A DNA stretch of 64,000 bases, taken from the NCBI GenBank assembly GCA_004297395.1, contig SCUO01000100.1, positions 80,418-144,417 on the forward strand, given 5' to 3'. This stretch comes from Chloroflexota bacterium. Lineage in GTDB: Bacteria > Chloroflexota > Limnocylindria > Limnocylindrales > CSP1-4. A model generated the notes under the pieces. That model searched no databases. It was not told where the DNA came from and saw nothing but the letters and a program-made list of their open reading frames with translations. The stretch's first letter is position 1, and each line of letters begins with the position of its first letter. The position numbers and the translations under genes are program-made. Of the stretch, positions 1 through 64,000 are shown piece after piece.

Positions 1-1
1 T

Positions 2-337
2 GCCCAGACGATCAACGAGTCCGGGGCCGTCATCGCCGGCCCGCCGTTCGCGCGCTACTACGGCTTCGGGGAGCGGATCCAGGCCGAGGCCGGCTTCCCG
101 TTCAGCGGGACGCTGGTCCCGACGGATCGCGTGCGGGAGACGGTCCTGCCCGGTGGCCGGCTGGCCACCACGACCCATGTCGGCTCGTACGAGGAGCTGG
201 CGCAGGCGTGGGACCGAGCCGCGGCATGGATGCGCGAGCACGCCCTGACCTCCACCGGCGCACCCTGGGAGTGCTATCTGACCGGTCCGGACGAGCCCGG
301 CCCGTCGATCACCGAGATCTTCTGGCCCCTCGACTGA
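2..337 (+). CDS. GyrI-like small-molecule-binding domain protein (5'-partial)
   Basis: The frame is open from base 2 (AQTINESGAVIAGPPFARYY...) into the listed ORF. GPPFARY, LPGG..ATTTHVGSYEEL..AW and PWECYLTGP...TEIFWPL are typical GyrI-like segments. Confidence 0.75.
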   Translation, partial: AQTINESGAVIAGPPFARYYGFGERIQAEAGFPFSGTLVPTDRVRETVLPGGRLATTTHVGSYEELAQAWDRAAAWMREHALTSTGAPWECYLTGPDEPGPSITEIFWPLD

Positions 338-374
338 CCCGGGGCAGGCGGCCCGGTCCAGACGTGGGGGCCGG

Positions 375-1496
375 TCAGCTGGTGGCAGGCCCCGCCGCAA
401 CGACCGCCCGCGCCGCCTCGCCCCGGAGGTGGGCATAGCCTGGCTTGACCACCTCGTTGATGAGCGCCAGGCGCTCGTCGAACGGGGCGAAGGCCGACTT
501 CATGGCGTTGATCGTCAGCCACTCCATCTCGCCGAGGCCGATCCCGAAGGCCTCGTCGAGGGCCGCGAACTCGGATGACAGCGAGACGTTCGACATGAGT
601 CGGTTGTCGGTGTTGAGAGTCACCCGGAAGCGCAACCGACGGAGGAGATCGATCGGGTGCTCGGCCACGGAGGCCGCCGCCCCGGAGTGAACGTTCGATG
701 TCGGGCACATCTCGAGCGGGACGCGGCGATCGCGCACGAACGCGGCAAGGCGGCCGAGGCTCACCGTCCCGTCGGTCGCCACGACGATGTCGTCGACGAT
801 CCGGACGCCGTGGCCCAGGCGCTCGGCGCCGCAGAACTGGAGGGCCTCCCAGATCGAGGGCAGCCCGAACGACTCGCCGGCATGGATCGTGATGTGGAAG
901 TTCTCGTGGCGAATCCTGTCGAAGGCCTCGAGGTGGCGGGTCGGGCGGTAGCCGGCCTCGGGGCCGGCGATATCGAAGCCCACGACGCCGGCGTCGCGCC
1001 AGCGGATCGCGGCCTCGGCGACCTCGACCGACCGGGCGGCCTGGCGCATCGCGGTGACGAGCACCTTCATCGAGATCCGGTTGCCCGCCGCGGCGGCCCG
1101 GGCCTCGCCGAGACGGAAGCCCTGGAGGTTCGCCTCGATGACCTCGTCGAGGGTCAGGCCCTTCTCGGTCGACAGCTCCGGGGCATACCGGACCTCGGCA
1201 TAGACGACGCCGTCGGTCGCCAGGTCCTCGGCACATTCGGCCGCGACGCGGACGATCGCGTCGCGGTCCTGGAGGACCCCGACCGTGTGAACGAAGGTCT
1301 CGAGGTACAGCTCGAGGGACTTGCGGTCGGCGCCGCGCCGGAACCAGACGGCCAGCTCGTCGACGTCGGTCGTGGGCAGGCCGCGGTAGCCGAACTCGGA
1401 CGCCAGGTCGACGATCGTCGCGGGCCGCAGGCCGCCATCGAGGTGGTCGTGGAGGAGCGCCTTGGGCGCTCGCCGGATGGTGTCGGTTGTGAGCAC
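375..1496 (-). CDS. add: adenosine deaminase
   Basis: [34 protein letters not shown] and NTDNRLMS motifs. Start placed at GTG 1496 (GGAGG 6 nt upstream); ATG 1577 is an alternative. Confidence 0.92.
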
Positions 1497-1567
1497 GGCG
1501 GGCCTCCCGGGCTGAGGTTCGGGGACCGTTTCGATGATCGTAGCGCGCCGTGCCCTCGGCGGGCGGG

Positions 1568-1587
1568 CATCGGTCATTCGACCGATG
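1568..1587. promoter_or_regulatory. 20-bp perfect palindrome CATCGGTC-attc-GACCGATG between the divergent add and LuxR-ATPase promoters; candidate operator
   Basis: Read directly. A related CATCGG-N8-CCGATG box lies at 5257-5276. It is centred about 44 nt upstream of ATG 1622. Confidence 0.55.
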
Positions 1588-1621
1588 ACGGGCCCTCGAC
1601 ACCCGACCGTACACTCCCCCC

Positions 1622-4546
1622 ATGACCGGAGTGGGCCCCCTCCTGTGCCCGATCCTGGTCGGCCGCGACGAGCTGCTCGAGCTGGCCGACCGGCGGATCG
1701 CCGAGGTCGGGGGCGGGCGGGGTCACGCCCTGTTCCTGTCGGGAGCCGCGGGCCTCGGGAAGACACGGTTGATCCGGACGGTGATCCGCAGGGCGCAGAC
1801 CCTCGGCTTCCGCGTCGACGGCGGCTCGGTCGCGCCGCAGGATCACCAGGTGCCGCTCGCCTCGATCCGGGACTTCGCGAACAGTCTCCGCGGCAACGCC
1901 GAGTGGGGCTCGATGGCCGAAGACCTCCTGGCGATCGACGGTGCGCACGACGGCGACGCGCTCGGGTCGAGACGGCTCGTCGTCCACGGCGTGGCGGACC
2001 GCATCCTCAGGGCGATCGACCGCCCGACGCTGCTGGTCTTCGAGGATCTCCACTGGACCGACGAGCTGAGCCTCGAAGTGCTCGGCGAGCTGGCTCGCCG
2101 AGTGGCGGAGCACCCGCTCCTGCTCGTCGGCGGCTATCGGCCCGACGAGTTCCCGCCGGAGGGAACGATCCATCGCGAGTGGCGAGCGCGGCTCGTCGGC
2201 CAGCGGCTCGTCGAGGAGGTGCGGTTGCGGCCCCTGACGCTCGACGAGACGGGGACCGCGACGACGCTCATCCTCACGCGGGACCTGCCCGCGCCCCGCG
2301 ACGTGGTCGAGGCAGTGTACGAACGGACGAACGGCATCCCGCTCCACATCGAGGAGCTCCTCGGGGCGCTCCGGGACGACGGGCAGCTGGACGGCGCGCG
2401 CATCCGATCGGCCCACGTCCCGGACACGATCGCCGCCGCCGTCCTCGCCCGGTTCGGCCGGCTCTCGGCCGACGCCCGGGCGGTCGCGCGCGCCGGGGCC
2501 GTCGTCGGCCGCTGCTTCAGCCCGGACGTGATCGCGGGCGTGGTCGGCCGGCCGTTGGAGGAGCTCGAGGCGGCCCTCGATGAGCTGGTCGACGCTGCGA
2601 TCCTCCGGCCCTTCGACTACGTCGACGAGGGCTATTACGACTTCCGGCACCAGCTCCTCCGGGACGCGATCTATGACGCACTGCCGCCGGCCCAGCGCCG
2701 GCGCCTCCACGCGCTGGCGGCCGATCTCGGGATGGGCCTCCAGGGAGCCAGCGTCATCCACGCATCGCGCCACTTCGAGCGAGCCGGACTCCGCCGCCAG
2801 GCCTTCGAGACGGCCGTGGCCGGTGCCCGCGCCGCGAGCTGCGTCTCGGCACGGCGCGAGGCCTTCGAGCTCTACGGCCGCGCCGTCCGGAACATGCCCG
2901 ACGACCTTTCTCCTGCCGGGCGCGGCGAGCTGTACGAGGGCTACAGCGATGCCGCCGCTGCCGTCGACGACAACCGCCTCTCGGAGGAGATGGCGCGGCA
3001 GGCCCGGGAGCAGTACCTCGCGGCCGGGCGACCCCACGCCGCGGCGGGGCTCCTCCTGAGCATGGGCGCCACGGCTCGGCGCGAGGCCCGGCCGATCCAG
3101 GAGCGGCGGGCGCTCGCAGAGCAGGCGCTCGCGGAGATCGCGGCCCTCCCGCCGACCCACGAGCGCGACGTGCTCCGGTCGATGGGGCTGGGGCTCAAGG
3201 CGGCGAGCCACATCGACGCGATGGAGCTCGAGGCGGCGAAGTCGGTCGGCCGCGAGGCGCTCGACGCCGCGTTCGCCTCCGGCGATCGCGATCTGGTCCT
3301 CGACGCCCACGCCTGGCTGGCGATGGTCACGGCCCTGCGAGACGACCCCGCCGCAGGCTTGGCCGAGCTCCTCGGCCGGGCCCGCGAGGCCCGGGCCAGC
3401 GGGTTCGAGTCGACCGGCGTGACGGCCTACCGGAATGCCGCGCTCGTCGCCACGCGGGTCTTCGACTACGACACCGCCGAGCGCGGGCTCGAGGAGGGAC
3501 TCCGCTACGCGGACGCCATCGAGCAGAGCCACTGCCGGCACATCATGCGGGCGGTCTCGGGCCTCACCGACTGGGCCCGCGGCCGGTGGGACGAGGCCCT
3601 GGCGTCGGCCCAGCAGGAGCTCGCAGACGGCGGCTGTCGTCGCGGGACGATCATGGCCCTCGACGCCGTCGGCTTCGTCGCCCTCGGCCGCGGCGACCTG
3701 GACGCGGCCGCCCTCGCGCTCGGACGGTCGCTCGACGCCGGGCGCGCGACGGGTGAGCCGGAACGGATCCTGCCGGCGCTCTGGGGCCTGGCGGAGGTCG
3801 AGCTGCTGGCGCGGCGCCCCACGGCAGCGATGGCGTGCTGCGACGAGGCGCTCGAGCTGGCGTCCGCGGTCGGTGAGCGGGCGCTCCTCGTGCCGTTCGT
3901 GGTGACGGGCGTGCGCGCCGCGCTCGCGGCGAGCCGCCCCGAGGACGCGACGCGGTGGCGTGTCCGCGCCGAGGCCGCCCTGGCCGGCTGGACGGCAGGC
4001 GCGACACCGGCCCTCCATCACGCGGCCGGGCTCCTCCGCCTCGCGACCGGTTCGACCGTCGCCGCCCGCGAGGCGCTCGAGGCGGCCGTGATCGGCTGGG
4101 AGGCCATCGGACGGACGTGGGAGGCGACGTGGGCCCGGCTCGACCTTGCCCAGGCCCTCCTCCGAGCGGCGCACGTCGCGGAGGCGAGCGCACACATCGC
4201 CACGGCACGCGATCGGGCGGAGTCGATGGCCAGCCAGCCACTCCTCGATCGGGCCGACGACCTGGCCCGCCAGGCTCACGGCCGGGCCGTGACCGATGCG
4301 CCATGGCGACCGCTCACGGGCCGCGAGTTCGAGGTCGCCAGGTGCATCGCCGCCGGCCTGACGAACGCCGAGATCGCGGCCCGGCTCGACATCGCCCCGA
4401 AGACCGCGAGCGCCCACGTCGAGCACATCCTCGCCAAGCTCGGCGTCGCCCGGCGGGCCGAGGTCGCGGCCTGGGCCACGTCCGTCGTCGGCCGGCCGGA
4501 GATCGGGGCGGGCCTCGACACGGCCGTCCTCGCAGGCCCGCGCTAG
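1622..4546 (+). CDS. AAA-ATPase (STAND/MalT/LAL-like) LuxR-family transcriptional regulator
   Basis: LVGRDELL start, Walker A GAAGLGKT, Walker [23 protein letters not shown], a TPR-like Ala-rich middle and a C-terminal LuxR HTH (LTGREFEVA...[27 protein letters not shown]). TACACT lies 6 nt before the ATG. Confidence 0.9.
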
Positions 4547-4569
4547 CTGCCCGCTCCGCGCACGAACCA

Positions 4570-4598
4570 GCCGGCCGGCCCCCAAGGCGCCGGCCGGC
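4570..4598. terminator. GC-rich hairpin between convergent genes
   Basis: GCCGGCCGGC-9 nt-GCCGGCCGGC 10-bp stem between stops at 4546 and 4613; no U tract. Confidence 0.4.
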
Positions 4599-4612
4599 AT
4601 GGAGCTGCTCGC

Positions 4613-4936
4613 CTAGAAGTGGAGCCCCGGCGACTGCGACTGGAGGTTGCAGAACGAGGCGCCCGGGGCAAACCCGTTGGGCATGTGGAAGGCGGGACCG
4701 GGACCCCCGGGGAGGGCCGCGCCCTCGCCGGCGATGTACGGACCGACGCCACCGGTCGGAGGCCAGGTACCGAGGTTCAGCGAACCGCCGACGACGTACA
4801 GGCCGAGCACGTGCTCGCCGTGGACCTCCGAGCCGATGCTCGACGAGCAGGTCGACTCGTGGGCCGCGACCGGCCCGGCGAACGCGATGAGCAGGGACGC
4901 GGACGCGGCCGCGATCAGCAGGAGCCGGCGCATCAT
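4613..4936 (-). CDS. small secreted hypothetical protein (107 aa)
   Basis: MMRRLLLIAAASASLLIAFAGPVAA signal peptide. The ATG overlaps the upstream DUF4242 stop (TGATG) and follows GGAGG. Confidence 0.65.
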   Translation of the reverse strand: MMRRLLLIAAASASLLIAFAGPVAAHESTCSSSIGSEVHGEHVLGLYVVGGSLNLGTWPPTGGVGPYIAGEGAALPGGPGPAFHMPNGFAPGASFCNLQSQSPGLHF

Positions 4937-5184
4937 CACACCTCCACCGTGACTTCGTAGACCTCGGGCGTCGGGTGGCCGGCGCGCTCGTGGATGCGCA
5001 TCACCGCCTCCCGGGACGGCCCGGTGGCGAGACAGAACACCTTGCCCGCCTCGGGATCGAGCCAGGCCTGCTCGTAGACGACGCCCTCGTCGCCCTGGAT
5101 CGCCAGGTCGCGGTCGTGCGCGTCGCGGAGCTGTTCGGCAGTCACGCCGAAGAACCCGTTGTGGACGTCCATGAACTTCGCCAT
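4936..5184 (-). CDS. DUF4242 domain protein (SCO4226-like, putative nickel-binding)
   Basis: MAKFMDVH...AH.RDL..Q...GV.Y..AW.D...GKVFCL..GPS.EAV..IH..AGH.....YEV pattern; RBS GGAGG. Confidence 0.85.
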   Translation of the reverse strand: MAKFMDVHNGFFGVTAEQLRDAHDRDLAIQGDEGVVYEQAWLDPEAGKVFCLATGPSREAVMRIHERAGHPTPEVYEVTVEV

Positions 5185-5256
5185 TGCAACCTCCGCTTGT
5201 CGTTCGGTGAGCTCCCGAACCGCTGGCCACACCGTCGCGCCGGGGATGGCCGGCGT

Positions 5257-5276
5257 CATCGGTCGTCCTGCCGATG
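5257..5276. promoter_or_regulatory. 20-bp palindromic box CATCGG-tcgtcctg-CCGATG upstream of the DUF4242/secreted-protein pair
   Basis: Same 6-8-6 layout and same CATCGGTC left half as 1568-1587. Confidence 0.5.
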
Positions 5277-5294
5277 GGCGTGGGGATTTCCGAC

Positions 5295-5585
5295 CTATGT
5301 CGGCTCGGACGAGGGCGTGTAGAAGAAGGGATCGAGGACCATCACCCGGGTGATTCGCTCGACCGGCAGGCCGTTGCGCTCCGCAGCGCGCCGAATCGCC
5401 TCGGGACCCGGTGCGTCGTACACGCAGTAGGTGCTCCGCCGGTCGTCGCGGACGTACGAGTGGAGCCACGTGACGCCGTCGTCCTCGTTGACCCCGACCA
5501 CGCCGCGGCAGAGATCGACGCCGGCCTGGCCGAGCGGGAGCTCGAAACCCTCGGGGAAGATCCGCTCCACGACGTAGCGCGGCAT
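5295..5585 (-). CDS. DUF4242 domain protein
   Basis: MPRYVVER.FP.G..., VTWLHSYV..D...TYCVYDAP.PEAIR.AA.RNGLPV.RIT.V.VLDP.FY; RBS AAGGAGG. Confidence 0.85.
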   Translation of the reverse strand: MPRYVVERIFPEGFELPLGQAGVDLCRGVVGVNEDDGVTWLHSYVRDDRRSTYCVYDAPGPEAIRRAAERNGLPVERITRVMVLDPFFYTPSSEPT

Positions 5586-5664
5586 TCCCACCTCCTTCAT
5601 CGCCGGCCGGATCTCGGCCGTGGGAGGAGGGTCGGGGACGAGCGCGTTCCGGCGCGACGGTGGC

Positions 5665-5700
5665 GACTGCCTAATCTGGTCCCCCGGACTGCCCAATCTG
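5665..5700 (-). promoter_or_regulatory. two 14-nt direct repeats CAGATT(G/A)GGCAGTC, 22 bp apart
   Basis: 5665-5678 and 5687-5700 match at 13 of 14 positions, overlap the last codons of the second regulator and lie upstream of the second DUF4242 gene. Confidence 0.4.
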
Positions 5701-8292
5701 GAGCTCGATGCCCAGCGCGGCCGCAGCACTGGGCGCGTCGCCCCGGCGGGCGACCCGGAGCTTGCCGAGGATCGCCGAGACGTGGTGGTCGACGGTACGG
5801 CTGGAGAGGAAGAGCCGCGCCGCAATTGCCTGGTTGGACAGCCCTGCCGCGATGAGCCCGAGCACCTCGAGCTCGCGGGCGGTCAGGCCGGCCGGGTTGG
5901 CGCGGGTCGCAGGTCGGCGGCCCCGTGGAATCGAGGAGGATCCAAGCTCCCGCAACCGGCGCGCGGCGAGGGCGAGCGCCGGCCGAGCGCCCAGGCGGTC
6001 GAACGTCGTATGCGCCTCGCGGACGGCCTCGACGTCGCCATCGAGGAGGGCGCGGGCGGCCTCGTAGGGACAGTCGAGGGCTGCCCAGGCATCGGCGGCC
6101 TCCCGCCAGCGGCCGGCGAGCTGGAGCCGCCACGGCTCGGCGGCGCCCGCCGTGTCGGGCGGCGGAAAGCCGGCCTGTACCTGCCACCAGCCGAGCTCGC
6201 CGATGTGCCACGGGTGGGACTTCGCTGCCGCGAGCTCGAACGCCGCGGCGGCCTCGGCGCCCGATCGGTCGCGGTCGCCGGCGAGCCAGAACGCCTCGGC
6301 GCGAGCAGCTCGGACGGGCCCGATCCGCTGGAGGGTTGCCGTTGGCTCGGCCACCGCAAGGGCCTCGTCGAGCGCCGTCCAGACGTCCGGGTCGCCCCGC
6401 CGGGCGCGGAGCCGGCCGGCAGCGAGGAGGGCCATCATCCGGCCGATCGTGACGTCCCGGTGGGCGGCGAGGATCGAGCCGGCGAGCGGGCCGGCCTCCG
6501 ACCATCGGCCGCGATGCACCAGGGAGATGGCCCGCCATGCTTCCAGGTAGAGACGGCTGGCGTCGAGGTCGCGCTCGGTGGCATAGCGATGACCGGCCTC
6601 GTAATAGGGATCTGCGTCGGCGAAGCGGTACATCTCGCCCAGGGCCGAGGCCAGGACGCTGTACGCCGATGCCACGTAGCGATCGAGGCCGTGCTCGCGG
6701 GCGAGCCGGAGGCTTGTCTCGAGGTCCGCCCGGCCGCCGTTGTTGTCGCCGAGCAGGATCCGGGAGCTGCCAACCGAGTTCCAGGCGTGGACCACAGACG
6801 GAAGCGCGCGCGGTTCTCCCTGGCCCATCTCGATTGCCCGGCGCCCGATCACGATCGCCTCGGCATTGTCGCGATCGAGCATCCGCAGGTAGGCCTGGGC
6901 CGCGAGCGCTTCGACCTTCTCGGGGCCGTCGGGCAGTCTCTCCGCGACCTCGAGGGCGCGCTTCGAGGCCGCCTCGGCCTCGGCGTTGCGGCCCGCCGAG
7001 ACGAGAGCCCTGGCCATTTCCGTGAGCACGGCCGTCTCCCGCCGGGCATCCCCGAGGTCGCGCCAGATGGTCGCCGCCTCCACCAGTGCGGGGTTGGCGA
7101 TGTCGTACCGCGCGATCACGCCGTGCTCCCGGGCGAAGCCCTCGAGGAGCGCCGCCCGCTCGGCCGGTCCGAGGCCCGCGGCAAACCGGACGGCGCGGGC
7201 GTACTGGGCAGCCGCCTCGCGATGGGCCCCGCCAGCCGCGGCATGGCGAGCGGCCTCGGGCGCGTACCGGAGGATCGCCTCGCGGTCGTCGGCGCCGTCG
7301 GCGTGGTGCGCCAGCCGGGCCAGCGCCCGCTCGTCATCGGGCAGGGCTTCGAGCGCGGCCAGGACTCGCGCGTGGAGGCCGATCCGCACGCCGGGATCGG
7401 TGGCCTGGAGGATGGCCTCGCGGGCCAGCTCGTGGCGAAAGCGGTAGGCGGACCCGTCGGCCTGGAGGAGGCCGCGCGCGAGGCACTCCTCGGCGGCCGG
7501 CGCCTCGATGACGCGGGCGAGCAGCGTGGGGTCGACGGACGGGCCGATCACGGCGGCCGCCTCGAGGGTCCGGCGGGCGGGCTCGGACAGGCGGGCCGCG
7601 CGGGCGAGGACGGCGTCCCGGACCGTGGCGGGTACGCGCGCGGGGGCGCCGGCGATGACCTCGGTCACGAAGAACGGGTTGCCGCCGGTCGAGCCGTGGA
7701 GCTCGTGGGCATCCAGGCCGCTCCCGCGGGCGAGCTCCTCCACCGACGCCTCGGAGAGCGGTGCCAGCGAGATGCGGCGGACTGCCGGCGACGTGGCGAG
7801 GTCGCCCACCACGACCCGCAGCGGGTGTTGGCGCCCGACCTCGTCATCGCGATAGGTGCCGATCACGAAGGCCGGGGTCGCCTCGATCCGGCGGCCAATG
7901 AAGCGGAGCGCATCGAGCGTCGCCTCATCGGCCCAGTGGAGGTCGTCGAGCAGGATGACCAGTGGCGGGTCGCCTCGCTGGAGGGCCCGCAGGAGGGTGG
8001 CGAGCACCTCGGCCCGCGGGGCCTGCTGCCGGACGAGCCGGGCGAACGCCGGATCCAGGCCGTCGGCGATGTCGACGAACGGGCCGAGCGGCCTCGGCGT
8101 CGAGAGCGGATCGCACGAGCCGAGGACCGCGCGCACCCCGTCGGGGAGCGACTCGCGAAAGAGCGACAGGAGCGAGGTCTTGCCGATGCCTGCCTCGCCT
8201 TCGACGAAGACGAGGCGGCCGCCCCGGGCCACGGCCTCGGCGCGAAGCCCGTGGAGCGTCGCGAGCGGGACCTCACGCTCCAGGAGACGCAT
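5671..8292 (-). CDS. AAA-ATPase (STAND/MalT/LAL-like) LuxR-family transcriptional regulator
   Basis: MRLLERE start, Walker A GEAGIGKT, Walker B ILLDDLHWAD, TGGNPFFV, FRHELAR and a C-terminal LuxR HTH (LTARELEVL..IAAGLSNQAIA..LFLSSRTVDHHVSAILGKL). TACGAT lies 7 nt before ATG 8292. Confidence 0.9.
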   Translation of the reverse strand: MRLLEREVPLATLHGLRAEAVARGGRLVFVEGEAGIGKTSLLSLFRESLPDGVRAVLGSCDPLSTPRPLGPFVDIADGLDPAFARLVRQQAPRAEVLATLLRALQRGDPPLVILLDDLHWADEATLDALRFIGRRIEATPAFVIGTYRDDEVGRQHPLRVVVGDLATSPAVRRISLAPLSEASVEELARGSGLDAHELHGSTGGNPFFVTEVIAGAPARVPATVRDAVLARAARLSEPARRTLEAAAVIGPSVDPTLLARVIEAPAAEECLARGLLQADGSAYRFRHELAREAILQATDPGVRIGLHARVLAALEALPDDERALARLAHHADGADDREAILRYAPEAARHAAAGGAHREAAAQYARAVRFAAGLGPAERAALLEGFAREHGVIARYDIANPALVEAATIWRDLGDARRETAVLTEMARALVSAGRNAEAEAASKRALEVAERLPDGPEKVEALAAQAYLRMLDRDNAEAIVIGRRAIEMGQGEPRALPSVVHAWNSVGSSRILLGDNNGGRADLETSLRLAREHGLDRYVASAYSVLASALGEMYRFADADPYYEAGHRYATERDLDASRLYLEAWRAISLVHRGRWSEAGPLAGSILAAHRDVTIGRMMALLAAGRLRARRGDPDVWTALDEALAVAEPTATLQRIGPVRAARAEAFWLAGDRDRSGAEAAAAFELAAAKSHPWHIGELGWWQVQAGFPPPDTAGAAEPWRLQLAGRWREAADAWAALDCPYEAARALLDGDVEAVREAHTTFDRLGARPALALAARRLRELGSSSIPRGRRPATRANPAGLTARELEVLGLIAAGLSNQAIAARLFLSSRTVDHHVSAILGKLRVARRGDAPSAAAALGIELQIGQSGGPD

Positions 8293-8364
8293 GGGTCGCA
8301 TCGTAGCCGCCACGAGAGCCGGATGGCCCGTGCGACCGCGGGTGCCCCGCGTAGGATTCGCCGC

Positions 8365-9264
8365 ATGCCCACCCTCTGGACCGGTTCGAGCCACGGCGTC
8401 GTGTGGCGCCTCGAGCTGCAGCGAGACGCGCTCCTGCCCGGACGGCTGGTCGCCGGGCGGATCGAGGTCTCCAGCCGGGGCGCGTTTGAAGCCCGTGTCC
8501 TCGTCGTCACGCTTCGGGCCACCGAGCACTGGCAGCACCGGGTGACGACGACCGATTCGGAGGGACGGACGTCGTCCCACGTCGTGACCGAGCGGCACGA
8601 TCTCCTCAGCGAGCCGGTCGAGGTCGACGCCGGCGTCCACCTGGCCGCCGGCGAGCAGCGGAGCTGGACGTTCGAGCTGCCGGTCCCGCCGCTCGGGCCG
8701 GCGACCCTCGAGGCCGACGTGGCCGGGGTCGACTGGATGGTCGAGGCGAAGCTCGAACGCCCCGGCGACTTCGATTCGTCAATCGAGGCGCCGGTGCGGG
8801 TCCTCCAGCCCGTGGCCCTCCTCCGTTCCGGGGCGGTCCCGGTCGGGCAGTTCGCCCTCTTCGATTCCGCCGATGTCGAGGCTGACGGCGCGACCGGCTC
8901 GCTGACCCTCGATCCGGTGCCGCTGTGCGTCGGCGCGCCGTTCACGGCGCAGCTGACCCTCCATCCCGGCGGGTCGCGCCGCCTCCAAGAGGTCCGGGGC
9001 GAGGTCAGGGTCAAGGTCGAGGCGACTGTTGCGAACGGCCTCGACGAGACGATCACGGCCTGGTCCGGCAGCCTGCCCATCGTCGAGCTCGCGGGCGACC
9101 GGGCGATCTCGCTGTCGGGAACGCTGAGCTCGCAGGCCCTGCCCACCATCGAGCTGCCCCACGGCCGCGCGAGCGCGACCTTCCACGTCATCCTGGCAAC
9201 GGCCTGGGCGGCGGACCCGCACCTCGTCCGGGACGTCGCGATCGCCACGACACTGGAGCTCTGA
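8365..9264 (+). CDS. SpoOM/arrestin-like two-domain beta-sandwich protein
   Basis: LLPG..VAGRIEV, VTLRATEHW and L.AGEQRSWTFELPVP...P.T......V.W.VEAKLERP resemble an arrestin-N/SpoOM domain, and a second similar half follows. TAGGAT lies 7 nt before the ATG. Confidence 0.6.
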   Translation: MPTLWTGSSHGVVWRLELQRDALLPGRLVAGRIEVSSRGAFEARVLVVTLRATEHWQHRVTTTDSEGRTSSHVVTERHDLLSEPVEVDAGVHLAAGEQRSWTFELPVPPLGPATLEADVAGVDWMVEAKLERPGDFDSSIEAPVRVLQPVALLRSGAVPVGQFALFDSADVEADGATGSLTLDPVPLCVGAPFTAQLTLHPGGSRRLQEVRGEVRVKVEATVANGLDETITAWSGSLPIVELAGDRAISLSGTLSSQALPTIELPHGRASATFHVILATAWAADPHLVRDVAIATTLEL

Positions 9265-9352
9265 GCCGAGGATCGCAGGCGGCGCGCGCGGCGTTGATCC
9301 GCGTGGCACGCGGCGCGGGCCGCGTTGCCGCCCACGTCCGCATGATCCGCAG

Positions 9353-9422
9353 GAATGAGCGTGACCGAGTCCGACTTCGTGCAGGACGATGCGCGATCTG
9401 GCGGGGGCCACGCTCATTCGTG
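9353..9422. repeat. dispersed palindromic element, copy 1
   Basis: GAATGAGCGTG (9353-9363) and CACGCTCATTC (9409-9419) form a perfect 11-bp inverted repeat; a homologous copy lies at 15174-15244. Confidence 0.6.
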
Positions 9423-9510
9423 CGAGGTTGGGGTTCCTGAGCGGCGGGCTCGCAAGGCGGCGGCAGGCTGCTCGGTGATCCGGGCGCGGCGCGGCGAGGA
9501 GCCGTGGACG

Positions 9511-10935
9511 TCAGCCGGGGCCGAGGCGCTCCCGCGCCGACGCCAGCGCCGCCCGAACCCGGACCGGCGCCGTCCCACCCACCACGTCCATCGCCGCGAT
9601 CGCCGCCTCGACCGACGCCGCCGCACGCAGCACGTGGCCAGCCCCGGCGGCGCGATCCGAGGCCAGCGCCAGGGCCGCCCCATCGTCCGTCGAACGGAGA
9701 GCGATCGCGACCTCCTCGTCGCTGACCGCGTCGAGTCGCACGCCCCGTGCCTCCGCCGCGGCCACGAGCGCGCCGACGACCTGGTGGGCACTCCGGAAGG
9801 CGACGCCGCGCCCGACGAGCGCATCGGCAACGGCGGTCGCGGTGGTGAACCCCTCATCCGCGGCGGCCCGCATCCGGGCGGCATCGATCGAGAGCGTCTC
9901 GACGAGCCCGGTCAGCACGCCGAGCGACGCCTCGAAGGTCGCCACCGTCCCGAAGAGCAGTGGCTTGTCGTCCTGGAGGTCGCGCTGGTAGGCGAGCGGC
10001 AGGCCCTTGAGGATGCCGAGCATCGCGGTCAGCGCGGCGATGGACCCCGCGGCTCGCCCGCGAACGAGCTCGGCCGGATCGGGGTTCCGCTTGTTCGGCA
10101 TCATCGAGCTGCCGGTCGAGAAGGCGTCGGCGACCCGGACGAACCCGAACGCCGGGTTCGACCACCAGGTGATCTCCTCGGCCAGCCGCGACAAGTGGAC
10201 CATCGACAGGGCGGCGGCGGCCAGGACCTCAACGACGAAGTCCCGGTCCGAGACGGCGTCCATCGAGTTGGCGGTCGGCCCATCGAAGCCGAGCTCGCGC
10301 GCGCTCGCCTCGCGATCGAGGGCGTAGCCGGCGCCGGCGAGCGCACCCGAGCCGAGGGGCGAGACGTTGAGGCGGCGCCGTGCATCCGCCAGGCGACCCC
10401 GGTCTCGCTCGAGCATCTCGACGTACGCGAGGAGATGGTGGGCCAGGAGGACCGGCTGGGCCGGCTGGATGTGGGTGGTGCCCGGCAGAACCGTCTCGAT
10501 CTCGCGCTCGGCGAGCCCTACGAGGGCCCGCTCGAAGCCGATGATCGCCTCGACGAGCCGGTCGATCGCCCGGCGTGTCCAGAGCCGCAGGTCGGTGGCG
10601 ACCTGGTCGTTCCGCGAGCGCCCGGTGTGGAGCTTCCGGGCCACCGGCCCGATCCGAGCTTCGAGAGCCGCCTCGAGGTTCATGTGGACGTCCTCGAGGG
10701 CCGGGTCCCAGGCGACGTCGCCGGCCTCGACCTCGACGGCCAGCCCCCGCAACCCCTCGATGAGCCCGTCCACCTCGGCCGGCTCGAGGATGCCGGCCCG
10801 GCCGAGCCCCCGGACGTGGGCCATCGAGCCCTCGATATCGTCGGCGGCGAGCGCGGCATCGACCTCGATCGAGCGCGTGAAGTCGACCACCCGCTCGTCT
10901 GTCTGGCCGGTGAATCGTCCGCCCCAGCGCCGCAT
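9511..10935 (-). CDS. argH: argininosuccinate lyase
   Basis: WGGRF, EDVH, KLHTGRSRNDQV.TDLRL, PG.TH.Q.AQP, TGSSMMPNKRNPD, LPLAYQRDLQDDK and FR.AH..VG motifs. Confidence 0.96.
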   Translation of the reverse strand: MRRWGGRFTGQTDERVVDFTRSIEVDAALAADDIEGSMAHVRGLGRAGILEPAEVDGLIEGLRGLAVEVEAGDVAWDPALEDVHMNLEAALEARIGPVARKLHTGRSRNDQVATDLRLWTRRAIDRLVEAIIGFERALVGLAEREIETVLPGTTHIQPAQPVLLAHHLLAYVEMLERDRGRLADARRRLNVSPLGSGALAGAGYALDREASARELGFDGPTANSMDAVSDRDFVVEVLAAAALSMVHLSRLAEEITWWSNPAFGFVRVADAFSTGSSMMPNKRNPDPAELVRGRAAGSIAALTAMLGILKGLPLAYQRDLQDDKPLLFGTVATFEASLGVLTGLVETLSIDAARMRAAADEGFTTATAVADALVGRGVAFRSAHQVVGALVAAAEARGVRLDAVSDEEVAIALRSTDDGAALALASDRAAGAGHVLRAAASVEAAIAAMDVVGGTAPVRVRAALASARERLGPG

Positions 10936-12111
10936 TCAGCCCTCCTGCCGAGCCGCCATCCTAGCGGCCGCGACGGTTGACGGGATGGATCGATGGGCGA
11001 CGACCGCGCCGAAGGCCGCCAGCACCGCGGAGCCGAGGAACAGCGGGAGTGGCCCCGCGGAGCCGTAGACGACGCCGCCGATGGCGTTCGCGGCCACCGC
11101 GGCGATCCCGAATCCCACGATCTGGTACAGCGCCTGGCCGGTCGCCTGGAGCTCCGGCGGCAGGAGCACCGAGATCGTCACGACCGCCCCGATGGAGATC
11201 CCCGCGAAGGCCACGCCGCTGGCGAGCCGGCTGACGACGATGAGCGTCGGGTCGGCCAGGAAGGCCCACGAGGTCATGACCACGGCATACAGGACGATGC
11301 CACCGACGAGGACCGCCCGGATCCCGACGCGTCCGGCCAACCGCGGGATCATCGCCATCGCCGGGATCTCGGCGAGCGCCGAAATGCCGGCCGAGAGGGC
11401 GACGCCGGAGGCACCGGCACCCAGGTCGAGGAGGCGCAGGCTGAGGAAGGTGAACCCCGAGATGATCCCGACGTGGACGAGGGCGAGGCCAAGGAGCACG
11501 CCCCACAGGCGAGGCTCCCGTCGCAGCGCGACCCCGAACGTCCCGCCCCGGTGCGGCCGACCGGTGGGCGCGTCGTGGTATCGCCGTACATCGGGGACCG
11601 CCTGGATCGTCACCAGCATGCCAACCGCTCCGGCCGCCCAGAGGATCGCGGTCGGGCCATAACCGACCGCGTCATACAGCCGGCCGGCGCCGATCGAGAC
11701 GACCGCGAAGCCCAGGCTTGCCAGGAGCCGAACGCGGGCGTACGCGCGCGGCGAGCCGGCGAGCGCGTTGACCGCCAACGCGTCGGACAGCGGCGAGAAG
11801 CTCGATTCGAAGATGACGAAGACGACGATGAGGAGGGCGACGCCGAGCGGCGGGACGTCGGCGAGGAGGCCGACGACCGCGATCGTCGAGCCGACCACGC
11901 CGATCCGGAGCGCAGCGGCTCGACCCAGGACCGCATCGCCGAGATGGCCCCAGCCGGCCACCGAGACGATGAAGGCCAGCGAGGCGGCCGCGGTGGTCAG
12001 CCCGACCTCGGCGGCGCTGAAGCCACGATCGTCGAGGATCGCCGGGATGAAGGGGTAGAAGACCCCGATGATCGCCCCGACGAGCAGGAACAGGATCCGG
12101 AGCGCCACCAT
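10936..12111 (-). CDS. MFS transporter (MFS_1-like)
   Basis: About 12 hydrophobic segments; WGHLGD, PLSDALA and YARVRLLASLGF motifs. Start at ATG 12111 (TACCAT 7 nt upstream). Confidence 0.85.
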   Translation of the reverse strand: MVALRILFLLVGAIIGVFYPFIPAILDDRGFSAAEVGLTTAAASLAFIVSVAGWGHLGDAVLGRAAALRIGVVGSTIAVVGLLADVPPLGVALLIVVFVIFESSFSPLSDALAVNALAGSPRAYARVRLLASLGFAVVSIGAGRLYDAVGYGPTAILWAAGAVGMLVTIQAVPDVRRYHDAPTGRPHRGGTFGVALRREPRLWGVLLGLALVHVGIISGFTFLSLRLLDLGAGASGVALSAGISALAEIPAMAMIPRLAGRVGIRAVLVGGIVLYAVVMTSWAFLADPTLIVVSRLASGVAFAGISIGAVVTISVLLPPELQATGQALYQIVGFGIAAVAANAIGGVVYGSAGPLPLFLGSAVLAAFGAVVAHRSIPSTVAAARMAARQEG

Positions 12112-12188
12112 CCCGCGCATGGTACCGGCGGGCAGGCCGGCGGCGCGGTTTGGCCCAACTGGATAGGCCAATCACCTATCATGCGCGG

Positions 12189-13124
12189 ATGTCGTCCCCC
12201 GCCGCCCGCCTCAACTGGGTCCTCTTCTTCGTGCTCGGGTTGATGTGGGGCACGTCCTACCTGTTCATCAAGATCGGCATCGAGACGATCCCGACGTTTA
12301 CCCTCGTGGCCTACCGGCTGGGCATCGGGCTCGCCTTCCTGGCCGTCGTCGTGGCCGTCGCCCGCGAGCAGTTGCCGCGCGACCCGAAGATCTACGGCCA
12401 CCTGCTCGTCATGTCGGTCGTCAACATCGCCCTGCCCTTCGCCCTCATCACGAGCGCGGAGCAGTCGGTCGATTCGGCCCTGGCGGCGATCCTCAACGGC
12501 GCCGTGCCGCTATTCGTCATCGTCATCGCGGCCCTCTTCCTCCATGACGAGCCGATCACCGTCAATCGACTAGTGGGCCTGGCCGTGGGCTATGCGGGCG
12601 TGGTCCTTCTGGTCACCAGGAGCCTCGGGGCGAGCGGGGTCGAGAGCTCCGTCGGCGGCGAGCTCGCGCTCCTCGGCTCGACGCTCTCGTACGGCGTCGG
12701 CGCGGTCTACGCGCGCCGGAACGTGCGGGGCCTGCGCCCGATGATTCCGGCCCTGTTCCAGGTCGGCTTCGCGTTCGTCATCGTCAGCGCCATCGCACTG
12801 GTGACCGAGAAGCCGTTCGAGGTCGAGTGGACGGACCGGTCACTGTTCGCGATCGTGTGGCTCGGGCTGCTGGGCTCGGGCGCCGCGTACCTCGTGTTCT
12901 TCCGGCTCCTCCAGTCGTGGGGCGCCACCCGGACCTCGCTCGTGGCCTACCTCCTGCCGATCGTCGGGATCGTCGCCGGGGCCCTCGTCCTGGACGAGGT
13001 CGTGGATGCCGGCGTGCTCGCGGGCACCGCCCTGATCATCGGCGGCGTCGCGCTCGTCAACAGCAAGTTCGGCCAGCGCCGGCTCTACGGCCGGACACCA
13101 CCCCCGGCGGCCAGGGCGGGTTGA
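12189..13124 (+). CDS. EamA/DMT family transporter
   Basis: LGLMWGTSYLFIKI, ALPF.LI..AEQ.VDS.LAAILN...PLF and YLLPIVG...G.L.L.E; about 10 TM segments. Confidence 0.9.
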   Translation: MSSPAARLNWVLFFVLGLMWGTSYLFIKIGIETIPTFTLVAYRLGIGLAFLAVVVAVAREQLPRDPKIYGHLLVMSVVNIALPFALITSAEQSVDSALAAILNGAVPLFVIVIAALFLHDEPITVNRLVGLAVGYAGVVLLVTRSLGASGVESSVGGELALLGSTLSYGVGAVYARRNVRGLRPMIPALFQVGFAFVIVSAIALVTEKPFEVEWTDRSLFAIVWLGLLGSGAAYLVFFRLLQSWGATRTSLVAYLLPIVGIVAGALVLDEVVDAGVLAGTALIIGGVALVNSKFGQRRLYGRTPPPAARAG

Positions 13125-13233
13125 TCAGTCGCGGCTGGACGGCGCGGCGCCGCTGCGCGAATTCATGACCAATGTCTCTATCGCGGTCCCGCCGCGGCGC
13201 CGACGATCCCGCTGATCGTCGCTGGAGGGGCCG

Positions 13234-14640
13234 GTGGTCACCGGACGGATCGACTTCGAGGGGGATGGCCAGATCGAGGGTGCCGCCCTCGTGGACGGCT
13301 CGCGCGTTGCCGTCATCGGCGGCGGTCCGGCGGGCGCGCTGTTCACATACTTCCTGCTCGACATGGCGGACCGCGTCGACCTGAAGATCGACGTCGACAT
13401 CTACGAGCCGCGCCTGTTCGCGGAGCCGGGCCCCATCGGCTGCAACATGTGCGGCGGGATCATCTCCGAGACGCTCGTCCAGAACCTCGCCACCGACGGC
13501 GTCTTCCTGTCCACGGACGTCGTCCAGCGCGGGATCGACTCGTATGTCCTCCACACCGACGTGGGGAGCGTCCGGATCGCGACCCCGAACGACGAGATGC
13601 GGATCGCGGCCGTCCATCGCGGCGGCGGCCCCCGCGACGTCACGGAGTCGCGCTGGGAATCCTTCGATCACCATCTCCTCGAGAACGCCGTCGAGCGTGG
13701 CGCGAACGTGATTCACGCGCGAGTCGACGAGATCGGTCGCATCGACGGGCGCCCGACGATCAAGGTTCACGGCGGCGAGCCGCGGGCCTACGACCTGGCG
13801 GTCATCGCCACGGGCGTCAACACCTCGCTCCTGAAGTCGCTCGAGGGCCTGGGCATCGGCTACCTCCGGCCGAAGCTCACCAAGACCTTGATCCGCGAGT
13901 ACCTGGTCGGCGCAGACGAGATCGGGCGGTCGCTCGGGACCTCGATGCACGTCTTCCTCCTCGACCTGCCGCGCCTGGAGTTCGCGGCGGTCATCCCCAA
14001 GGGCGACTACGTGACGATGTGCCTCCTCGGCGAGGACATCGACAACGCCCTCGCGGAGACGTTCGCGGCGGCGCCCCAGGTCCGGGCGATCATGCCGCCG
14101 GGCTGGGACCCGGCCGCTCGGTCCTGCCAGTGCCTGCCCCACATCAACGTCCACGGCGTCGACAAGCCGTTCGCCGAGCGGGTCGTGTTCATCGGCGACA
14201 GCGGCGTGACCCGCCTCTACAAGGACGGGATCGGCGCGGCCTACCGAACGGCCAAGGCGGCGGCGAGAACGGCGATCTTCGAGGGCGTCTCCGAGGGGGC
14301 CTTCCGGGACCACTTCCTGCCCGTCTGTCGAGCGATCCAGGGTGACAACCGGATCGGGGCCTACGCCTTCGTCCTGACCCGGGTCGCGCAGCGGTTCCGG
14401 ATCCTGCGCCGGGCGATCCTCGCGATCGCCAGGGACGAACAGCGGCCCGGCCGCCGGCCTCGCCTCAGCGGCGTGCTGTGGGACATCTTCTCGGGCAGCG
14501 CTCCGTACGGCGACATCTTCCGCCGGATGGTCGATCCGGTCCTCGCCGTCCGCGGGATCATGGCCCTCCCGGGCGTGCTCGTCGCGACCGTGCGCGGGCC
14601 CGCCGCGGCGGTCGCCGCCAACCCGAATCCCAGGAGGTGA
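13234..14640 (+). CDS. FAD-dependent oxidoreductase (geranylgeranyl reductase/FixC-like superfamily)
   Basis: Rossmann VAVIGGGPAG, CNMCGG, FDHHLL..A...GA, IATG, AVIPKGD and FIGDSG motifs. Confidence 0.75.
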   Translation: MVTGRIDFEGDGQIEGAALVDGSRVAVIGGGPAGALFTYFLLDMADRVDLKIDVDIYEPRLFAEPGPIGCNMCGGIISETLVQNLATDGVFLSTDVVQRGIDSYVLHTDVGSVRIATPNDEMRIAAVHRGGGPRDVTESRWESFDHHLLENAVERGANVIHARVDEIGRIDGRPTIKVHGGEPRAYDLAVIATGVNTSLLKSLEGLGIGYLRPKLTKTLIREYLVGADEIGRSLGTSMHVFLLDLPRLEFAAVIPKGDYVTMCLLGEDIDNALAETFAAAPQVRAIMPPGWDPAARSCQCLPHINVHGVDKPFAERVVFIGDSGVTRLYKDGIGAAYRTAKAAARTAIFEGVSEGAFRDHFLPVCRAIQGDNRIGAYAFVLTRVAQRFRILRRAILAIARDEQRPGRRPRLSGVLWDIFSGSAPYGDIFRRMVDPVLAVRGIMALPGVLVATVRGPAAAVAANPNPRR

Positions 14641-14644
14641 CGGC

Positions 14645-15052
14645 ATGAGCTCGGCGGCGCTCGGGCGCTTCTACGAGGACGGCGAGGTCGTCGTCCACCA
14701 GGGCGACGTGGGCGATTCCCTGTTCGTCGTCCAGGACGGTCTGGTCGAGATCCTCGTCGAGGAGGACGGCTCCGAGGTCGTGCTCCGGACGGCGGGGCGG
14801 AACGAGGTCCTCGGCGAGATGGCGATCTTCGAGCACCTGCCCCGATCCGCCACGATCAGGGCCAGGGGCCGGGCGAGGATCCTGACCCTCGACAAGCGGA
14901 ACTTCCTGCGCCGGATCAACGAGGATCCATCGCTGGCCTTCCGCATGATCGAGACGATGTCGCACCGGGTCCGGGAGCTGAGCCACGAGGTCGTGGAGCT
15001 CCAGGCCGCCCTCGCCGGGCACGGATCGCCGGCCGAGGTCGTCGAGCACTGA
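14645..15052 (+). CDS. stand-alone cyclic-nucleotide-binding domain protein
   Basis: YEDGEVVVHQGDVGDSLFVVQDGLVEI, GEMAIF...PRSATIRA, C-helix FRMIETMSHRVR; no HTH domain. Confidence 0.9.
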   Translation: MSSAALGRFYEDGEVVVHQGDVGDSLFVVQDGLVEILVEEDGSEVVLRTAGRNEVLGEMAIFEHLPRSATIRARGRARILTLDKRNFLRRINEDPSLAFRMIETMSHRVRELSHEVVELQAALAGHGSPAEVVEH

Positions 15053-15173
15053 GACCCGCTTCCCAGGCGGGCGCGGTGGGTGCGGCGGGCTCGCAGGTGG
15101 GCGGGTCGGCGGGCTGGCCACGCCACCGGGGGTGCTAGATCGTCGGTGCCACTCAGGACCGCAGGATCGTGAT

Positions 15174-15244
15174 GAATGAGCACGCCAAGTGTCGAGATCG
15201 TGCGGGACAACGTAGGAACTCGGTGCCGGCCACGCTCATTCGTG
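15174..15244. repeat. dispersed palindromic element, copy 2
   Basis: GAATGAGCACG (15174-15184) ... CACGCTCATTCGTG (15231-15244), with internal TCGTGC(A/G)GGAC shared with copy 1. Confidence 0.6.
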
Positions 15245-15267
15245 GCGACGATGCGTTCCTGGGTGGC

Positions 15268-15339
15268 GGGCGTGCCACGCCACCGGGGCGACGGGCGTGC
15301 CACGCCACCGAGTCGACGGGCGCGCCACGCCACCCGGGG
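15268..15339 (+). repeat. 25-nt tandem repeat, about 3 units
   Basis: GGGCG(T/C)GCCACGCCACC units start at 15268, 15293 and 15318; a related copy lies at 15111-15132. Confidence 0.7.
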
Positions 15340-15364
15340 TTGGCGCCTTGTCGGCGCAGCGAGG

Positions 15365-16261
15365 CTAGGGCGAGACGGCCAGCAGCGCGGCTCCGAGCAC
15401 CACCAGCACCGCGGCGCCGATCCGGGCCACCGCCCCGCGCCGGCCGCTCGATTCGCCGAGGCGGATCGCGCCCCAGCCCGCCGCGAGGACGATCCCTGAT
15501 TCGCGCAGCGGCGCCACCGCGGCCAGCGGGGCGAGCGAATAGGCGAACAGGACCAGCAGGTAGGCGCCGAGGGACAGGACGCCGGCGGCGCCATCCCGCC
15601 AGGCGGAGGTCGGGCGGCCAACCGGTGCCGGCGTGGAGATGCGGCCGGTCCGCCGGCCGAAGAAGACGGTCGCGGCGAGGATCGTCGTCGCGAACACCGC
15701 CAGCGCCGCACCGTAGAGCCACGGCGCCATGATCCGGACGCCCAGCCGGTCCACGGCCGAGTAGGCCGCGATCGAGGCGCCCGTCGCCAGGGCGAACCCG
15801 ATCGCCGCACGGTGCTCGCGGCCGGCGGCCTGGAACGCCCGCCACGGCCGGGCAACGAGGAGGATCCCGATGACCAGGCAACCAACTCCGATGGAGGCAC
15901 CCACGCCCAGTCGCTCCCCGAGGAGCACGACCCCGATGCCGATCGCGAGCAGCGGCGCCGTCCCGCGGGCGATCGGGTAGACGAGCGACAGGTCACCCCT
16001 GGAATACGCCGCCGAGAGACACACGAAGTAGGCCGTCTCGAGGACACCCGAGCCCAGGGCCAGGCCCAGGCCGGCCGGCTCCAGTGGCGGACGACCGTTG
16101 ACGAGCCAGGCGACCACGGCGAGCGGCACCAGGACCGCGGTCCCGATGGCCTGGAGGCGGACCGCCGTCCGGAGCGGATCGCCGGACGTCTTGAGGAGGA
16201 CGTTCCAGCCGGCGTGGAGGACGGCCGCGACGAGGACCAGGACGAGGGCGAGGAGCGACAC
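15365..16261 (-). CDS. EamA/DMT family transporter
   Basis: AAVLHAGWN, AY..GDLSLVYPIARG.APL, IAAYS.VD and VAPLRE.GIV motifs. Confidence 0.9.
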   Translation of the reverse strand: MSLLALVLVLVAAVLHAGWNVLLKTSGDPLRTAVRLQAIGTAVLVPLAVVAWLVNGRPPLEPAGLGLALGSGVLETAYFVCLSAAYSRGDLSLVYPIARGTAPLLAIGIGVVLLGERLGVGASIGVGCLVIGILLVARPWRAFQAAGREHRAAIGFALATGASIAAYSAVDRLGVRIMAPWLYGAALAVFATTILAATVFFGRRTGRISTPAPVGRPTSAWRDGAAGVLSLGAYLLVLFAYSLAPLAAVAPLRESGIVLAAGWGAIRLGESSGRRGAVARIGAAVLVVLGAALLAVSP

Positions 16262-16291
16262 GCTCGGGTCGCGCTAGACCTGCGGCGTCCG

Positions 16292-16384
16292 CCGGCAGAT
16301 CACCGTCGACCGGCAGATCACCGCCCGTTGCCGGCTCACTGCCTGCTGGCGGCTTGCCGCCCGATGCCGGCTCACCGCCCGATG
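16292..16384. repeat. degenerate 18/21-nt tandem repeat, 5 units
   Basis: Units start at 16292, 16310, 16331, 16349 and 16367 (CCGGC...CACCGCCCG.TG-like); the last unit contains the permease stop codon. Confidence 0.55.
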
Positions 16385-18066
16385 TCGCGTCGGCGGATCC
16401 CGAGGGCGCACAGGACCACGCCGCCAACGGCCAGGGTCCCCAGGATGAGCAGGCCCGCCTCGTCGATGTTGCCGAGCATCGGCTGCCCGAGGTGCCGCTG
16501 CGGCGCGATGTCGAGGATGGCGTCCGGCCACTCGAGAATCGTCCCGACGAGGTTGAAGATGTAGGAACCCAGGCCGACGGCGAGCGTGACCGGCCCGGCA
16601 TGGCCCGGCCGGACCAGGCCCCCGACCGCCAGCCCGATGCCGGCAAGGGCCATGCCGTACAGCCCGAGGATGGAGATCCCGACCGCCGGTCCGGTCGGAT
16701 CGTCGCCCTGGAGCACGGTCCCCGCGGCGACTGCCAGGGCCATGACCGCGGTCGTGACGGCGATCGCGGCGAGGACCGCGGCCGCGCTCCGGAGCGCCCA
16801 GGCGAAGCGCCCGATCGGGGCCGCCAGGACCACCTCCAGGCGGCGCTCGCCCTCGTCGGACGCCCAACCGCCGACGAATGCCGCCGCGGCCAGGCCGATG
16901 ATGATGACCCCGTCCTCGAAGAACGCCAGCTGCAGGAACCCGGCCGTCGAGAGGAAGTCGGCGTCCGGGAAGAACCGGGCGATCATCTCGACCATCTGGG
17001 GGATCTTGCTGAGCTGGGCCACGAACTCGTCCGCCGAGCTGGCGAGGACGAGCCCGAAGAGGCCCAGGAATGCGCCCCAGACGAGGGCCGCCGGGAAGCG
17101 CTCCCCGAGGCCCCGCGTGAATGGGCCCCGGACCCACAGGCGGATTCGAGGTACGGGGATGCGGCTGCCGCTCGGGACGAGGAGGTCGCGCCGGGTGAAG
17201 GCCTCGATGCCGGCGACCAGCAGGCCGGCGGTGACCAGGGCGAGGGTCCCGATCGCCGGCCAATCCCAGGTGCCGGCCATCGGCCGGTGGCCGTTCGTCA
17301 GCTCGAAGTAGGACGCCCCACGAATGGCATCGAAGAGCGGCACGCTGTCGGCGTACGAGGCAACGACGAAGCTGGCGAACAGGACGACCGCGCCCACGCC
17401 CAGGGCCCCGCCGCGGCCGACGAACGGTGCCGCGGCGAAGGCCGCCGCACCGGGCAGCAGGATCATCAGGTAGAGCCAGGCCATGTGGGCGGCCACCGCC
17501 CCGACGGCGACCGCGTCGCCCGGGAGCGTGGCGAAGGCGTTCGTGGTGGCCGCGATCGCGACGCCGATGATCGCGACGGTTATCGCCAGGAGGACCAGGT
17601 ACGCCAGGACCTTCTCGACGGCCAGTCGGCGCCGGACGAGCGGCGTCGAGGCGACGACGTCCAGGCTGCCGCGAGCGAGCTCGCCGGCCAGCGTGCCGGC
17701 AAGGGCGACGATCGACCAGACGCCGTACAGAACCGGCACGAAGTTGAGCGCCCGCCACGAGATGAAGCCGCCGAGCGTCTCGATCCCGATCGCCGGGCCG
17801 AGCATGCCCTGGAAGATCGCCGGCAGGGCCTGGAGCTGGGCGGCCATCAGCTGGCGCTTGGCGGCGGTGTCGAACTCGGCCGCGATCTGGCTGCCGATGA
17901 CGATGATGATGATCGCGTACAGGAGCCCAAGGCCGATCGTGATCCGGCGAGCATCCCGAATCGACTTGCCGAACACGGACCCGAGACCCAGGAGCCGCCC
18001 GGCGATCGACGGACGCTCGAGGCCGACGTCCCCGGCGGCCCGCCCGAGCGCCCCGGTGGCGGTCAT
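16372..18066 (-). CDS. ABC-2 exporter permease with two fused membrane domains (polyether/polyketide-exporter-like)
   Basis: Two repeats of a 6-TM block with E..RG.L.VV..TPL.R and E.ERRLEVVLAAP..R motifs. Confidence 0.85.
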   Translation of the reverse strand: MTATGALGRAAGDVGLERPSIAGRLLGLGSVFGKSIRDARRITIGLGLLYAIIIIVIGSQIAAEFDTAAKRQLMAAQLQALPAIFQGMLGPAIGIETLGGFISWRALNFVPVLYGVWSIVALAGTLAGELARGSLDVVASTPLVRRRLAVEKVLAYLVLLAITVAIIGVAIAATTNAFATLPGDAVAVGAVAAHMAWLYLMILLPGAAAFAAAPFVGRGGALGVGAVVLFASFVVASYADSVPLFDAIRGASYFELTNGHRPMAGTWDWPAIGTLALVTAGLLVAGIEAFTRRDLLVPSGSRIPVPRIRLWVRGPFTRGLGERFPAALVWGAFLGLFGLVLASSADEFVAQLSKIPQMVEMIARFFPDADFLSTAGFLQLAFFEDGVIIIGLAAAAFVGGWASDEGERRLEVVLAAPIGRFAWALRSAAAVLAAIAVTTAVMALAVAAGTVLQGDDPTGPAVGISILGLYGMALAGIGLAVGGLVRPGHAGPVTLAVGLGSYIFNLVGTILEWPDAILDIAPQRHLGQPMLGNIDEAGLLILGTLAVGGVVLCALGIRRRDIGR

Positions 18067-18968
18067 ACGACCGGGCGCCCGGCCGCCGTGCCGTACTCGG
18101 CGAGAAAGACCTCCTCGAGGCTCGGCTCGCGACTCACGAAGTCGACGAGATCGCGGGCCGCGGCCAGCCGGACGACCGGCGCGACGGGCCCGGTGACGAG
18201 CATCCGCAGGGTCCGGTCCTCGACGACGAGGTTGGTGACCCCCTCGACGGCTTCGAAGGGAGCGGGATCGACGGGCTCCGCGAACCGCAGCTCGACCTCG
18301 TGCGCGGCCATCTCCCGGAGTGCCTCGACCGTGTCCAGCCGGACGATCCGGCCGTCGCGGATGATCGCCACCCGATCGCAGGTCCGCTCGACCTCGCTGA
18401 TGATGTGGGACGAGATGAAGGCGGTCCGGCCCTCGGCCCGGGCCTCGAACAGCAGCTCGTTGAAGGTCTGCTGGACGAGCGGGTCCAGGCCGGCCGTTGG
18501 CTCGTCCAGGATCAGCAGCTCGGGCCGGTGCTGGAGGGCGCAGACGAGGCCGACCTTCTGCTTGTTGCCCTTCGAGTACTCACGGAAGCGCCGCGATGGG
18601 TCCAGCCCCAGGCGTTCGACGAGCCGGCCGCTGTAGGCCCGATCGAAGCCGCCTCGCAGGTTGGCGAAGTACTCGATCGTCTCGGACCCCGTCAGGCGGT
18701 CGTACAGGGTGAACTCGCCGGGCAGGTAGCCGATTCGGCGGTGGATCGAGACCGGATCATCGGCCGCCACGATCCCGAAGACCCGGGCATTGCCGGAACT
18801 CGGCCGGATGAGGTCGAGAAGGATCCGGATCGTCGTCGTCTTGCCGGCCCCGTTCGGCCCGAGGAAGCCGAAGATCTCGCCCTCGCGAACCTCGAGGTCG
18901 ACGTCGACGATGCCGCGATGGACCCCGTACGACTTCGTCAGGCGCTCGGTCTGGATGACGGGCGGCAC
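18063..18968 (-). CDS. ABC transporter ATP-binding protein
   Basis: GPNGAGKTT, YSKGNKQK, LLILDEPT and SSH motifs. Confidence 0.95.
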   Translation of the reverse strand: MPPVIQTERLTKSYGVHRGIVDVDLEVREGEIFGFLGPNGAGKTTTIRILLDLIRPSSGNARVFGIVAADDPVSIHRRIGYLPGEFTLYDRLTGSETIEYFANLRGGFDRAYSGRLVERLGLDPSRRFREYSKGNKQKVGLVCALQHRPELLILDEPTAGLDPLVQQTFNELLFEARAEGRTAFISSHIISEVERTCDRVAIIRDGRIVRLDTVEALREMAAHEVELRFAEPVDPAPFEAVEGVTNLVVEDRTLRMLVTGPVAPVVRLAAARDLVDFVSREPSLEEVFLAEYGTAAGRPVV

Positions 18969-18992
18969 GCGACCCTCCTTCGGTTCTGAAGG

Positions 18993-20174
18993 TTAGATGG
19001 TCCGACCCGGACCTGGGCGGGCGGCGACCAGCGCCGCGATCGCGGTGGTGAAGGGCACGGCCGCGACGATGCCGATGCTCCCGACGAGCGCGCGCAGGAC
19101 CTCGACCGCGACGGTCTCGCCGCTGGCGATGAGGAGCGGCTCCTGGCGCCCGGCGGCAAAGAGCACCAGGAGCGGCAGCGAGGCACCGACGTAGGCCAGG
19201 ACGAGGGTGTTCACGGTCGCTGCGATGTGGGAGCGGCCGACGTTCATGCCTCGGCCGAAGAGTCGCCGGGGGGAGGCGGTTGGATCGGCGGCCGCCAGCT
19301 CCCCGACGGTCGCGGCCTGGGTAACGGTCACGTCGTCGAGGACGCCCAGGGCGCCGAAGATGACGGCCGCAAGGAGCAACCCGCCGACGTCGAGGTCTCC
19401 GCGGCCGACCGACGACAGGAAGCCCACGACCTCCTGGCCCTGGAGTGCGGTGAACGCCATGAGCGAATTACCTGCGACCGCGAGGCCCGCGGTCAGGACG
19501 AGCGCGGCGAAGGTCCCGGCGACGGCCGCGAAGCTCGTCGCCCGGAGGCCCTCGGTGAGGAGGATCGTGGCGAGCGTCACCGTCGAGCCGGCGGCGACGG
19601 CGACGAGGACGGGGCTCCAGCCGGCAAGGATGAGGGGCACGACGACCCGGACGATGACCCCGAGCGTCAGAGCGAGGGCGATGAGCGACCTGACGCCGCG
19701 CCAGCCGCCGACGAGCGTCACGGCCGCCGCGAAGAGCCCGAGGATGGCCCCCAGGGCGGGCGCGCGCCAGCGATCCGAGATCGCCACGAGCGGCACCGGG
19801 TCACCCGGCGAGATGCTGACGACGACATCGTCGCCCTGGGCATAGGCGGGGAGGTCGGCCATGCCTGACGGCCCTTCGAGGTGGCCGTCGAGCTCCGAGC
19901 CGAAGCGCGGCCCCTCGACGATCCTGACCCGGACGTTGGGCTGGCCCTCCCCGGCATCGGCGAGGATCGCCAAGATCTCGCCGTGGGCGAGCTCCAGGTT
20001 CAGCCGCCCGGTCGGGGATGGGGTGAGATCCGGAAGCAGCCATAGCCCAAGGAGCAGGAGCCCGCCGACGGTCAGGGCACGGGCGTTCCGGCGCAGCCCG
20101 GCGAACGGCACGTAGGCCTCGTCGGACACGACCCGGCGCTCCCCGCCCCGAGGCCGGTCCGGGGCGTCGCTCAC
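18993..20174 (-). CDS. YibE/F family membrane protein
   Basis: GALGVLDDVTVTQA, GMNVGRSHI...VNTLVLAYVG.SLPLL and EVLRALVGSIG...AVP.TT motifs. Confidence 0.92.
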   Translation of the reverse strand: MSDAPDRPRGGERRVVSDEAYVPFAGLRRNARALTVGGLLLLGLWLLPDLTPSPTGRLNLELAHGEILAILADAGEGQPNVRVRIVEGPRFGSELDGHLEGPSGMADLPAYAQGDDVVVSISPGDPVPLVAISDRWRAPALGAILGLFAAAVTLVGGWRGVRSLIALALTLGVIVRVVVPLILAGWSPVLVAVAAGSTVTLATILLTEGLRATSFAAVAGTFAALVLTAGLAVAGNSLMAFTALQGQEVVGFLSSVGRGDLDVGGLLLAAVIFGALGVLDDVTVTQAATVGELAAADPTASPRRLFGRGMNVGRSHIAATVNTLVLAYVGASLPLLVLFAAGRQEPLLIASGETVAVEVLRALVGSIGIVAAVPFTTAIAALVAARPGPGRTI

Positions 20175-20175
20175 C

Positions 20176-21129
20176 TCAGACGCCCAGCGGGTGCCAGACG
20201 GTCTTCATCTCCAGGTACGCGGCGATCCACTCGGGTCGCTCGGCGGCCCGGTCGTCGAGCCAGTCGAAGCGGGCATCGGTCACGCCGGCCGGCCGGCGGA
20301 CGATCCGCTTGACGTTGTCGGTCGCGAGGAGCTCCGTGTCGCGTCTAGCTGCCTCCTCGACACCCCAGACGTCGATCGTGTCGACGTCGACGTGGCCCGC
20401 CAGGACCGGCACCAGCTCCTTCTTGAGCCCGGTGATCACGTTGACCACGCCGCCGGGGACGTCGGACGTGGCGAGGACCTCGGTCAGGGTGATCGCCGGC
20501 AGCGGCCGCGCCTCCGAGGTCAGGACGACGACGGCGTTGCCGGCCACGAGCGGCGGGGCGAGCCTCGAGACCAGCCCCAGGAGGGAGCTCGTCTCCGGGG
20601 CCACGATGCCGACGACGCCGGTCGGCTCCGGGATCGTGAAGTTGAAGTAGTCGGCGGCCACCGGGTTGGACGAGCCCAGGACCTGGGTGATCTTGTCGGC
20701 CCAGCCGGCGTACCAGACCCAGCGATCGATCGCGCGATCCACGATCGCCCGGGCCTTCTCCGGCCGGAGGCCCTCGGCCTGGGCGACCTCGGCCACGAAC
20801 TGGTCGCGCCGGCCCTCCATGAGCTCGGCCACGCGGTACAGGACCTGGCCGCGGTTCATGGCCGTCCGGTCGGCCCATCCCGGGAACGCCTTGCGAGCCG
20901 CCCGGACCGCGTCGCGGAGGTCCTTTCGAGAGCCCCGGCAGGCGTTCGCGACCGGGCTGCCGTCCGCGGCCGAGACCAGGTACGAGCGGCCGCTCTCGGT
21001 CCGCGGGAAGGCGCCGCCGATGTACAGCTTGTAGGTCTTGCGGACCTCGATCCTGGGCGCCGGCTCGACCGGCCGGGCGACGGCTCGGGCCCGTCCTGCG
21101 CTGGCGTGGGTGCGCCCGTCCGTCGCCAT
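20176..21129 (-). CDS. short aldehyde dehydrogenase-family protein (nucleotide-binding domain only)
   Basis: RKTYKLYIGGAFPRTESGR, AV.AAR.AF.GW, EPTGVVGIVAP, GNAVV and PGGVVN.ITG, ending in YLEMKTVWHP. There is no ELGG or catalytic Cys. TGATG-coupled to the upstream ALDH. Confidence 0.88.
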   Translation of the reverse strand: MATDGRTHASAGRARAVARPVEPAPRIEVRKTYKLYIGGAFPRTESGRSYLVSAADGSPVANACRGSRKDLRDAVRAARKAFPGWADRTAMNRGQVLYRVAELMEGRRDQFVAEVAQAEGLRPEKARAIVDRAIDRWVWYAGWADKITQVLGSSNPVAADYFNFTIPEPTGVVGIVAPETSSLLGLVSRLAPPLVAGNAVVVLTSEARPLPAITLTEVLATSDVPGGVVNVITGLKKELVPVLAGHVDVDTIDVWGVEEAARRDTELLATDNVKRIVRRPAGVTDARFDWLDDRAAERPEWIAAYLEMKTVWHPLGV

Positions 21130-22652
21130 CAGCGATCCTCGAGGCGGACGTAGGCGTGGAGGCCGTGCATCCCGCCCTCGCGCCCGAAGCCCGATTCCTT
21201 GTAGCCGCCGAACGGCGAGGTCGGGTCGAAGCGGTTGAAGGTGTTCGCCCAGACGACGCCGGCCTTCAGGCGCCGGACCATCGCCAGGATCCGGCTGCCC
21301 TTCTCGGTCCAGACCCCGGCCGACAGCCCGTAGGGCGTGTTGTTGGCCTTCTCGATCGCCTCGTCCGGCGTTCGGAACGTGAGCACTGACAGGACCGGCC
21401 CGAAGATCTCCTCCTTCGCGATCCGGTGGCTCTGGGCGACGTTCGTGAAGAGCGTCGGGCGGAAGAAATAGCCACGGTCCGGCAGGTCGCAGGGCGGCTG
21501 GTAGAGATCGGCGCCCTCGGCCACGCCGGCCGCCACGAGCTCGGTGATCTTCTCGAGCTGATTCTTCGAGTTGATCGCGCCGACATCGGTGTTCTTGTCC
21601 AGCGGGTCGCCCACCCGGAGCGTCGCCAACCGGTCCTTGAGCTTCTCGATGAGCGGCTCGACGATCGATTCCTGGGCCAGGAGGCGGGAGCCGGCGCAGC
21701 AGACCTCGCCCTGGTTGAAGTAGATGCCGTTGACGATGCCCTCGACCGCCTGGTCGAGCGCGGCGTCCTCGAAGACGATGTTGGCGGCCTTGCCACCGAG
21801 CTCCAGGGTGATCGCCTTGTCGGTGCCCGCGGTCGCCTTGTGGATGAGCTTGCCGACCTCGGTCGAGCCGGTGAAGGCGACCTTCTGGACGTTGGGGCTG
21901 GACACGAGGTGCATCCCGATCGCGGCCGGCCCCGGGATGATGTTCACGACCCCCGGCGGCAGGTCGGCCTGGCGGCAGACGTCGGCGAAGAGGAGGGCGC
22001 TCAGTGGGGTGGTTGAGGCCGGCTTCAGGACGACCGTGTTGCCGGCCGCCAGTGCCGGCGCGATCTTCCAGCTGAGCATGAGCAGCGGGAAGTTCCAGGG
22101 GATGACCTGGGCGGCCACCCCGAGGGGCCTCGCGACGCGGCCGGGGAAGGCGTACTCGAGCTTGTCGGCCCAGCCGGCGTAGTACCAGAAGTGAGCCGCC
22201 GCCAGCGGCACGTCGACGTCGCGCGATTCCTTGATCGGCTTGCCCGAATCCAGGGTCTCGAGGACGGCGAACTCGCGGCTCCGCTCCTGGAGGAGGCGGG
22301 CAATCCGGAAGAGGTACTTGGCCCGCTCGCGGCCCGGCAGGGCGCCCCACGACTTCTTCTGGGCCCGGCCGGCGGCCCGGACTGCGCGGTCGACGTCGAC
22401 GGTCGTGGCCTTCGCAACGTCGGCCAGCTTCTCCTCGGTCGCCGGGTTGACCGTCGCGAAGACGGCCCCGTCCGACGCCTGGACCTCGCGGCCATCGATG
22501 AACAGGCCGTAGCGCTCCTTGAGCTTGACGATCTCGCGCGACTCCGGCGCCGGGGCGTACTCCCACGGGATCGCCTGGCCATCGCCGAGGCCCCAGCTCG
22601 CCGGGGCCCGATCGCCCGCCCAGGGGCGGAGCTTGGTCGACTCGCTCGTCAC
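21129..22652 (-). CDS. aldehyde dehydrogenase
   Basis: PWNFPL, VLKPA, FTGSTEVG, LELGGK, FNQGEVCCAG, EEIFGP and PFGGYKESGFGREGG motifs. Start placed at GTG 22652 (TATGAT 7 nt upstream). Confidence 0.95.
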   Translation of the reverse strand: MTSESTKLRPWAGDRAPASWGLGDGQAIPWEYAPAPESREIVKLKERYGLFIDGREVQASDGAVFATVNPATEEKLADVAKATTVDVDRAVRAAGRAQKKSWGALPGRERAKYLFRIARLLQERSREFAVLETLDSGKPIKESRDVDVPLAAAHFWYYAGWADKLEYAFPGRVARPLGVAAQVIPWNFPLLMLSWKIAPALAAGNTVVLKPASTTPLSALLFADVCRQADLPPGVVNIIPGPAAIGMHLVSSPNVQKVAFTGSTEVGKLIHKATAGTDKAITLELGGKAANIVFEDAALDQAVEGIVNGIYFNQGEVCCAGSRLLAQESIVEPLIEKLKDRLATLRVGDPLDKNTDVGAINSKNQLEKITELVAAGVAEGADLYQPPCDLPDRGYFFRPTLFTNVAQSHRIAKEEIFGPVLSVLTFRTPDEAIEKANNTPYGLSAGVWTEKGSRILAMVRRLKAGVVWANTFNRFDPTSPFGGYKESGFGREGGMHGLHAYVRLEDR

Positions 22653-22671
22653 GTCGGGCATCATACCCGGG

Positions 22672-23277
22672 ATGCCTTCCGATTCCGTGGGCCGGCAGGG
22701 TGGCCCCGCGTTCGCCTCAGGCGAGTCGCTGCACCGCGCCGCCGATGCCGACGGGCTGCCGCAGGTCACCCGCCTGGCCGCGTACGGCTTGGTCGTTCGC
22801 GATGGACGGATCCTCGTCTGCCACATCTCGCCAGGCAGCGCCGGGGCCGGCCTCTGGATGCTGCCGGGCGGGGGCCTCGTCTTCGGCGAGCCGCCCGAGC
22901 TCGGCGCGGTCCGCGAGGTCGAGGAGGAGACGGGCCTCGTCGCCGAGATCACCGGGCCGGCGATGGTCCATTCGGATTCGGGAATATGGGAGCGGTCCGC
23001 CGGCGACGTCCGGTTCCACCACGTCCGGTTCGTCTATCCGATGCGGATCGCCGGCGGGGAGGAGCGGGTGGAGGTCGACGGCTCGACCGACGGCTTCGAC
23101 TGGGTGCCGCTCGACCGCGTCCGTGGCCTGCCGCTCGGCGACCTCGTTTCACGGGTGCTCGACGACCTCGACCGCGTACGTGGCGTACGTGGCGTCGGTG
23201 GCGTCGGCGGCGTCGGTGGCGTCGGCGGCGTCGGTGGCGTCGGTGGCGTCGGCGAGGCTGGCGGCGGCTCGGCGTGA
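22672..23277 (+). CDS. NUDIX hydrolase with a Gly/Val repeat tail
   Basis: Nudix box GGGLVFGEPPELGAVREVEEETG; RLAAYGLVVRDGRILVC. Confidence 0.88.
   Translation: MPSDSVGRQGGPAFASGESLHRAADADGLPQVTRLAAYGLVVRDGRILVCHISPGSAGAGLWMLPGGGLVFGEPPELGAVREVEEETGLVAEITGPAMVHSDSGIWERSAGDVRFHHVRFVYPMRIAGGEERVEVDGSTDGFDWVPLDRVRGLPLGDLVSRVLDDLDRVRGVRGVGGVGGVGGVGGVGGVGGVGEAGGGSA
23191..23253 (+). repeat. in-frame 9-nt tandem repeat (GGCGTCGGY)x7
   Basis: Counted directly; encodes (GVG)x7 near the NUDIX C terminus. Confidence 0.9.
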
Positions 23278-23930
23278 CCGGGCCGGTCATCGCCGCGCTC
23301 ATCGCGGCCGGGTTCCTGGCCGTCGCCGACTGGATCTCCGTAGCGCGCGCGGACAGGCTGTTCGAGGGCATCGCCAAGCCGGCGGTGATCTTCAGCCTTT
23401 TCGTCGCGGTGCTGCTGGCCGGGCCCGGCGCGTCGCCGGTCCGGTGGCTGCTCATCGTCGCCCTCGCCGCCTCGCTGGCCGGCGACTGGCTCCTGCTGCC
23501 GCCGGGCCTGTTCGTCGCCGGCCTCGTGGCATTCCTCGTCGCCCACCTCGCCTACCTCGCCCTCTTCCTGCTGGGTGACCTCCACGCCGTGCCGGCGGCG
23601 CTCGGCGCGGCGGGGGCGGTCGTCCTGCTCGTCACGGCGGGCCGGGCGATCCTTGCCGGCGCCGCCACGGCCCGTCTCGGCCGGCCCGTGATCGCCTACT
23701 TCGGCGCGATCTGCGCCATGGCCATCGCCGCCACGGCGAGCGGCAACGCCCTGGCGGCCACCGGCGCGTGGCTGTTCGTCGCCTCCGACACGATCCTGGG
23801 CTGGGACCGCTTCGCCGCCCCGCCGGCCACCTCGCCCGAGGCCGCCGCCCGACGGCGGGTGGCCGTCATCGTCCCCTACCACGTCGCCCAGGTTCTGCTG
23901 GTCGTGGCTGTCCTGGGGTCGACAAGGTGA
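23274..23930 (+). CDS. YhhN/lysoplasmalogenase family membrane protein
   Basis: IAKP, SLAGD.LL, GLVAFLVAHLAY, LFVASD.IL..DRF and YH.AQ motifs; GTGA overlap with the NUDIX stop. Confidence 0.88.
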   Translation: MTGPVIAALIAAGFLAVADWISVARADRLFEGIAKPAVIFSLFVAVLLAGPGASPVRWLLIVALAASLAGDWLLLPPGLFVAGLVAFLVAHLAYLALFLLGDLHAVPAALGAAGAVVLLVTAGRAILAGAATARLGRPVIAYFGAICAMAIAATASGNALAATGAWLFVASDTILGWDRFAAPPATSPEAAARRRVAVIVPYHVAQVLLVVAVLGSTR

Positions 23931-24087
23931 CGGATCGACACCGATCGGCTGCATGCACGGGCCGGGGACCTCGAGCCCACCGATGGCTGATCACACCATG
24001 GTCCGGCGTTCTGCCCCATCATGCGATCGTCGCGCCGCCCGCACCGCGGTGCCGTGAGACCCGAACCTGACCGAGGAGCCCGCCACC

Positions 24088-25905
24088 GTGACCGACCTCG
24101 CCCCGCTCTGGCAACGTCGCTTTCGAGCCCCGATCGTCGGCTTCCCGACGTGGTCGCGTCACGCGCCGGACCGGCTCGTCTACGCGTCGTCCGAGAGCGG
24201 GATCTACCAGCTCCACAGCTGGGACGTCCGGACGGGCGAGCGTCACCAGATCACCAACGAGCCGGTTGGGCTCGTTTCCGGGAACATCTCCGCCGACGGC
24301 GAATGGGTCCTGTGGCACCGCGACACCACGGGCGACGAATCCGGGACATGGATGGTCGCGCCGTTCAGCGGCGGCGAGGGTGAACCATTGGCCGAGGGCC
24401 TGCCCCGCGCCTGGGATGACGGGCTCGCGCCGGGCCGGACGCGCACCGCTGTCGTCATGTCCGACAAGGACGGCTTCGGGCTGTTTGTCATCGAGGCGGA
24501 CGGCCGAACCCGGCGGATCGCCCACTCCACGGAATCGATCATCCTCGGCGGCGGCAACGCGATGACCCGGGGCGGCCACGAGCTGGCCGGCCTCAACGCC
24601 GACGAGACGCTCATCGCGATCGAGCACGGCGAGCACGGCGACCTCATCCATCCGGCGCTGCGGGTCCTCGATTCCCGCACCGGCGAGGTCGTCGCAGACC
24701 TCCTAGATGCCGGCAAGGAGCTGGTCAACTTCGCCTGGTCTCCGATCCCCGGCGACGACCGTATCGCGATCGGGCACGAGCGGCGGGGCGAGCGGGCGCC
24801 CGCGATCTGGAGCCCGCGAACCGGGGAGGTCCGCGACCTGGTGCTGCCCTGGGAGCGTTTCACCGAGGTCACCGACTGGTGGCCGGACGGCTCGGCCGTC
24901 CTCCTCGTCGAGCTCCGTGACGGGCGCGATCACCTGCATCGGTACGACCTGGCCACGGACACGGTCACGGAGCTCCCGACCCGGCCCGGCTCCATGACCG
25001 GCGCCCGGGTCCGGCCCAACGGGGCGGTCTGGTACCGGCTCCAGGCCGGCGAGCACCCCGGCATCCTGTTCGAGGTCGGGCGCGACGAGCCGATCCTGAG
25101 CGGCGGCGACGCACCGGCCGGGCGCCCCTTCATCCCGTGGTCGTTCCAGAACCCCCACGGCCAGACCGTGACCGGCTGGCGGATCGTGCCCGAGAACGTC
25201 GGCCCCTGGCCGACGCTCGTCCACGTCCACGGCGGGCCCACCTCCATCGACCTCGACCGCTGGTCGCCCGAGATCCAGGCATATGTCGACGCCGGGTTCC
25301 AGGTCGTCCTGGTGAACTACCGCGGGTCGATCGGCTTCGGCGCGGCCTGGCGGGACACGCTCATCGGGAACATCGGCTGGCCCGAGATCGAGGACGTCCT
25401 CGCCGGCGTCGACGACCTGCTCGCGAACGGCCTGGCCGACGAGGCCAGGCTCGCGATCGCGGGCTGGTCGTGGGGCGGCTACATCACGCTTCTCATGCAC
25501 GGCATGCACCCGGATCGCTTCCGCGCGGGCGTCGCCGGCGTACCGGTGGGCGACTACGCCCTCGGCTTCGCCGACCTCTCGCCGCTCCTCCAGGCCTACG
25601 ACCGGGCGCTCCTCGGCGGCACGCCGGCCGAGGTGCCCCAGCTCATGGCCGAGCGCTCGCCGATCTCGTACGTCGACAACGTCAAGGCCCCCATCCTGTT
25701 CCTGGCCGGCGAGGCCGATTCACGCTGCCCGATCGGCCAGGTCCTGGCCTACACGGACCGCCTCGCGGCCCGCAACCACCCCCACGAGCTGTACCTCTTC
25801 CCGACCGGCCACGCCCCGTTCCAGATCGACGAGCGGGTCCACCAGACCGGTGTCGTCCTCGACTTCCTGGCCCGTCACGTGCCCGGGATTCGCGTCCCGG
25901 GCTGA
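24088..25905 (+). CDS. S9 family (prolyl oligopeptidase/acylaminoacyl) peptidase
   Basis: HGGP, NYRGS.GFG, nucleophile GWSWGG, DSRCP and GH catalytic triad after a propeller-like N domain. Confidence 0.92.
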   Translation: MTDLAPLWQRRFRAPIVGFPTWSRHAPDRLVYASSESGIYQLHSWDVRTGERHQITNEPVGLVSGNISADGEWVLWHRDTTGDESGTWMVAPFSGGEGEPLAEGLPRAWDDGLAPGRTRTAVVMSDKDGFGLFVIEADGRTRRIAHSTESIILGGGNAMTRGGHELAGLNADETLIAIEHGEHGDLIHPALRVLDSRTGEVVADLLDAGKELVNFAWSPIPGDDRIAIGHERRGERAPAIWSPRTGEVRDLVLPWERFTEVTDWWPDGSAVLLVELRDGRDHLHRYDLATDTVTELPTRPGSMTGARVRPNGAVWYRLQAGEHPGILFEVGRDEPILSGGDAPAGRPFIPWSFQNPHGQTVTGWRIVPENVGPWPTLVHVHGGPTSIDLDRWSPEIQAYVDAGFQVVLVNYRGSIGFGAAWRDTLIGNIGWPEIEDVLAGVDDLLANGLADEARLAIAGWSWGGYITLLMHGMHPDRFRAGVAGVPVGDYALGFADLSPLLQAYDRALLGGTPAEVPQLMAERSPISYVDNVKAPILFLAGEADSRCPIGQVLAYTDRLAARNHPHELYLFPTGHAPFQIDERVHQTGVVLDFLARHVPGIRVPG

Positions 25906-26013
25906 GGCCGCCGAGCCCCGGGCCACCCGAACCCACCGGCGCTTGCCGGGATTCGCGGATGGGGCGACCATTCCCCGATCAGCACCGCGCCCCACGCTCG
26001 GGAAGGAGCACCC

Positions 26014-26547
26014 ATGCGGATCATCGGCGGCCTCCTGCGAACCTTCATCGTCCTGACCCTCGTCGCCGGTGCCGCGTCGGCGATCGCAGCCTTCTACGCC
26101 AAGGGCCGGCTCGTCTCGAAGGCCGAGCCGGACGACGACGAGCTCGACCTCGTCGCCATCTACGAAGGGCTCGACCTGTCGAGCCAGGCCCCGGCCCTGC
26201 GCCGGGCGTCATTCACCGCGTGGTACGGCGGCGGGACGCTCGATCTCAGGGGCGCGACCCTCGATCCGGCCGGCGCAACGCTTACCGTGCGGGCGGTCTT
26301 CGGCGGCTTCCGGCTCGTGATCCCGGCGACGTGGCGGGTCGAGCTCGCGACGGTCGGGATCTTCGGCGGCATCGGCGACGGGCGGCAGAAGGACGCCATC
26401 GATGCCGGCGGTCCCATCCTCAGGATCGAGGGCTTTGCCGTCTTCGGCGGCGTCGGGATCGTGTCCGATGCGCCCGACCTCGACGACGACCGTATCGAGG
26501 CCCCGGCCGATGGCCCCGAGTGGGAGGCCGCGCCGGTCCTCGCCTGA
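26014..26547 (+). CDS. LiaF/DUF2154-like cell-envelope stress protein
   Basis: One N-terminal TM, then AIYEG, YGGGTLDLRGA, AVFGG.RLVIP..WRV and GIFGG motifs. Confidence 0.7.
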   Translation: MRIIGGLLRTFIVLTLVAGAASAIAAFYAKGRLVSKAEPDDDELDLVAIYEGLDLSSQAPALRRASFTAWYGGGTLDLRGATLDPAGATLTVRAVFGGFRLVIPATWRVELATVGIFGGIGDGRQKDAIDAGGPILRIEGFAVFGGVGIVSDAPDLDDDRIEAPADGPEWEAAPVLA

Positions 26548-26571
26548 TCGAATGCTGGGCGGCGGCCATGG

Positions 26572-27501
26572 CTACGGACGGAGCGTGGAGCCCATCGGGA
26601 TGCCGTCGACGAGGTAGATCCCGGTCGGGCCGCTGACGTCGATGTCGTACGTCCACGCGCCGTCGTACGCGACGAGGTCCGCGGAAGTCACGACCGACCC
26701 GTCGACGGCATCGCCCGCCCGGACATCGGCGAGGCGGCGCCCGTCGGCCAGGGGATGGCCCGGCGACGCCGTGACCGTCCGCCTGTCGGCAAGCACGAGG
26801 CGGACGACGCGGTGGCCGACCGGGGCCGTCGCTGACCCCACCGCGATCACCGTGCCGCGGACGCGGCGCCCCGCCTCGTCGAGCGTCCAGACGAGGTCGC
26901 CGACTCGAAGCCCCTCGACCGCGCGCGACCCATCGGGGGCATCGATGCGTGTCCCGCGAGCGAGGCAGATCGGGCACATCGGCTCGCCGGCCGCGGCCTG
27001 CTGCTCGACGCTGACCTGGCCCGTCGCCGAGATCGTGCCGGCGGTCCGGATGCCCTCGGCCGCCCCGGCCCGCGGCTGGGCCAGGTAGTCGAAGCCCCAG
27101 GCGTCGTCGCCGATCGGGTCGAGGGCGATGGCGTTGAGGACCTTCCAGGTTCGATAGACATCGAGCCTGGCGTTGTCGTCGAGGTCGCCGTCGGGATCGA
27201 GGCCGAGCCGCGCGGTGATCGCCTCGAACGCCTCGCGGTCGGCGACGACCTCGGGCCAGCGCTCGCGGGCCGCCTCGATCTCGTCCTGGCGCTGGATCGG
27301 GTAGAAGTCGGGATCGCAGTACCAGAGCGGCCCCAGGCGGTCGATGAGCGCGACCTTGCGCTCGGCCGGCGTCAGGGCGGGACCCGGCGTCGGGCCGGGC
27401 GTCGCGCTGGGGCCGGGCGTCGTCGACGGCGCTGCGCCGCCGGCGCAGGCCGCGAGGACGAGTGCGACCAATCCGGCAAGGAGGACCCGGCGGGGCTTCA
27501 T
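26572..27501 (-). CDS. lipoprotein with a C-terminal Hint (Hedgehog/intein) domain
   Basis: Lipobox LAAC after a hydrophobic stretch and a Pro/Thr linker. The Hint starts CLARGTRI (Cys codon 26965-26967), with VEGLRVGD.V, TASPGHP and TYDIDV....IYLVDGIPMGS. Confidence 0.85.
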   Translation of the reverse strand: MKPRRVLLAGLVALVLAACAGGAAPSTTPGPSATPGPTPGPALTPAERKVALIDRLGPLWYCDPDFYPIQRQDEIEAARERWPEVVADREAFEAITARLGLDPDGDLDDNARLDVYRTWKVLNAIALDPIGDDAWGFDYLAQPRAGAAEGIRTAGTISATGQVSVEQQAAAGEPMCPICLARGTRIDAPDGSRAVEGLRVGDLVWTLDEAGRRVRGTVIAVGSATAPVGHRVVRLVLADRRTVTASPGHPLADGRRLADVRAGDAVDGSVVTSADLVAYDGAWTYDIDVSGPTGIYLVDGIPMGSTLRP

Positions 27502-27565
27502 GACCGGCTGACGCGGCCGCCGAGGGGTCGGTTCCGCGGCCGCTGCTCGAACCGGCACCGGCCGG

Positions 27566-28549
27566 TCAGTCGAGGGTGAAGTGATCCGGGCCCTGGTAGC
27601 GCCCCGTCCGCTCCTTCTCGATCTGCATGAGGACGTCGTTGAGGAGGCTGGAGGCGCCGAAGCGGAAGCGATCCGGGGTCATCCAGCGCGGGCCGAGCGT
27701 CTCGTACAGCACGACGAGGTACTGGATCGCCTCCTTGGCGACCCGGATCCCGCCGGCCGGCTTCATCCCGACCGCGCGCCCTGTTGCCTTCTCGAAGTCG
27801 CGGATGGCCTCGAGCATGACGAGCGTGACCGGGAGCGTGGCGGCCGGGGTCACCTTGCCGGTCGAGGTCTTGATGAAGTCGGCGCCCGCGGCCATCGCCA
27901 GGATGCTCGCCCGGCGGACGTTGTCGTAGGTCTCGAGCTCGCCGGTTTCGAGGATGACCTTGAGGTGGGCCTCGCCGGAGGCATCCTTGACCTCGACGAT
28001 CTCATCGAAGACCGTCCCGTAGTCGCCGCTCAGGAACGCACCGCGATCGATGACCATGTCGATCTCGTCGGCCCCGGCGGCCTGGGCCGCGCGGACCTCG
28101 GCCAGCTTGATGTCCCGGAACGTCTGGCCCGACGGGAACCCCGTCGCGACGCTTGCGACCTTGACGGTCGAGCCCTTGAGCGCGTCCTTCGCGTCGGCGA
28201 TGAGGGCCGGGTAGACGCACAGCGCCGCCACCGACGAGATCGTGGGGTCGCCGGGTTGTGGATGCATCGCCTTCTGGGCGAGGGCGTGGATCTTGCCTGG
28301 GGTGTCCTTGCCCTCGAGGGTCGTGAGATCGATCATCCGGACTGCGAGATCGAGGGCCCACAGCTTCGAGGCCGTCTTGATCGAGCGGCGCTTCAGGCTG
28401 TCGACCCGCTGCTCGACGCCCACCTGGTCGACCGCGGTGAGCCGCCCGAGGACGGACCCGAGGGGCCCGGGCCGGCCGCCGGCCCAGTCTCGAACGAGCT
28501 GGCTGGCGCGTTCGCGCGACAGGGTGTCGGGGCGATGGGCGGTGGCCAT
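27566..28549 (-). CDS. deoC: deoxyribose-phosphate aldolase (long type)
   Basis: IDLTTLEG, VASVATGFPSG, GADEIDMVI, LKVILETGEL, FIKTSTGK, GMKPAGG and FRFGASSLL motifs. Confidence 0.95.
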   Translation of the reverse strand: MATAHRPDTLSRERASQLVRDWAGGRPGPLGSVLGRLTAVDQVGVEQRVDSLKRRSIKTASKLWALDLAVRMIDLTTLEGKDTPGKIHALAQKAMHPQPGDPTISSVAALCVYPALIADAKDALKGSTVKVASVATGFPSGQTFRDIKLAEVRAAQAAGADEIDMVIDRGAFLSGDYGTVFDEIVEVKDASGEAHLKVILETGELETYDNVRRASILAMAAGADFIKTSTGKVTPAATLPVTLVMLEAIRDFEKATGRAVGMKPAGGIRVAKEAIQYLVVLYETLGPRWMTPDRFRFGASSLLNDVLMQIEKERTGRYQGPDHFTLD

Positions 28550-28658
28550 GGGACGGTGAGGATAGCGCCGATCGGGGCCGCCGGCGACGGCCGGGGCCGC
28601 GCGACCCGGCGACGGAGTCGGCGACGCGGGTGAGCTCAGCCGCTACCATCGCCGGGCG

Positions 28659-29459
28659 ATGTCCGACCAGCTCTCGCTGCGGCTCGAGCCGGCGCTCCCG
28701 AACCCGCCGACCTCGCTGCGCCCGATGCTGGCCCGGCCCCTCCCCGAGCCGTTCGATTCCGCCGACCATCTCTTCGAGCCGGCGTGGGGCGGCCGGCGAG
28801 CCCTGGCCGTCATCGGCCCGGCGGAGATGCCCGGTGGCGGCGATGTCACGTTCCTCGACGAGCGAGGTGAGGAGCTGCCGCTCGTGCCGCCCGAGCTCGC
28901 CGGCCTCGGCGTCCGGGTCGCGGCCCGCTCGGCAGTCCTCGACGGCGAGCTGGTGGTCGTGGATGCGAGCGGCCGCGCCGACCCGGTCGAGCTCGCCCGT
29001 CGACTGGCGGGTGAGCCTGGCCGGCCCGTCGCGTTCCTGGCCTTCGACCTCCTGGACCTCGACGGCCGGCCCCTCCTGTCGCAGCCGTTGGAGCGCCGGC
29101 GCGACCTGCTGCGTCGCGTGCTGCGTCCGGGCGACGAGGTCCTCGCCGTGCCGGCGATCCCCGGGGAGGGGCGGGCGCTGTTCGCCGCCGTCGCCGCGCA
29201 GGGCCTGGCCGGGATCCTCGCCCGCCAGCGCTCGAGCCCCTACCTGCCCGGAACCCGGAGCCGCCTCTGGCGGTTCATCCCGGTCGCCGGCCGGGTCGCC
29301 GCCGGGGCCGACGGCGCCCCTGGGGCAGGCGCGACCGGCACCGATGGCGCCGAAGGCGTGGGCGGCGCGGTGGGCGACGGGGGCGTCGCCGGGAGCGCGC
29401 CAGTCCTTGCCCTCATCCGCCGCCTGCCGCTCGGGCTCGACGAGCCGGTCGAGGGCTGA
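28659..29459 (+). CDS. ATP-dependent DNA ligase adenylation-domain homolog with degenerate catalytic motifs
   Basis: PMLA, LDGELV, AFDLL.LDG, PLERRR.LL and SPY.PG.RS.LW are retained, but motif I reads EPAWGG instead of E.KWDG. Confidence 0.75.
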   Translation: MSDQLSLRLEPALPNPPTSLRPMLARPLPEPFDSADHLFEPAWGGRRALAVIGPAEMPGGGDVTFLDERGEELPLVPPELAGLGVRVAARSAVLDGELVVVDASGRADPVELARRLAGEPGRPVAFLAFDLLDLDGRPLLSQPLERRRDLLRRVLRPGDEVLAVPAIPGEGRALFAAVAAQGLAGILARQRSSPYLPGTRSRLWRFIPVAGRVAAGADGAPGAGATGTDGAEGVGGAVGDGGVAGSAPVLALIRRLPLGLDEPVEG

Positions 29460-29479
29460 TCGACCTCCCGACGCGACCC

Positions 29480-30778
29480 TCAGTCCCCCGGCGCGAGGAT
29501 CGCCCGGAGGAGCTTCCCCGGGCCGGGGCGCTGGCCGTAGAGGATGACGCCCGCCGTGTAGACCCGGATCGCCAGGGCGGCCACCAGCACGATCGCAACG
29601 ACGAGGAGGCCGTAGGCGAGGACCAGCTCCCACGCCTCCACCCGCCCGACAGTCAGCCGGGTGAACATCACGAACGGGCTCCAGAAGGGCACCAGCGACG
29701 AGAATTGCTGCAGCCCGCCGACCCCGCCCGAGAGCGCCATCACCGCCTGCAGATAGCCGGCGATCCCGATCAGGCTCATCGGCAGGGCGATGACCTGGAG
29801 ATCCTCGACCCGGCTGACGAGCGAGCCGGCGGCAGCATAGATCAGGGCATAGAGCGTGAAGCCGAGGACGAAGAACGCCCCGTAGGCCAGGAACAGGGAA
29901 GGTTCGATGCCCGCCAACGGCGATTCGATGCCGCCCGCCAGGCCGATCGCCCGGGCCACCGGATCCTGGAGGGCCAGGGCCACGATCGCGGGCAGGAGGA
30001 TGGCCAGGTACTGGACGAGGCCCGCCAGGCCGATGCCGACGACCTTGCCGAGCACGAGCTGGGTCGGCGACGCGGCGCTGATGAGCAGCTCCATGACCCG
30101 CGTCTCCTTCTCGACCGCCACGCCCGCGGCGACCCACATTCCGTAGATGACGATCGTCAGGAACAGGACGACGACGAGGACCGTGCCCAGGAGCTGCCGG
30201 CTGGCGATGGCGATCGTACCGAGCGGGGCGCCGCCGGCGGTCGGGCCCGCGGCCGCGAGGACATCGAGCGTCGGGAACTGGAAGCCCGCGGCCCCAGTCC
30301 GGCTCGACCAGTCCAGGATCGCGACCCCGAATGCGCCGACCTGGACCAGCTGGGTCCGGTCGGAGCCGATCCCCTGGCCGGTCAGGAACGTGAAGTCGAG
30401 CCGGCCGGTCGCGTCGCGCTCGGCGACGATGGCGCCGTCGTAGACGCCATTTGCGACGTCCTCCTGGATCCCGGCGTGATCCCGGGTGATCGGGAACTCG
30501 TACGGCTGGCCGGCCCCGCCGGAGGTGAGGCGCAGGACGTCGCCCATGACGCTGGCGGCCTGGGTCGCGAGCACCGGGTCGTCGGCCACGATCGCGATCG
30601 TCGTCGTGGTATCCCGGTCGAGCACCCGGATGATGACCGGCAGGAACGCGACGAAGACGGCGAGCGAGGCGAGGAGCACGGTCGAGGCGAAGAACGGGCG
30701 GCTCCTGACACGCTCCACGAACTCGCGCCCGGCCACGATCTGGGCGTTGGGCAGGACGGGGTCCTCGCGATCGCTCAC
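29480..30778 (-). CDS. ABC-2 transporter permease (NatB-like)
   Basis: [44 protein letters not shown] and PF.SPFVM..R motifs. Confidence 0.9.
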
Positions 30779-31758
30779 GCGACCCGCTCCTCGGCGCCGT
30801 CGGTGCTGTCGGCGCCTGCCGGCGCCGGTCCCGGGGCGAGCGATTCGTCCTCCGACGCGGGGTGGCCCACGAGCTCGATGAAGACCTGCTCGAGTGACGG
30901 GTCGGCGACCTCGAAGTGGCGGACCTGGGCGCCCCGCGCCAGTGCGGCCGCCAGGATCACGCCGGGCTCGACCCCGGGCTCCAGGTCCAGCTCCACCCGC
31001 TCGATGCCCGGCCGCAGGATCCGGATCCCGGGGACCTCGCGCAGCCAGTCCATCCGGAGGTCGCCCTCGACCGAGAGGACGACGCTCTGCCGGCCGGTCG
31101 AGCGCTTGACATCCCGGAGCGAGCCGGCGGCGATAAGCCGCCCACGGTCGATGATCGCGACCGATTCACACATCGCCTCGACCGTCTCCATCTGGTGGGT
31201 CGAGAGGACGATCGTTTTGCCCCGATCGCGGAGCTCGAGGATGGCCTGCCGGAGAAGGACGACGTTGACCGGGTCGAGGCCGGTGAACGGCTCGTCCATG
31301 AGCAGGACGTCGGGGTCATGGAGGACCGCGGCGAGGAACTGGATCTTCTGCTGGTTGCCCTTGGAGAGCTCGTCGGCCCGCCGGGTCGCGAAGTCCGGCA
31401 CGCGCAGGCGAGCCAGCCACTCGAGCGTCGTGCGATGGGCGTCCTCGGCCGCCATACCGTGGAGCCGGGCGAAGAAGACGAGCTGGTCGAGGACGGTCAT
31501 CTTGGGGTAGAGGCCGCGCTCCTCGGGCAGGTAACCCCAGGTCGCCCGGGCCAGGCGTCGGTGGTCGATCCCGCCCCAGGTGATCGTGCCGGCGTCGGCT
31601 CGCAGGACCCCGAGGGCGATCCGCATCGTCGTCGTCTTGCCGGCTCCGTTCGAGCCGAGGAAGCCGAAGACGTGACCGGCCGGGATCTCGAGGGACAGGT
31701 CGTCCAGCGCCTGGACGCGGCCGAAGCGCTTGCTCAGGCGATCGATGGCGAGCGACAC
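30775..31758 (-). CDS. ABC transporter ATP-binding protein (NatA-like)
   Basis: [29 protein letters not shown] and C-terminal PSLEQVF motifs. Confidence 0.95.
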
Positions 31759-31825
31759 GCGGCCGAGGATAGCCCCGGATCGTCAAGCCGTCGCGTGACC
31801 CGATCGTCCCGGTGCGGTCCCCGGG

Positions 31826-34381
31826 TCAGGCCACCCAGGCGGTGCGACCGCGGAACCGGATGAGCTCGGCGACCGCGGCCGGGATGAGGGCGACGACCGC
31901 CACGAGGAGCCACTCCTCGAGGTCGAGGGGCGATGCCCGGAACGCCTCGCGGACGCCCGGCACGAACGGGATCGCCAGCTGGATGGCGACTACCAGGATG
32001 CCGCCCACGAGCAGGAACCCGTTCCGCCCGACCCGGAGGACGGGGATCCGGAGGCTGCGATTGGCGTACGCCCGGACGACCTGGCCGCAGACGAGGGCGC
32101 TGTACGCCAGCCAGCGGACATGCTCGTCGTCGCCGGGGTGGCTGACCATGAGCCACAGCGCGGCGGCGGCGGTGAACCCGCCGGCGACTGCGATCCGGAG
32201 CAGGATCCCGGCGCCCAGGAGCGGCTCGCCGATCCGCCGCGGCGGCCTCGACATCACGTTCGGCTCGCCGGGCTCGCGCTCGAAGGCGATCGATGTCGAC
32301 GAATCGATGAACAGCTCCATCCACAGGATCTGGATCGGGAGGAGCGGCTGGCCGAAGCCGGCCAGCGTCGCGATGAGGATGAAGCCCAGAAACGCGACGT
32401 GGGTCGAGACGAGGAAGACGAGGCCCTTCTGGATGTTGTCGACGATCCGCCGGCCCTCGCGCAGGCCGAAGAGCAGGGTCGCGAACGAATCGTCGCCCAG
32501 GACGAGGTCGGCGGCCTCGCGAGCCACGGCCGTGCCCGACCCCATGGCCACGGCGACATCGGCGTTGTGGAGGGCCGGGGCGTCGTTCACGCCGTCGCCG
32601 GTGACGGCCACGAGCCGCCCGCTGGCCCGGGCCACTCGCACGATCCGTTCCTTCTGCTCGGGCGTCGATCGGGCCACGATGTGGAGGTCCGGCAGCTCGC
32701 GGGCCAGGCGCTCGTCATCCCAGGCGGCCAGCTCGCCGCCGGTCGCGATCCGCTCCCCGCCCAGCCCGGCCGCCCTGGCGATCGCGGCCGCGGTCGATGG
32801 GTGATCGCCGGTCACGACGATCGTCTGGATGCCCGCGGCCTGGGCCTCGCGGAGGGCCGCCTCCATGCCCGGCCGGAGCGGATCCGCGAAGCCGATGAGG
32901 GCGACCATCCGCCACCCGGCGGGATCGCCGGGCAGGCCATCAGCCCGGGCGATGCCGATGAGCCGCTCGCCGGCCGCGGCCCCGGCCTCGATCTCGCGGT
33001 GCCAGGCCTCGCGCTCCGCGTCGCCCTCGATGGCGACCATCGCCAGCACCGCCTCGGGTGCGCCGCTCGCCAATCGCTCCGGACCGGCGGCCCGGCGGGT
33101 CACGGTCAGCGAGATCGGGCGGTCGCCCGTGGGCGGCTCGGCGTCGATGAGCTCGTCGAGGGGCAGCTGGTGGGACGCGCCAGCGGCATCGATCGCTCGC
33201 TCGAGGGCCCGGGTGAACGCCCCCGGCGCCGTGCCGTCGGCCCGGGCCCAGGCATCCGCCTCGGCGCGGAGGGCGAGGGCCAGGATCTCGCGCCTGGCGT
33301 CGGGACCGTCGACCCGGCCGCCAGCGCCGCGGATCGAAGCCACGTCGAGGCGGTTCACCGTGAGCGTGCCGGTCTTGTCGGTGACGATGAGGTCGATGGC
33401 CCCGAGGACCTCCTCGGCGTTGAGGCGCCGGACGAGGACGCCGCGCTTCAGCAGCCGGAACGCCCCGAGGCCGAGGATGACGGCGAGGAGCACCGGCGGC
33501 TCCTCGGGGATCGCCGCGATCGCCGCCGAGATGCCGGCCAGGACGTTCTCGCCGAGTGACTGGCCGCGGACGAAGCCCAGCCCCGACACGATCGCGATGA
33601 GGGCGATCGCGACGACGAGCAGGATCCGGACGAGGCGGTCCAGCTCGTGCTGGAGCGGCGAGCGGCGCTCCATCCGGCCGGTCAGGCGGCCGGCGATCCG
33701 TCCGACCTCGGTCCGGGTCCCGATGGCGATCACGAGGCCCTCCCCTCGCCCACCGACGACGCTCGTCCCGGCATAGGCGATGGAGCGGCGATCGGCGAGG
33801 AGGGCGTCCGCCTGGTCCGGCTCCGACCGCCCCTGCTCGGGGACGGATTCCCCGGTCAGGACGCTCCGGTCGACGAGCAGCCGGTCGGTGCGGCTGAGGC
33901 GGAGGTCCGCCGGGACGATGTCGCCGCCCCGGAGGAGAACGACGTCGCCCGGCACGAGCGTCGCCGCGGTGATGTCGAGGGGCTCGCCGGCCCGTCGCAC
34001 CCGCGCCATGGGCGCCGAGGCGTCGCGGAGGGCATCGAGGGCCCGCTCGCCGCGGTACTCGGTGACGACGTCGGCACCGACGATCGGGAGCAGGCCCACG
34101 AAGATGAGCAGGCCGTCGCGGACCTCGTTGAGCAGGATCGCGCCGACGGCCGCGGCGGCGAGCAGCAGCACGAACGGTTCCGTGGCCGACTCGACCACCA
34201 TCCGGACGATGGATTCCCGTTTCCGCGGCTCCAGCTCGTTGGGGCCGGCGACGGCCGCCCGCTCCACGGCCTCGTCGGGGGTCAGCCCTATGCTGGCGTC
34301 AACCTGCAGCGCGGCCGCGACATCCGCGACGGGCAGCCCATGGGCCGACGCCGCCAGGTCCGTGGGAACGGTGGGGGTCAC
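31826..34381 (-). CDS. cation-transporting P-type ATPase (type II-like)
   Basis: GD.VPAD, LTGES, phosphorylation site DKTGT, GAPE, TGDHP and TGDGVNDAPAL motifs; about 10 TM segments. Confidence 0.95.
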   Translation of the reverse strand: MTPTVPTDLAASAHGLPVADVAAALQVDASIGLTPDEAVERAAVAGPNELEPRKRESIVRMVVESATEPFVLLLAAAAVGAILLNEVRDGLLIFVGLLPIVGADVVTEYRGERALDALRDASAPMARVRRAGEPLDITAATLVPGDVVLLRGGDIVPADLRLSRTDRLLVDRSVLTGESVPEQGRSEPDQADALLADRRSIAYAGTSVVGGRGEGLVIAIGTRTEVGRIAGRLTGRMERRSPLQHELDRLVRILLVVAIALIAIVSGLGFVRGQSLGENVLAGISAAIAAIPEEPPVLLAVILGLGAFRLLKRGVLVRRLNAEEVLGAIDLIVTDKTGTLTVNRLDVASIRGAGGRVDGPDARREILALALRAEADAWARADGTAPGAFTRALERAIDAAGASHQLPLDELIDAEPPTGDRPISLTVTRRAAGPERLASGAPEAVLAMVAIEGDAEREAWHREIEAGAAAGERLIGIARADGLPGDPAGWRMVALIGFADPLRPGMEAALREAQAAGIQTIVVTGDHPSTAAAIARAAGLGGERIATGGELAAWDDERLARELPDLHIVARSTPEQKERIVRVARASGRLVAVTGDGVNDAPALHNADVAVAMGSGTAVAREAADLVLGDDSFATLLFGLREGRRIVDNIQKGLVFLVSTHVAFLGFILIATLAGFGQPLLPIQILWMELFIDSSTSIAFEREPGEPNVMSRPPRRIGEPLLGAGILLRIAVAGGFTAAAALWLMVSHPGDDEHVRWLAYSALVCGQVVRAYANRSLRIPVLRVGRNGFLLVGGILVVAIQLAIPFVPGVREAFRASPLDLEEWLLVAVVALIPAAVAELIRFRGRTAWVA

Positions 34382-34586
34382 GCGCCCATCATCGCGGGAA
34401 TCGCGCCGCTGTTCATCGGTCGCATCGGCCGGCCGTCACGGGCCGATCGGCCCAGCTCGAAGCCCGGCGGCACCGGGGGCCCTGGCGGCCCTGACCGCCG
34501 TGGCGTCACCGCGGCGCCCCGGTCCGCTGCGCGTGCCCGCCTCGCCGCCCGCGGCGCGCCGGACCGGGCCGGTGCACAATCCCGAG

Positions 34587-34979
34587 GTGAGCCTCCAGCC
34601 CGCCGCCGAGACGACGACCCCGGTCCGGATCCACGCCGACCGGGCGGCCGGGACGCTGGCCATAGACTGGGCCGACGGCCACGGCTCGCTCTTCGAGGCG
34701 GTCGGGCTTCGCTGGCTCTGCCCCTGCGCCTACTGCCGCGGCGAGGCCGGACTGCCCGGCTGGCTCGACACCGGCCCGACCCTCACCGCCGAGCAGACAC
34801 GCCTCGTCGACGTCCATCTCATCGGCTCCTATGCCATCGCCCCGGAGTGGGCCGACGGCCACCACACCGGCTACTACCCGTTCGTGCTCCTTCGCGATCG
34901 GTGCCCGTGCGCGGCGTGCACGGCCCGGCGCGCCGCGGATCCATCGCCACGCACCAGCTCCCGGGAGGTCCACGCGTGA
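34587..34979 (+). CDS. DUF971 (GBBH-like N-terminal) protein
   Basis: L.IDWADGH, LR..CPCAYC, IGSYAI...WADGH.TG.Y and LR..CPCAAC motifs. Start at GTG 34587 (CACAAT 6 nt upstream). Confidence 0.88.
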   Translation: MSLQPAAETTTPVRIHADRAAGTLAIDWADGHGSLFEAVGLRWLCPCAYCRGEAGLPGWLDTGPTLTAEQTRLVDVHLIGSYAIAPEWADGHHTGYYPFVLLRDRCPCAACTARRAADPSPRTSSREVHA

Positions 34980-35320
34980 TCGTCTCCACCGCCCCGTTCG
35001 TCGCCGGGCACCGCGTCGTCGAGACGAAGGGCCAGACCTTCGGGCTCGTCGTCCGCAGCCGCGGCTTCTCCGGCAACCTCATCGCCGGCCTCCGCTCGCT
35101 CGGCGGCGGCGAGATCCACGAGTACACCGAGCTCCTCGAGGACACCCGCCGCCAGGCTCTCGACCGGCTGGTCAAGAACGCGACGCTGATGGGTGCCAAC
35201 GCGGTGATCTCGATGCGCTTCGACAGCTCCGAGCTGGCCGGCACGATGTCCGAGATCGTGGCCTACGGAACCGCCGTCGTCGTGGTCCCCGACGCCGACG
35301 CGCCCCAGGCCGCGGAGTAG
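34976..35320 (+). CDS. YbjQ (UPF0145) family putative heavy-metal-binding protein
   Basis: G..FGLVVRSR, LRSL.GGEI.EYT.LL...R.QA..R and GANAV..MRFD.......EIVAYGTAV motifs. Confidence 0.92.
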   Translation: MIVSTAPFVAGHRVVETKGQTFGLVVRSRGFSGNLIAGLRSLGGGEIHEYTELLEDTRRQALDRLVKNATLMGANAVISMRFDSSELAGTMSEIVAYGTAVVVVPDADAPQAAE

Positions 35321-35322
35321 CG

Positions 35323-35673
35323 ATGGGCCCGCTCGTCCGCGGGGCGATCGTCGTCCTGGGCGTGATCACGATGCTCAGCGGGCTGGCCGCGATCGTGGTG
35401 GCGCCCGAGGCCGGAGTCGCGGGCCTGTGGGCCGTGGCCACCGGGGCGTTCCTCGTGGTCGTGCCGCTCATCGAGCGCAACCGCTACCGATCGGAGACCG
35501 CCGAGAAGGCGAACCAGTCACCCGGCCCGGGCGGCGGCGAGGCTCGCGACGATGCCATCGAGCCTCGCTTCCGGCCCACGGCAGAGGTCTTCGTCGATCC
35601 GACCTCGGGCCATCGGATGCGGGTCCTCGTCGACCCCCAGACCGGCGAACGCCGCTACGTCGCGGAGGGCTAG
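35323..35673 (+). CDS. small 2-TM membrane protein
   Basis: Two hydrophobic segments, then ERNRYR and RF.PT.EVF.DP.SG.RMRV..DP.TGERRY; ATG 2 nt after the YbjQ stop. Confidence 0.7.
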   Translation: MGPLVRGAIVVLGVITMLSGLAAIVVAPEAGVAGLWAVATGAFLVVVPLIERNRYRSETAEKANQSPGPGGGEARDDAIEPRFRPTAEVFVDPTSGHRMRVLVDPQTGERRYVAEG

Positions 35674-35827
35674 GGCCGGGCGCGCGAACCGGCGCAATCC
35701 GGTCCGCGCAGCAGCGCGGGACCGTACCAACCCGCCGCGCCCCGGGGTCGGCCGATAACAGTCGCGTGCTAGATTCCGCGGCCGACCTGCGAACGGCCCG
35801 GGAGCCGGTCGAGGATCGACGTCGACG

Positions 35828-38038
35828 GTGATCGATCGAATGCCAGCCATGCCCGCGGTCCACCTCGTCGAGGCGGAGCCCGCGCCGGACCGTAAGCACA
35901 AGCCGAAGCGGAATCGCCGCGCCCGGTACTTCGACCGGGAGTTGTCCTGGGTCGAGTTCAACGCCCGCGTCCTGCACGAGGCCCGTGACGACCGCAACCC
36001 GCTGCTGGAGCGCGTCAAGTTCCTGTCGATCTTCGCCAACAACCTCGACGAGTTCTTCCAGGTCCGCGTGGCCGGCCTGCGCGAGCAGGTCCGGGCCGGG
36101 ATCCGGACCCTCCCGGCCGAAGGGCCCGGGCCGGCCGCCCAGCTCAAGGCGGTCCGGAGCCGGGTCGTGGAGCTCGTGGCCGAGCACTCGACGATCTTCC
36201 GCGGTCTTCGCAGCGACCTGCGCAAGGCCGGCATCGAGCTCGTCCAGTACGCCAAGGTGCCCGAGGACCACGCCGCGCTCCGGCAGCGCTTCCTCGACGA
36301 GATCCACCCCGTGCTCACGCCCCTCGCGGTCGATCCCGGGCATCGCTTCCCGTACATCTCGACCCTGACCCTGTCGATCGCCGTCGGCCTGCGCGACCCC
36401 GACACCGGCGTCCGGAGCTTCGCGAGGGTGAAGGTCCCGCCGGTCCTGCCGCGGCTCCTGGAGCTCGAGCGGCAGCCGGGCCAGCCGGCCGGCCAGCACC
36501 GCTTCGTCCTCCTCGACCAGGTCATCGAGGCCAACCTCGACCTCCTGTTCTCGGGCATGGAGATCGAGGCTCACCATCTCTTCCGGGTGACCCGCAACGC
36601 CGACTTCACCCTCGAGGAGGACGAGGCCGATGACCTGCTCCTGGCGATCGAGGAGGAGCTCCGGCGGCGGCGCTTCGGCGAGGCCGTCCGGCTCGAGGTC
36701 GAGCGGACGATGCCCGATTCGCTGCGCCAGATCCTCATCGCCGGCATCGGCGTCACCGAGGACCAGGTCTACGAGGTCAGCGGGATGCTCGACCTGACCG
36801 GCCTCAACCTCCTCGTCGACCTCGATCGGCCCGACCTCAAGGCCGTGCCCTGGAGCCCGGCGACCCCACCGGCCCTCCAGGATTCCCCGGACGGCGAGCC
36901 GGCCGACGTGTTCGCAGCGATCCGGGCCGGCGACATCCTCCTCCACCACCCGTACGACGGCTTCGCCACGACGGTGGAGCAGTTCCTGGCCCAGGCGGCC
37001 GACGATCCCGACGTCCTCACGATCAAGCTGACGGTCTACCGGACGTCGGGCGATTCGCCGATCGTGGCCCACCTCATCCGGGCCGCCGAGCAGGGCAAGC
37101 AGGTCGTCGTCCTGGTCGAGATCAAGGCCCGCTTCGACGAGCGGGCCAACATCGCCTGGGCCCGCAAGCTGGAGCAGGCCGGCGCCCACGTGGTGTACGG
37201 CCTGGTTGGCCTCAAGACCCACTGCAAGACGATGCTCGTCGTCCGGCGCGAGGCCGGCGCGCTCCGCCGCTACGTCCACATCGGGACCGGCAACTACAAC
37301 CCCAGGACCGCCCGCCTGTACACGGATCTCGGGCTCCTGACGGTCCGGGCCGAGCTGGGCCAGGACGTGACGGACCTGTTCAACGTCCTCACCGGGCTGT
37401 CCCGCCAGCGGGCGTTCCGGCGCCTGATCGTCGCCCCGATGGGCCTCCGCCAGCGCTTCCTGGCCCTCGTCGACCGCGAGATCGGGCACGCCGCCGCCGG
37501 ACGCTCGGCCTCCATCGTCCTGAAGATGAACGCCCTCGTCGACCGCGACTGTGTCGATGCGCTGTACCGGGCCTCGGCCGCCGGCGTCGAGGTCGACCTC
37601 ATCATCCGGGGCGCCTGCGCCCTCATCCCCGGGGTGGCCGGCCTGTCCGAGCGGATCCGGGTCCGCTCGATCGTCGGCGAGCTCCTCGAGCACTCCCGGA
37701 TCTGGCGCTTCCAGAACGGCGGCGAGCTCGAGTGGTACATCGGCTCGGCCGATCTCATGGAACGGAACCTGGACCGCCGGATCGAGGCCCTGACCCCGAT
37801 CCAGGAGCCCGAGCTCCAGGCCGAGCTCGACGTCATCCTCGAGACGATGCTGGCGGACGATCGGCGGGCATGGACGCTCGGCGCCGATGGTCGCTGGCTG
37901 CGGGTCGACCGCGACGGCGGGCCGACCAAGGTCGACACCCACGCCGCGCTCCGCAAGCGCGCCCTGCGGGCCGCCGCGGCCGGCAGCCGGCGGGTCGAAT
38001 CCGAGGCCCGGCCGGGGTCGATGGAACCCTGGGCGTGA
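35828..38038 (+). CDS. ppk1: polyphosphate kinase 1
   Basis: YFDRELSW..FN.RVL, NLDEFF.VRVAG, HPYD.F, IK.TVYRT, EIKARFDE..NI, GLKTHCK, GTGNYN, LEHSR and GSADLM.RNL.RR.E motifs. The start could be ATG 35840. Confidence 0.97.
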   Translation: MIDRMPAMPAVHLVEAEPAPDRKHKPKRNRRARYFDRELSWVEFNARVLHEARDDRNPLLERVKFLSIFANNLDEFFQVRVAGLREQVRAGIRTLPAEGPGPAAQLKAVRSRVVELVAEHSTIFRGLRSDLRKAGIELVQYAKVPEDHAALRQRFLDEIHPVLTPLAVDPGHRFPYISTLTLSIAVGLRDPDTGVRSFARVKVPPVLPRLLELERQPGQPAGQHRFVLLDQVIEANLDLLFSGMEIEAHHLFRVTRNADFTLEEDEADDLLLAIEEELRRRRFGEAVRLEVERTMPDSLRQILIAGIGVTEDQVYEVSGMLDLTGLNLLVDLDRPDLKAVPWSPATPPALQDSPDGEPADVFAAIRAGDILLHHPYDGFATTVEQFLAQAADDPDVLTIKLTVYRTSGDSPIVAHLIRAAEQGKQVVVLVEIKARFDERANIAWARKLEQAGAHVVYGLVGLKTHCKTMLVVRREAGALRRYVHIGTGNYNPRTARLYTDLGLLTVRAELGQDVTDLFNVLTGLSRQRAFRRLIVAPMGLRQRFLALVDREIGHAAAGRSASIVLKMNALVDRDCVDALYRASAAGVEVDLIIRGACALIPGVAGLSERIRVRSIVGELLEHSRIWRFQNGGELEWYIGSADLMERNLDRRIEALTPIQEPELQAELDVILETMLADDRRAWTLGADGRWLRVDRDGGPTKVDTHAALRKRALRAAAAGSRRVESEARPGSMEPWA

Positions 38039-39627
38039 CGGCGCCGCCGACCCTCGAGGTCGAGGCGAAGTTCGACGTCCTCGGCCGCGCTCCCACCCGG
38101 GCGCTCCTCCGCGGCCACGATCTAGCCGGGTTGCCAGGAATCGGGGCGGCCCGCGAGATTCGCCACCTCGACCGCTACCTCGACACGCCCGAGGGCCGAC
38201 TGCGGGCCGCCGGCTGGGCCGCCCGCCTCCGGACGGTTGACGCAGACACCCGGATCCAGCTCAAGCGGATCGCCGCGCCGGGCGAGGACGGCGTCACGCG
38301 ACGGACCGAGCTCGACGGCCCGACCGGGCCGGACGAGGATCCGGCCACCTGGCCGACGTCGGCCGCCCGCCGCCGGCTCCTCCAGCTCCTCCACGGCGAG
38401 ACGGCCACGGTCCGGGTGACCGTCCGGCAGGATCGCCTGGTCCGCGACTTCGGTGACGTCGACTGCCAGGTGGAGCTCAGCCTGGACCGGATCGCGGCCC
38501 TGGCCGGCGACGAGGTCGCCGGACGCCTGACGATCCTGGAGCTCGAGCTCCGAGCCGGCCAGCTCGCCGGCTTCGAGCGGGCAGCGGCGCACCTTCGGAT
38601 CCAGCCGTTCCTGAGCCCATCGAACGCCACGAAGCTCGGCTGGGCCGCGGCCGTGGTCGCCAACCGGACGCGGGCGGAGGCCCTGCCGGTCATCGGCGAA
38701 GAGGACGAGCCGCTCTCGGGCGACGTCCCCACCGCTGAGGTCGGGCGGCGGATCCTGCGGGCCCAGCTCCGCCGCTTGCTCGAGCGGGAGCGGGCGTTCC
38801 TGGCCTCGCCCGGACCGGAGGAGATCCGCCGGATGCGGGTCGCGACGCGTCGCCTGCGGGCGACCTGGCGGGCCTTCGGGCCAATCTTCGAGGGTCGAAC
38901 CTCGAACCGGGTGCGGCGCCGCCTCGGGCGGCTCGGCGACACCCTGAGCGCCGTCCGCGACCTCGACGTCCTCCTGGCCCGGCTCGAGGCCTGGGTCGCG
39001 GGCCATGCCCCGGCCGACCCGGGTCCGCTCGCCGGGATGCGCGAGTCGATTGCCGCGCGGCGTGCGGCCGCGCTCGTGCGGCTCGAGGCCGAGCTCGCGT
39101 CACCACGGCACGCGCGCTCCCTCGACTCGTTCGTCGAGTTCGTGGAGACGCCCGGCCTCGAGACGCTGCCGGCGAAGCCGCCGGCAGCGCGCCTCGCCCG
39201 TGAACAGCTCGGCGGCTGGATCTGGGCGGGATTCGAACGCCTCCTCGCCTGGGAGCCGATGCTCCCCGTCGCCGACGCGCCGACGCTGCACGAGCTCCGG
39301 ATCGAGGCGAAGCGCCTGCGAGACCTCATCCAGGTCGCGGCGCCGATGTCCAGCGGGTCGCCCGACGCGATCGTCGCGTCGCTTGTCCACGTTCAGGACA
39401 CCCTCGGCGCGATGAACGACGCGACTGTCACGGCTGCGACCCTGCGCGCCTACATCGCCGAGCACTCGGGCGTGCTGTCGCCGACCGAGGCCCGGGCCGT
39501 CACCCGCTTCGCGATCGACCAGGAGCGGGCGGCGGAGCGGCTCCGGCGACGAGTGCCAAGCGCCTGGGGTCGCGCGACGAGCCCGCTGGCCCGACGCCGC
39601 ATCGGGCGGTTCATCGGCGGCTTCTGA
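38035..39627 (+). CDS. CYTH (triphosphate tunnel metalloenzyme)-CHAD fusion protein
   Basis: EVEAKF, D.YLDTP...L, R.ELDG, ELSLD and ELELEL (CYTH); RMRVA.RRLR, VRDLDV and HELRIE.KRLR...LG.MND (CHAD). Confidence 0.9.
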   Translation: MTAPPTLEVEAKFDVLGRAPTRALLRGHDLAGLPGIGAAREIRHLDRYLDTPEGRLRAAGWAARLRTVDADTRIQLKRIAAPGEDGVTRRTELDGPTGPDEDPATWPTSAARRRLLQLLHGETATVRVTVRQDRLVRDFGDVDCQVELSLDRIAALAGDEVAGRLTILELELRAGQLAGFERAAAHLRIQPFLSPSNATKLGWAAAVVANRTRAEALPVIGEEDEPLSGDVPTAEVGRRILRAQLRRLLERERAFLASPGPEEIRRMRVATRRLRATWRAFGPIFEGRTSNRVRRRLGRLGDTLSAVRDLDVLLARLEAWVAGHAPADPGPLAGMRESIAARRAAALVRLEAELASPRHARSLDSFVEFVETPGLETLPAKPPAARLAREQLGGWIWAGFERLLAWEPMLPVADAPTLHELRIEAKRLRDLIQVAAPMSSGSPDAIVASLVHVQDTLGAMNDATVTAATLRAYIAEHSGVLSPTEARAVTRFAIDQERAAERLRRRVPSAWGRATSPLARRRIGRFIGGF

Positions 39628-39693
39628 AAGCCATCCTGAATGGGATGGCTCGCCGTCCCGTGGGGCTCGCTCGCCGCCGGGTGGGACGGCCCG

Positions 39694-40659
39694 CTACAGC
39701 GACCAGCCGTGGGCCAGCCAGGCCAGCTCGGCCCGCCAGCGACTGCCCGCGTGGGCCGAGGCGAGAACGAGGCCCTCGCGCAAACCGTCGTTCGAAATCC
39801 GGATCTGATCGCGGCCGTAGCGCTCGGCGACCGCGAGCAGGATCGCCGCCCCAGCGGGCAGCACCCGCGCCCGCGACAGCCGGACGCCGAACTCCTGGGA
39901 GATCGATTCCGCGGGCGCGGCCAGGAGCCGCTCGAGGATGCCCTCGATCCGCCGGACCGTCAGAACCCGACGAGCGAGCCGGGGCCCGATCCGGAGCAGG
40001 TTGTCGGCCGTGCCGCCGACCGCGACGAGGTCCCCGGGATCGGCGTCCGGGGCCGTGGCCACGACGCTCCTGGCCTCGGCCAGGAGCGCCTCCACCTCGG
40101 CCCTGGTGGGTGGATCGCCGCTGACGTGGACCCGGGTCATCCGTGACGCGCCGAGGGCGAGACCGCTGGCGACGGGATCCATGCCGGGCCCCGAGATGAG
40201 GATCTCGCTGCTCCCGCCGCCCACGTCCACGAGGACCGTCTGGTGGCGGATCGGGCGGCCGGCCTGGACGCCGAGCAGGGCAAGCAGCGCCTCCTCGTCG
40301 TGGCGGAGGACCTCGATGGCGACGCCGGTCCGGGCGGCAACCGCGGTCGCCACGGCTGGCGCGTCGGCCGCGCGCCGGAGCGGATCCGTCGCGACGAATG
40401 CGATCGTGCCCGCGCCCCGTGATCGGGCCGTCTCGGCGTAGCCGACGAGCGTCTCGACGAGCCGGTAGCCGGCCTCGAAGCCGAGCTCACCACGCTCGTC
40501 CACGACCGCGCCGAGTCCCAGCGTCGACGATTCGTCGAGGATCGGGACGAGGCGATGGCCGTGGACCTCGGCCACGAGCAGGTGGACGGAGTACGCCCCG
40601 ACGTCGACGGCGGCCCCCACGGGCGCGCGGCGGCGGACGGCCGGACGAGGGGTTGGCAC
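39694..40659 (-). CDS. ppx: Ppx/GppA family phosphatase (short form)
   Basis: AVDVG..SVHLLVA, ATDPLRRA, EEALL, DVGGGSSE, LG..R, GGTA and RA..LPAG..IL..GLREGL motifs. Start at GTG 40659. Confidence 0.85.
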   Translation of the reverse strand: MPTPRPAVRRRAPVGAAVDVGAYSVHLLVAEVHGHRLVPILDESSTLGLGAVVDERGELGFEAGYRLVETLVGYAETARSRGAGTIAFVATDPLRRAADAPAVATAVAARTGVAIEVLRHDEEALLALLGVQAGRPIRHQTVLVDVGGGSSEILISGPGMDPVASGLALGASRMTRVHVSGDPPTRAEVEALLAEARSVVATAPDADPGDLVAVGGTADNLLRIGPRLARRVLTVRRIEGILERLLAAPAESISQEFGVRLSRARVLPAGAAILLAVAERYGRDQIRISNDGLREGLVLASAHAGSRWRAELAWLAHGWSL

Positions 40660-40740
40660 GCCGATGAGTGTGCCACGCCGACGCGCCCGGCCGGAGAGCC
40701 GGCCATGCCCCCACACCGCCCCGGGTCGGAGCTGTTACCG

Positions 40741-40779
40741 ATTGATCGTTCGTTAACACGCCGCCCACTCGCGGTTGAC
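40741..40779 (+). promoter_or_regulatory. candidate PHO box: 11-nt periodic hexamers upstream of pstS
   Basis: ATTGAT (40741), GTTAAC (40752), GCCCAC (40763) and GTTGAC (40774). Confidence 0.55.
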
Positions 40780-40873
40780 GCGATCAGCCGAGCCTCAACT
40801 CGGCTAAGCGACCCAGGCCTAGAAGAGCCATGCCGCCCGCGCAGGCGGCCCCCGATGCAGGAGGACTCATCGC

Positions 40874-41875
<1,002 letters not shown>

Positions 41876-41899
41876 CCTGAGCCCGTCACTCCTTCTCCG

Positions 41900-41936
41900 G
41901 CGCGCCGGCCCGGCAGCTCGGTTCGGGCCGGCGCGC
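41900..41936 (+). other. 13-bp stem-loop between pstS and pstC
   Basis: GCGCGCCGGCCCG (41900-41912) pairs perfectly with CGGGCCGGCGCGC (41924-41936). Such intercistronic hairpins commonly stabilise upstream mRNA. Confidence 0.6.
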
Positions 41937-41951
41937 TAACGCGCCCTTAAC
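41935..41951 (+). promoter_or_regulatory. candidate PHO-box pair upstream of pstC
   Basis: GCTAAC (41935) and CTTAAC (41946), 11 nt apart. Confidence 0.4.
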
Positions 41952-41974
41952 ATCGTGCGAGGACCCTGCATCGG

Positions 41975-42889
41975 ATGTCCGCGGTACCCATCTCCCTGAC
42001 CCGCCGGCGTCCCGTCGGCGAGCGGATCATCGAGCGGCTGCTGTTCCTGGCAGCCGCCGTCGGCGTGGTCACGACGCTCGGGATCATCGCGGTCCTGGCC
42101 TTCGAGACGATCGAGTTCTTCCTCGCGGTCAGCCCGATCGACTTCTTCACCGGGACCCATTGGTCGGCCCTCATCAAGCCCCAGTCGTGGGGCGTCCTGG
42201 CGCTCGTGTCGGGGACCCTCCTGGTCGCCCTCATCGCCCTGGTCATCGCCATTCCCCTCGGACTGCTCGCCGCGGTCCTGCTGGCTGAGTACGCCTCGCC
42301 GCGGGTGCGGACCGTGGTCAAGCCGATCCTCGAGACCATCGCCGGCGTCCCAACCATCGTCCTGGGCTTCTTCGGTCTCAACTTCATCGCGCCGCATGTC
42401 CTCCGGCCGCTCCTTGGCCCGGACAACATCGGCACGTTCTCGGCCCTGGCCGGCGGGATCGTTGTCGGCATCCTCATCACGCCGCTCATTGCCTCGATCA
42501 GCGAGGACTCGATGCGAGCCGTGCCGCGGGGCCTGCGCGAAGGAGCCTTCGCGATGGGGGCGACGAAGTTCGAGGTCGTCCGGAAGGTCGTCTTCCCGGC
42601 CGCGGTCTCGGGGATCATGGCCTCGATCATCCTGGCCATGAGCCGGGCCATCGGGGAGACGATGGCTGTCGTCCTCGTCGTCGGGACGAAGCCGCAGCTC
42701 ACGTTCGACCCGACTGAGAGCATCCAGACGATGACGGCGTTCATCGTCCAGATCTCGATCGGCGAGACGGCCCAGGGGTCGATCGAATACAAGTCGCTCT
42801 TCGCCGTCGGGTCGACGCTGTTCCTGATGACCTTCGTCCTCAACCTGCTGAGCGGCTGGGTCGTCCGCCGCTTCCGGACCGCGTACTGA
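41975..42889 (+). CDS. pstC: phosphate ABC transporter permease
   Basis: [36 protein letters not shown] and SRAIGETM motifs. Confidence 0.96.
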
Positions 42890-43788
42890 TGGCGGCCCTC
42901 GCCCCGGCGTCCCGCACCGACTCCCGGTTCGAGCCGGCCCTCATGCGGCGGAAGGTCACCGGGACGCTCTTCTACGGGGCATGCGTTGCGGCGATCGCGC
43001 TGCTCCTGCTCACCCTGATCGTCCTCCTGGTCGACGTCTTCGTCCGGGCGGCGCCGTGGCTCGATCTCCAGTTCCTGACCAGCCCGCCATCGAGCCGACC
43101 GGCGAGGGCCGGGATCCTGCCGGCCATCGTCGGGACGCTCGAGATCGGGATCATCGTCGGTGTCGTGACCTTCCCGATCGGCGTTGCGGCCGCGATCTAC
43201 CTCGTCGAGTACGCCTCCGATTCGTGGATCAACCGGCTCCTCCAGACGAATATCAGCAACCTGGCGGGCGTGCCGTCGATCATCTACGGCATCCTCGGTC
43301 TCGCGGTGTTCGTCCGGGCGCTGGCCATGGGCCCAACCATCCTCGCGGCCGCGCTGACCCTGAGCCTGCTCATCCTGCCCGTCGTGATCATCGCCTCGGT
43401 CGAGGCCCTCAAGGCCGTCCCGCACGCCCAGCGCGAGGGCGCGTACGCGCTTGGCGCCAGCCGCTGGCAGATGGTCAGCCGATCGGTCCTGCCGGCCGCG
43501 GCGCCCGGGATCATGACCGGGGTCATCCTGGCGATGGCCCGCGCCATCGGCGAGGCGGCGCCGCTCATCCTCATCGGCGCCTTCACCTTCGTGACCTTCC
43601 TGCCCAACCCGATCTCCGGTCAGTACACCGTCCTGCCGATCCAGATCTACGGCTGGGCCAACCGTCCCCAGGACGACTTCCAGGGGATCTCGGCGGCCGC
43701 GATCGTCGTGATCCTGGCCCTCATGCTCATCCTGAATGCCCTGGCCCTGATCGTCCGGGCACGCCTCTCGAGGCACATCCAGTGGTAG
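42889..43788 (+). CDS. pstA: phosphate ABC transporter permease
   Basis: [28 protein letters not shown]...[11 protein letters not shown] and ARAIGEAAP motifs. Confidence 0.96.
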
Positions 43789-43799
43789 AGGAGACGAAT

Positions 43800-44681
43800 G
43801 TGACCCTCGACATGCCCGACGCCCCGCCGGCAGTTCCGGCCGAGTCGGCGGACGGGCAGGCCCCGGCCATCCGGATCACGGCCTTGGCCCGCGAGCCGAG
43901 GCCCGACGCATTGGGCGCCGAGCCCGTCATCGAGCTCCGCGACGTGTCCTGCTACTACGGCTCGTTCCGGGCCGTCCGGAACGTCGACATCAGCGTCGCC
44001 CGGCAGCGGATCACGGCGCTCATCGGACCGTCGGGCTGCGGCAAGTCGACGCTCCTCCGGACGATGAACCGGATGAACGACCTCGTGCCCTCGTACCGGA
44101 CCGAAGGCCGCGTCTTGTTCGATGGCCAGGACCTCTTCGCCCCGGGCGTCGATCCGGTGGCCGTCCGTCGTCGAGTTGGGATGGTCTTCCAGAAGCCGAA
44201 TCCGTTCCCCAAGAGCGTCTACGACAACGTCGCCTTCGGGCCCCGGATCAACGGCTACAAGGGCAACATGGACGAGCTCGTCGAGCGTTCCCTCCGCCGG
44301 GCCGCCCTCTGGGACGACGTCAAGGACAAGTTGAAGCAGTCCGGGATGGCCCTGTCAGGCGGCCAGCAGCAGCGCCTGTGCATCGCCCGAACGATCGCCA
44401 TCGAGCCCGAGGTCATCCTCATGGACGAGCCCTGCTCGGCGCTCGACCCTCGCTCGACGCTCCAGATCGAGGAGCTCATGGCCGAGCTCAAGCGCGACTA
44501 CACGATCATCATCGTGACCCACAATATGCAGCAGGCGGCCCGGGCCTCGGACACCACGATCTTCATGACCATGGGCGACGACCGGGCCGGCTACGTCGTC
44601 GAGACCGGGGAGACGATCCAGATCTTCACGAACCCGAAGCACCGGCTGACCGAGGACTACGTGTCCGGTCGGTTCGGATGA
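43800..44681 (+). CDS. pstB: phosphate ABC transporter ATP-binding protein
   Basis: [48 protein letters not shown] and VTHNMQQA motifs. Start at GTG 43800 after GAGGAG. Confidence 0.97.
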
Positions 44682-45463
44682 GCGAGGAGACGCCGATGGA
44701 CGACCAGAAGCCCCTCGCCAGCGTCGGGCTCGCCCCGACGGACCGTGACGATGCCGGTCCAGTCGGGCCGGCCGGGCCGGCCGAGCCGGCCGAGCCGACC
44801 ACCCAGCCGGCGCGCCCGACGCTGGACCGGGACGAGCAGGCGATCAAGGACGGCGTGCTCCGGATGGGCTCCCTCGTGGAGGCCCAGATCCTCGCCGCCA
44901 TCGATGCCCTCGTGGATCACGACGCGGCCGGCGCGGAGCGCGTCATCATCGGCGACCGGCGGGTCAACGAGGCCCAGCGCGAGGTCACCACGCTGATCGC
45001 CCGGACGATTGCGACCCAGCAGCCGGTCGCCCGCGACCTCCGCTTCCTGCTCTCGCTCGACCACGTCGCCTACGAGCTCGAGCGGATCGGCGACCACGCC
45101 GCCTCGGTCGCCAAGGCCGTCATCAAGCTGTCAGCCGAGCCGCCGCTCAAGGCCTACATCGACATCCCCGAGATGGGCCGCCTGGGCGCCGAGCTGGTCC
45201 GGGGAATCCTGCGGGCCCTCGTGACCATCGACGACGGGCTGGCCCGCCAGGTCGCGGCAAGGGACGACGAGATCGACCACCTCTACCACCGGATCTTCGG
45301 CGAGGTCGTGGACCTCATGCGGGCGGATCCGGACAACGTGGAGCGTGGGACCCGGATCCTGCTCGCCTCGCATTACCTCGAGCGGATCGGCGACCGCGTG
45401 ACGAACATCGCCGAGGATGTCGTCTACCTCGCCAGCGGCGAAGTCGAGGACCTGAATCCGTGA
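44678..45463 (+). CDS. phoU: phosphate signalling protein PhoU
   Basis: [24 protein letters not shown] and [13 protein letters not shown] motifs. The start could be ATG 44696. Confidence 0.95.
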
Positions 45464-45927
45464 ACGACGATCGCGACCATCGGCCGCTGCGGGTCCTGTT
45501 CGTCTGCACCGGCAATTCCGCCCGCAGCCTTCTCGGCGAGGCGCTCCTGCGCCACCACGGGGGCGACCACTTCGAGGTCTTCAGCGCCGGGACCCACCCA
45601 GCCGGCGTCAACCCGCTCACCGTCCGGGTCCTGGCCGAGGCCGGCATCCCGATCGACGGCCTCCGCTCGAAGTCGGTGGACGAATACCTCGACCAGTCGT
45701 TCAACTACGTCATCACGGTCTGCGACGACGCCCGCCAGGTGTGCCCGGTGTTCCCCGGGGTCCACGAATCACTCCACTGGGGCTATGACGACCCGGCCGC
45801 CGTCGAGGGCGACGAGGCGATCCGCCTGGCGTCCTTCCGGCGGACCGCCACGGCAATGGGCGAGCGCGTCAAGCAATTCGCGACGGTCGTCCACCGGGCA
45901 ACCCTGTCGGCCGCCGATCGTGGTTGA
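45460..45927 (+). CDS. arsC: arsenate reductase (LMW-PTP/thioredoxin-coupled type)
   Basis: VLFVCTGNSARS P-loop, SAGT.P, VITVCD....CP.FPG and HW..DDP motifs; GTGA overlap with phoU. Confidence 0.88.
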   Translation: MNDDRDHRPLRVLFVCTGNSARSLLGEALLRHHGGDHFEVFSAGTHPAGVNPLTVRVLAEAGIPIDGLRSKSVDEYLDQSFNYVITVCDDARQVCPVFPGVHESLHWGYDDPAAVEGDEAIRLASFRRTATAMGERVKQFATVVHRATLSAADRG

Positions 45928-46396
45928 GCTGATCCTCGTCCGGCACGCCGACGCCGGCGACGCGCTGGCCTGGAGCGGGCCCGATGCCGACCGGCCGCTG
46001 TCGCGGAAGGGCCAGAGGCAGGCGGAGCGGCTGGCAGCGCTGATCGCCCGCCAGCGGACGACGCCCGACGCGCTGATCAGCTCGCCCAAGGCGCGGGCCG
46101 AGCAGACCGCGGCGATCCTGGGCGAGGCCCTGCGGCTCGAGGTCCGGCTCCACGACGGCCTGGCCGGGCCGCTCTCGATCGAGATCCTGGCGGCGATCCT
46201 GGCCGACAACGGCGACCCGCATCGACCGATCCTCGTGGGTCACGACCCCGATTTCAGCGATCTCGCCTCGGAGCTGGTCGGGTCGGCGATCACCCTCAAG
46301 AAGGGCAGCCTGGCGAGGATCGACATCGAGGCGCCGTTCGGCGCCGGCGAGGGCGTTCTTCGCTGGCTCGTTCCGCCGGAGGTCGTGGCCCGCTAG
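45920..46396 (+). CDS. sixA: SixA-like phosphohistidine phosphatase
   Basis: LILVRHADA, DRPLS.KG, SSP..RA.QTA, LVGH.P and KKG motifs. Confidence 0.85.
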   Translation: MVELILVRHADAGDALAWSGPDADRPLSRKGQRQAERLAALIARQRTTPDALISSPKARAEQTAAILGEALRLEVRLHDGLAGPLSIEILAAILADNGDPHRPILVGHDPDFSDLASELVGSAITLKKGSLARIDIEAPFGAGEGVLRWLVPPEVVAR

Positions 46397-46400
46397 AGGC

Positions 46401-46787
46401 CTAGCTCGTCGGGGCGACCTGGATCAGGGGCTGCGGGCCGCTTGCCGCGGTAGAGGGTCGGCGCCGGGAGCGGAGGAGATCGGCGGCCGGGACGAAGTCG
46501 CCCGGCACGAGATCCCGCGCAATGGCACCCAGCCGGCCGATGGCGTCGGGCGACAGCCGGTACCAGATCCACGAGCCCCGCCGCTCCGAGGTCACGACGC
46601 CGGCCTCGCGCAGGACCCGCAGGTGATGCGAGACGGTCGGCTGGGAGACGTCACACGACTCGGTGAAGTCGCAGGCGCAGATGCCCTCGCAGGCCGCGAG
46701 CTGGCGGACGATCGACAGCCGGATTGGATCGGCGAGGGCGGCCAGGAGCCTGACGTCGGGGTCGGTGGTGCGGGGTGCGCGGGCCAT
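46401..46787 (-). CDS. arsR: ArsR/SmtB family repressor
   Basis: ALADPIRL.I, ICACDF, SQPTVSHHL.VLREAG.V..ERRG.W.WY motifs. Confidence 0.9.
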   Translation of the reverse strand: MARAPRTTDPDVRLLAALADPIRLSIVRQLAACEGICACDFTESCDVSQPTVSHHLRVLREAGVVTSERRGSWIWYRLSPDAIGRLGAIARDLVPGDFVPAADLLRSRRRPSTAASGPQPLIQVAPTS

Positions 46788-46799
46788 GCGGGCATCCTA

Positions 46800-46858
46800 A
46801 TCGATGAACTTCAATATTGACAAGCATCAATCTGCGTGGCATATTGACGTCCATCGAT
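46800..46858. promoter_or_regulatory. ArsR operator/promoter region with three TATTGA-N4-CATCRAT half-sites
   Basis: Reverse copy 46800-46816, forward copies 46815-46831 and 46842-46858. TTGACA at 46817 is followed 17 nt later by CATATT. Confidence 0.65.
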
Positions 46859-46902
46859 ACACGAAACGCGCGTCCCAGGCGCGAGAAGGGAAACGAACGA
46901 CG

Positions 46903-47118
46903 ATGATCCGCTTCGACAACACCTGGTTCATCGGCGGCAACGATGCCCAGGAAGAGCGCGACCGGATGCACCTCTCGGCGATCCGCGAGGCTCGCATCAC
47001 GGCCGAGTACCGCGAGAGCATGGCAAAGGCTGCACAGCCTCGCCCTGCCAGCCGGCGCGTCGCGCTGTTGGCGGCCGGCACGGCGACGAGCGTTGAGCTC
47101 TGCGCCAGCTGCGCATGA
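46903..47118 (+). CDS. small hypothetical protein with a C-terminal CxxC (71 aa)
   Basis: MIRFDNTWFIGG...ELCASCA, with a purine-rich upstream region, lying between the operator and arsM. Confidence 0.55.
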   Translation: MIRFDNTWFIGGNDAQEERDRMHLSAIREARITAEYRESMAKAAQPRPASRRVALLAAGTATSVELCASCA

Positions 47119-47119
47119 C

Positions 47120-47152
47120 AGACCGCCGGCGTCCACTGGACGCCGGCGGTCT
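47120..47152 (+). other. perfect 15-bp inverted repeat between the small ORF and arsM
   Basis: AGACCGCCGGCGTCC-act-GGACGCCGGCGGTCT starts 2 nt after the small-ORF stop. Confidence 0.7.
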
Positions 47153-47191
47153 TGACAACCACCCGGATTGAGCGTCCCGAGGAGCAGATCG

Positions 47192-48112
47192 ATGGCCACC
47201 GAGATCGAGCCGGTCCAGACCACCCTCCCCGAGGACGAGGTTCACGCCGCCGTCAGGGCCCGCTACGCGGAGGCCGCCCTCGCCGTCGCCGGATCCGCGA
47301 CCGCCGCCGAGGCTGCCAGCCGGTCCGGCGCCCTCAACGACTGTTGCGGCGAGGACGGGTCCCGGACCTGGGGCTCGCTCCTGTACGCCGACGCCGACCG
47401 GGCGTCCCTGCCGGATTCGGCCGTGCTCGCCTCGCTGGGCTGCGGCAACCCGACCGCCGTCGCTGAGCTGCGCGAGGGTGAGACCGTGCTGGACCTGGGG
47501 TCCGGCGGCGGCATCGACGTCCTCCTCTCGGCTCGCCGGGTCGGTCCCACCGGCCGGGCCATCGGCGTCGACATGACCGACGAGATGCTCGAGCTTGCCC
47601 GCCGCAACGCGGCCGAGGCCGGCGCCACGAACGTCGAGTTCCGGAAGGGCACCATCGAGGCCCTGCCGCTCGACGACGCCAGCGTCGACGTCGTCATCAG
47701 CAACTGCGTCATCAACCTCGCGGCCGACAAGGGCGCCGTGTTCGCCGAGGTCGCGCGGGTCCTGCGCGAGGGCGGACGGATGGGCGTCAGCGACGTCGTC
47801 GCGGACGACAGCCTCAGCCCCGCGGAGCGGGCCGAGCGCGGCAGCTTCGCCGGCTGCATCGCCGGGGCCCTGTCCTTCGACGAGTTCCGCTACGGCCTCG
47901 CGGCGGCCGGCCTGACGGACATCGCGATCGAGCCGACCCACGCCGTCGGCGACGGCATGTATGCCGCGATCATCCGGGCCACGAAGCCGGCCGGCTGGAC
48001 TGCTGCCGACCGCGCAGGACTGCGCACCGCCCTCCCCTCCCCGACCATCACCCGCGACCTGGCGATGCTCGACGCCGGTGGCTGCGGCTGCGGGAGCGGC
48101 GGCTGCTGCTGA
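47192..48112 (+). CDS. arsM: arsenite S-adenosylmethionine methyltransferase
   Basis: [50 protein letters not shown] and GCIAGAL motifs; RBS GAGGAG. Confidence 0.93.
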
Positions 48113-48137
48113 TCCCGATACTGGCGCGCTCGGCGGC

Positions 48138-48824
48138 CTAGCGACCGTCGAGCGCCCGACCTTCCACGCAGACGGCGATGACGCCGAGACGCTCCAGCTT
48201 GCTCGCGTTCGAGCGAGCGCGGACGGTCCAGGCCGCGACCTCGACGCCCTCGCTTCGAGCCCGGGCGATGCCCTCGTCGTCGATCGCGTGCCAGTCCACG
48301 GAGACGGCCTGACAGGCGAGCTCGCCTGTCAGGCGGAGCGTGCCGCGCTCGAGATCCATCGCGTTGAGCCAGCGGCGCCATCGCGGCCGGTGCGTGCCGA
48401 CCCACACGAGGGTCGGAACCTCGAACGAGGACACGACGGTCCGGAGCAGGCCCGGGCCACGGGCAGCCTCGAGGACGTCGATGACGGCTGGTATGGGCTC
48501 GCCCTTCAGCTCGACGTCCAGGAACGGCTCGGGGCCGACCGCCGCGAGGACCTCGGCAAGGGTCGGGATGCCCGCCGCCGCCAGGTCCTCGACCGAGAGC
48601 TCGTCCGGCCGTTCCGGCCTGCCCTGGACTCGGGCCAGGGTGTCGTCGTGGAGGAGGATCGGGACCCCATCGCGAGAGGCGCGGACGTCGAACTCGAGCC
48701 CGTCGCAGGCCGGATTGGCGAGCGCGGCCCGCATCGCCGCGAGGCTGTTCTCGGGAGCGACCCGCCAGTCGCCGCGATGGGCCAGCCGAAGGGCCCACGA
48801 CCGGTCCCCGGTCTCGGCCATCAC
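48138..48824 (-). CDS. glycerophosphodiester phosphodiesterase
   Basis: AHRG...APENSLAA, EFDV..SRDG...LHD..L.R, VELK, SSF and AWTV motifs. Confidence 0.9.
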   Translation of the reverse strand: MMAETGDRSWALRLAHRGDWRVAPENSLAAMRAALANPACDGLEFDVRASRDGVPILLHDDTLARVQGRPERPDELSVEDLAAAGIPTLAEVLAAVGPEPFLDVELKGEPIPAVIDVLEAARGPGLLRTVVSSFEVPTLVWVGTHRPRWRRWLNAMDLERGTLRLTGELACQAVSVDWHAIDDEGIARARSEGVEVAAWTVRARSNASKLERLGVIAVCVEGRALDGR

Positions 48825-49576
48825 CCCTCGATCGCCACGCGGGCGACGAGGCCGAGGTGGTCGGACGGATACAGCGTCGAGTCGTCGACCGCCGGCCGGT
48901 CGAACGCCAGCCGGCAGGCATCCGCACGAAGGGGCCCGCGGAGCCAGATGTAGTCGAGGCAGCCGGGATCCCCGTCCGTGTCCATCCCGTCCGCCTGGAT
49001 TCCCGACGGCCAGGTGACCGCCGGCTCGGCCCCGTTCGCCTCCACCGACGCCGAGCGATAGCCGGCCTCGACCATCACCCGATAGGCGGCCTCGACCGGC
49101 TCGGCATTGAAATCACCTACGACGATCGTGCCGCCGGCCGCAGGACGCGCGTCGAGCCAGGTGGCGAGCTCGCGAGCCTGGGCCGCACGGATGCCCTCGT
49201 CGGCCGGGACGTGGTGGAGGTGGGTCACCACGAATGCCAGCGTCACTCCACGTTCGAGCCGTACGGGCACTCGGAGCGCCGAGCGTCGCTCGCCCAGGTC
49301 CAGGCGCTCGACGCCACTCGCTTCCACCTCGAGCGTGTCCCGGGCGAGGACGCTGTTGCCGTATTCCGGGCGGCCGGCCCAGCCCCGGTGGATCCCGTAG
49401 CGGGCCTCTCCGGCCGCTCCCAGCAGTCGGTCCTGGCCGACCGCGAAGACGCACTCCTGGAGTCCCATCAGGTCCGGCTGGAGGGCCGCCATGTCGGCGA
49501 CGAGGAGCGGCAGCCGCTCCGGCCAGCGGTCGGCGATGTTGCGGAGGTTCAGGGTCGCGACGTCGAGGGTGGCCAT
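48821..49576 (-). CDS. endonuclease/exonuclease/phosphatase (EEP) family protein
   Basis: ATLN, DLMGLQE, YGNSVL, THLH, GDFN, DYIW and SDH motifs. The ATG overlaps the kinase stop (TGATG). Confidence 0.9.
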   Translation of the reverse strand: MATLDVATLNLRNIADRWPERLPLLVADMAALQPDLMGLQECVFAVGQDRLLGAAGEARYGIHRGWAGRPEYGNSVLARDTLEVEASGVERLDLGERRSALRVPVRLERGVTLAFVVTHLHHVPADEGIRAAQARELATWLDARPAAGGTIVVGDFNAEPVEAAYRVMVEAGYRSASVEANGAEPAVTWPSGIQADGMDTDGDPGCLDYIWLRGPLRADACRLAFDRPAVDDSTLYPSDHLGLVARVAIEG

Positions 49577-50853
49577 CACGCGCCGGCAGTCGGGGCCGGT
49601 GTCGCCGGCGTGGCGCCCGGCAGCGGCAGGCTCATGGTGAAGGTTGCCCCCGCCCCTTCCCTGGACGCGACCGTCAGGCGTCCCCCGTGGCCGTTCACGA
49701 TGTGGCTGGCGATGGCGAGGCCGAGGCCCGTGCCGCCACCCGCGGTCCTCGACCGATCCGCCTTGTAGAAACGCTCGAAGATCCGGGGCAGGTCTGTCGC
49801 GCTGATGCCGATGCCCTGGTCGGTCACGGCGGCCTCGATGGCCTCGCCGGCCTGGCGGACCGAGACCGTGACCGTCGATTCGGGCGGGCTGAACTTGACC
49901 GCGTTGTGGACGAGGTTGGCGAAGACCTGGCCGAGCCGGGCGGCCTCCCCGCGAACGAGCGGCAGGTCCGGCATGACCTCGACCTCGAGGCGAATCCGCT
50001 GGCGCTCGGCGAACGGCCGGAGCCGCTCCACGGATTCGGTCGCCACCCGGCCCAGGCTCACGTCGTCGAGGTGGAGCTGGCGGCCGCCGCTCTCGATCCG
50101 GGCCAGGTCGAGGAGCTCGGAGACCATCTGGGCGATGTTGCCCGTCTCGACCTCCAGCTTGGCGATCCGCTCGCGCATCCGTGGCGGCACGGCCTCGCCG
50201 GCGGCCGCAGCATCCCGGGCGAGCGTCTCGGCGAGGAGGCCGACAGTCGTGATCGGGGTCCGGAGCTCGTGCGACAGGTTGTCGATGAACTCGGCCCGGA
50301 TGCGCTGGAGGCGTCGGAGCTCGGCCACGTCCTCGAGCACGAGCCAGATGCCGAGGATCGGGGAGCGGCGAGCCCGGATGACGAGCGTTGGTCCATCCGG
50401 CTCGCGGAGGACGATCTCGCCCGATGCCGTTCCGTGCTCGGCCGCCGTCCGGGCGATCTCCTCGATGCGATGGTCGAGCAGGGCCTCGATCGCCGTCCGG
50501 CCGAGCATGCTGCCCGGCTCGCGTTCGAGGAAGACGTGGGCGGCGGTGTTGGCGACCTCGACCCGGAGATCGTCGGTCAGGCGGATGACGCCGACGCCGA
50601 TGAGATCGGCGAGGTAGGCAAGGTCGCGGAGGCGCTGGGCCAGGGCGAACTCGGCCGCTTCCGCGCGGCGCCGCAGGCGCATGACACCATCCACGAGCTC
50701 CTCGCCGCTGAGGTCGTTCTCGGCCCCGACCTCGCCGTCCCGGACGCCGTCCGCGACACCGTCGAGCGTTCGACCGCGCGACAGCGCGACGCCGGCGAAG
50801 ATCGCGATGAGGATCGCCTGGGCGGCCACGAACGCGACCACGAGCCAGTCCAT
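49576..50853 (-). CDS. sensor histidine kinase (PhoR/SenX3-like)
   Basis: N-terminal TM, PAS-like region, H-box FIDNLSHELRTP, NLVHNAVKFS, DQG.GI, RIFERFYKAD.SR and GGTGLGLAI. Confidence 0.92.
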   Translation of the reverse strand: MDWLVVAFVAAQAILIAIFAGVALSRGRTLDGVADGVRDGEVGAENDLSGEELVDGVMRLRRRAEAAEFALAQRLRDLAYLADLIGVGVIRLTDDLRVEVANTAAHVFLEREPGSMLGRTAIEALLDHRIEEIARTAAEHGTASGEIVLREPDGPTLVIRARRSPILGIWLVLEDVAELRRLQRIRAEFIDNLSHELRTPITTVGLLAETLARDAAAAGEAVPPRMRERIAKLEVETGNIAQMVSELLDLARIESGGRQLHLDDVSLGRVATESVERLRPFAERQRIRLEVEVMPDLPLVRGEAARLGQVFANLVHNAVKFSPPESTVTVSVRQAGEAIEAAVTDQGIGISATDLPRIFERFYKADRSRTAGGGTGLGLAIASHIVNGHGGRLTVASREGAGATFTMSLPLPGATPATPAPTAGA

Positions 50854-50910
50854 CTGTCGAGGATCGCATACCAGGTCCGAGGCCCGCGCGGTACTCTGTG
50901 GCGACGGCTT

Positions 50911-50927
50911 GTTAACAGTCCGCGCAC
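50911..50927. promoter_or_regulatory. candidate PHO box between the divergent kinase and DUF47 genes
   Basis: GTTAAC (50911) and GCGCAC (50922), matching the GTTAAC/GCCCAC pair upstream of pstS. Confidence 0.45.
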
Positions 50928-50968
50928 GACGCCGTGCGCCGGCCCATCGTCCCGGAGGAGCTCGCCTG

Positions 50969-51586
50969 GTGCGCCTGCGAATGATCCCGCGCGAAGAGCG
51001 CTTCTTCGACATGTTCTCCGAGGACGCCGCCAACGTCCTCGGTGCGGCCAGGCTGCTCGAGGCGATGCTCCGCTCGTACGACGCCATCGATCGACGGGCC
51101 GGTGAGATCCGCGACGCCGAGCATCGCGGCGACGAGATCAGCCACACCATCGGCCATCGCCTGGAGTCGACGTTCGTGACGCCGTTCGACCGCGAGGAGA
51201 TCCACGCCCTCATCAGCGGCCTGGACGACGTCCTCGACTACATCGAGGAGGTGGCCGACACGTTCGTCCTGTACCACGTGGAGGCCCCCACGGCCGTGGC
51301 CGTCGAGCAGGCCGCGATCGTGGTCCGGCAGTGCGAGCAGCTGCACCAGGCCCTGACCCATCTTCGAGGCTTCAAGCACCTGGAGAAGTACTGGATCGAA
51401 GTCCACCGGCTCGAGAACGAGGGCGACCAGCTGGCCCGCAAGGCGATCGCCGATCTCTTCTCCAGCGGCGCCGACCCGCTCGAGGTCATCAAGTGGAAGG
51501 AGATCTACGGTCTCCTCGAGGCCACGATCGACAAGTGCGAGGACGTGGCCAACATCATCGAGCGGATCACGATCAAGCACGCCTGA
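50969..51586 (+). CDS. DUF47 family phosphate transport regulator (PhoU-like)
   Basis: PREERFFDMF, EH.GD, L...FVTPFDRE.I..L...LDDVLD, ENEGD, IKWKEIY..LE...D.CEDVA motifs; RBS GGAGGAG. Confidence 0.93.
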   Translation: MRLRMIPREERFFDMFSEDAANVLGAARLLEAMLRSYDAIDRRAGEIRDAEHRGDEISHTIGHRLESTFVTPFDREEIHALISGLDDVLDYIEEVADTFVLYHVEAPTAVAVEQAAIVVRQCEQLHQALTHLRGFKHLEKYWIEVHRLENEGDQLARKAIADLFSSGADPLEVIKWKEIYGLLEATIDKCEDVANIIERITIKHA

Positions 51587-51669
51587 CGGCGCTGTGAGGC
51601 GACTTCGAACCACGCCGCGGGCCGTATGATCCCGATCGAGGATTGGCCGGAAGGCCGAGGGAGGGGTCG

Positions 51670-52170
51670 ATGAGCTTTCTCGATCGGGCGAAGCAGGCGG
51701 CCCAGCAGGCGGCCGACCAGGCCAAGGCCGCCGCCGAGCAGGCCCGCCACACCGTCACCGAGAGCGCCGACAAGGCCTCCGCGGTCATGAGCGATCCGGC
51801 GACGGCCGAGAAGGCCCGCCAGGCGCTGACCCGGGCGAAGAAGGGCATCTCGACGGCGATCGACCGAATCGACCCGGCCGTGCTCGCCGACGTCGTCATC
51901 AAGGCGACGGCGCTCCAGGAGCGGGCGAACGCGGCGCTCAAGGCGAAGGGTTCGCCGTACCGGATCAGCGAGATCGGGATCGGGGCGGCGATCCCGCCGA
52001 GCGTCACGTTCTCGATCGCGCGGACCGACGACCCGGAGGTCGACATCGTGCCGGAGGGCGCCGTCGCGAGCACGGAGCTCCTGGCTGAGGCGGCGGCAAG
52101 CGGCGAGACCGTCCAGGCCCTCGACGGGACGGTCCTCGACGAGGCGACGCTCGTTGCCGAAGGGACCTGA
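51670..52170 (+). CDS. hypothetical protein with an Ala/Gln/Lys-rich helical N terminus
   Basis: MSFLDRAKQAAQQAADQAK...; RBS GGAGG; no recognised family. Confidence 0.65.
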   Translation: MSFLDRAKQAAQQAADQAKAAAEQARHTVTESADKASAVMSDPATAEKARQALTRAKKGISTAIDRIDPAVLADVVIKATALQERANAALKAKGSPYRISEIGIGAAIPPSVTFSIARTDDPEVDIVPEGAVASTELLAEAAASGETVQALDGTVLDEATLVAEGT

Positions 52171-52339
52171 TCGCGGCGCTGCCGTGGCCTGACCCGGGCG
52201 ACCTCGAGCGCGGGCGCTGGCATCGGGCGTTGGCGTGGGCTACAGTCGCCGGCACGGGGGAGCCATGCAGCCTCGATCCGGACTGGTGACGACGCCCGCG
52301 CCGTCGTCCCGGGGGAGCTCGTCGCGGATGGGAGGATCC

Positions 52340-53173
52340 ATGTCTCGAGCGTCACGCTCGCTCGTTCACCTGCGCTGGCGGCTGGTCGTTGCCGGTCTCG
52401 TCGCCGCGCTGGCCCTGGCGGCCTGCGGCGGATCGTCGTCCCAGGCCCCCAGCGAGGAGCCCGGACAGACCTCCGGACCCGGCGAGACGACCGGGCCGGA
52501 CGGTACGACCGGACCGGGCGACACGGACGGCCCGACCGGCGGCGACGGCAGCGAGGCGTTCAACGCCGCGACCACGGCCCTCGATGCCCTCGATTCGTAC
52601 GCCTTCCGGGTCGAGATCATGACCACGACGGTCAGCGGCGAGGTCACCAACTCGAGTCACATGGTCATGTCCGGGATCGTGACCCACGACCCGGAGGAGG
52701 CCAGCAGCCTCATCCAGGAGGATCTCGACGCCGACGGCAATGTCACCAGCTCGACGGGCATCGTGGTCATCGGGGACGAGGCCTGGCTCGGCGATGGCGA
52801 CACCTGGACGCCGGTCCCGGCCGCCCAGGCCCAGGCATTCATCACCTCGATGGCCAGCTTCCGGCCGGAGCAGATGTTCAGCCTCTACTTCGCCGGCATC
52901 GCCGGCAACTTCGACGAGGTCGGATCCGAATCGAAGAACGGCATCGACTCGACCCACTACCAGGGCGACGAGGAGGTCGGGTCGATCCTCGGCGCGATCG
53001 CCGGCTTCCAGGGCGAGTGGTCGTCCGACGTCTGGATCGCAAACGACGGCGGCTTCCTGGTCCACTCGGAAGCGGGGGCCGAGGCCGCCGCAGGCCCCGA
53101 GGCGGGCCAGTACCTGATCGTCGTCGACATCACCGACCCGAACGACGCCGGGCCGATCGAGCCGCCGGCGTGA
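52340..53173 (+). CDS. lipoprotein, possibly of the LppX/LprAFG (LolA-like) fold
   Basis: Lipobox LAAC, a Gly/Pro/Thr repeat linker, then L.ALDSY.FRV, IVVIGDEAW, E..NGI...HY and DVWIA.DGG.LV. Confidence 0.6.
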   Translation: MSRASRSLVHLRWRLVVAGLVAALALAACGGSSSQAPSEEPGQTSGPGETTGPDGTTGPGDTDGPTGGDGSEAFNAATTALDALDSYAFRVEIMTTTVSGEVTNSSHMVMSGIVTHDPEEASSLIQEDLDADGNVTSSTGIVVIGDEAWLGDGDTWTPVPAAQAQAFITSMASFRPEQMFSLYFAGIAGNFDEVGSESKNGIDSTHYQGDEEVGSILGAIAGFQGEWSSDVWIANDGGFLVHSEAGAEAAAGPEAGQYLIVVDITDPNDAGPIEPPA

Positions 53174-53202
53174 CCTACAGCGTTGCCCGTGCGCGGGCGA
53201 CG

Positions 53203-54942
53203 CTACAGCGATGCGCCGGCCTGCGGCCCATCGCTCGGGATCGCGAAGCCCTCACGTAGCCAGCCCTCGAGCGTCTCGAGCGGCACGGACCGACGATCAC
53301 CCGTCGCGCGACGGGTGATCTCGGCCCCACCCGCCGCGAGCGAGCGTGGGCTGATCGTGACGATCCACGGCATGCCGAGGAGCTCGGCGTCGGTGAACTT
53401 CACGCCGGGCGATTCGTCACGGTCGTCGTAGAGGATGTCGCGGCCGGCCTCGGCCGCGAGGGCGTGGAGGCGGTCGGCGATCTCGGCGACGCGCGGGTCC
53501 TTCGCGGCCGAGATCGTCACGAGGTGGGCGGCGTAGGGCGCCACCTCATCGGGCCAGGCGATGCCCTTGTCGTCGTGGTGGGCCTCCACGATGCAGGCCA
53601 CGTTGCGCCCGAGGCCGATCCCGTACGAGCCCATGACGACGGGGTGGCGCTCGCCGTCCTCGCCGAGGTAGAACGCCCCGATCGAGTTCGCGAAGTCCGT
53701 TCCCAGCTTGAAGATGTTGCCGACCTCGATCCCCTGCCGGAGCGTGACCGGCGTGCCACAGTTGGGGCAGGGATCGCCCGCCCGGGCGTTGGTGATCTCG
53801 GCCACGTGGTCGGGGGTGTAGTCGCGCGGGACGTTGACGTTCCGGACGTGCCAACCCACGCGGTTGGCGCCGGCGACGAGGTTCGGCGAGCGGACGACTA
53901 GCTCATCGACGACGACGACCGCGTCGCGGGCACCGAGCGGCGAGCCGTAGCCGGCCTCCATGCCCCGGGCCTTGATCTCCTCGACCGTCGCCGGCCGCAG
54001 GCCGCCCCGGGCCTTGACGGTATTGACGAGCTTCGTCTCGTTGACGTCGTAGTCGCCGCGGACGATGGCCACGATGAAGCGGCCGTCGCCGGTGACGAAG
54101 AAGGCAGCCTTGGCCGTCCGGCTGCGGGGCACGCCCAGGAAGGTCGCGAGCGCCTCGATCGTCGTCGCGTCGGGGGTTTCGACGTCCTCCATCGGGAGGG
54201 CGTCCTCCGGCTCCGGGTCGGGCTTCCCGACCATCGCGATCTGCTGGTTGTCGGCGAAGCCGCAGGCGTCGCACAGGACGAGGGTGTCCTCGCCGAACTC
54301 GTTGATGACCATGAACTCGTGGGCACCCGATCCGCCCATGATCCCGACGTCGGCGCCGACCGCGATGGCCTCGAGGCCGAGGCGCTTGAAGATCCGCTCG
54401 TAGGCCGCGTACTGGAGGCGATAGCTCCGATCGAGACCCGCGTCGTCGCGGTCGCAGCTGTAGGCGTCCTTCATCACGAACTCGCGGACGCGGATGAGGC
54501 CGCCTCTCGATCGGGGCTCGTCCCGGAACTTGGTCTGGAAGTGATAGACCATCATCGGCAGCTGGCGGTAGCTCTTGACGATGTCGCGGAGCAGTGACGC
54601 CACGACCTCCTCATGGGTCATCGCCAGGACCATGTCGCGCTCGCCGCGGTCCTTGAAGCGGACCAGCTCGGGCCCGATCTTGAAGTAGCGGCCGCTCTCC
54701 TTCCACAGCTCCGCGGGATGGACGACCGGCATCTCCATCTCCTGGGTCCCGATCCGGTCCATCTCCTCGCGGATGACCTGCTCCACGCGCTGGCTGACCC
54801 GGAAGCCGAGGGGCAGGAGCGAGTAGATCCCCGACCCGAGCTGGCGCAGGTAACCGGCCCGCAGGAGGAGCCGGTGCGAGGGCATCTCGGCGTCGCTGGG
54901 GTCGTCGCGGAGGGTGGCGAAGAAGAGCTGGCTCAAGCGCAT
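53203..54942 (-). CDS. proS: proline--tRNA ligase with an inserted editing domain
   Basis: MRLSQLF..TLR, GIYSLLPLG, THEE, KFRDE.R.RGGL.R.REF.MKD.YS, GGSGAHEF, GANR.G.H, EVGNIFKLG, MGSYGIG and GVKF.DAEL.G.P motifs. Confidence 0.97.
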   Translation of the reverse strand: MRLSQLFFATLRDDPSDAEMPSHRLLLRAGYLRQLGSGIYSLLPLGFRVSQRVEQVIREEMDRIGTQEMEMPVVHPAELWKESGRYFKIGPELVRFKDRGERDMVLAMTHEEVVASLLRDIVKSYRQLPMMVYHFQTKFRDEPRSRGGLIRVREFVMKDAYSCDRDDAGLDRSYRLQYAAYERIFKRLGLEAIAVGADVGIMGGSGAHEFMVINEFGEDTLVLCDACGFADNQQIAMVGKPDPEPEDALPMEDVETPDATTIEALATFLGVPRSRTAKAAFFVTGDGRFIVAIVRGDYDVNETKLVNTVKARGGLRPATVEEIKARGMEAGYGSPLGARDAVVVVDELVVRSPNLVAGANRVGWHVRNVNVPRDYTPDHVAEITNARAGDPCPNCGTPVTLRQGIEVGNIFKLGTDFANSIGAFYLGEDGERHPVVMGSYGIGLGRNVACIVEAHHDDKGIAWPDEVAPYAAHLVTISAAKDPRVAEIADRLHALAAEAGRDILYDDRDESPGVKFTDAELLGMPWIVTISPRSLAAGGAEITRRATGDRRSVPLETLEGWLREGFAIPSDGPQAGASL

Positions 54943-55036
54943 GGTTCGCGAAGGATAGCGGCGAGTGCCGGACCAGCGCCGAACGCACCGAGCCGGGCCG
55001 CCGCGACCCGCCTGATCGGGACGTTCGGCAGGTCCG

Positions 55037-55058
55037 ATATCTCACGTTCCGCTGATAT
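55037..55058. promoter_or_regulatory. candidate ArsR operator upstream of acr3
   Basis: ATATC-12 nt-GATAT inverted repeat in an otherwise GC-rich spacer. Confidence 0.35.
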
Positions 55059-55113
55059 GTTGGCTGCAGCCGGCCCCCGACCTCGAGAGGCCGGCCACCC
55101 GCGTGGAGCGATC

Positions 55114-56187
55114 GTGCGCAGCCTCCTGACCCGCCTGGAAGACTTCCGCCTTCTCCCGGTCTTCGTGATCGTCAGCATGGCGATCGGGATCGCGGTCGGG
55201 AACGTCCTCTCGATCTCCGACTTCGCGCTGACGCCCCCGATCGACGCCCTCAAGGCCATCGCCAGCGGGACGTTCGAGCCGACGGTTCCGAACGCGATCA
55301 GCCTGGGCGTCCCGATCGGGCTGTTCGCGATGATGTACCCGGCCATGACGAACGTCCGGCTGGGCGAGGTCGGCGTCGCGTTCCGCTCGCCCCGCCAGCT
55401 GGCCGTGGTCCTGGCCTTCAACTACCTCGTGGCGCCGTTCCTGATGTTCGGCCTGGCCAATGTCTTCGTGGCCGACCCCGAGCTCCGGACGGGCCTCGTC
55501 CTGTACGGCCTCGCGCCGTGCATCGCGATGGTGATCATCTTCACCTTCCTGGCGAAGGGCAACACGCCGATGGCCCTCGTCTTCGTGGCCTTGAACTCGG
55601 TCGTCCAGATGCTCCTGATCCCGGTCTACGCGCGGCTCCTGATCGGCGCCGTCAGCTTCGACGTCTGGGTCGTGGCTGAGAGCGTCATCCTCTACCTGGG
55701 CCTGCCCCTGGTCCTCGGAATCGCCACCCGAATGGCGGTGGTGCGCCGCCGCCGCGAGGCCGGGATGGACGCCCTGAAGCCGGTCCTCAACGGGCTTTCG
55801 ATCGTGGGCCTGCTGTTCACCCTCATCGTCATGTTCGCACTCAAGGGCGATCTCATCCTGGAGCGGCCTGGGATCGTCGTCGAGATGGCCGTCCCGATGG
55901 CCCTGTTCTTCGCCGCGATGTTCTTCGTCGTCCTCCTCGTCGGCGCCCGGCTGCGGTTCCCATATCGAGACGCCGTCGCCGTCGCCTTCAACGCCACTGG
56001 CCGCGACTTCGAGATCGCAATCGCCATCGCGATCACCGCCTTCTCCCCGACGGTCGCCCTGGCCACGGTCGTAGGGCCGCTCGTCGAGGTCCCGGTGATG
56101 CTCTTCCTGGTCTGGTCGGCGATGCGCCTCGCGCCGCGCCTGTTCGGGGTGCGCGCCCTGGCGGTGGTCGAAGGGACCGCAGGATGA
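55114..56187 (+). CDS. acr3: Acr3 family arsenite efflux transporter
   Basis: MMYP, NY..AP.LM, GL.L.GLAPCIAMV, ALNS..Q, LLFT...MF, DFEIAIA.A and VGPLVEVP motifs. Start at GTG 55114. Confidence 0.92.
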   Translation: MRSLLTRLEDFRLLPVFVIVSMAIGIAVGNVLSISDFALTPPIDALKAIASGTFEPTVPNAISLGVPIGLFAMMYPAMTNVRLGEVGVAFRSPRQLAVVLAFNYLVAPFLMFGLANVFVADPELRTGLVLYGLAPCIAMVIIFTFLAKGNTPMALVFVALNSVVQMLLIPVYARLLIGAVSFDVWVVAESVILYLGLPLVLGIATRMAVVRRRREAGMDALKPVLNGLSIVGLLFTLIVMFALKGDLILERPGIVVEMAVPMALFFAAMFFVVLLVGARLRFPYRDAVAVAFNATGRDFEIAIAIAITAFSPTVALATVVGPLVEVPVMLFLVWSAMRLAPRLFGVRALAVVEGTAG

Positions 56188-56513
56188 GCATCCGGCTGCC
56201 CGTCATCGGTCAGCCGCGGCTCGACCTCGAGGCGCCCGACGTTACCGAGGCCACGGCTGCCGCGGCCCTGCTCGCGGACCGGACGCGGGCCGCGATCCTG
56301 CGAATGCTCGGCGACGGGCCCCACTGCGTCTGCGAAATGGCAGCCGCCCTCGGAGAGCGCGAGAACAACGTGAGCAACCATCTCGCCCGGCTCCGCGAGG
56401 CCGGGCTCGTGCGGGCCGTTCGCCACGAGACCAACGCCCGGTTCCAGTACTACGAGCGCGACGAGGCCGCGGTCGCGGCGGCACGCCGGGCGCTTCAGGG
56501 GGTGCTCCGGTGA
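56184..56513 (+). CDS. arsR: ArsR/SmtB family repressor
   Basis: LADRTR..IL..L, HCVCEM and NVSNHLARLREAGLV motifs. Confidence 0.88.
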   Translation: MSIRLPVIGQPRLDLEAPDVTEATAAAALLADRTRAAILRMLGDGPHCVCEMAAALGERENNVSNHLARLREAGLVRAVRHETNARFQYYERDEAAVAAARRALQGVLR

Positions 56514-57550
56514 CGAGCGTCGTCGCCCGACGGGCCCATGTTCCGTTGCCGCTCGTCGTGGGCGCGGCTGCAACCGCCTGGCTCGTGGCCTGGCTCGTGA
56601 ACCTGCCCGCGGCCGAGTGGCTGGCCTTCACGGTCCTCGGCCTGGGGCGAGGGTCGCAGCTTGGGGACGCCGTGGCGTTCTTCCTGTACGACGTCCCGAA
56701 GGTCCTGCTCCTCCTCGCCGGCGTCGTCACGCTGGTGTCCTTCATCCGCTCGTTCGTCTCGCCCGAGCGTGTCCGGCTGGCGCTCGCCCGCCGCGGGGCC
56801 GTGCCCGGCACGGTGGCCGCCGCGGGCTTCGGCATGGTGACCCCGTTCTGCTCCTGCTCGGCCGTGCCGCTGTTCATCGGCTTCGTCGAGGCGGGCGTGC
56901 CGCTCGGCGTGACGTTCGCCTTCCTCGTCGCCTCGCCGATGGTCAACGAGGTCGCGCTCGTCCTCCTGTGGGGCCTGTTCGGCCCGGGAATCGCGCTTGC
57001 CTACATGGCGGCGGGACTGGGCGTCGCGATCGTCGCCGGCCTGGTCATCGGCCGCCTGGGCCTGGAGCGCCACGTCGAGGACTACGTCTGGAAGATCCGC
57101 GCCGGCTCGGCGATCGGCGAGCTTCGACCGACGCTGGAGGAGCGGGTCCACGACGCCTGGCGCTCGACGCTCGACATCGTCAAGCGCGTCTTCCCGTTTG
57201 TCGTCGCCGGGATCGCGATCGGAGCCGCCATTCATGGCTTCGTCCCGAGTGAGCTCGTGGTCAGCCTCGGCGGTCGTGACAACCCGCTCGCCGTCCCGGC
57301 GCTGGTGCTGCTGGGCGTACCCCTGTACAGCAACGCCGCCGGCACCATCCCGATCGTCGAGGCACTCCTCGACAAGGGCCTGCCGCTGGGCTCGGCACTC
57401 GCGTTCATGATGGCCGTCACCGCCCTGTCCGTGCCCGAGCTGGTGATCCTCCGGCGGGTCATGAAGCCGTCCCTCATCGCCACCTTCGTGGCCGTCGTCG
57501 CGAGCGGGATCCTGCTCGTCGGCTACGGCTTCAACCTGCTCATCAGCTGA
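56510..57550 (+). CDS. DUF318 permease (ArsP-like)
   Basis: FFLYD.PK, TPFCSCSAVPLFIG, FL..SP.VNE, GVPLYSN..G.IP and A.MM.VTALS.PE motifs. Confidence 0.9.
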   Translation: MTSVVARRAHVPLPLVVGAAATAWLVAWLVNLPAAEWLAFTVLGLGRGSQLGDAVAFFLYDVPKVLLLLAGVVTLVSFIRSFVSPERVRLALARRGAVPGTVAAAGFGMVTPFCSCSAVPLFIGFVEAGVPLGVTFAFLVASPMVNEVALVLLWGLFGPGIALAYMAAGLGVAIVAGLVIGRLGLERHVEDYVWKIRAGSAIGELRPTLEERVHDAWRSTLDIVKRVFPFVVAGIAIGAAIHGFVPSELVVSLGGRDNPLAVPALVLLGVPLYSNAAGTIPIVEALLDKGLPLGSALAFMMAVTALSVPELVILRRVMKPSLIATFVAVVASGILLVGYGFNLLIS

Positions 57551-57560
57551 GGAGATCGTC

Positions 57561-57800
57561 ATGCGGGTCGTCGAAGTCCTCGGGTCCGGCTGCGCCAAGT
57601 GCCAGTACGTCGAACGGCTGGTGCGCGAGGTCGTCAACGAGGCGGGCATCGAGGCCGACGTCCGGCACGTCACGGACTACGCCGAGATCGCCGCCCGGGG
57701 CGTCCTGGCCACGCCGGGACTCGCCATCGACGGCCTGGTCGTGATCGCCGGCCGGATTCCCTCGCGCGAGCAGGTCGCCACCTGGCTCGGGGTCGTCTGA
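57561..57800 (+). CDS. small thioredoxin-like redox protein (MTH895/Thioredoxin_3 type)
   Basis: VLGSGCAKC and GVLATPGL.IDG...GR.P motifs. Confidence 0.9.
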   Translation: MRVVEVLGSGCAKCQYVERLVREVVNEAGIEADVRHVTDYAEIAARGVLATPGLAIDGLVVIAGRIPSREQVATWLGVV

Positions 57801-57861
57801 TCGACGCTCGTCCATGCGCGGCGGGGAAGGCCGCGCCGCCCGTACCTGCTAGCCTTCTGGC

Positions 57862-58869
57862 GTGCCCGACGGCGTGACCCTGCTCCTGATCCTCGTGCTC
57901 GCGCTCGCCGTCCTCTTCGATTACGTCAACGGCTTCCACGACACCGCGAATGCAATCGCGACCTCGGTCTCGACGCGGGCCCTGCGACCGGACCACGCGA
58001 TCCTGATGTCGGCGACGGCCAACTTCGTCGGGGCGCTGACCGGGACGGCCGTCGCCAAGACGATCTCGTCGGGGATCGCGTCGACGCCCGATGGCGATGC
58101 CGGCCAGATCATCGTCGCCGCCGCCCTCGTCGGCGCGATCGCCTGGGACCTCATCACCTGGCGCCTGGGCATCCCCTCCTCCTCCAGCCATGCCCTCATC
58201 GGTGGCCTGATCGGGGCGGTCATCGCTGCGAGCGGGACCGGGGCGCTGAAGATCGACGGGATCATCGGCAAGGTCCTCGTGCCGCTCGTTAGCTCACCGA
58301 TCCTCGGCGTGGCGATCGGGTTCGGCCTCATGGTCGTCCTGTTCAACGTCTTCCGAAGCGTCCACCCGCGCAAGCTCAACGATCGGTTCCGGCGGCTCCA
58401 GGTCCTGTCGGCCGCCTACATGGCCTTCAGCCACGGCTCGAACGATGCCCAGAAGACGATGGGCATCATGACCCTGGCGCTCATCGCCGGCGGGATCCTG
58501 CCGCACGACGCGAAGATCCCGCTGTGGGTCATCCTCCTCGCCGCCTCGGCGATCTCGCTGGGGACCGCGGCCGGCGGCTGGCGGATCATCCGGACCATGG
58601 GCCAGCGGGTCGTGAAGCTGGATCCGGTGCACGGCTTCGCGGCCGAGACGACGGCGGCAACGATCATCCTGGGCGCCTCGTCGTTCGGGATGCCGGTCTC
58701 GACGACCCACGTCATCTCGTCGGCGATCATGGGAGTCGGCTCGAGCGACCGGTTCTCGGCGGTCCGCTGGGGCGTGGCCGGCAACATCGTCATTGCCTGG
58801 ATCCTGACGATCCCGGCCTCGGGCGCCGTGGCCTGGCTCGCCTGGGAGTTCCTCAGCCGGGTCCTCTAG
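57862..58869 (+). CDS. pit: inorganic phosphate transporter (PiT family)
   Basis: NGFHDTANAIAT, G.PSSSSHALIGG, HGSNDAQK.MG, GGWRII.TMG and P.STTH.ISS.I.GVG motifs. Confidence 0.95.
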   Translation: MPDGVTLLLILVLALAVLFDYVNGFHDTANAIATSVSTRALRPDHAILMSATANFVGALTGTAVAKTISSGIASTPDGDAGQIIVAAALVGAIAWDLITWRLGIPSSSSHALIGGLIGAVIAASGTGALKIDGIIGKVLVPLVSSPILGVAIGFGLMVVLFNVFRSVHPRKLNDRFRRLQVLSAAYMAFSHGSNDAQKTMGIMTLALIAGGILPHDAKIPLWVILLAASAISLGTAAGGWRIIRTMGQRVVKLDPVHGFAAETTAATIILGASSFGMPVSTTHVISSAIMGVGSSDRFSAVRWGVAGNIVIAWILTIPASGAVAWLAWEFLSRVL

Positions 58870-59336
58870 GGCTGGACCCGGCGGCCGCGCACCGGCGTCG
58901 TCATCGCCCGGATCCGGGCCCGCCGGGTGGTGCCCCGGGCGATCACCAGGGCGAGATCCGCCCACACGCGGGCATAGGCCGCCCGGACGATCGGATCGTC
59001 CGGATTCGCTTCACGGGCGAACGACGAGGCCAGCGCCTCGTGCGATCGGATCGGGGCGAGCTGGGCCGCGACGACATCGACGTCGCCCGTTCGCTTCGCC
59101 GAAGGCCCATCGAGGTCGGACGGCTCGTCGACGCCGGACGGCTCGTCGAGGTCGGGCCAGGCCGTCTCGCGGTCCGCCACCACGAGCGCGCCGCCGAGGC
59201 CCCGGAGGAGCGGGGGCGCGGCGGGCGGCTCGCGGCGAGCGGCGTCGGGTGGGGGCGCACCAAGCACGTGCACCGCGCGACCCGATATCCCGGAGTCGCC
59301 GGTCGGGAGGAGCTCCGCAGCGGTCGATCCGAGCAT
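58866..59336 (-). CDS. hypothetical protein
   Basis: ATG 59336 follows GGAGG; internal DEPSG/DEPSD repeat; no recognised family. Confidence 0.45.
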   Translation of the reverse strand: MLGSTAAELLPTGDSGISGRAVHVLGAPPPDAARREPPAAPPLLRGLGGALVVADRETAWPDLDEPSGVDEPSDLDGPSAKRTGDVDVVAAQLAPIRSHEALASSFAREANPDDPIVRAAYARVWADLALVIARGTTRRARIRAMTTPVRGRRVQP

Positions 59337-59405
59337 GGCCCAAGCCTCCGGGCGCCAGGTCAACGGCGCGTATCCGGCAAATCAACGAGTGATGTGCCGC
59401 AACGG

Positions 59406-59585
59406 GTGGCGCGACGTGCGATGCGTCGCGGACGCGGCGCATCACCGTAGGCGTCGCATCGCCATAGGCGTCGCGTGTGCTGCCCGTCAACGAGCCATGC
59501 GTCGCCGCGGCGCATGGCTTAAGCGCCGCCCGCGTGGCGTCACGTGCGATGCGTCGCGAAGGCGGCGCATCGCCATAGGCGTCGC
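59406..59585. repeat. REP/BIME-like mosaic of 52-nt direct repeats and three related hairpins
   Basis: 59406-59457 and 59534-59585 match at 46 of 52 positions. Hairpin cores ATGCGTCGC...GCGGCGCAT occur three times. Confidence 0.7.
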
Positions 59586-59606
59586 GCAGTGGCGCGACGC
59601 TCCCGG

Positions 59607-60299
59607 TCAGGCAGGCCGCCGAAGGACGTAGCCGACGCCGCGGATCGTCTGGATCACCGAGGGATTGCCCGGATCGGGCTCGATCGCCGAGCGAAGCCAG
59701 TGGACGTGGACATCGACCGTCCGCGTCTCCCCGGCGTAGTCGTAGCCCCACACGCTCTCGAGCAGCTGGTCGCGGCTGAGGACCTGGCCCGGATGGCGGA
59801 CAAGGAAGGCGAGGAGCTCGAAGACCTTGGGCTTCAGGGGTATCTCGCGACCGTCCCTGAGGACGCGGTGCCCGGCCAGGTCCACCTGGACGTCACCAAG
59901 GTCGACGACCGTCGGACCGCCCGCCGCGGCGGCCTGCTCGGCCCGCCGGAAGATGGCCCGGATGCGGGCCGTCAGCTCCCGCAGGCTGAACGGCTTCGTG
60001 ACGTAATCGTCCGCCCCGAGCTCCAGGCCCACGATCTTGTCGACCTCGGCGCCGCGCGCCGTGAGCATCACGATGGGCACGGCCGATTCCGCCCGGATGA
60101 TTCGGCAGACCTCGATCCCCGACAGCTCGGGCAGCATCAGGTCGAGGAGGACGAGATCGGGACCTTCGGCCCGGAACTGGTCGAGGGCCGCCCGCCCATC
60201 GGCAGCCTCCACGACCCGGAACCCGTCAGCGGCAAGCGCGTCGACGAGGGTCTCGCGGAGGGTCGGCTCGTCATCGACGACGAGGATCGTGCGGGCCAT
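59607..60299 (-). CDS. OmpR/PhoB-family response regulator (RegX3/PhoB-like)
   Basis: ILVVDDE, LVLLDLMLP..SG, PIVMLTA, GLELGADDYVTKPFS.REL.ARI, and winged helix LSRDQLL..VWG......RTVDVHV..LR. Confidence 0.95.
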   Translation of the reverse strand: MARTILVVDDEPTLRETLVDALAADGFRVVEAADGRAALDQFRAEGPDLVLLDLMLPELSGIEVCRIIRAESAVPIVMLTARGAEVDKIVGLELGADDYVTKPFSLRELTARIRAIFRRAEQAAAAGGPTVVDLGDVQVDLAGHRVLRDGREIPLKPKVFELLAFLVRHPGQVLSRDQLLESVWGYDYAGETRTVDVHVHWLRSAIEPDPGNPSVIQTIRGVGYVLRRPA

Positions 60300-60318
60300 C
60301 GATGTCGAGCATAGCCGC

Positions 60319-60329
60319 GCGTGTTAACG
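60319..60329 (-). promoter_or_regulatory. CGTTAACACGC, identical to 40751-40761 upstream of pstS; candidate autoregulatory PHO site
   Basis: 11 of 11 identity by eye; just upstream of TATGCT and the ATG of the response regulator. Confidence 0.5.
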
Positions 60330-60385
60330 GCCGATTGAGTGGCGGCGAGCCGGAGACTCGCCGCCGTGGGAGGTGAGAGGACGGC

Positions 60386-60934
60386 TTACGAGGCCGCAAC
60401 CTCGAGCGGGCCGACGAGGAAGACGCTGAGGACGGTGCCATGCACCCCCGAGTTCGCGGAACAGACGACGCCGAAGGTTCCGGCGGTTGGCCCGATGAAC
60501 GCCGTGGTCGTGGCGCCACCTTCGACGGTCGGCTCGCTCATGACGATCGAGACATTCATGGCCCAGTTGGGCCAGTCCTGGCCGGCCTCGTTTGCGGCCG
60601 CGATCGCGGCGATCGCGGCGACGCCGTCGTCCCACGTGAACTCCGGCTTCAGGCGATGGACGAAGAAGGCCCCGAAGTCATCGGTCTCGTTCGTGATCTC
60701 GACCTTCGCCTGCGCCCCGGACAGGGTCGCGGGGTTGCCTTGCCAGATGCAGCCGTCTTCGGTCAGCGTGATGGTCCCGCCCTCGACGACATCGAACGAC
60801 GGGGCCGGCGATGCGGTGGCGAGGACGGCAGACGGGGTCGCGCCGGCAGTCGGCTGACAGGCGCCGATGGCGGCGACGAGCACGATGCCAATCATCAGCC
60901 TGGGCACCCGGGGCGGGGGGAAACTCGGAAACAT
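60386..60934 (-). CDS. putative lipoprotein, possibly cupredoxin-like
   Basis: RBS GGAGG, hydrophobic stretch ending IGAC, and ITLTEDGC...PATL..V.ITN...F.VHRL...GTFGVVC, reminiscent of EfeO-type cupredoxin domains. The fold call is weak. Confidence 0.55.
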   Translation of the reverse strand: MFPSFPPPRVPRLMIGIVLVAAIGACQPTAGATPSAVLATASPAPSFDVVEGGTITLTEDGCIWQGNPATLSGAQAKVEITNETDDFGAFFVHRLKPEFTWDDGVAAIAAIAAANEAGQDWPNWAMNVSIVMSEPTVEGGATTTAFIGPTAGTFGVVCSANSGVHGTVLSVFLVGPLEVAAS

Positions 60935-61073
60935 GGCCGGCTACCTCCAGGCGCGGCCGTACCACCCGGTACGGGCGCCGCATTGTTCGATGTGGGGTTC
61001 GATACGTGGCTGCCCCCGTGTGGACGGAGGTGCCTCGGTCAGGGCGACCGCGCGTTCGGTCTCGCGAGGGGGT

Positions 61074-62408
61074 TCACGGGGTCGCCTCGGTCGCGTAGCC
61101 CTCGGGCTCGTAGATGAAGGGTGGCACGACCCCTTCAGGCCCCGAGCCGTCCAGGACGATCAGGACCCGGCCGTCGGGCAGGAGGACCGCGGTGTGGTTC
61201 GCAGCCGGCCGATCCAGGGGCTTCGTCTCCTCGAACATCCCTTCCGCGGCATCCCAGATCTCGGCCGATGCCAGCTCGACGCCCGACGCGGACCTTCCGC
61301 CAGTGATGAGGATCCGACCGTCGGCCAGCACCGTTGCGGCGTGCCCGTCGCGCTGACGCGACATCGTGGTCGGCTGACCCGGCGAGCCTTCGACCCAGTC
61401 ACTGACGCCCGCGTAGCCGCCGGAAACGATGAAGGCGCCGGCGATCAGGACCCTCCCGCTCGGAAGCCGGACGATGCTCACGGACCGCGGGTCGTCCAGG
61501 AAGACCCGCTCTTCCAGGAACGTGCGGCTGGCCGGATCCCAGATCTCGACGACACCGACGCCCGTTCCCTCGACGGGGTCGCCACCTCCGACGACCAGGA
61601 CGCGTCCATCCGGGAGCAGCGCCGCTGCGTGCCCGGACCTGGGGCTCTGTAGGGTACCCGCCGGGGCGAACAGTTCTGTCGCTGGATCCCAGATCTCCGC
61701 CTCCGCCTGCCCGCCAGCGGGCCCCGCACCGCCAACGACAAGAACCCTCCCGTCGGGTAGGACCGTCATCGTGTGACCGACGCGTGGGCTGGCCATGGAT
61801 CCGGTCTCACGGAATCTCGAGGCCGTCGCGTCCCAGAGCTCGGCCGACGCGAGGGCGCTGGACGAGTACTGGTATGGCCCGCCAAAGCCGCCGCTGACCA
61901 GCACGCGGCCGTCAAGCAGGAGGGTCACCGTCGGGTTGACGCGCGGAACGAGCGGCGGGTCGACCGAGACGAGGCCACTCCCGGGATCCCAGATGTCGGC
62001 GCGGGCAACAGCAGTGCCGATTCCTTCCCACTCCCCGGAGACGATGAGCGTCCGACCGTCCGGTAGCAGCGCCGCGGTGGCGCTGCTGTCCGACTGTCTC
62101 AGCAATCCGAGCGGTCCGAACCGGGCGTCCGGCTCCTGTCGTGGTTTGGGACTGCCGAAGTACAGGGCGCCCGCAACCAGGGCGATCAGCGCGCCGACCA
62201 CCACCAGCACCTGGATGAGGCGCCGCCGGCGGGAGGTTGTGGCGCGCGGCGACCGTCCGAATGCGGAGCCGAGCCGGACCGAGCCGGAGCCCGCGGACGT
62301 CCTCGCCTCGGAGGGCCGCCACGGCGGGGCTTCGGGAAGGAGACTTTCCACGCCGGCCAGCCGCGCCTCGAGCGCTGACCAGGTGGCCGCATCGAGTCGC
62401 TCGATCAT
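61074..62408 (-). CDS. single-pass membrane protein with seven Kelch/galactose-oxidase-like repeats; putative anti-sigma factor
   Basis: About 60-aa N region, RRRR plus TM LIQVLVVVGALIALVAGALYF, then seven L(P/L/A)(D/S)GR.L(I/V).GG-type repeats. ATGA overlap with the ECF sigma stop. Confidence 0.8.
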   Translation of the reverse strand: MIERLDAATWSALEARLAGVESLLPEAPPWRPSEARTSAGSGSVRLGSAFGRSPRATTSRRRRLIQVLVVVGALIALVAGALYFGSPKPRQEPDARFGPLGLLRQSDSSATAALLPDGRTLIVSGEWEGIGTAVARADIWDPGSGLVSVDPPLVPRVNPTVTLLLDGRVLVSGGFGGPYQYSSSALASAELWDATASRFRETGSMASPRVGHTMTVLPDGRVLVVGGAGPAGGQAEAEIWDPATELFAPAGTLQSPRSGHAAALLPDGRVLVVGGGDPVEGTGVGVVEIWDPASRTFLEERVFLDDPRSVSIVRLPSGRVLIAGAFIVSGGYAGVSDWVEGSPGQPTTMSRQRDGHAATVLADGRILITGGRSASGVELASAEIWDAAEGMFEETKPLDRPAANHTAVLLPDGRVLIVLDGSGPEGVVPPFIYEPEGYATEATP

Positions 62409-62992
62409 GACAGCAGCTCCGGGTGGGCTCGGAGCGCAGCCAGGGCCCGCGCGACGAGGCTTCGAACGCCCGACGCCGAGAGACCCAGGATGTCACCTAT
62501 CTCCTCGTCGGAGAGATCGCGCTGGTAGCGCAGGAAGACGACCTCCCGCTGGCGTTCCGGCAGCGCCCGCGCAAGCTCATCGAGCCAGAGCCAGAACTCG
62601 GCCCGGCCACCAACCTCGGTGGGATCCACCGGCTCGGTCGAGCCGCGTCCGGTCGTGAAGGGCAGCCAGCGGATGAGCCGCTCCCGGCGCCAGCGATCGA
62701 CGACGATGCGGCGGGCGATGACGAGGAGCCAGGGCAGCGCCCGGGCGGCGGGCCCGTGGCCGGATCGCCACGCGGCGAAGGCCCGGTCGAAGGTGTCGGC
62801 CACGACGTCGTCGGCGTCGTCGCGCCGCCGGAGGCTCAGCAGGACGTAGCGGTAGACGTCCCGGTAGTGATCGCGATAGACCGCCTCGAAGCTCTCAGCG
62901 GATTCCTCGACGAGGCGCGGGTCGGGCGCCGGGCGCTCGCTCTCGAGGATCTTGAGGAGATCCCATGTCAGCGACGCGGCGAAGGAGCTCAT
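62405..62992 (-). CDS. ECF-type sigma-70 factor
   Basis: FEAVYRDHYRDVYRY, DADDVVADTF, PWLL.IARR..VD.WRR, LP.RQREVV.LRY...LS..EI..ILG.S..GVRS...RAL motifs. Confidence 0.92.
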   Translation of the reverse strand: MSSFAASLTWDLLKILESERPAPDPRLVEESAESFEAVYRDHYRDVYRYVLLSLRRRDDADDVVADTFDRAFAAWRSGHGPAARALPWLLVIARRIVVDRWRRERLIRWLPFTTGRGSTEPVDPTEVGGRAEFWLWLDELARALPERQREVVFLRYQRDLSDEEIGDILGLSASGVRSLVARALAALRAHPELLS

Positions 62993-63001
62993 GCCATTAC
63001 C

Positions 63002-63027
63002 AACGAACGGCAGGTGCACTCTGTCCC
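63002..63027 (-). promoter_or_regulatory. ECF-type promoter GGGACA-N16-CGTT upstream of the sigma gene
   Basis: Read directly on the minus strand; matches the general ECF GG(A/G)AC...CGT(T/C) layout. Confidence 0.5.
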
Positions 63028-63072
63028 ACGGCGCGTCGCGCGGCGCGTCGCGCGATGCCGCCGGGGCGGCGG

Positions 63073-63465
63073 TCAGGGCTCCTTGACGTAGTACTCGGTG
63101 AAGCTCCGGCAGCGGCCATCGGCGTCGAACTCGAGCAGGAAGACGTTGTGATAGCGACGGTCGAGCGTCGTCCGGGTCGCGTCCGAGTAGTAGTCCGACG
63201 TGCCGATGGCGACCGCCCGGTCACCATCGACCACCGCCGGCCGATAGGCCGCGTCATACGTTCCCGCGTCGTCGCGCCCGGAGACGTTCCCGGCCGGCGC
63301 GACCCAGTCGTTGACGATCGTGTCGCGCCCGATCTCGGGCTCGTCCCAGGGGTGGTAGCGGTACTCGGCGTCGGCCGCGAAGAGGTCGCCGATCGCGACC
63401 GGGTCGTACGACTTCCAGGCCTCGACGTAGCGGTCGAGCCAGCGCTGAACGTCGGCGTGGGTCAT
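63073..63465 (-). CDS. SnoaL/NTF2-like family protein
   Basis: WLDRYVEAW...D......LFA.DAEY...PWD.P..GRD.I...W and N.F.L.FD.DGRC..FTE.Y motifs. Confidence 0.85.
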   Translation of the reverse strand: MTHADVQRWLDRYVEAWKSYDPVAIGDLFAADAEYRYHPWDEPEIGRDTIVNDWVAPAGNVSGRDDAGTYDAAYRPAVVDGDRAVAIGTSDYYSDATRTTLDRRYHNVFLLEFDADGRCRSFTEYYVKEP

Positions 63466-64000
63466 GCGATGCCTCCTTCCGGGGACGGGTCGCCCTCCGT
63501 CGATGCGCTGCCGGCTGCGAGCCCGGCGACCCCGGCGATGGCCGCGTCGAGCCGGGCCAGAGTCCGCTCGCTCCCCAGGGCGACGAGGGTATCGAACAGC
63601 GGCGGCGTGGCGGTCCGGCCGGTGACCGCGACGCGGATGGCCATGAACAGGTCGCCGGCCTTCCAGCCGCGGGCCTCGGCGAGGGCACGCAGGGGCGGCT
63701 CGATCTCCTCGGATTCGAAGCTCACGGCGCCGACGTCGGCGATCGCGTGGCGGGCGTCGGCAAGGGCGCGCGCCGTGGTCGCCGCGTCCCAGCGTTTCGG
63801 CACGATCAACGCCGGCTCTACCCGCAGGTCGTCGATCCACAGGAAGCCGACGAGGTCGCCAACGGCGCCGAGGGTGGGCAGCCGCTCGCGGATCATCGGC
63901 AGGACCGTCCGGATCTCGTCCGGCGTCGGCGTCCGATCCATCCGGCCGGCGAGGTGCTCGGCCTCGAGGAACGGCTCCAGGCGGGTGACGAGGGCCTCGT
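63462..64000 (-). CDS. gltX: glutamate--tRNA ligase, C-terminal anticodon-binding part (gene begins beyond the window)
   Basis: PMIRERL.TL, K.GDLFM.IRVAVTGR..TPPLFDT...LG.E.T..RL pattern. Confidence 0.9.
   Translation of the reverse strand, partial: EALVTRLEPFLEAEHLAGRMDRTPTPDEIRTVLPMIRERLPTLGAVGDLVGFLWIDDLRVEPALIVPKRWDAATTARALADARHAIADVGAVSFESEEIEPPLRALAEARGWKAGDLFMAIRVAVTGRTATPPLFDTLVALGSERTLARLDAAIAGVAGLAAGSASTEGDPSPEGGIA

Follow-up and report, generated by a model that had tools for sequence, protein, structure and literature searches.

The release or modification of a cargo protein by a Hint domain is best known from Hedgehog, in which an exported cargo is followed by a terminal Hint (Hog) that acts through a thioester at its Cys1, and in which the lipid is attached C-terminally by way of the Hint. 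Bacterial examples of cargo-releasing Hints are, to our knowledge, few and poorly characterised. Bacterial Hints in non-intein contexts have been described as BIL domains, which according to PMC4031507 typically occur in secreted proteins. BIL domains of type A end in His-Asn as inteins do (Amitai et al., 2003; Dassa et al., 2004, reviewed in PMC4031507), and those of type B, which have no similarity to block G, cleave but do not splice (PMC4031507). For inteins, a disulfide between a cysteine at position −3 and Cys1 has been described as a redox trap (Callahan et al., 2011, cited after PMC3922620), which is native in the MoaA intein of Pyrococcus abyssi and has been engineered in Ssp DnaE (CPGC).

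The gene analysed here lies on the minus strand of a window of 64,000 nucleotides of Chloroflexota DNA (the whole stretch that was analysed), where it runs from an ATG at 27501 to a stop codon at 26572–26574 (window positions 26572–27501) and encodes a product of 309 amino acids. An upstream GTG at 27558 is a possible start, yet the homologs begin at MKxR. The following features were recognised:

27448..27501, minus strand: signal peptide, residues 1–18, MKPRRVLLAGLVALVLAA; homolog N termini align at the Met, and the n- and h-region were read from the sequence
27445..27456, minus strand: lipobox L16-A-A-C19, with Cys19, invariant in 82 homologs, predicted to be lipidated and to start the mature protein
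27373..27444, minus strand: flexible linker rich in Pro, Thr and Ser, residues 20–43, differing in length and sequence among homologs
26977..27372, minus strand: uncharacterised N-domain, residues 44–175 (about 130 amino acids), with no family or fold match
27316..27318, minus strand: codon of the invariant Cys62, proposed to form a disulfide with Cys176 once the protein is mature
26965..26976, minus strand: junction Cys176-Pro177-Ile178 / Cys179 (TGC CCG ATC TGC), with the predicted scissile bond Ile178-Cys179
26587..26967, minus strand: mini-Hint domain, residues 179–305, recognised by Pfam Hint_2, Foldseek and the family profile
26755..26766, minus strand: block B S246-P-G-H249, equivalent to the intein TxxH and aligned with S-E-E-H of gp41-1; S246 and H249 invariant
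26644..26646, minus strand: block F Asp286 (T-Y-D), aligned with the block F Asp of gp41-1 and consensus inteins; invariant
26572..26592, minus strand: end of the Hint and tail, G304-S305 / T306-L-R-P309 plus stop codon, aligned with ILTHN/S of gp41-1

All elements named in the original prediction are present in the ORF, namely the lipobox LAAC, the Pro/Thr linker, an unassigned domain, the EPM-CPI-C junction, TASPGH249, TYD286IDV and the ending DGIPMGS305-T306LRP. Its view of the product as an exported lipoprotein laid out like Hedgehog, with a cargo followed by a terminal Hint, agrees with sequence and fold, the lipidation itself being predicted. The putative signal peptide has a charged n-region followed by a hydrophobic h-region, and L-A-A-C19 is invariant and conforms to the lipobox pattern [LVI][ASTVI][GAS]C of a predicted lipoprotein and signal peptidase II substrate. 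Lgt and two copies of LspA are encoded in the same genome, as is a homolog of VKOR. The mature protein is about 270 residues long, and the AlphaFold2 model of the protein has a mean pLDDT of 82, with residues 1–38 below 50.

The search with Hint profiles that had been proposed as a check gave a match to Pfam Hint_2 (PF13403) above the cut-off (39.9 bits versus 28.4, E = 7e-10, residues 178–263), which spans only profile positions 1–95 of 147. Among seven distant Hint-bearing members of the family, three exceed this cut-off and four fall below it, P0170 being without a match. A literature search for Hint_2 or PF13403 returned only unrelated papers on HINT2. That the C-terminal domain would fold as a Hint is supported by the AlphaFold2 model (pLDDT mostly 79–97 over this part), for which Foldseek found the Clostridium thermocellum BIL domain 2lwy (TM 0.78), the gp41-1 intein (TM 0.75) and Hedgehog 6tyy (TM 0.74); the Mtu RecA intein is also among the matches, which range from TM 0.74 to 0.78 with E-values down to 4e-7. 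When compared with PDB sequences, the family profile matched the gp41-1 intein (E = 7e-5), the engineered consensus intein CatC, the Ssp DnaE intein, the C. thermocellum BIL domain and Hedgehog.

The residues on which such a domain would depend are strictly conserved. In 82 close homologs C19, C62, C176, P177, C179, S246, H249, D286 and T306 are invariant, and in 40 members with 35–53% identity to the first sequence of the alignment the same holds for C62, CPIC, S246, H249, T284, D286 and S305; neither Cys1 nor S/TxxH nor the block F Asp varies across 35–90% identity. CPIC occurs in 83 of 86 motif-bearing representatives and in nearly all of 92 family loci, 91 of which have TGC or TGT as the Cys1 codon when read at the DNA level. 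Judged from the sequences, these features and their conservation lie far beyond chance. As expected from the original prediction, the residues for an N-S acyl shift (C179, S246/H249 and D286) are thus present and invariant, whereas those for splicing are absent. Gly304-Ser305 occupies the His-Asn positions of inteins, Thr306 stands at +1, and only the four residues T-L-R-P follow the Hint. In the family alignment S305 is invariant, T306 is at least 90% conserved and the proteins end three to five residues past S-T. With Ser in place of the terminal Asn and without a true C-extein, neither splicing nor C-terminal cleavage is expected; despite Thr306 at +1, the absence of Asn leaves no route to the latter.

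Each of the described systems is matched in part. With the class 1 mini-intein gp41-1 the domain shares the fold, Cys1, the block B S/TxxH and the block F Asp, but there is no C-terminal Asn, penultimate His, C-extein or host protein, and no conserved gene harbours the Hint as an insertion. With BIL domains it has in common that it is a bacterial Hint outside the intein context, with Hint_2 as best Pfam match and 2lwy, which we take to be an A-type BIL domain with His-Asn, as top fold match. It differs from them in its strictly C-terminal position with a tail of four residues, in being part of a lipoprotein with a novel cargo, and in its invariant CPxC and Gly-Ser/Thr end. The family ends in x-S/T-L without the His-Asn of type A; its sequence features, without the His-Asn of block G, are compatible with the published description of type B. 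The layout of exported cargo and terminal Hint with a Cys1 thioester is that of Hedgehog, of which 1at0 and 6tyy were matched by the profile, although no match to the Hedgehog Hint family of Pfam was obtained. In contrast to Hedgehog, the cargo is unrelated, the lipid would be N-terminal and supplied by the bacterial lipoprotein pathway, and the protein ends four residues past the Hint without a sterol-recognition region, so that no recruitment of an adduct is evident. A weak match on contig C48, considered as a second Hint of the genome, proved to be a PAS/EAL protein.

Relatives without a Hint bear on the cleavage site. At least 13 representatives (13 of the 64 with an N-domain) stop at the Cys1 codon and end in C-P-x-stop, a truncation of orthologs that is a new observation. 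Eight of these forms were read at the DNA level (L019, L021, L102, L103/L104 and L105–L108); they carry genuine TGA, TAA or TAG stops, and downstream of the stop there is no Hint, but either the next gene or a decayed remnant of one. The stop forms are scattered over the N-domain tree, with 13 changes on the best tree, at least three of which are forced by strongly supported branches. Such orthologs directly encode the "already cleaved" product and thereby locate the cleavage site without biochemistry; the scissile bond Ile178-Cys179, predicted earlier from the motif, is backed by natural proteins that terminate exactly there. They also separate the roles of the junction residues. Position −1 is occupied by Ile in 79 of the 81 Cys1-bearing proteins, compared with 4 of the 13 stop forms (Fisher p = 3e-8), whereas Cys(−3) and Pro(−2) are retained in all 13 Hint-less forms. 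What the stop forms relax and what they keep suggests that Ile(−1) serves the Hint, and Cys(−3) and Pro(−2) serve the cargo. Taking fold, conserved catalytic residues and this evolutionary footprint together, the protein very probably carries an intein/Hedgehog-type tail that cuts itself off.

The cargo is a new extracytoplasmic domain of Chloroflexota for which Foldseek found no structural relatives in the PDB (best E = 0.1, TM below 0.27). Modelled alone, with a pLDDT of 90.6, it is predicted to begin with four or five helices and to continue as an antiparallel sheet of four strands, and it contains the invariant loop L59-W-Y-C62-D-P-D65-F-Y-P68. Sequence searches of Pfam, NCBIfam and the PDB gave no match; weak hits to BcsR/BcsP and PsbQ were judged to be noise. 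Among 1.84 billion representatives 324 relatives of the N-domain were recovered; of the complete ones, none that retains the Cys1 codon lacks the Hint. A word-based search for short proteins consisting of the N-domain only found little. Two distant family members have no lipobox and possess PG_binding_1 domains instead, and this exchange of the lipid anchor for peptidoglycan-binding domains suggests a role of the N-domain in the envelope or cell wall.

The retention of Cys(−3) in the cargo raises the question of its partner. The N-domain, i.e., the mature part, has exactly two cysteines (here C62 and C176) in 142 of 144 proteins and in 12 of 12 Hint-less forms, and the Hint has a single one (here Cys1) in 146 of 148. 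In the tandem proteins P0141, P0170 and P0249 the distal copies of the N-domain lack the CPx tail and have a cysteine instead in the neighbouring β2-β3 loop, at the same end of the sheet. Because both are invariant, Cys62 and Cys176 cannot covary in a coupling analysis (about 180 effective sequences), in which W60–P143 and W60–G172 rank 65 and 114 of 36315 pairs (top 0.3%). These patterns lend moderate support to a Cys62-Cys176 disulfide in the folded N-domain and make Cys62 a likelier partner of Cys176 than Cys179; a transient Cys176-Cys179 disulfide may still form. With Cys62 invariant and Cys(−3) kept in Hint-less relatives, the CPxC motif is better explained by a disulfide of the cargo.

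On this basis we propose that the gene product is a precursor from which a lipoprotein of the cell envelope is made. Once it has been exported, Cys19 would be lipidated and the signal peptide removed through the action of Lgt and LspA, and the flexible Pro/Thr linker would hold the novel α+β domain of 130 residues at the membrane surface. The mini-Hint would then perform an N-S acyl shift at Ile178-Cys179 by means of Cys1, the block B residues Ser246/His249 and the block F residue Asp286, the thioester would most likely be resolved by water, and the Hint with its four-residue tail would be released, giving a mature end of Cys176-Pro177-Ile178-COOH. With moderate support, a Cys62-Cys176 bond would fasten this C-terminal tail to the loop with the invariant sequence YCDPDFYP, with Cys179 left as the sole unpaired, catalytic thiol. 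We consider it rather probable that the Hint cleaves at Ile178-Cys179 and leaves a lipoprotein that ends in Cys-Pro-Ile-COOH and contains the C62-C176 disulfide.

The original prediction had assigned Cys(−3) another task: a Cys176-Cys179 disulfide within CPxC would block the acyl shift until reduction sheds the Hint, whereupon the thioester might pass to a surface nucleophile. The precedent invoked for such a trap is real, natively in the P. abyssi MoaA intein and by engineering in Ssp DnaE (PMC3922620), and the likeness extends to identical spacing, Pro at −2 and a C-P-x-C placed across the N-terminal scissile bond. The family profile moreover aligns with the trapped DnaE precursor 3nzm, CPxC from −3 to +1 is nearly invariant wherever the Hint is present, and the VKOR homolog makes it likely that exported cysteines are oxidised. 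However, those traps belong to cytoplasmic splicing inteins, whereas the present protein is exported, has a third invariant cysteine (Cys62) and keeps Cys(−3) beyond the loss of the Hint. Conservation of Cys(−3) and Pro(−2) needs no trap if both persist where Cys1 is absent, and the invariant Cys62, the two-plus-one cysteine count and the relocated cysteine of the distal copies favour the Cys62-Cys176 pair. Clustering of the ORFs at 92 loci also revealed no conserved partner gene, such as one for a reductase or transferase. The CxxC is thus conserved in homologs as foreseen (CPIC in the great majority), but it loses its value as a sign of a redox gate. The suggested ligation of the new C terminus found no support either: past the Hint there is no segment resembling a sterol-recognition region or otherwise suited to recruit an adduct. 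Orthologs without a Hint have no means of making a thioester, so that the domain can do its work without ligation, and an obligatory version is hard to reconcile with their recurrence. A gate of this kind we therefore regard as unlikely, and on the pattern of conservation a redox lock would be an unlikely main job for the "extra" Cys(−3).

Self-cleavage followed by hydrolysis, the reading we prefer, does leave a point to be explained, for if the Hint only hydrolyses, the retention in most lineages of a domain of 130 residues that a stop codon can replace hints at an additional role in timing, folding or formation of a C-terminal adduct. There is a small chance that the Hint thioester or thiol does chemistry beyond the reach of a stop codon, either in a relay of the three cysteines or by transfer of the activated Ile178 carbonyl, for which, with the same low expectation, a Cys176 thiolactone, a branched ester at Thr306, and an envelope amine or lipid are candidates. 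If true, carbonyl transfer would be a bacterial counterpart of Hedgehog's C-terminal modification. In the relay, Cys176 and Cys179 would oxidise first and keep the Hint inactive, until folding lets Cys62 take over Cys176 and frees Cys1, so that cleavage would follow only upon correct oxidative folding. Such a sequence would explain why all three cysteines are invariant, why the spacing of CPxC is fixed and why the Hint is mostly retained although a stop codon yields the same end product; it also fits the persistence of Cys62 and Cys176 in Hint-less forms and the extracytoplasmic disulfide machinery encoded in the genome. Yet it is entirely inferential, the Cys62 loop has low model confidence, and the Hint-less lineages evidently fold without it, which makes the relay in our estimation quite unlikely.

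That the Hint might be a degenerate domain which does not cleave and stays attached as a binding or structural module could be argued from the loss of the C-terminal His-Asn and the partial coverage of the Pfam profile, and degenerate, non-catalytic Hint-like modules are known. This is very unlikely here: the N-terminal catalytic residues are all invariant across a deep family, truncations recur precisely at the Cys1 codon and nowhere else, and the constraint on Ile(−1) is confined to proteins that have the Hint. Finally, selenocysteine at Cys1 (C-P-I-U, giving a selenoester-forming Hint) was considered for some relatives, the gene in the window itself having TGC, because L020 has TGA at this codon followed by a fully intact in-frame Hint that shows a normal degree of conservation when set against the N-domain (ratio 0.958 versus 0.959 ± 0.07); it is highly improbable, and rejected as a general explanation of the stop forms, as L020 is a single case, the other DNA-checked forms have lost the Hint and two of them use TAA or TAG, no TGA form occurs in 301 + 401 = 702 reference genomes, and no SECIS-like signal was detected, the hairpin downstream of the L020 TGA being no better than shuffled sequence (z = +1.2) and without Rfam match. 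A recent mutation or read error explains the L020 codon, as TGY to TGA is a one-step nonsense change.

The family represents a compact, abundant and purely bacterial system of cargo and Hint, with a natural CPxC at the predicted scissile bond and with Hint-less orthologs as a built-in evolutionary control for the cleavage site and the roles of the junction residues. For protein engineering, a small Hint able to act extracellularly and beside a disulfide could be of use. The family is large, with more than 2,300 sequence clusters and 421 loci in reference genomes, and is restricted to Chloroflexota. According to the ORF clustering of 92 loci, synteny exists at the level of classes only, and no partner is conserved across classes. 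In Limnocylindria the neighbours are the atp operon and a convergent gene for an S9 peptidase that is apparently cytoplasmic, and in Anaerolineae they are unrelated small genes. Many of the "clusters" in these neighbourhoods are spurious Arg-rich ORFs of high-GC DNA.

Reading the ORF of the Hint lipoprotein confirmed that all features quoted in the original prediction are present at the positions assigned to them. The gene and its product comprise (residues numbered along the protein):

window 26572-27501, minus strand: ORF of 309 codons
MKPRRVLLAGLVALVLAA: signal peptide
C19: lipobox cysteine
to about residue 43: Pro/Thr-rich linker
130 residues after the linker: N-domain
E-P-M-C176-P-I-C179-L-A-R-G-T-R-I: junction
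a further 127 residues past the junction: C-terminal part, ending in D-G-I-P-M-G-S305-T306-L-R-P

The assignment of the C-terminal part to the Hint domains was borne out by a match to Pfam Hint_2 (39.9 bits; cut-off 28.4). In an AlphaFold2 model built from 82 homologs (mean pLDDT 82), this half is predicted to fold as a Hint and superposes on the gp41-1 intein, the Clostridium thermocellum BIL domain, the Mtu RecA intein, and Hedgehog (TM 0.74–0.78, normalised to the target). Likewise, a PDB sequence search with a profile from 24 diverse family Hints matched the gp41-1 intein, the engineered consensus intein CatC, the Ssp DnaE precursor, the BIL domain, and Hedgehog. In the profile alignments to PDB inteins Cys1 is C179, block B is S246-P-G-H249 (S-E-E-H in gp41-1) and the block F aspartate is D286, all as predicted, and G304-S305 and T306 hold the His-Asn and +1 positions, respectively, in agreement with the predicted loss of the splicing His-Asn. 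According to this map, the set of residues for the N-S acyl shift is complete, and the Asn-cyclisation/splicing machinery is absent. The domain is therefore not an intein, nor is it an A-type BIL; matched by description, it fits the B-type BILs, which cleave without splicing (PMC4031507). The layout is shared with Hedgehog/Hog proteins, but the sterol-recognition region is lacking.

No match to the N-domain, the putative cargo, was found in Pfam, NCBIfam, and PDB sequence searches, and its model, computed alone (pLDDT 90.6), has no neighbor among PDB structures (best E = 0.1). This domain is new, as is the combination of a BIL/Hog-type terminal Hint with a lipoprotein carrying it. Searched alone against 1.84 billion representatives, it has 324 relatives, and every complete one that still has the Cys1 codon also has the Hint. 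However, 13 of the 150 listed representatives terminate at C-P-x, one residue short of Cys1. An assembly artefact is excluded, because contig-end fragments stop at scattered positions. Nine of these stop forms were checked in the DNA (L103 and L104 taken together):

locus L021: ...TCPL-TAA, no Hint in any frame
loci L103/L104: ...ACPL-TGA, next gene at 70 nt on the opposite strand
locus L105: TAG, then directly the next gene
loci L106, L107, and L108: TGA, then directly the next gene
locus L102: ...ACPN-TGA, then a decayed remnant, PAAHTQIDAPQCG*
locus L019: TGA, then non-Hint sequence, then the contig end
locus L020 (Logan SRR32799305 contig), 1845-1847: TGA at the Cys1 codon, then an intact in-frame Hint (C-P-I-TGA-L-A-E-G-T...)

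The 13 stop forms are scattered over the N-domain tree, with thirteen changes in the best tree and at least three required by well-supported branches. Thus, the Hint has repeatedly been exchanged for a stop codon across lineages, exactly at the predicted scissile bond and nowhere else. N-terminal cleavage by the Hint would yield an N-domain ending in ...C-P-x-COOH, the same product as that of the stop forms, and the simplest reading is that this is the functional product. These natural truncations represent an evolutionary experiment that anchors the proposed Hedgehog-like autoprocessing.

The original prediction also regarded the CPIC motif as a redox gate. C176-P-I-C179 is indeed invariant, together with C62, the Leu following C179, S246, H249, T284, D286, and S305, among 40 aligned members (35–53% identity to the first sequence). 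However, Cys(-3) and Pro(-2) are retained in all stop forms, which have no Cys1. Ile at position -1 occurs in 79 of 81 sequences with Cys1 vs. 4 of 13 stop forms (Fisher p = 3e-8), the other nine having V, L, T, N, or R; Ile(-1) thus serves the Hint, and Cys(-3) and Pro(-2) the cargo. Exactly two cysteines, C62 and C176, are found in the N-domain of 142/144 complete proteins and in the Hint-less forms (two in 12/12), and the Hint contains Cys1 as its single cysteine in 146/148. Some members (P0141, P0170, P0249, and P0234) have two tandem N-domains before a single Hint, with the CPx tail limited to the adjoining copy. In the first three, the distal copy keeps the C62 equivalent and has a cysteine in the beta2-beta3 loop, at the same sheet end as the C-terminal tail; that of P0234 lacks the C62 equivalent and has two loop cysteines instead. 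In a mean-field coupling analysis (265 sequences, about 180 effective), W60-P143 and W60-G172 rank 65 and 114 among 36,315 pairs, which is weakly consistent with a Cys62-Cys176 pair. Pairs of cysteines in exported proteins should be oxidised, since the genome encodes a VKOR homolog:

contig C95 of the window's genome, 10380-10748: VKOR-family protein (72 bits)

From this it would seem that exported proteins of this Chloroflexota lineage acquire their disulfides in the actinobacterial/cyanobacterial manner. From the cysteine counts, the relocated loop cysteine, the couplings, and VKOR, we favor a cargo disulfide between Cys62 and Cys176, leaving Cys179 as the one unpaired, catalytic thiol. Conservation of the CxxC is then, by itself, no evidence for a redox lock, and the gate is left unsupported. 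A transient Cys176-Cys179 disulfide, whose lock chemistry is real in inteins (PMC3922620), or a three-cysteine relay is possible. The truncation footprint, the relaxation of Ile(-1), and the argument for Cys62-Cys176 are new.

Selenocysteine at the Cys1 codon of L020 would agree with the intact Hint behind the TGA, which is not relaxed (identity ratio 0.958 vs. 0.959 ± 0.07), but this is a single case, a shuffled sequence scores as well as the downstream hairpin, an Rfam search gave no match and none of 702 reference genomes contains such a form, so that the TGA more probably reflects a nonsense allele of recent origin or an error in the reads.

Ligation of the new C terminus, also envisaged earlier, found no support. 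No segment past the Hint could recruit an acceptor, no conserved transferase-like partner was found in the gene neighborhoods, and Hint-less orthologs cannot make the thioester; an obligatory adduct is therefore unlikely. As most lineages retain the Hint and strongly conserve Ser305 and Thr306 (the +1 position), we leave a small share to some extra chemistry by the Hint, improbable as it seems. The neighboring genes are:

window 24088-25905, plus strand: S9 peptidase (prolyl oligopeptidase family), 605 aa, convergent to the Hint gene
window 26014-26547, plus strand: small membrane-protein ORF, 177 aa, between the two and also convergent to the Hint gene
64 nt upstream of the Hint lipoprotein ORF: DeoC-family aldolase gene

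The S9 gene is convergent to the Hint gene in 19/92 loci analyzed (L072-L101, L106), mostly from Limnocylindria and one Hint-less; it directly follows the L106 stop, as it lies beside the Hint gene in Limnocylindria. Since the peptidase lacks a signal peptide, this adjacency is probably class-level synteny without a functional link. The 177-aa ORF (one N-terminal membrane helix; Gly-rich, beta-like C-terminal half) had no match in a Pfam search and is absent from relatives' loci, where the S9 gene directly abuts the Hint gene. A 266-aa ORF (window 28659-29459, plus strand), rather short for a complete ligase, has as its sole match the adenylation domain of ATP-dependent DNA ligases (PF01068, E = 2e-13).

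In the distant relatives P0237 and P0255, one or two PG_binding_1 domains upstream of the N-domain and Hint replace the lipobox. The predicted anchor is thus swapped from lipid to peptidoglycan, which places the N-domain at the cell envelope. A word-indexed search gave no fewer than 2,387 clusters. Its 120 best are full length throughout (60–90% identity), and those named by a source appear as "Hint domain-containing protein" of Chloroflexota or Candidatus Limnocylindrales. The reference-genome collection contains 421 loci encoding a relative; the best 80 nearly all bear the label of Chloroflexota MAGs (Anaerolineales, Ardenticatenales, Limnocylindria, Herpetosiphonaceae, and Thermoflexus), the few labeled as other phyla probably being binning errors. 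Distribution is patchy, with the gene in 24/301 genomes sampled from the phylum and in 10/401 of the class of locus L023 (Chloroflexia or Anaerolineae by record label); many members of the window's own family lack it, and one copy is present in the window's genome. In two reference genomes, G085/G535 (contig C9:115921-116687) and G248 (contig C152:36-871), the gene is broken into two reading frames inside the Hint, at about residues 190-220; these copies are either pseudogenes or assembly frameshifts.

Follow-up and report, generated by a model that had tools for sequence, protein, structure and literature searches.

What does the adenylation domain of a DNA ligase do once the residues that carry out ligation are gone? 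An intact gene in the window, the whole 64,000-nucleotide stretch of DNA from a Chloroflexota bacterium of the class Limnocylindria that we analysed, raises this question. The open reading frame lies on the forward strand (28659–29459), as do all features described for it below, and encodes a protein of 266 residues, not one of them lysine, that is largely made up of an adenylation domain of the LigD ligase type from which the catalytic residues are missing. We refer to it as psiLig.

Profile searches and structure prediction placed the protein in the ligase superfamily. Pfam matched the adenylation domain PF01068 only (E = 2.3e-13), with no match to the OB domain PF04679, and psiLig scored below the cut-offs of both TIGR02779 (94.4 against 227.75 bits) and NF007210 (96.5 against 989 bits). 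Its best relative of solved structure by HMMER was the LIG domain of Mycobacterium tuberculosis LigD (Rv0938; 1vs0, E = 7e-18; also 6nhx and 6nhz). A first AlphaFold model built from close homologues only had a pLDDT of 59 and a poor C-terminal half, and was replaced by one made from an 88-row alignment that included canonical ligases, with a mean pLDDT of 85.7 and values above 90 across residues 11–210. The top Foldseek matches of this model were again 6nhx, 1vs0 and 6nhz (best E = 3.5e-15, range 1e-14 to 1e-15; r.m.s.d. 2.1–2.8 Å over ~195 columns at 31% identity), followed by archaeal and human ATP-dependent ligases, and a match of this quality to the LigD domain means that the likeness to a ligase is not due to chance. 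AlphaFold, Foldseek and PF01068 delimit a nucleotidyltransferase (adenylation) fold at residues 21–208 (28719–29282).

Within this fold, the first-pass annotation of the DNA had called motifs I, IV and V degenerate, and alignment to 1vs0 by HMMER indeed set non-catalytic residues at each site. In motif I (28773–28799), FEPAWGGRR stands against FEGKWDGYR; its first codons, TTC GAG CCG GCG TGG GGC GGC, were located at 28773–28793. The Lys is replaced by Ala42 and the Asp by Gly44, and E40, G45 and R47 are kept. Motif IV (GLAGILAR, 29202–29225; AGILARQR against EGVIAKRR) has Ala184 for the Glu and Arg189 for the Lys. Motif V (LWRFIP, 29265–29282; WRFIP against WVKDK) has lost both lysines (Phe206 and Pro208), with W204 kept and R205 specific to the family. 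In active ligases, the motif I Asp and the motif IV Glu are metal ligands. The segments described as retained were all present in the reading frame: motif III (LDGELVV, 28938–28958; D95 invariant, E97 in 120 of 124 family members), motif IIIa (FLAFDLL, 29034–29054; F129 and D130), PMLA and SPYLPGTRS. As had also been proposed, a linker and a short tail take the place of the OB domain. The linker (residues 209–246, 29283–29396) is a low-complexity stretch rich in Gly, Ala and Asp that is predicted to be disordered, with no secondary structure and a pLDDT of 39–55 in the AlphaFold model, and its length and sequence vary so much that orthologues cannot be aligned across it.

Read from its sequence, psiLig is missing the Lys that accepts AMP, the acidic residues of motifs I (Asp) and IV (Glu), the lysines that bind phosphate, and the entire OB domain. 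The absence of Lys extends to the entire protein; at a genomic Lys frequency of 1.7%, the probability of finding none in 266 residues is ~0.01. Among 124 full-length family members, 53 are free of Lys and no alignment column holds it in more than 19% of sequences. A lysyl-AMP intermediate is therefore impossible in the window protein, and we rejected the idea of a relocated Lys nucleophile. By descent, psiLig is a form of the LIG domain of LigD, the end-joining enzyme, and its sequence predicts a catalytically dead protein that neither adenylylates itself nor seals nicks.

We next asked how widely these losses are shared. A protein search over 5.8 billion sequences returned 2,369 matches, the best 120 of which were 220–322 residues long, 53–93% identical to psiLig (most 66–86%) and, where named, assigned to metagenome-assembled genomes (MAGs) of Chloroflexota or Ca. 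Limnocylindrales. In an HMMER scan of 1.84 billion representatives, the family reached down to ~48% identity before canonical ligases appeared. We collected 270 proteins, of which 124 were the full-length members mentioned above, and compared the family with 67 canonical ligases. None of the 124 has Lys at the motif I position (Ser in 45, Ala in 41, Val in 20 and Ile in 5). Against the canonical residues, psiLig proteins have S/A/V/I for K at position 42 and G for D at position 44 (motif I), A/P for E at 184 and R for K at 189 (motif IV), and F for K at 206 and P/A/E for K at 208 (motif V). E40, G45, R47, D95, E97, F129, D130, Y195 and W204 are conserved as in the canonical ligases; all but G45 are non-catalytic residues that line the adenine and ribose pocket.

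The gene is under purifying selection. By the Nei–Gojobori method (NG86), 14 orthologous genes gave a dN/dS of 0.25 for the whole gene, 0.19 for the domain and 0.03–0.04 for the C-terminal tail, and the N-terminal residues 1–20 were not below the gene average (0.25). The reading frame was intact in every orthologue that we read. In-frame stops flagged in some rows of the genome search are probably natural stop codons, with the profile reading past a short C terminus, because the open frames equal the length of the gene. The window's genus carries psiLig in 25 of 25 genomes, as a core gene. The first-pass annotation had proposed a repurposed, non-catalytic protein rather than a decaying pseudogene, and had named orthologues that keep KxDG as what would speak against this; no full-length member, close or distant, keeps it, and the loss of Lys throughout the clade at a low dN/dS, including 0.19 in the domain, is what its homologue comparison had been meant to look for.

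All genomes that we compared are MAGs. In a sample of the class, close members were confined to the window's GTDB family (35 of its 45 genomes sampled), and a larger sample of that family had psiLig in 45 of 71 genomes; none of the 16 genomes sampled from a sister family within the order, all of them small, had it. The gene is present in a single copy in the family sample except in one genome with two matches, one of them at a contig end. Two of the collected proteins have an unusual structure. P0160, a metagenome protein of 246 residues, has an intact Lig1-type motif I (EDKYDGIR) in its N-terminal half, and its C-terminal half, tail included, is that of psiLig; it is either an assembly chimaera or a natural recombinant. 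In P0105, a stretch of ~45 residues that spans motif III is directly duplicated within the protein, which may reflect a tandem duplication or an artefact of assembly.

Both ends of psiLig carry short conserved peptides. At the N terminus, residues 4–9 (QLSLRL, 28668–28685) fit QLxLxL, the hexapeptide form of the motif that binds the β sliding clamp, for which the consensus is QL[SD]LF or QLxLxL (PMC3836487). In 50 sequences, Q4 and L5 never vary, D3, S6, L7, R8 and L9 are conserved in at least 90%, and the form QLxLx[LFV] is kept in divergent relatives and in relatives encoded next to Ku. Escherichia coli Hda has the N-terminal clamp motif QLSLPL, and Caulobacter HdaA has QFKLPL at the same position, residues 4–9; in both, as in psiLig, the protein is small and its body is related, in degenerate form, to an enzyme or ATPase (PMC3836487). 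Hda differs in being an AAA+ relative of DnaA without a ligase fold, and for psiLig we infer clamp binding. Clamp-like peptides occur in the same genome in DinB (QLELF) and in an ImuB-like protein (QLPLF), and we found none of this type in its Ku and LigD. Judged by these resemblances, QLSLRL probably binds the β sliding clamp.

At the other end, the Gly/Ala-rich linker is followed by the conserved peptide APVLALIRRLPLGLD. The tail as a whole (A247-PVLALIRRLPLGL-D261, 29397–29441) is, by the dN/dS given above, the most constrained part of the gene, with V249, A251, R255, L256, P257 and L258 invariant. Even divergent members (~40% identity) keep both peptides, as in RQLPLAL...LVALLRLPLE, and the tail also ends the relatives encoded next to Ku. 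AlphaFold predicts a short helix at residues 248–254, with a pLDDT of only 55–69 for both terminal peptides. MAFFT aligned the 15-residue tail with the motif VI segment LRHPxFxGLRxD of canonical ligases, setting IRRLPLG-LDEP against the end of their OB domain (LLRFPLFGTLRPD and RLRHPSFKGLRPD); by this alignment, the tail may be a relic of motif VI that has outlived the rest of the OB domain.

In the window, psiLig appears to be transcribed on its own. A promoter-like block upstream consists of GCGACG (28621–28626), a 17-nucleotide spacer and TACCAT (28644–28649), which ends 9 nucleotides before the ATG. Across 14 orthologous upstream regions, the block CTACCATCG (28642–28650) and the ATG are invariant and the flanks diverge, so that the start codon is well supported. 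There is no Shine–Dalgarno sequence upstream of the ATG and the mRNA is therefore probably leaderless, with TACCAT probably acting as a −10-like element. A scan of the locus for a generic sigma-70 consensus and for terminators gave no call, so that the promoter assignment draws solely on conservation. The CTACCATCG block recurs in at least six other places in the genome, 5–9 nucleotides before an ATG or GTG (start codons judged by eye), in front of several unrelated genes; it is absent upstream of Ku. We therefore rejected it as a signal of a specific regulon: in this genome it precedes start codons generally, which suggests that a TACCAT −10 element is common, and leaderless mRNAs widespread, in the organism. 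No SOS box (GAAC-N4-GTTC) was seen by eye in the conserved region upstream of psiLig, and PADLOC reported no match to a defence system.

The gene is alone on its strand in the window and in orthologues. One side is taken by deoC, with or without a gene for an S9 peptidase, and the other by a convergent pair of ABC-transporter genes; the window gene adjoins no repair gene, and these neighbours give no hint of its function. In the window, nothing but 109 bp (28550–28658) separates deoC from psiLig, and the two are transcribed divergently. Loci from other genera (L007:3776–5923 and L009:3786–5843) have a gene for a Tricorn/S9-family peptidase of ~700 residues between the two, which was either lost in the window lineage or inserted in the other genera. 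Next to deoC is a gene, syntenic across genera, for a 328-residue protein (26572–27558, reverse strand) whose N terminus carries a lipoprotein-like signal (LLAGLVALVLAACAGG) and whose C terminus has a Hint/intein-like domain; the orthologue at L007 has a weak match to PF13403 (Hint_2).

Relatives of psiLig were far more informative in their genomic positions. Genera of the family that lack the window-type gene have another short, Lys-less gene without an OB domain, which is marked by the motif I FEPWWPGxR. It has the same termini (N-terminal QLxLx[LFV] and C-terminal ...[RQE]RL[PG]L) and is flanked by Ku and LigD or comes right after Ku. With one genome scanned per species, 214 genomes carried this type, almost all of them under the label Chloroflexota or Limnocylindria, and we fetched 80 loci. 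Ku lies directly upstream on the same strand in 72 of the 80, most exceptions being contig ends, and LigD directly downstream in 29. Four Lys-less relatives that retain an OB domain also lie directly after Ku and/or beside LigD, and P0261, a Lys-less protein of 326 residues with no recorded OB-domain match that fell in the psiLig clade in a quick tree only, follows Ku. The suggestion of the first-pass annotation that Ku and LigD might be partners thus gained strong support from genomic context. In another family of the class, a Ku–psiLig pair (locus L046, G043:C2:545000–556000) lies near a Lig1-type three-domain ligase, a helix–turn–helix regulator with a WYL/WCX domain and a CYTH-domain protein. 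WYL regulators are tied to DNA-damage responses in other bacteria, and the one at this locus is possibly a regulator of Ku–psiLig.

How the two short types are related was addressed with a maximum-likelihood tree. The window type grouped as a clade, with support of 94/99. The short type encoded next to Ku was a separate long branch of unsettled position that was not united with it, and the OB-bearing, Ku-linked Lys-less proteins fell in other groups. A single clade of all short psiLig proteins was not rejected by the AU test (p = 0.20). Both short types have the N-terminal motif and the tail, lack the OB domain, and carry Arg for the motif IV Lys and Pro at the second Lys of motif V; these shared derived characters argue for, but do not prove, one origin followed by relocation. 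Loss of Lys in LigD-like proteins as such probably happened more than once. The window genome also holds a second Lys-less family that consists of a ligase domain only (G000 contig C112:4425–5351, L005:1177–2103), with proteins of ~231 residues, a motif III of DGYLxPAP, the ending ...IP[KR]R and no OB domain. Its motif I, WEPLWGGxR with Leu for Lys, was present in 88 of the 120 homologues read out of 867. Some of these homologues are on contigs whose lengths (2,566,589 and 2,980,564 bases) equal those of contigs that encode psiLig homologues. The neighbours of this paralogue, an MFS transporter gene and genes of no assigned function, are uninformative.

Because its closest relatives sit directly behind Ku, psiLig is probably a non-enzymatic helper in break repair. 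We favour the reading that it is a non-catalytic accessory or regulator of end joining by Ku and LigD that has become a leaderless transcription unit of its own, and put the probability of this at roughly 0.55. Under such a mechanism, psiLig would contact either DNA, at an end or a nick, or a partner protein through its folded body, and the two terminal peptides, on flexible tethers, would dock it onto partners: QLSLRL would most likely enter the hydrophobic cleft of the β sliding clamp, and LIRRLPLGL would attach to Ku, to LigD or to a second cleft of the clamp. The gene order in the ancestor would have been Ku–psiLig–(LigD); in the window lineage, psiLig would have moved between deoC and the ABC transporter and acquired its own promoter, with Ku and LigD staying adjacent. 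Its effect on end joining could be positive or negative.

The window genome also has a canonical Ku–LigD operon on another contig (C41), to which psiLig is unlinked and which encodes a LigD of 923 residues in the order PE-LIG-POL, and two further intact ATP-dependent ligases, one LigC-like and one Lig1-like. psiLig is therefore an extra protein and not a replacement. This separation from Ku and LigD, together with the separate promoter, is also where the main rival reading starts: a clamp-linked or nucleotide-sensing role unrelated to non-homologous end joining (NHEJ), with the Ku adjacency of the relatives reflecting ancestry and not present function. psiLig might then be a clamp-tethered sensor of nicks or 5′ phosphates in replication or excision repair, or might sense nucleotides through its adenine pocket, and both the clamp-type N-terminal motif and the retained adenine and ribose pocket residues would suit it. 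The distribution of the gene bears on this from both sides. Among 71 genomes of the family, the unlinked type occurs in 45 and the Ku-adjacent type in 13, with no genome carrying both, a mutual exclusion across 58 genomes that is expected of functional equivalents and speaks against separate roles. psiLig of either type is present in 56 of 60 Ku-positive genomes compared with four or five of 11 Ku-negative ones, in MAGs that are ~90% complete (Fisher's exact test, p ≤ 5e-4, a statistic that ignores shared ancestry). Two Ku-negative genomes (90–92% complete) keep psiLig, as a role outside NHEJ would allow, and in two others psiLig is at a contig start where Ku may have been cut off; against such a role, six genomes without Ku, four of them also without a LigD-like match, have no psiLig, and the Ku-adjacent type already possesses both terminal peptides. 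We consider a function outside end joining a serious but clearly less probable explanation than an accessory or regulatory role in it.

It is improbable that psiLig is a cryptic enzyme that works without lysyl-AMP, by sealing or removing AppDNA ends or by transferring nucleotides with another nucleophile. The conserved ribose and adenine contacts E97, F129 and R47 would fit such an activity, and Lys-to-Ala mutants of some ligases keep step 3 on AppDNA; one study of this kind reportedly concerns a mutant RNA ligase (PMC3514331). However, steps 2 and 3 need the Asp of motif I, the Glu of motif IV and the two lysines of motif V, all of which are gone, as is the OB domain, and the protein has no Lys at all. 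The remaining explanation, that the gene is a pseudogene in decay or an active ligase gene garbled by an error of sequencing or assembly, has nothing beyond the missing catalytic residues in its favour and is refuted by the comparison of orthologues, with the reading frame intact here and in hundreds of independent assemblies, identical substitutions throughout the clade, a dN/dS well below 1 and separate intact genes for LigD, a LigC-like and a Lig1-like ligase in the same genome, so that we regard it as extremely unlikely.

Comparison with known systems helps to place a putative accessory of end joining that has a ligase fold. psiLig is a pseudoenzyme branch of the LigD LIG domain (1VS0, 6NHX, 6NHZ; TIGR02779), with which it shares the fold, motifs III and IIIa, SPYxPGxRS and, through its relatives, a place in Ku/LigD operons. 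Unlike that domain, it has neither the catalytic residues of motif I (Lys and Asp), motif IV (Glu and Lys) and motif V (both lysines) nor an OB domain, and it is a stand-alone protein with an added N-terminal QLxLxL and C-terminal RRLPL tail. LigC-type ATP-dependent ligases, of which the window genome has one (contig C10, a 404-residue frame), resemble it in being small, stand-alone, LigD-related members of the same superfamily (nucleotidyltransferase plus OB, ~350 residues). LigC enzymes are active ligases that keep all catalytic motifs and the OB domain, whereas psiLig has neither the full set of motifs nor that domain. The eukaryotic NHEJ scaffolds XRCC4, XLF and PAXX are non-enzymatic partners of Ku and ligase that dock through short terminal peptides. 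The analogy is one of function only and implies no homology: their folds are unrelated to that of psiLig, and bacterial Ku lacks the peptide-binding domains of its eukaryotic counterpart.

A full-text literature search returned no description of Lys-less or inactive LigD-like proteins, and the reviews of ligases and of NHEJ that we consulted are silent on them. In databases, psiLig proteins are named 'bifunctional NHEJ protein LigD' or 'ATP-dependent DNA ligase', and such labels inflate ligase counts in the annotation of metagenomes. As a pseudoenzyme that stems from the covalent nucleotidyltransferase fold, the family would be a rare case, and it is a natural experiment in what a ligase adenylation domain can do without its chemistry. 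Both teaching and models treat bacterial NHEJ as a minimal system of just two proteins (PMC7969030 and PMC6379672 are examples). If a dead paralogue of the ligase is maintained by selection, lies between Ku and LigD in many species and is equipped with a clamp-type docking peptide, it would be a candidate third component. We tentatively suggest, as a possibility that we would not yet bet on, that end joining in Limnocylindria and related Chloroflexota is a three-part system of Ku, LigD and psiLig, in which QLxLxL would link the repair complex to the β sliding clamp and the RRLPL tail would hold on to Ku or LigD, and that the window version may have left the operon and kept its function.
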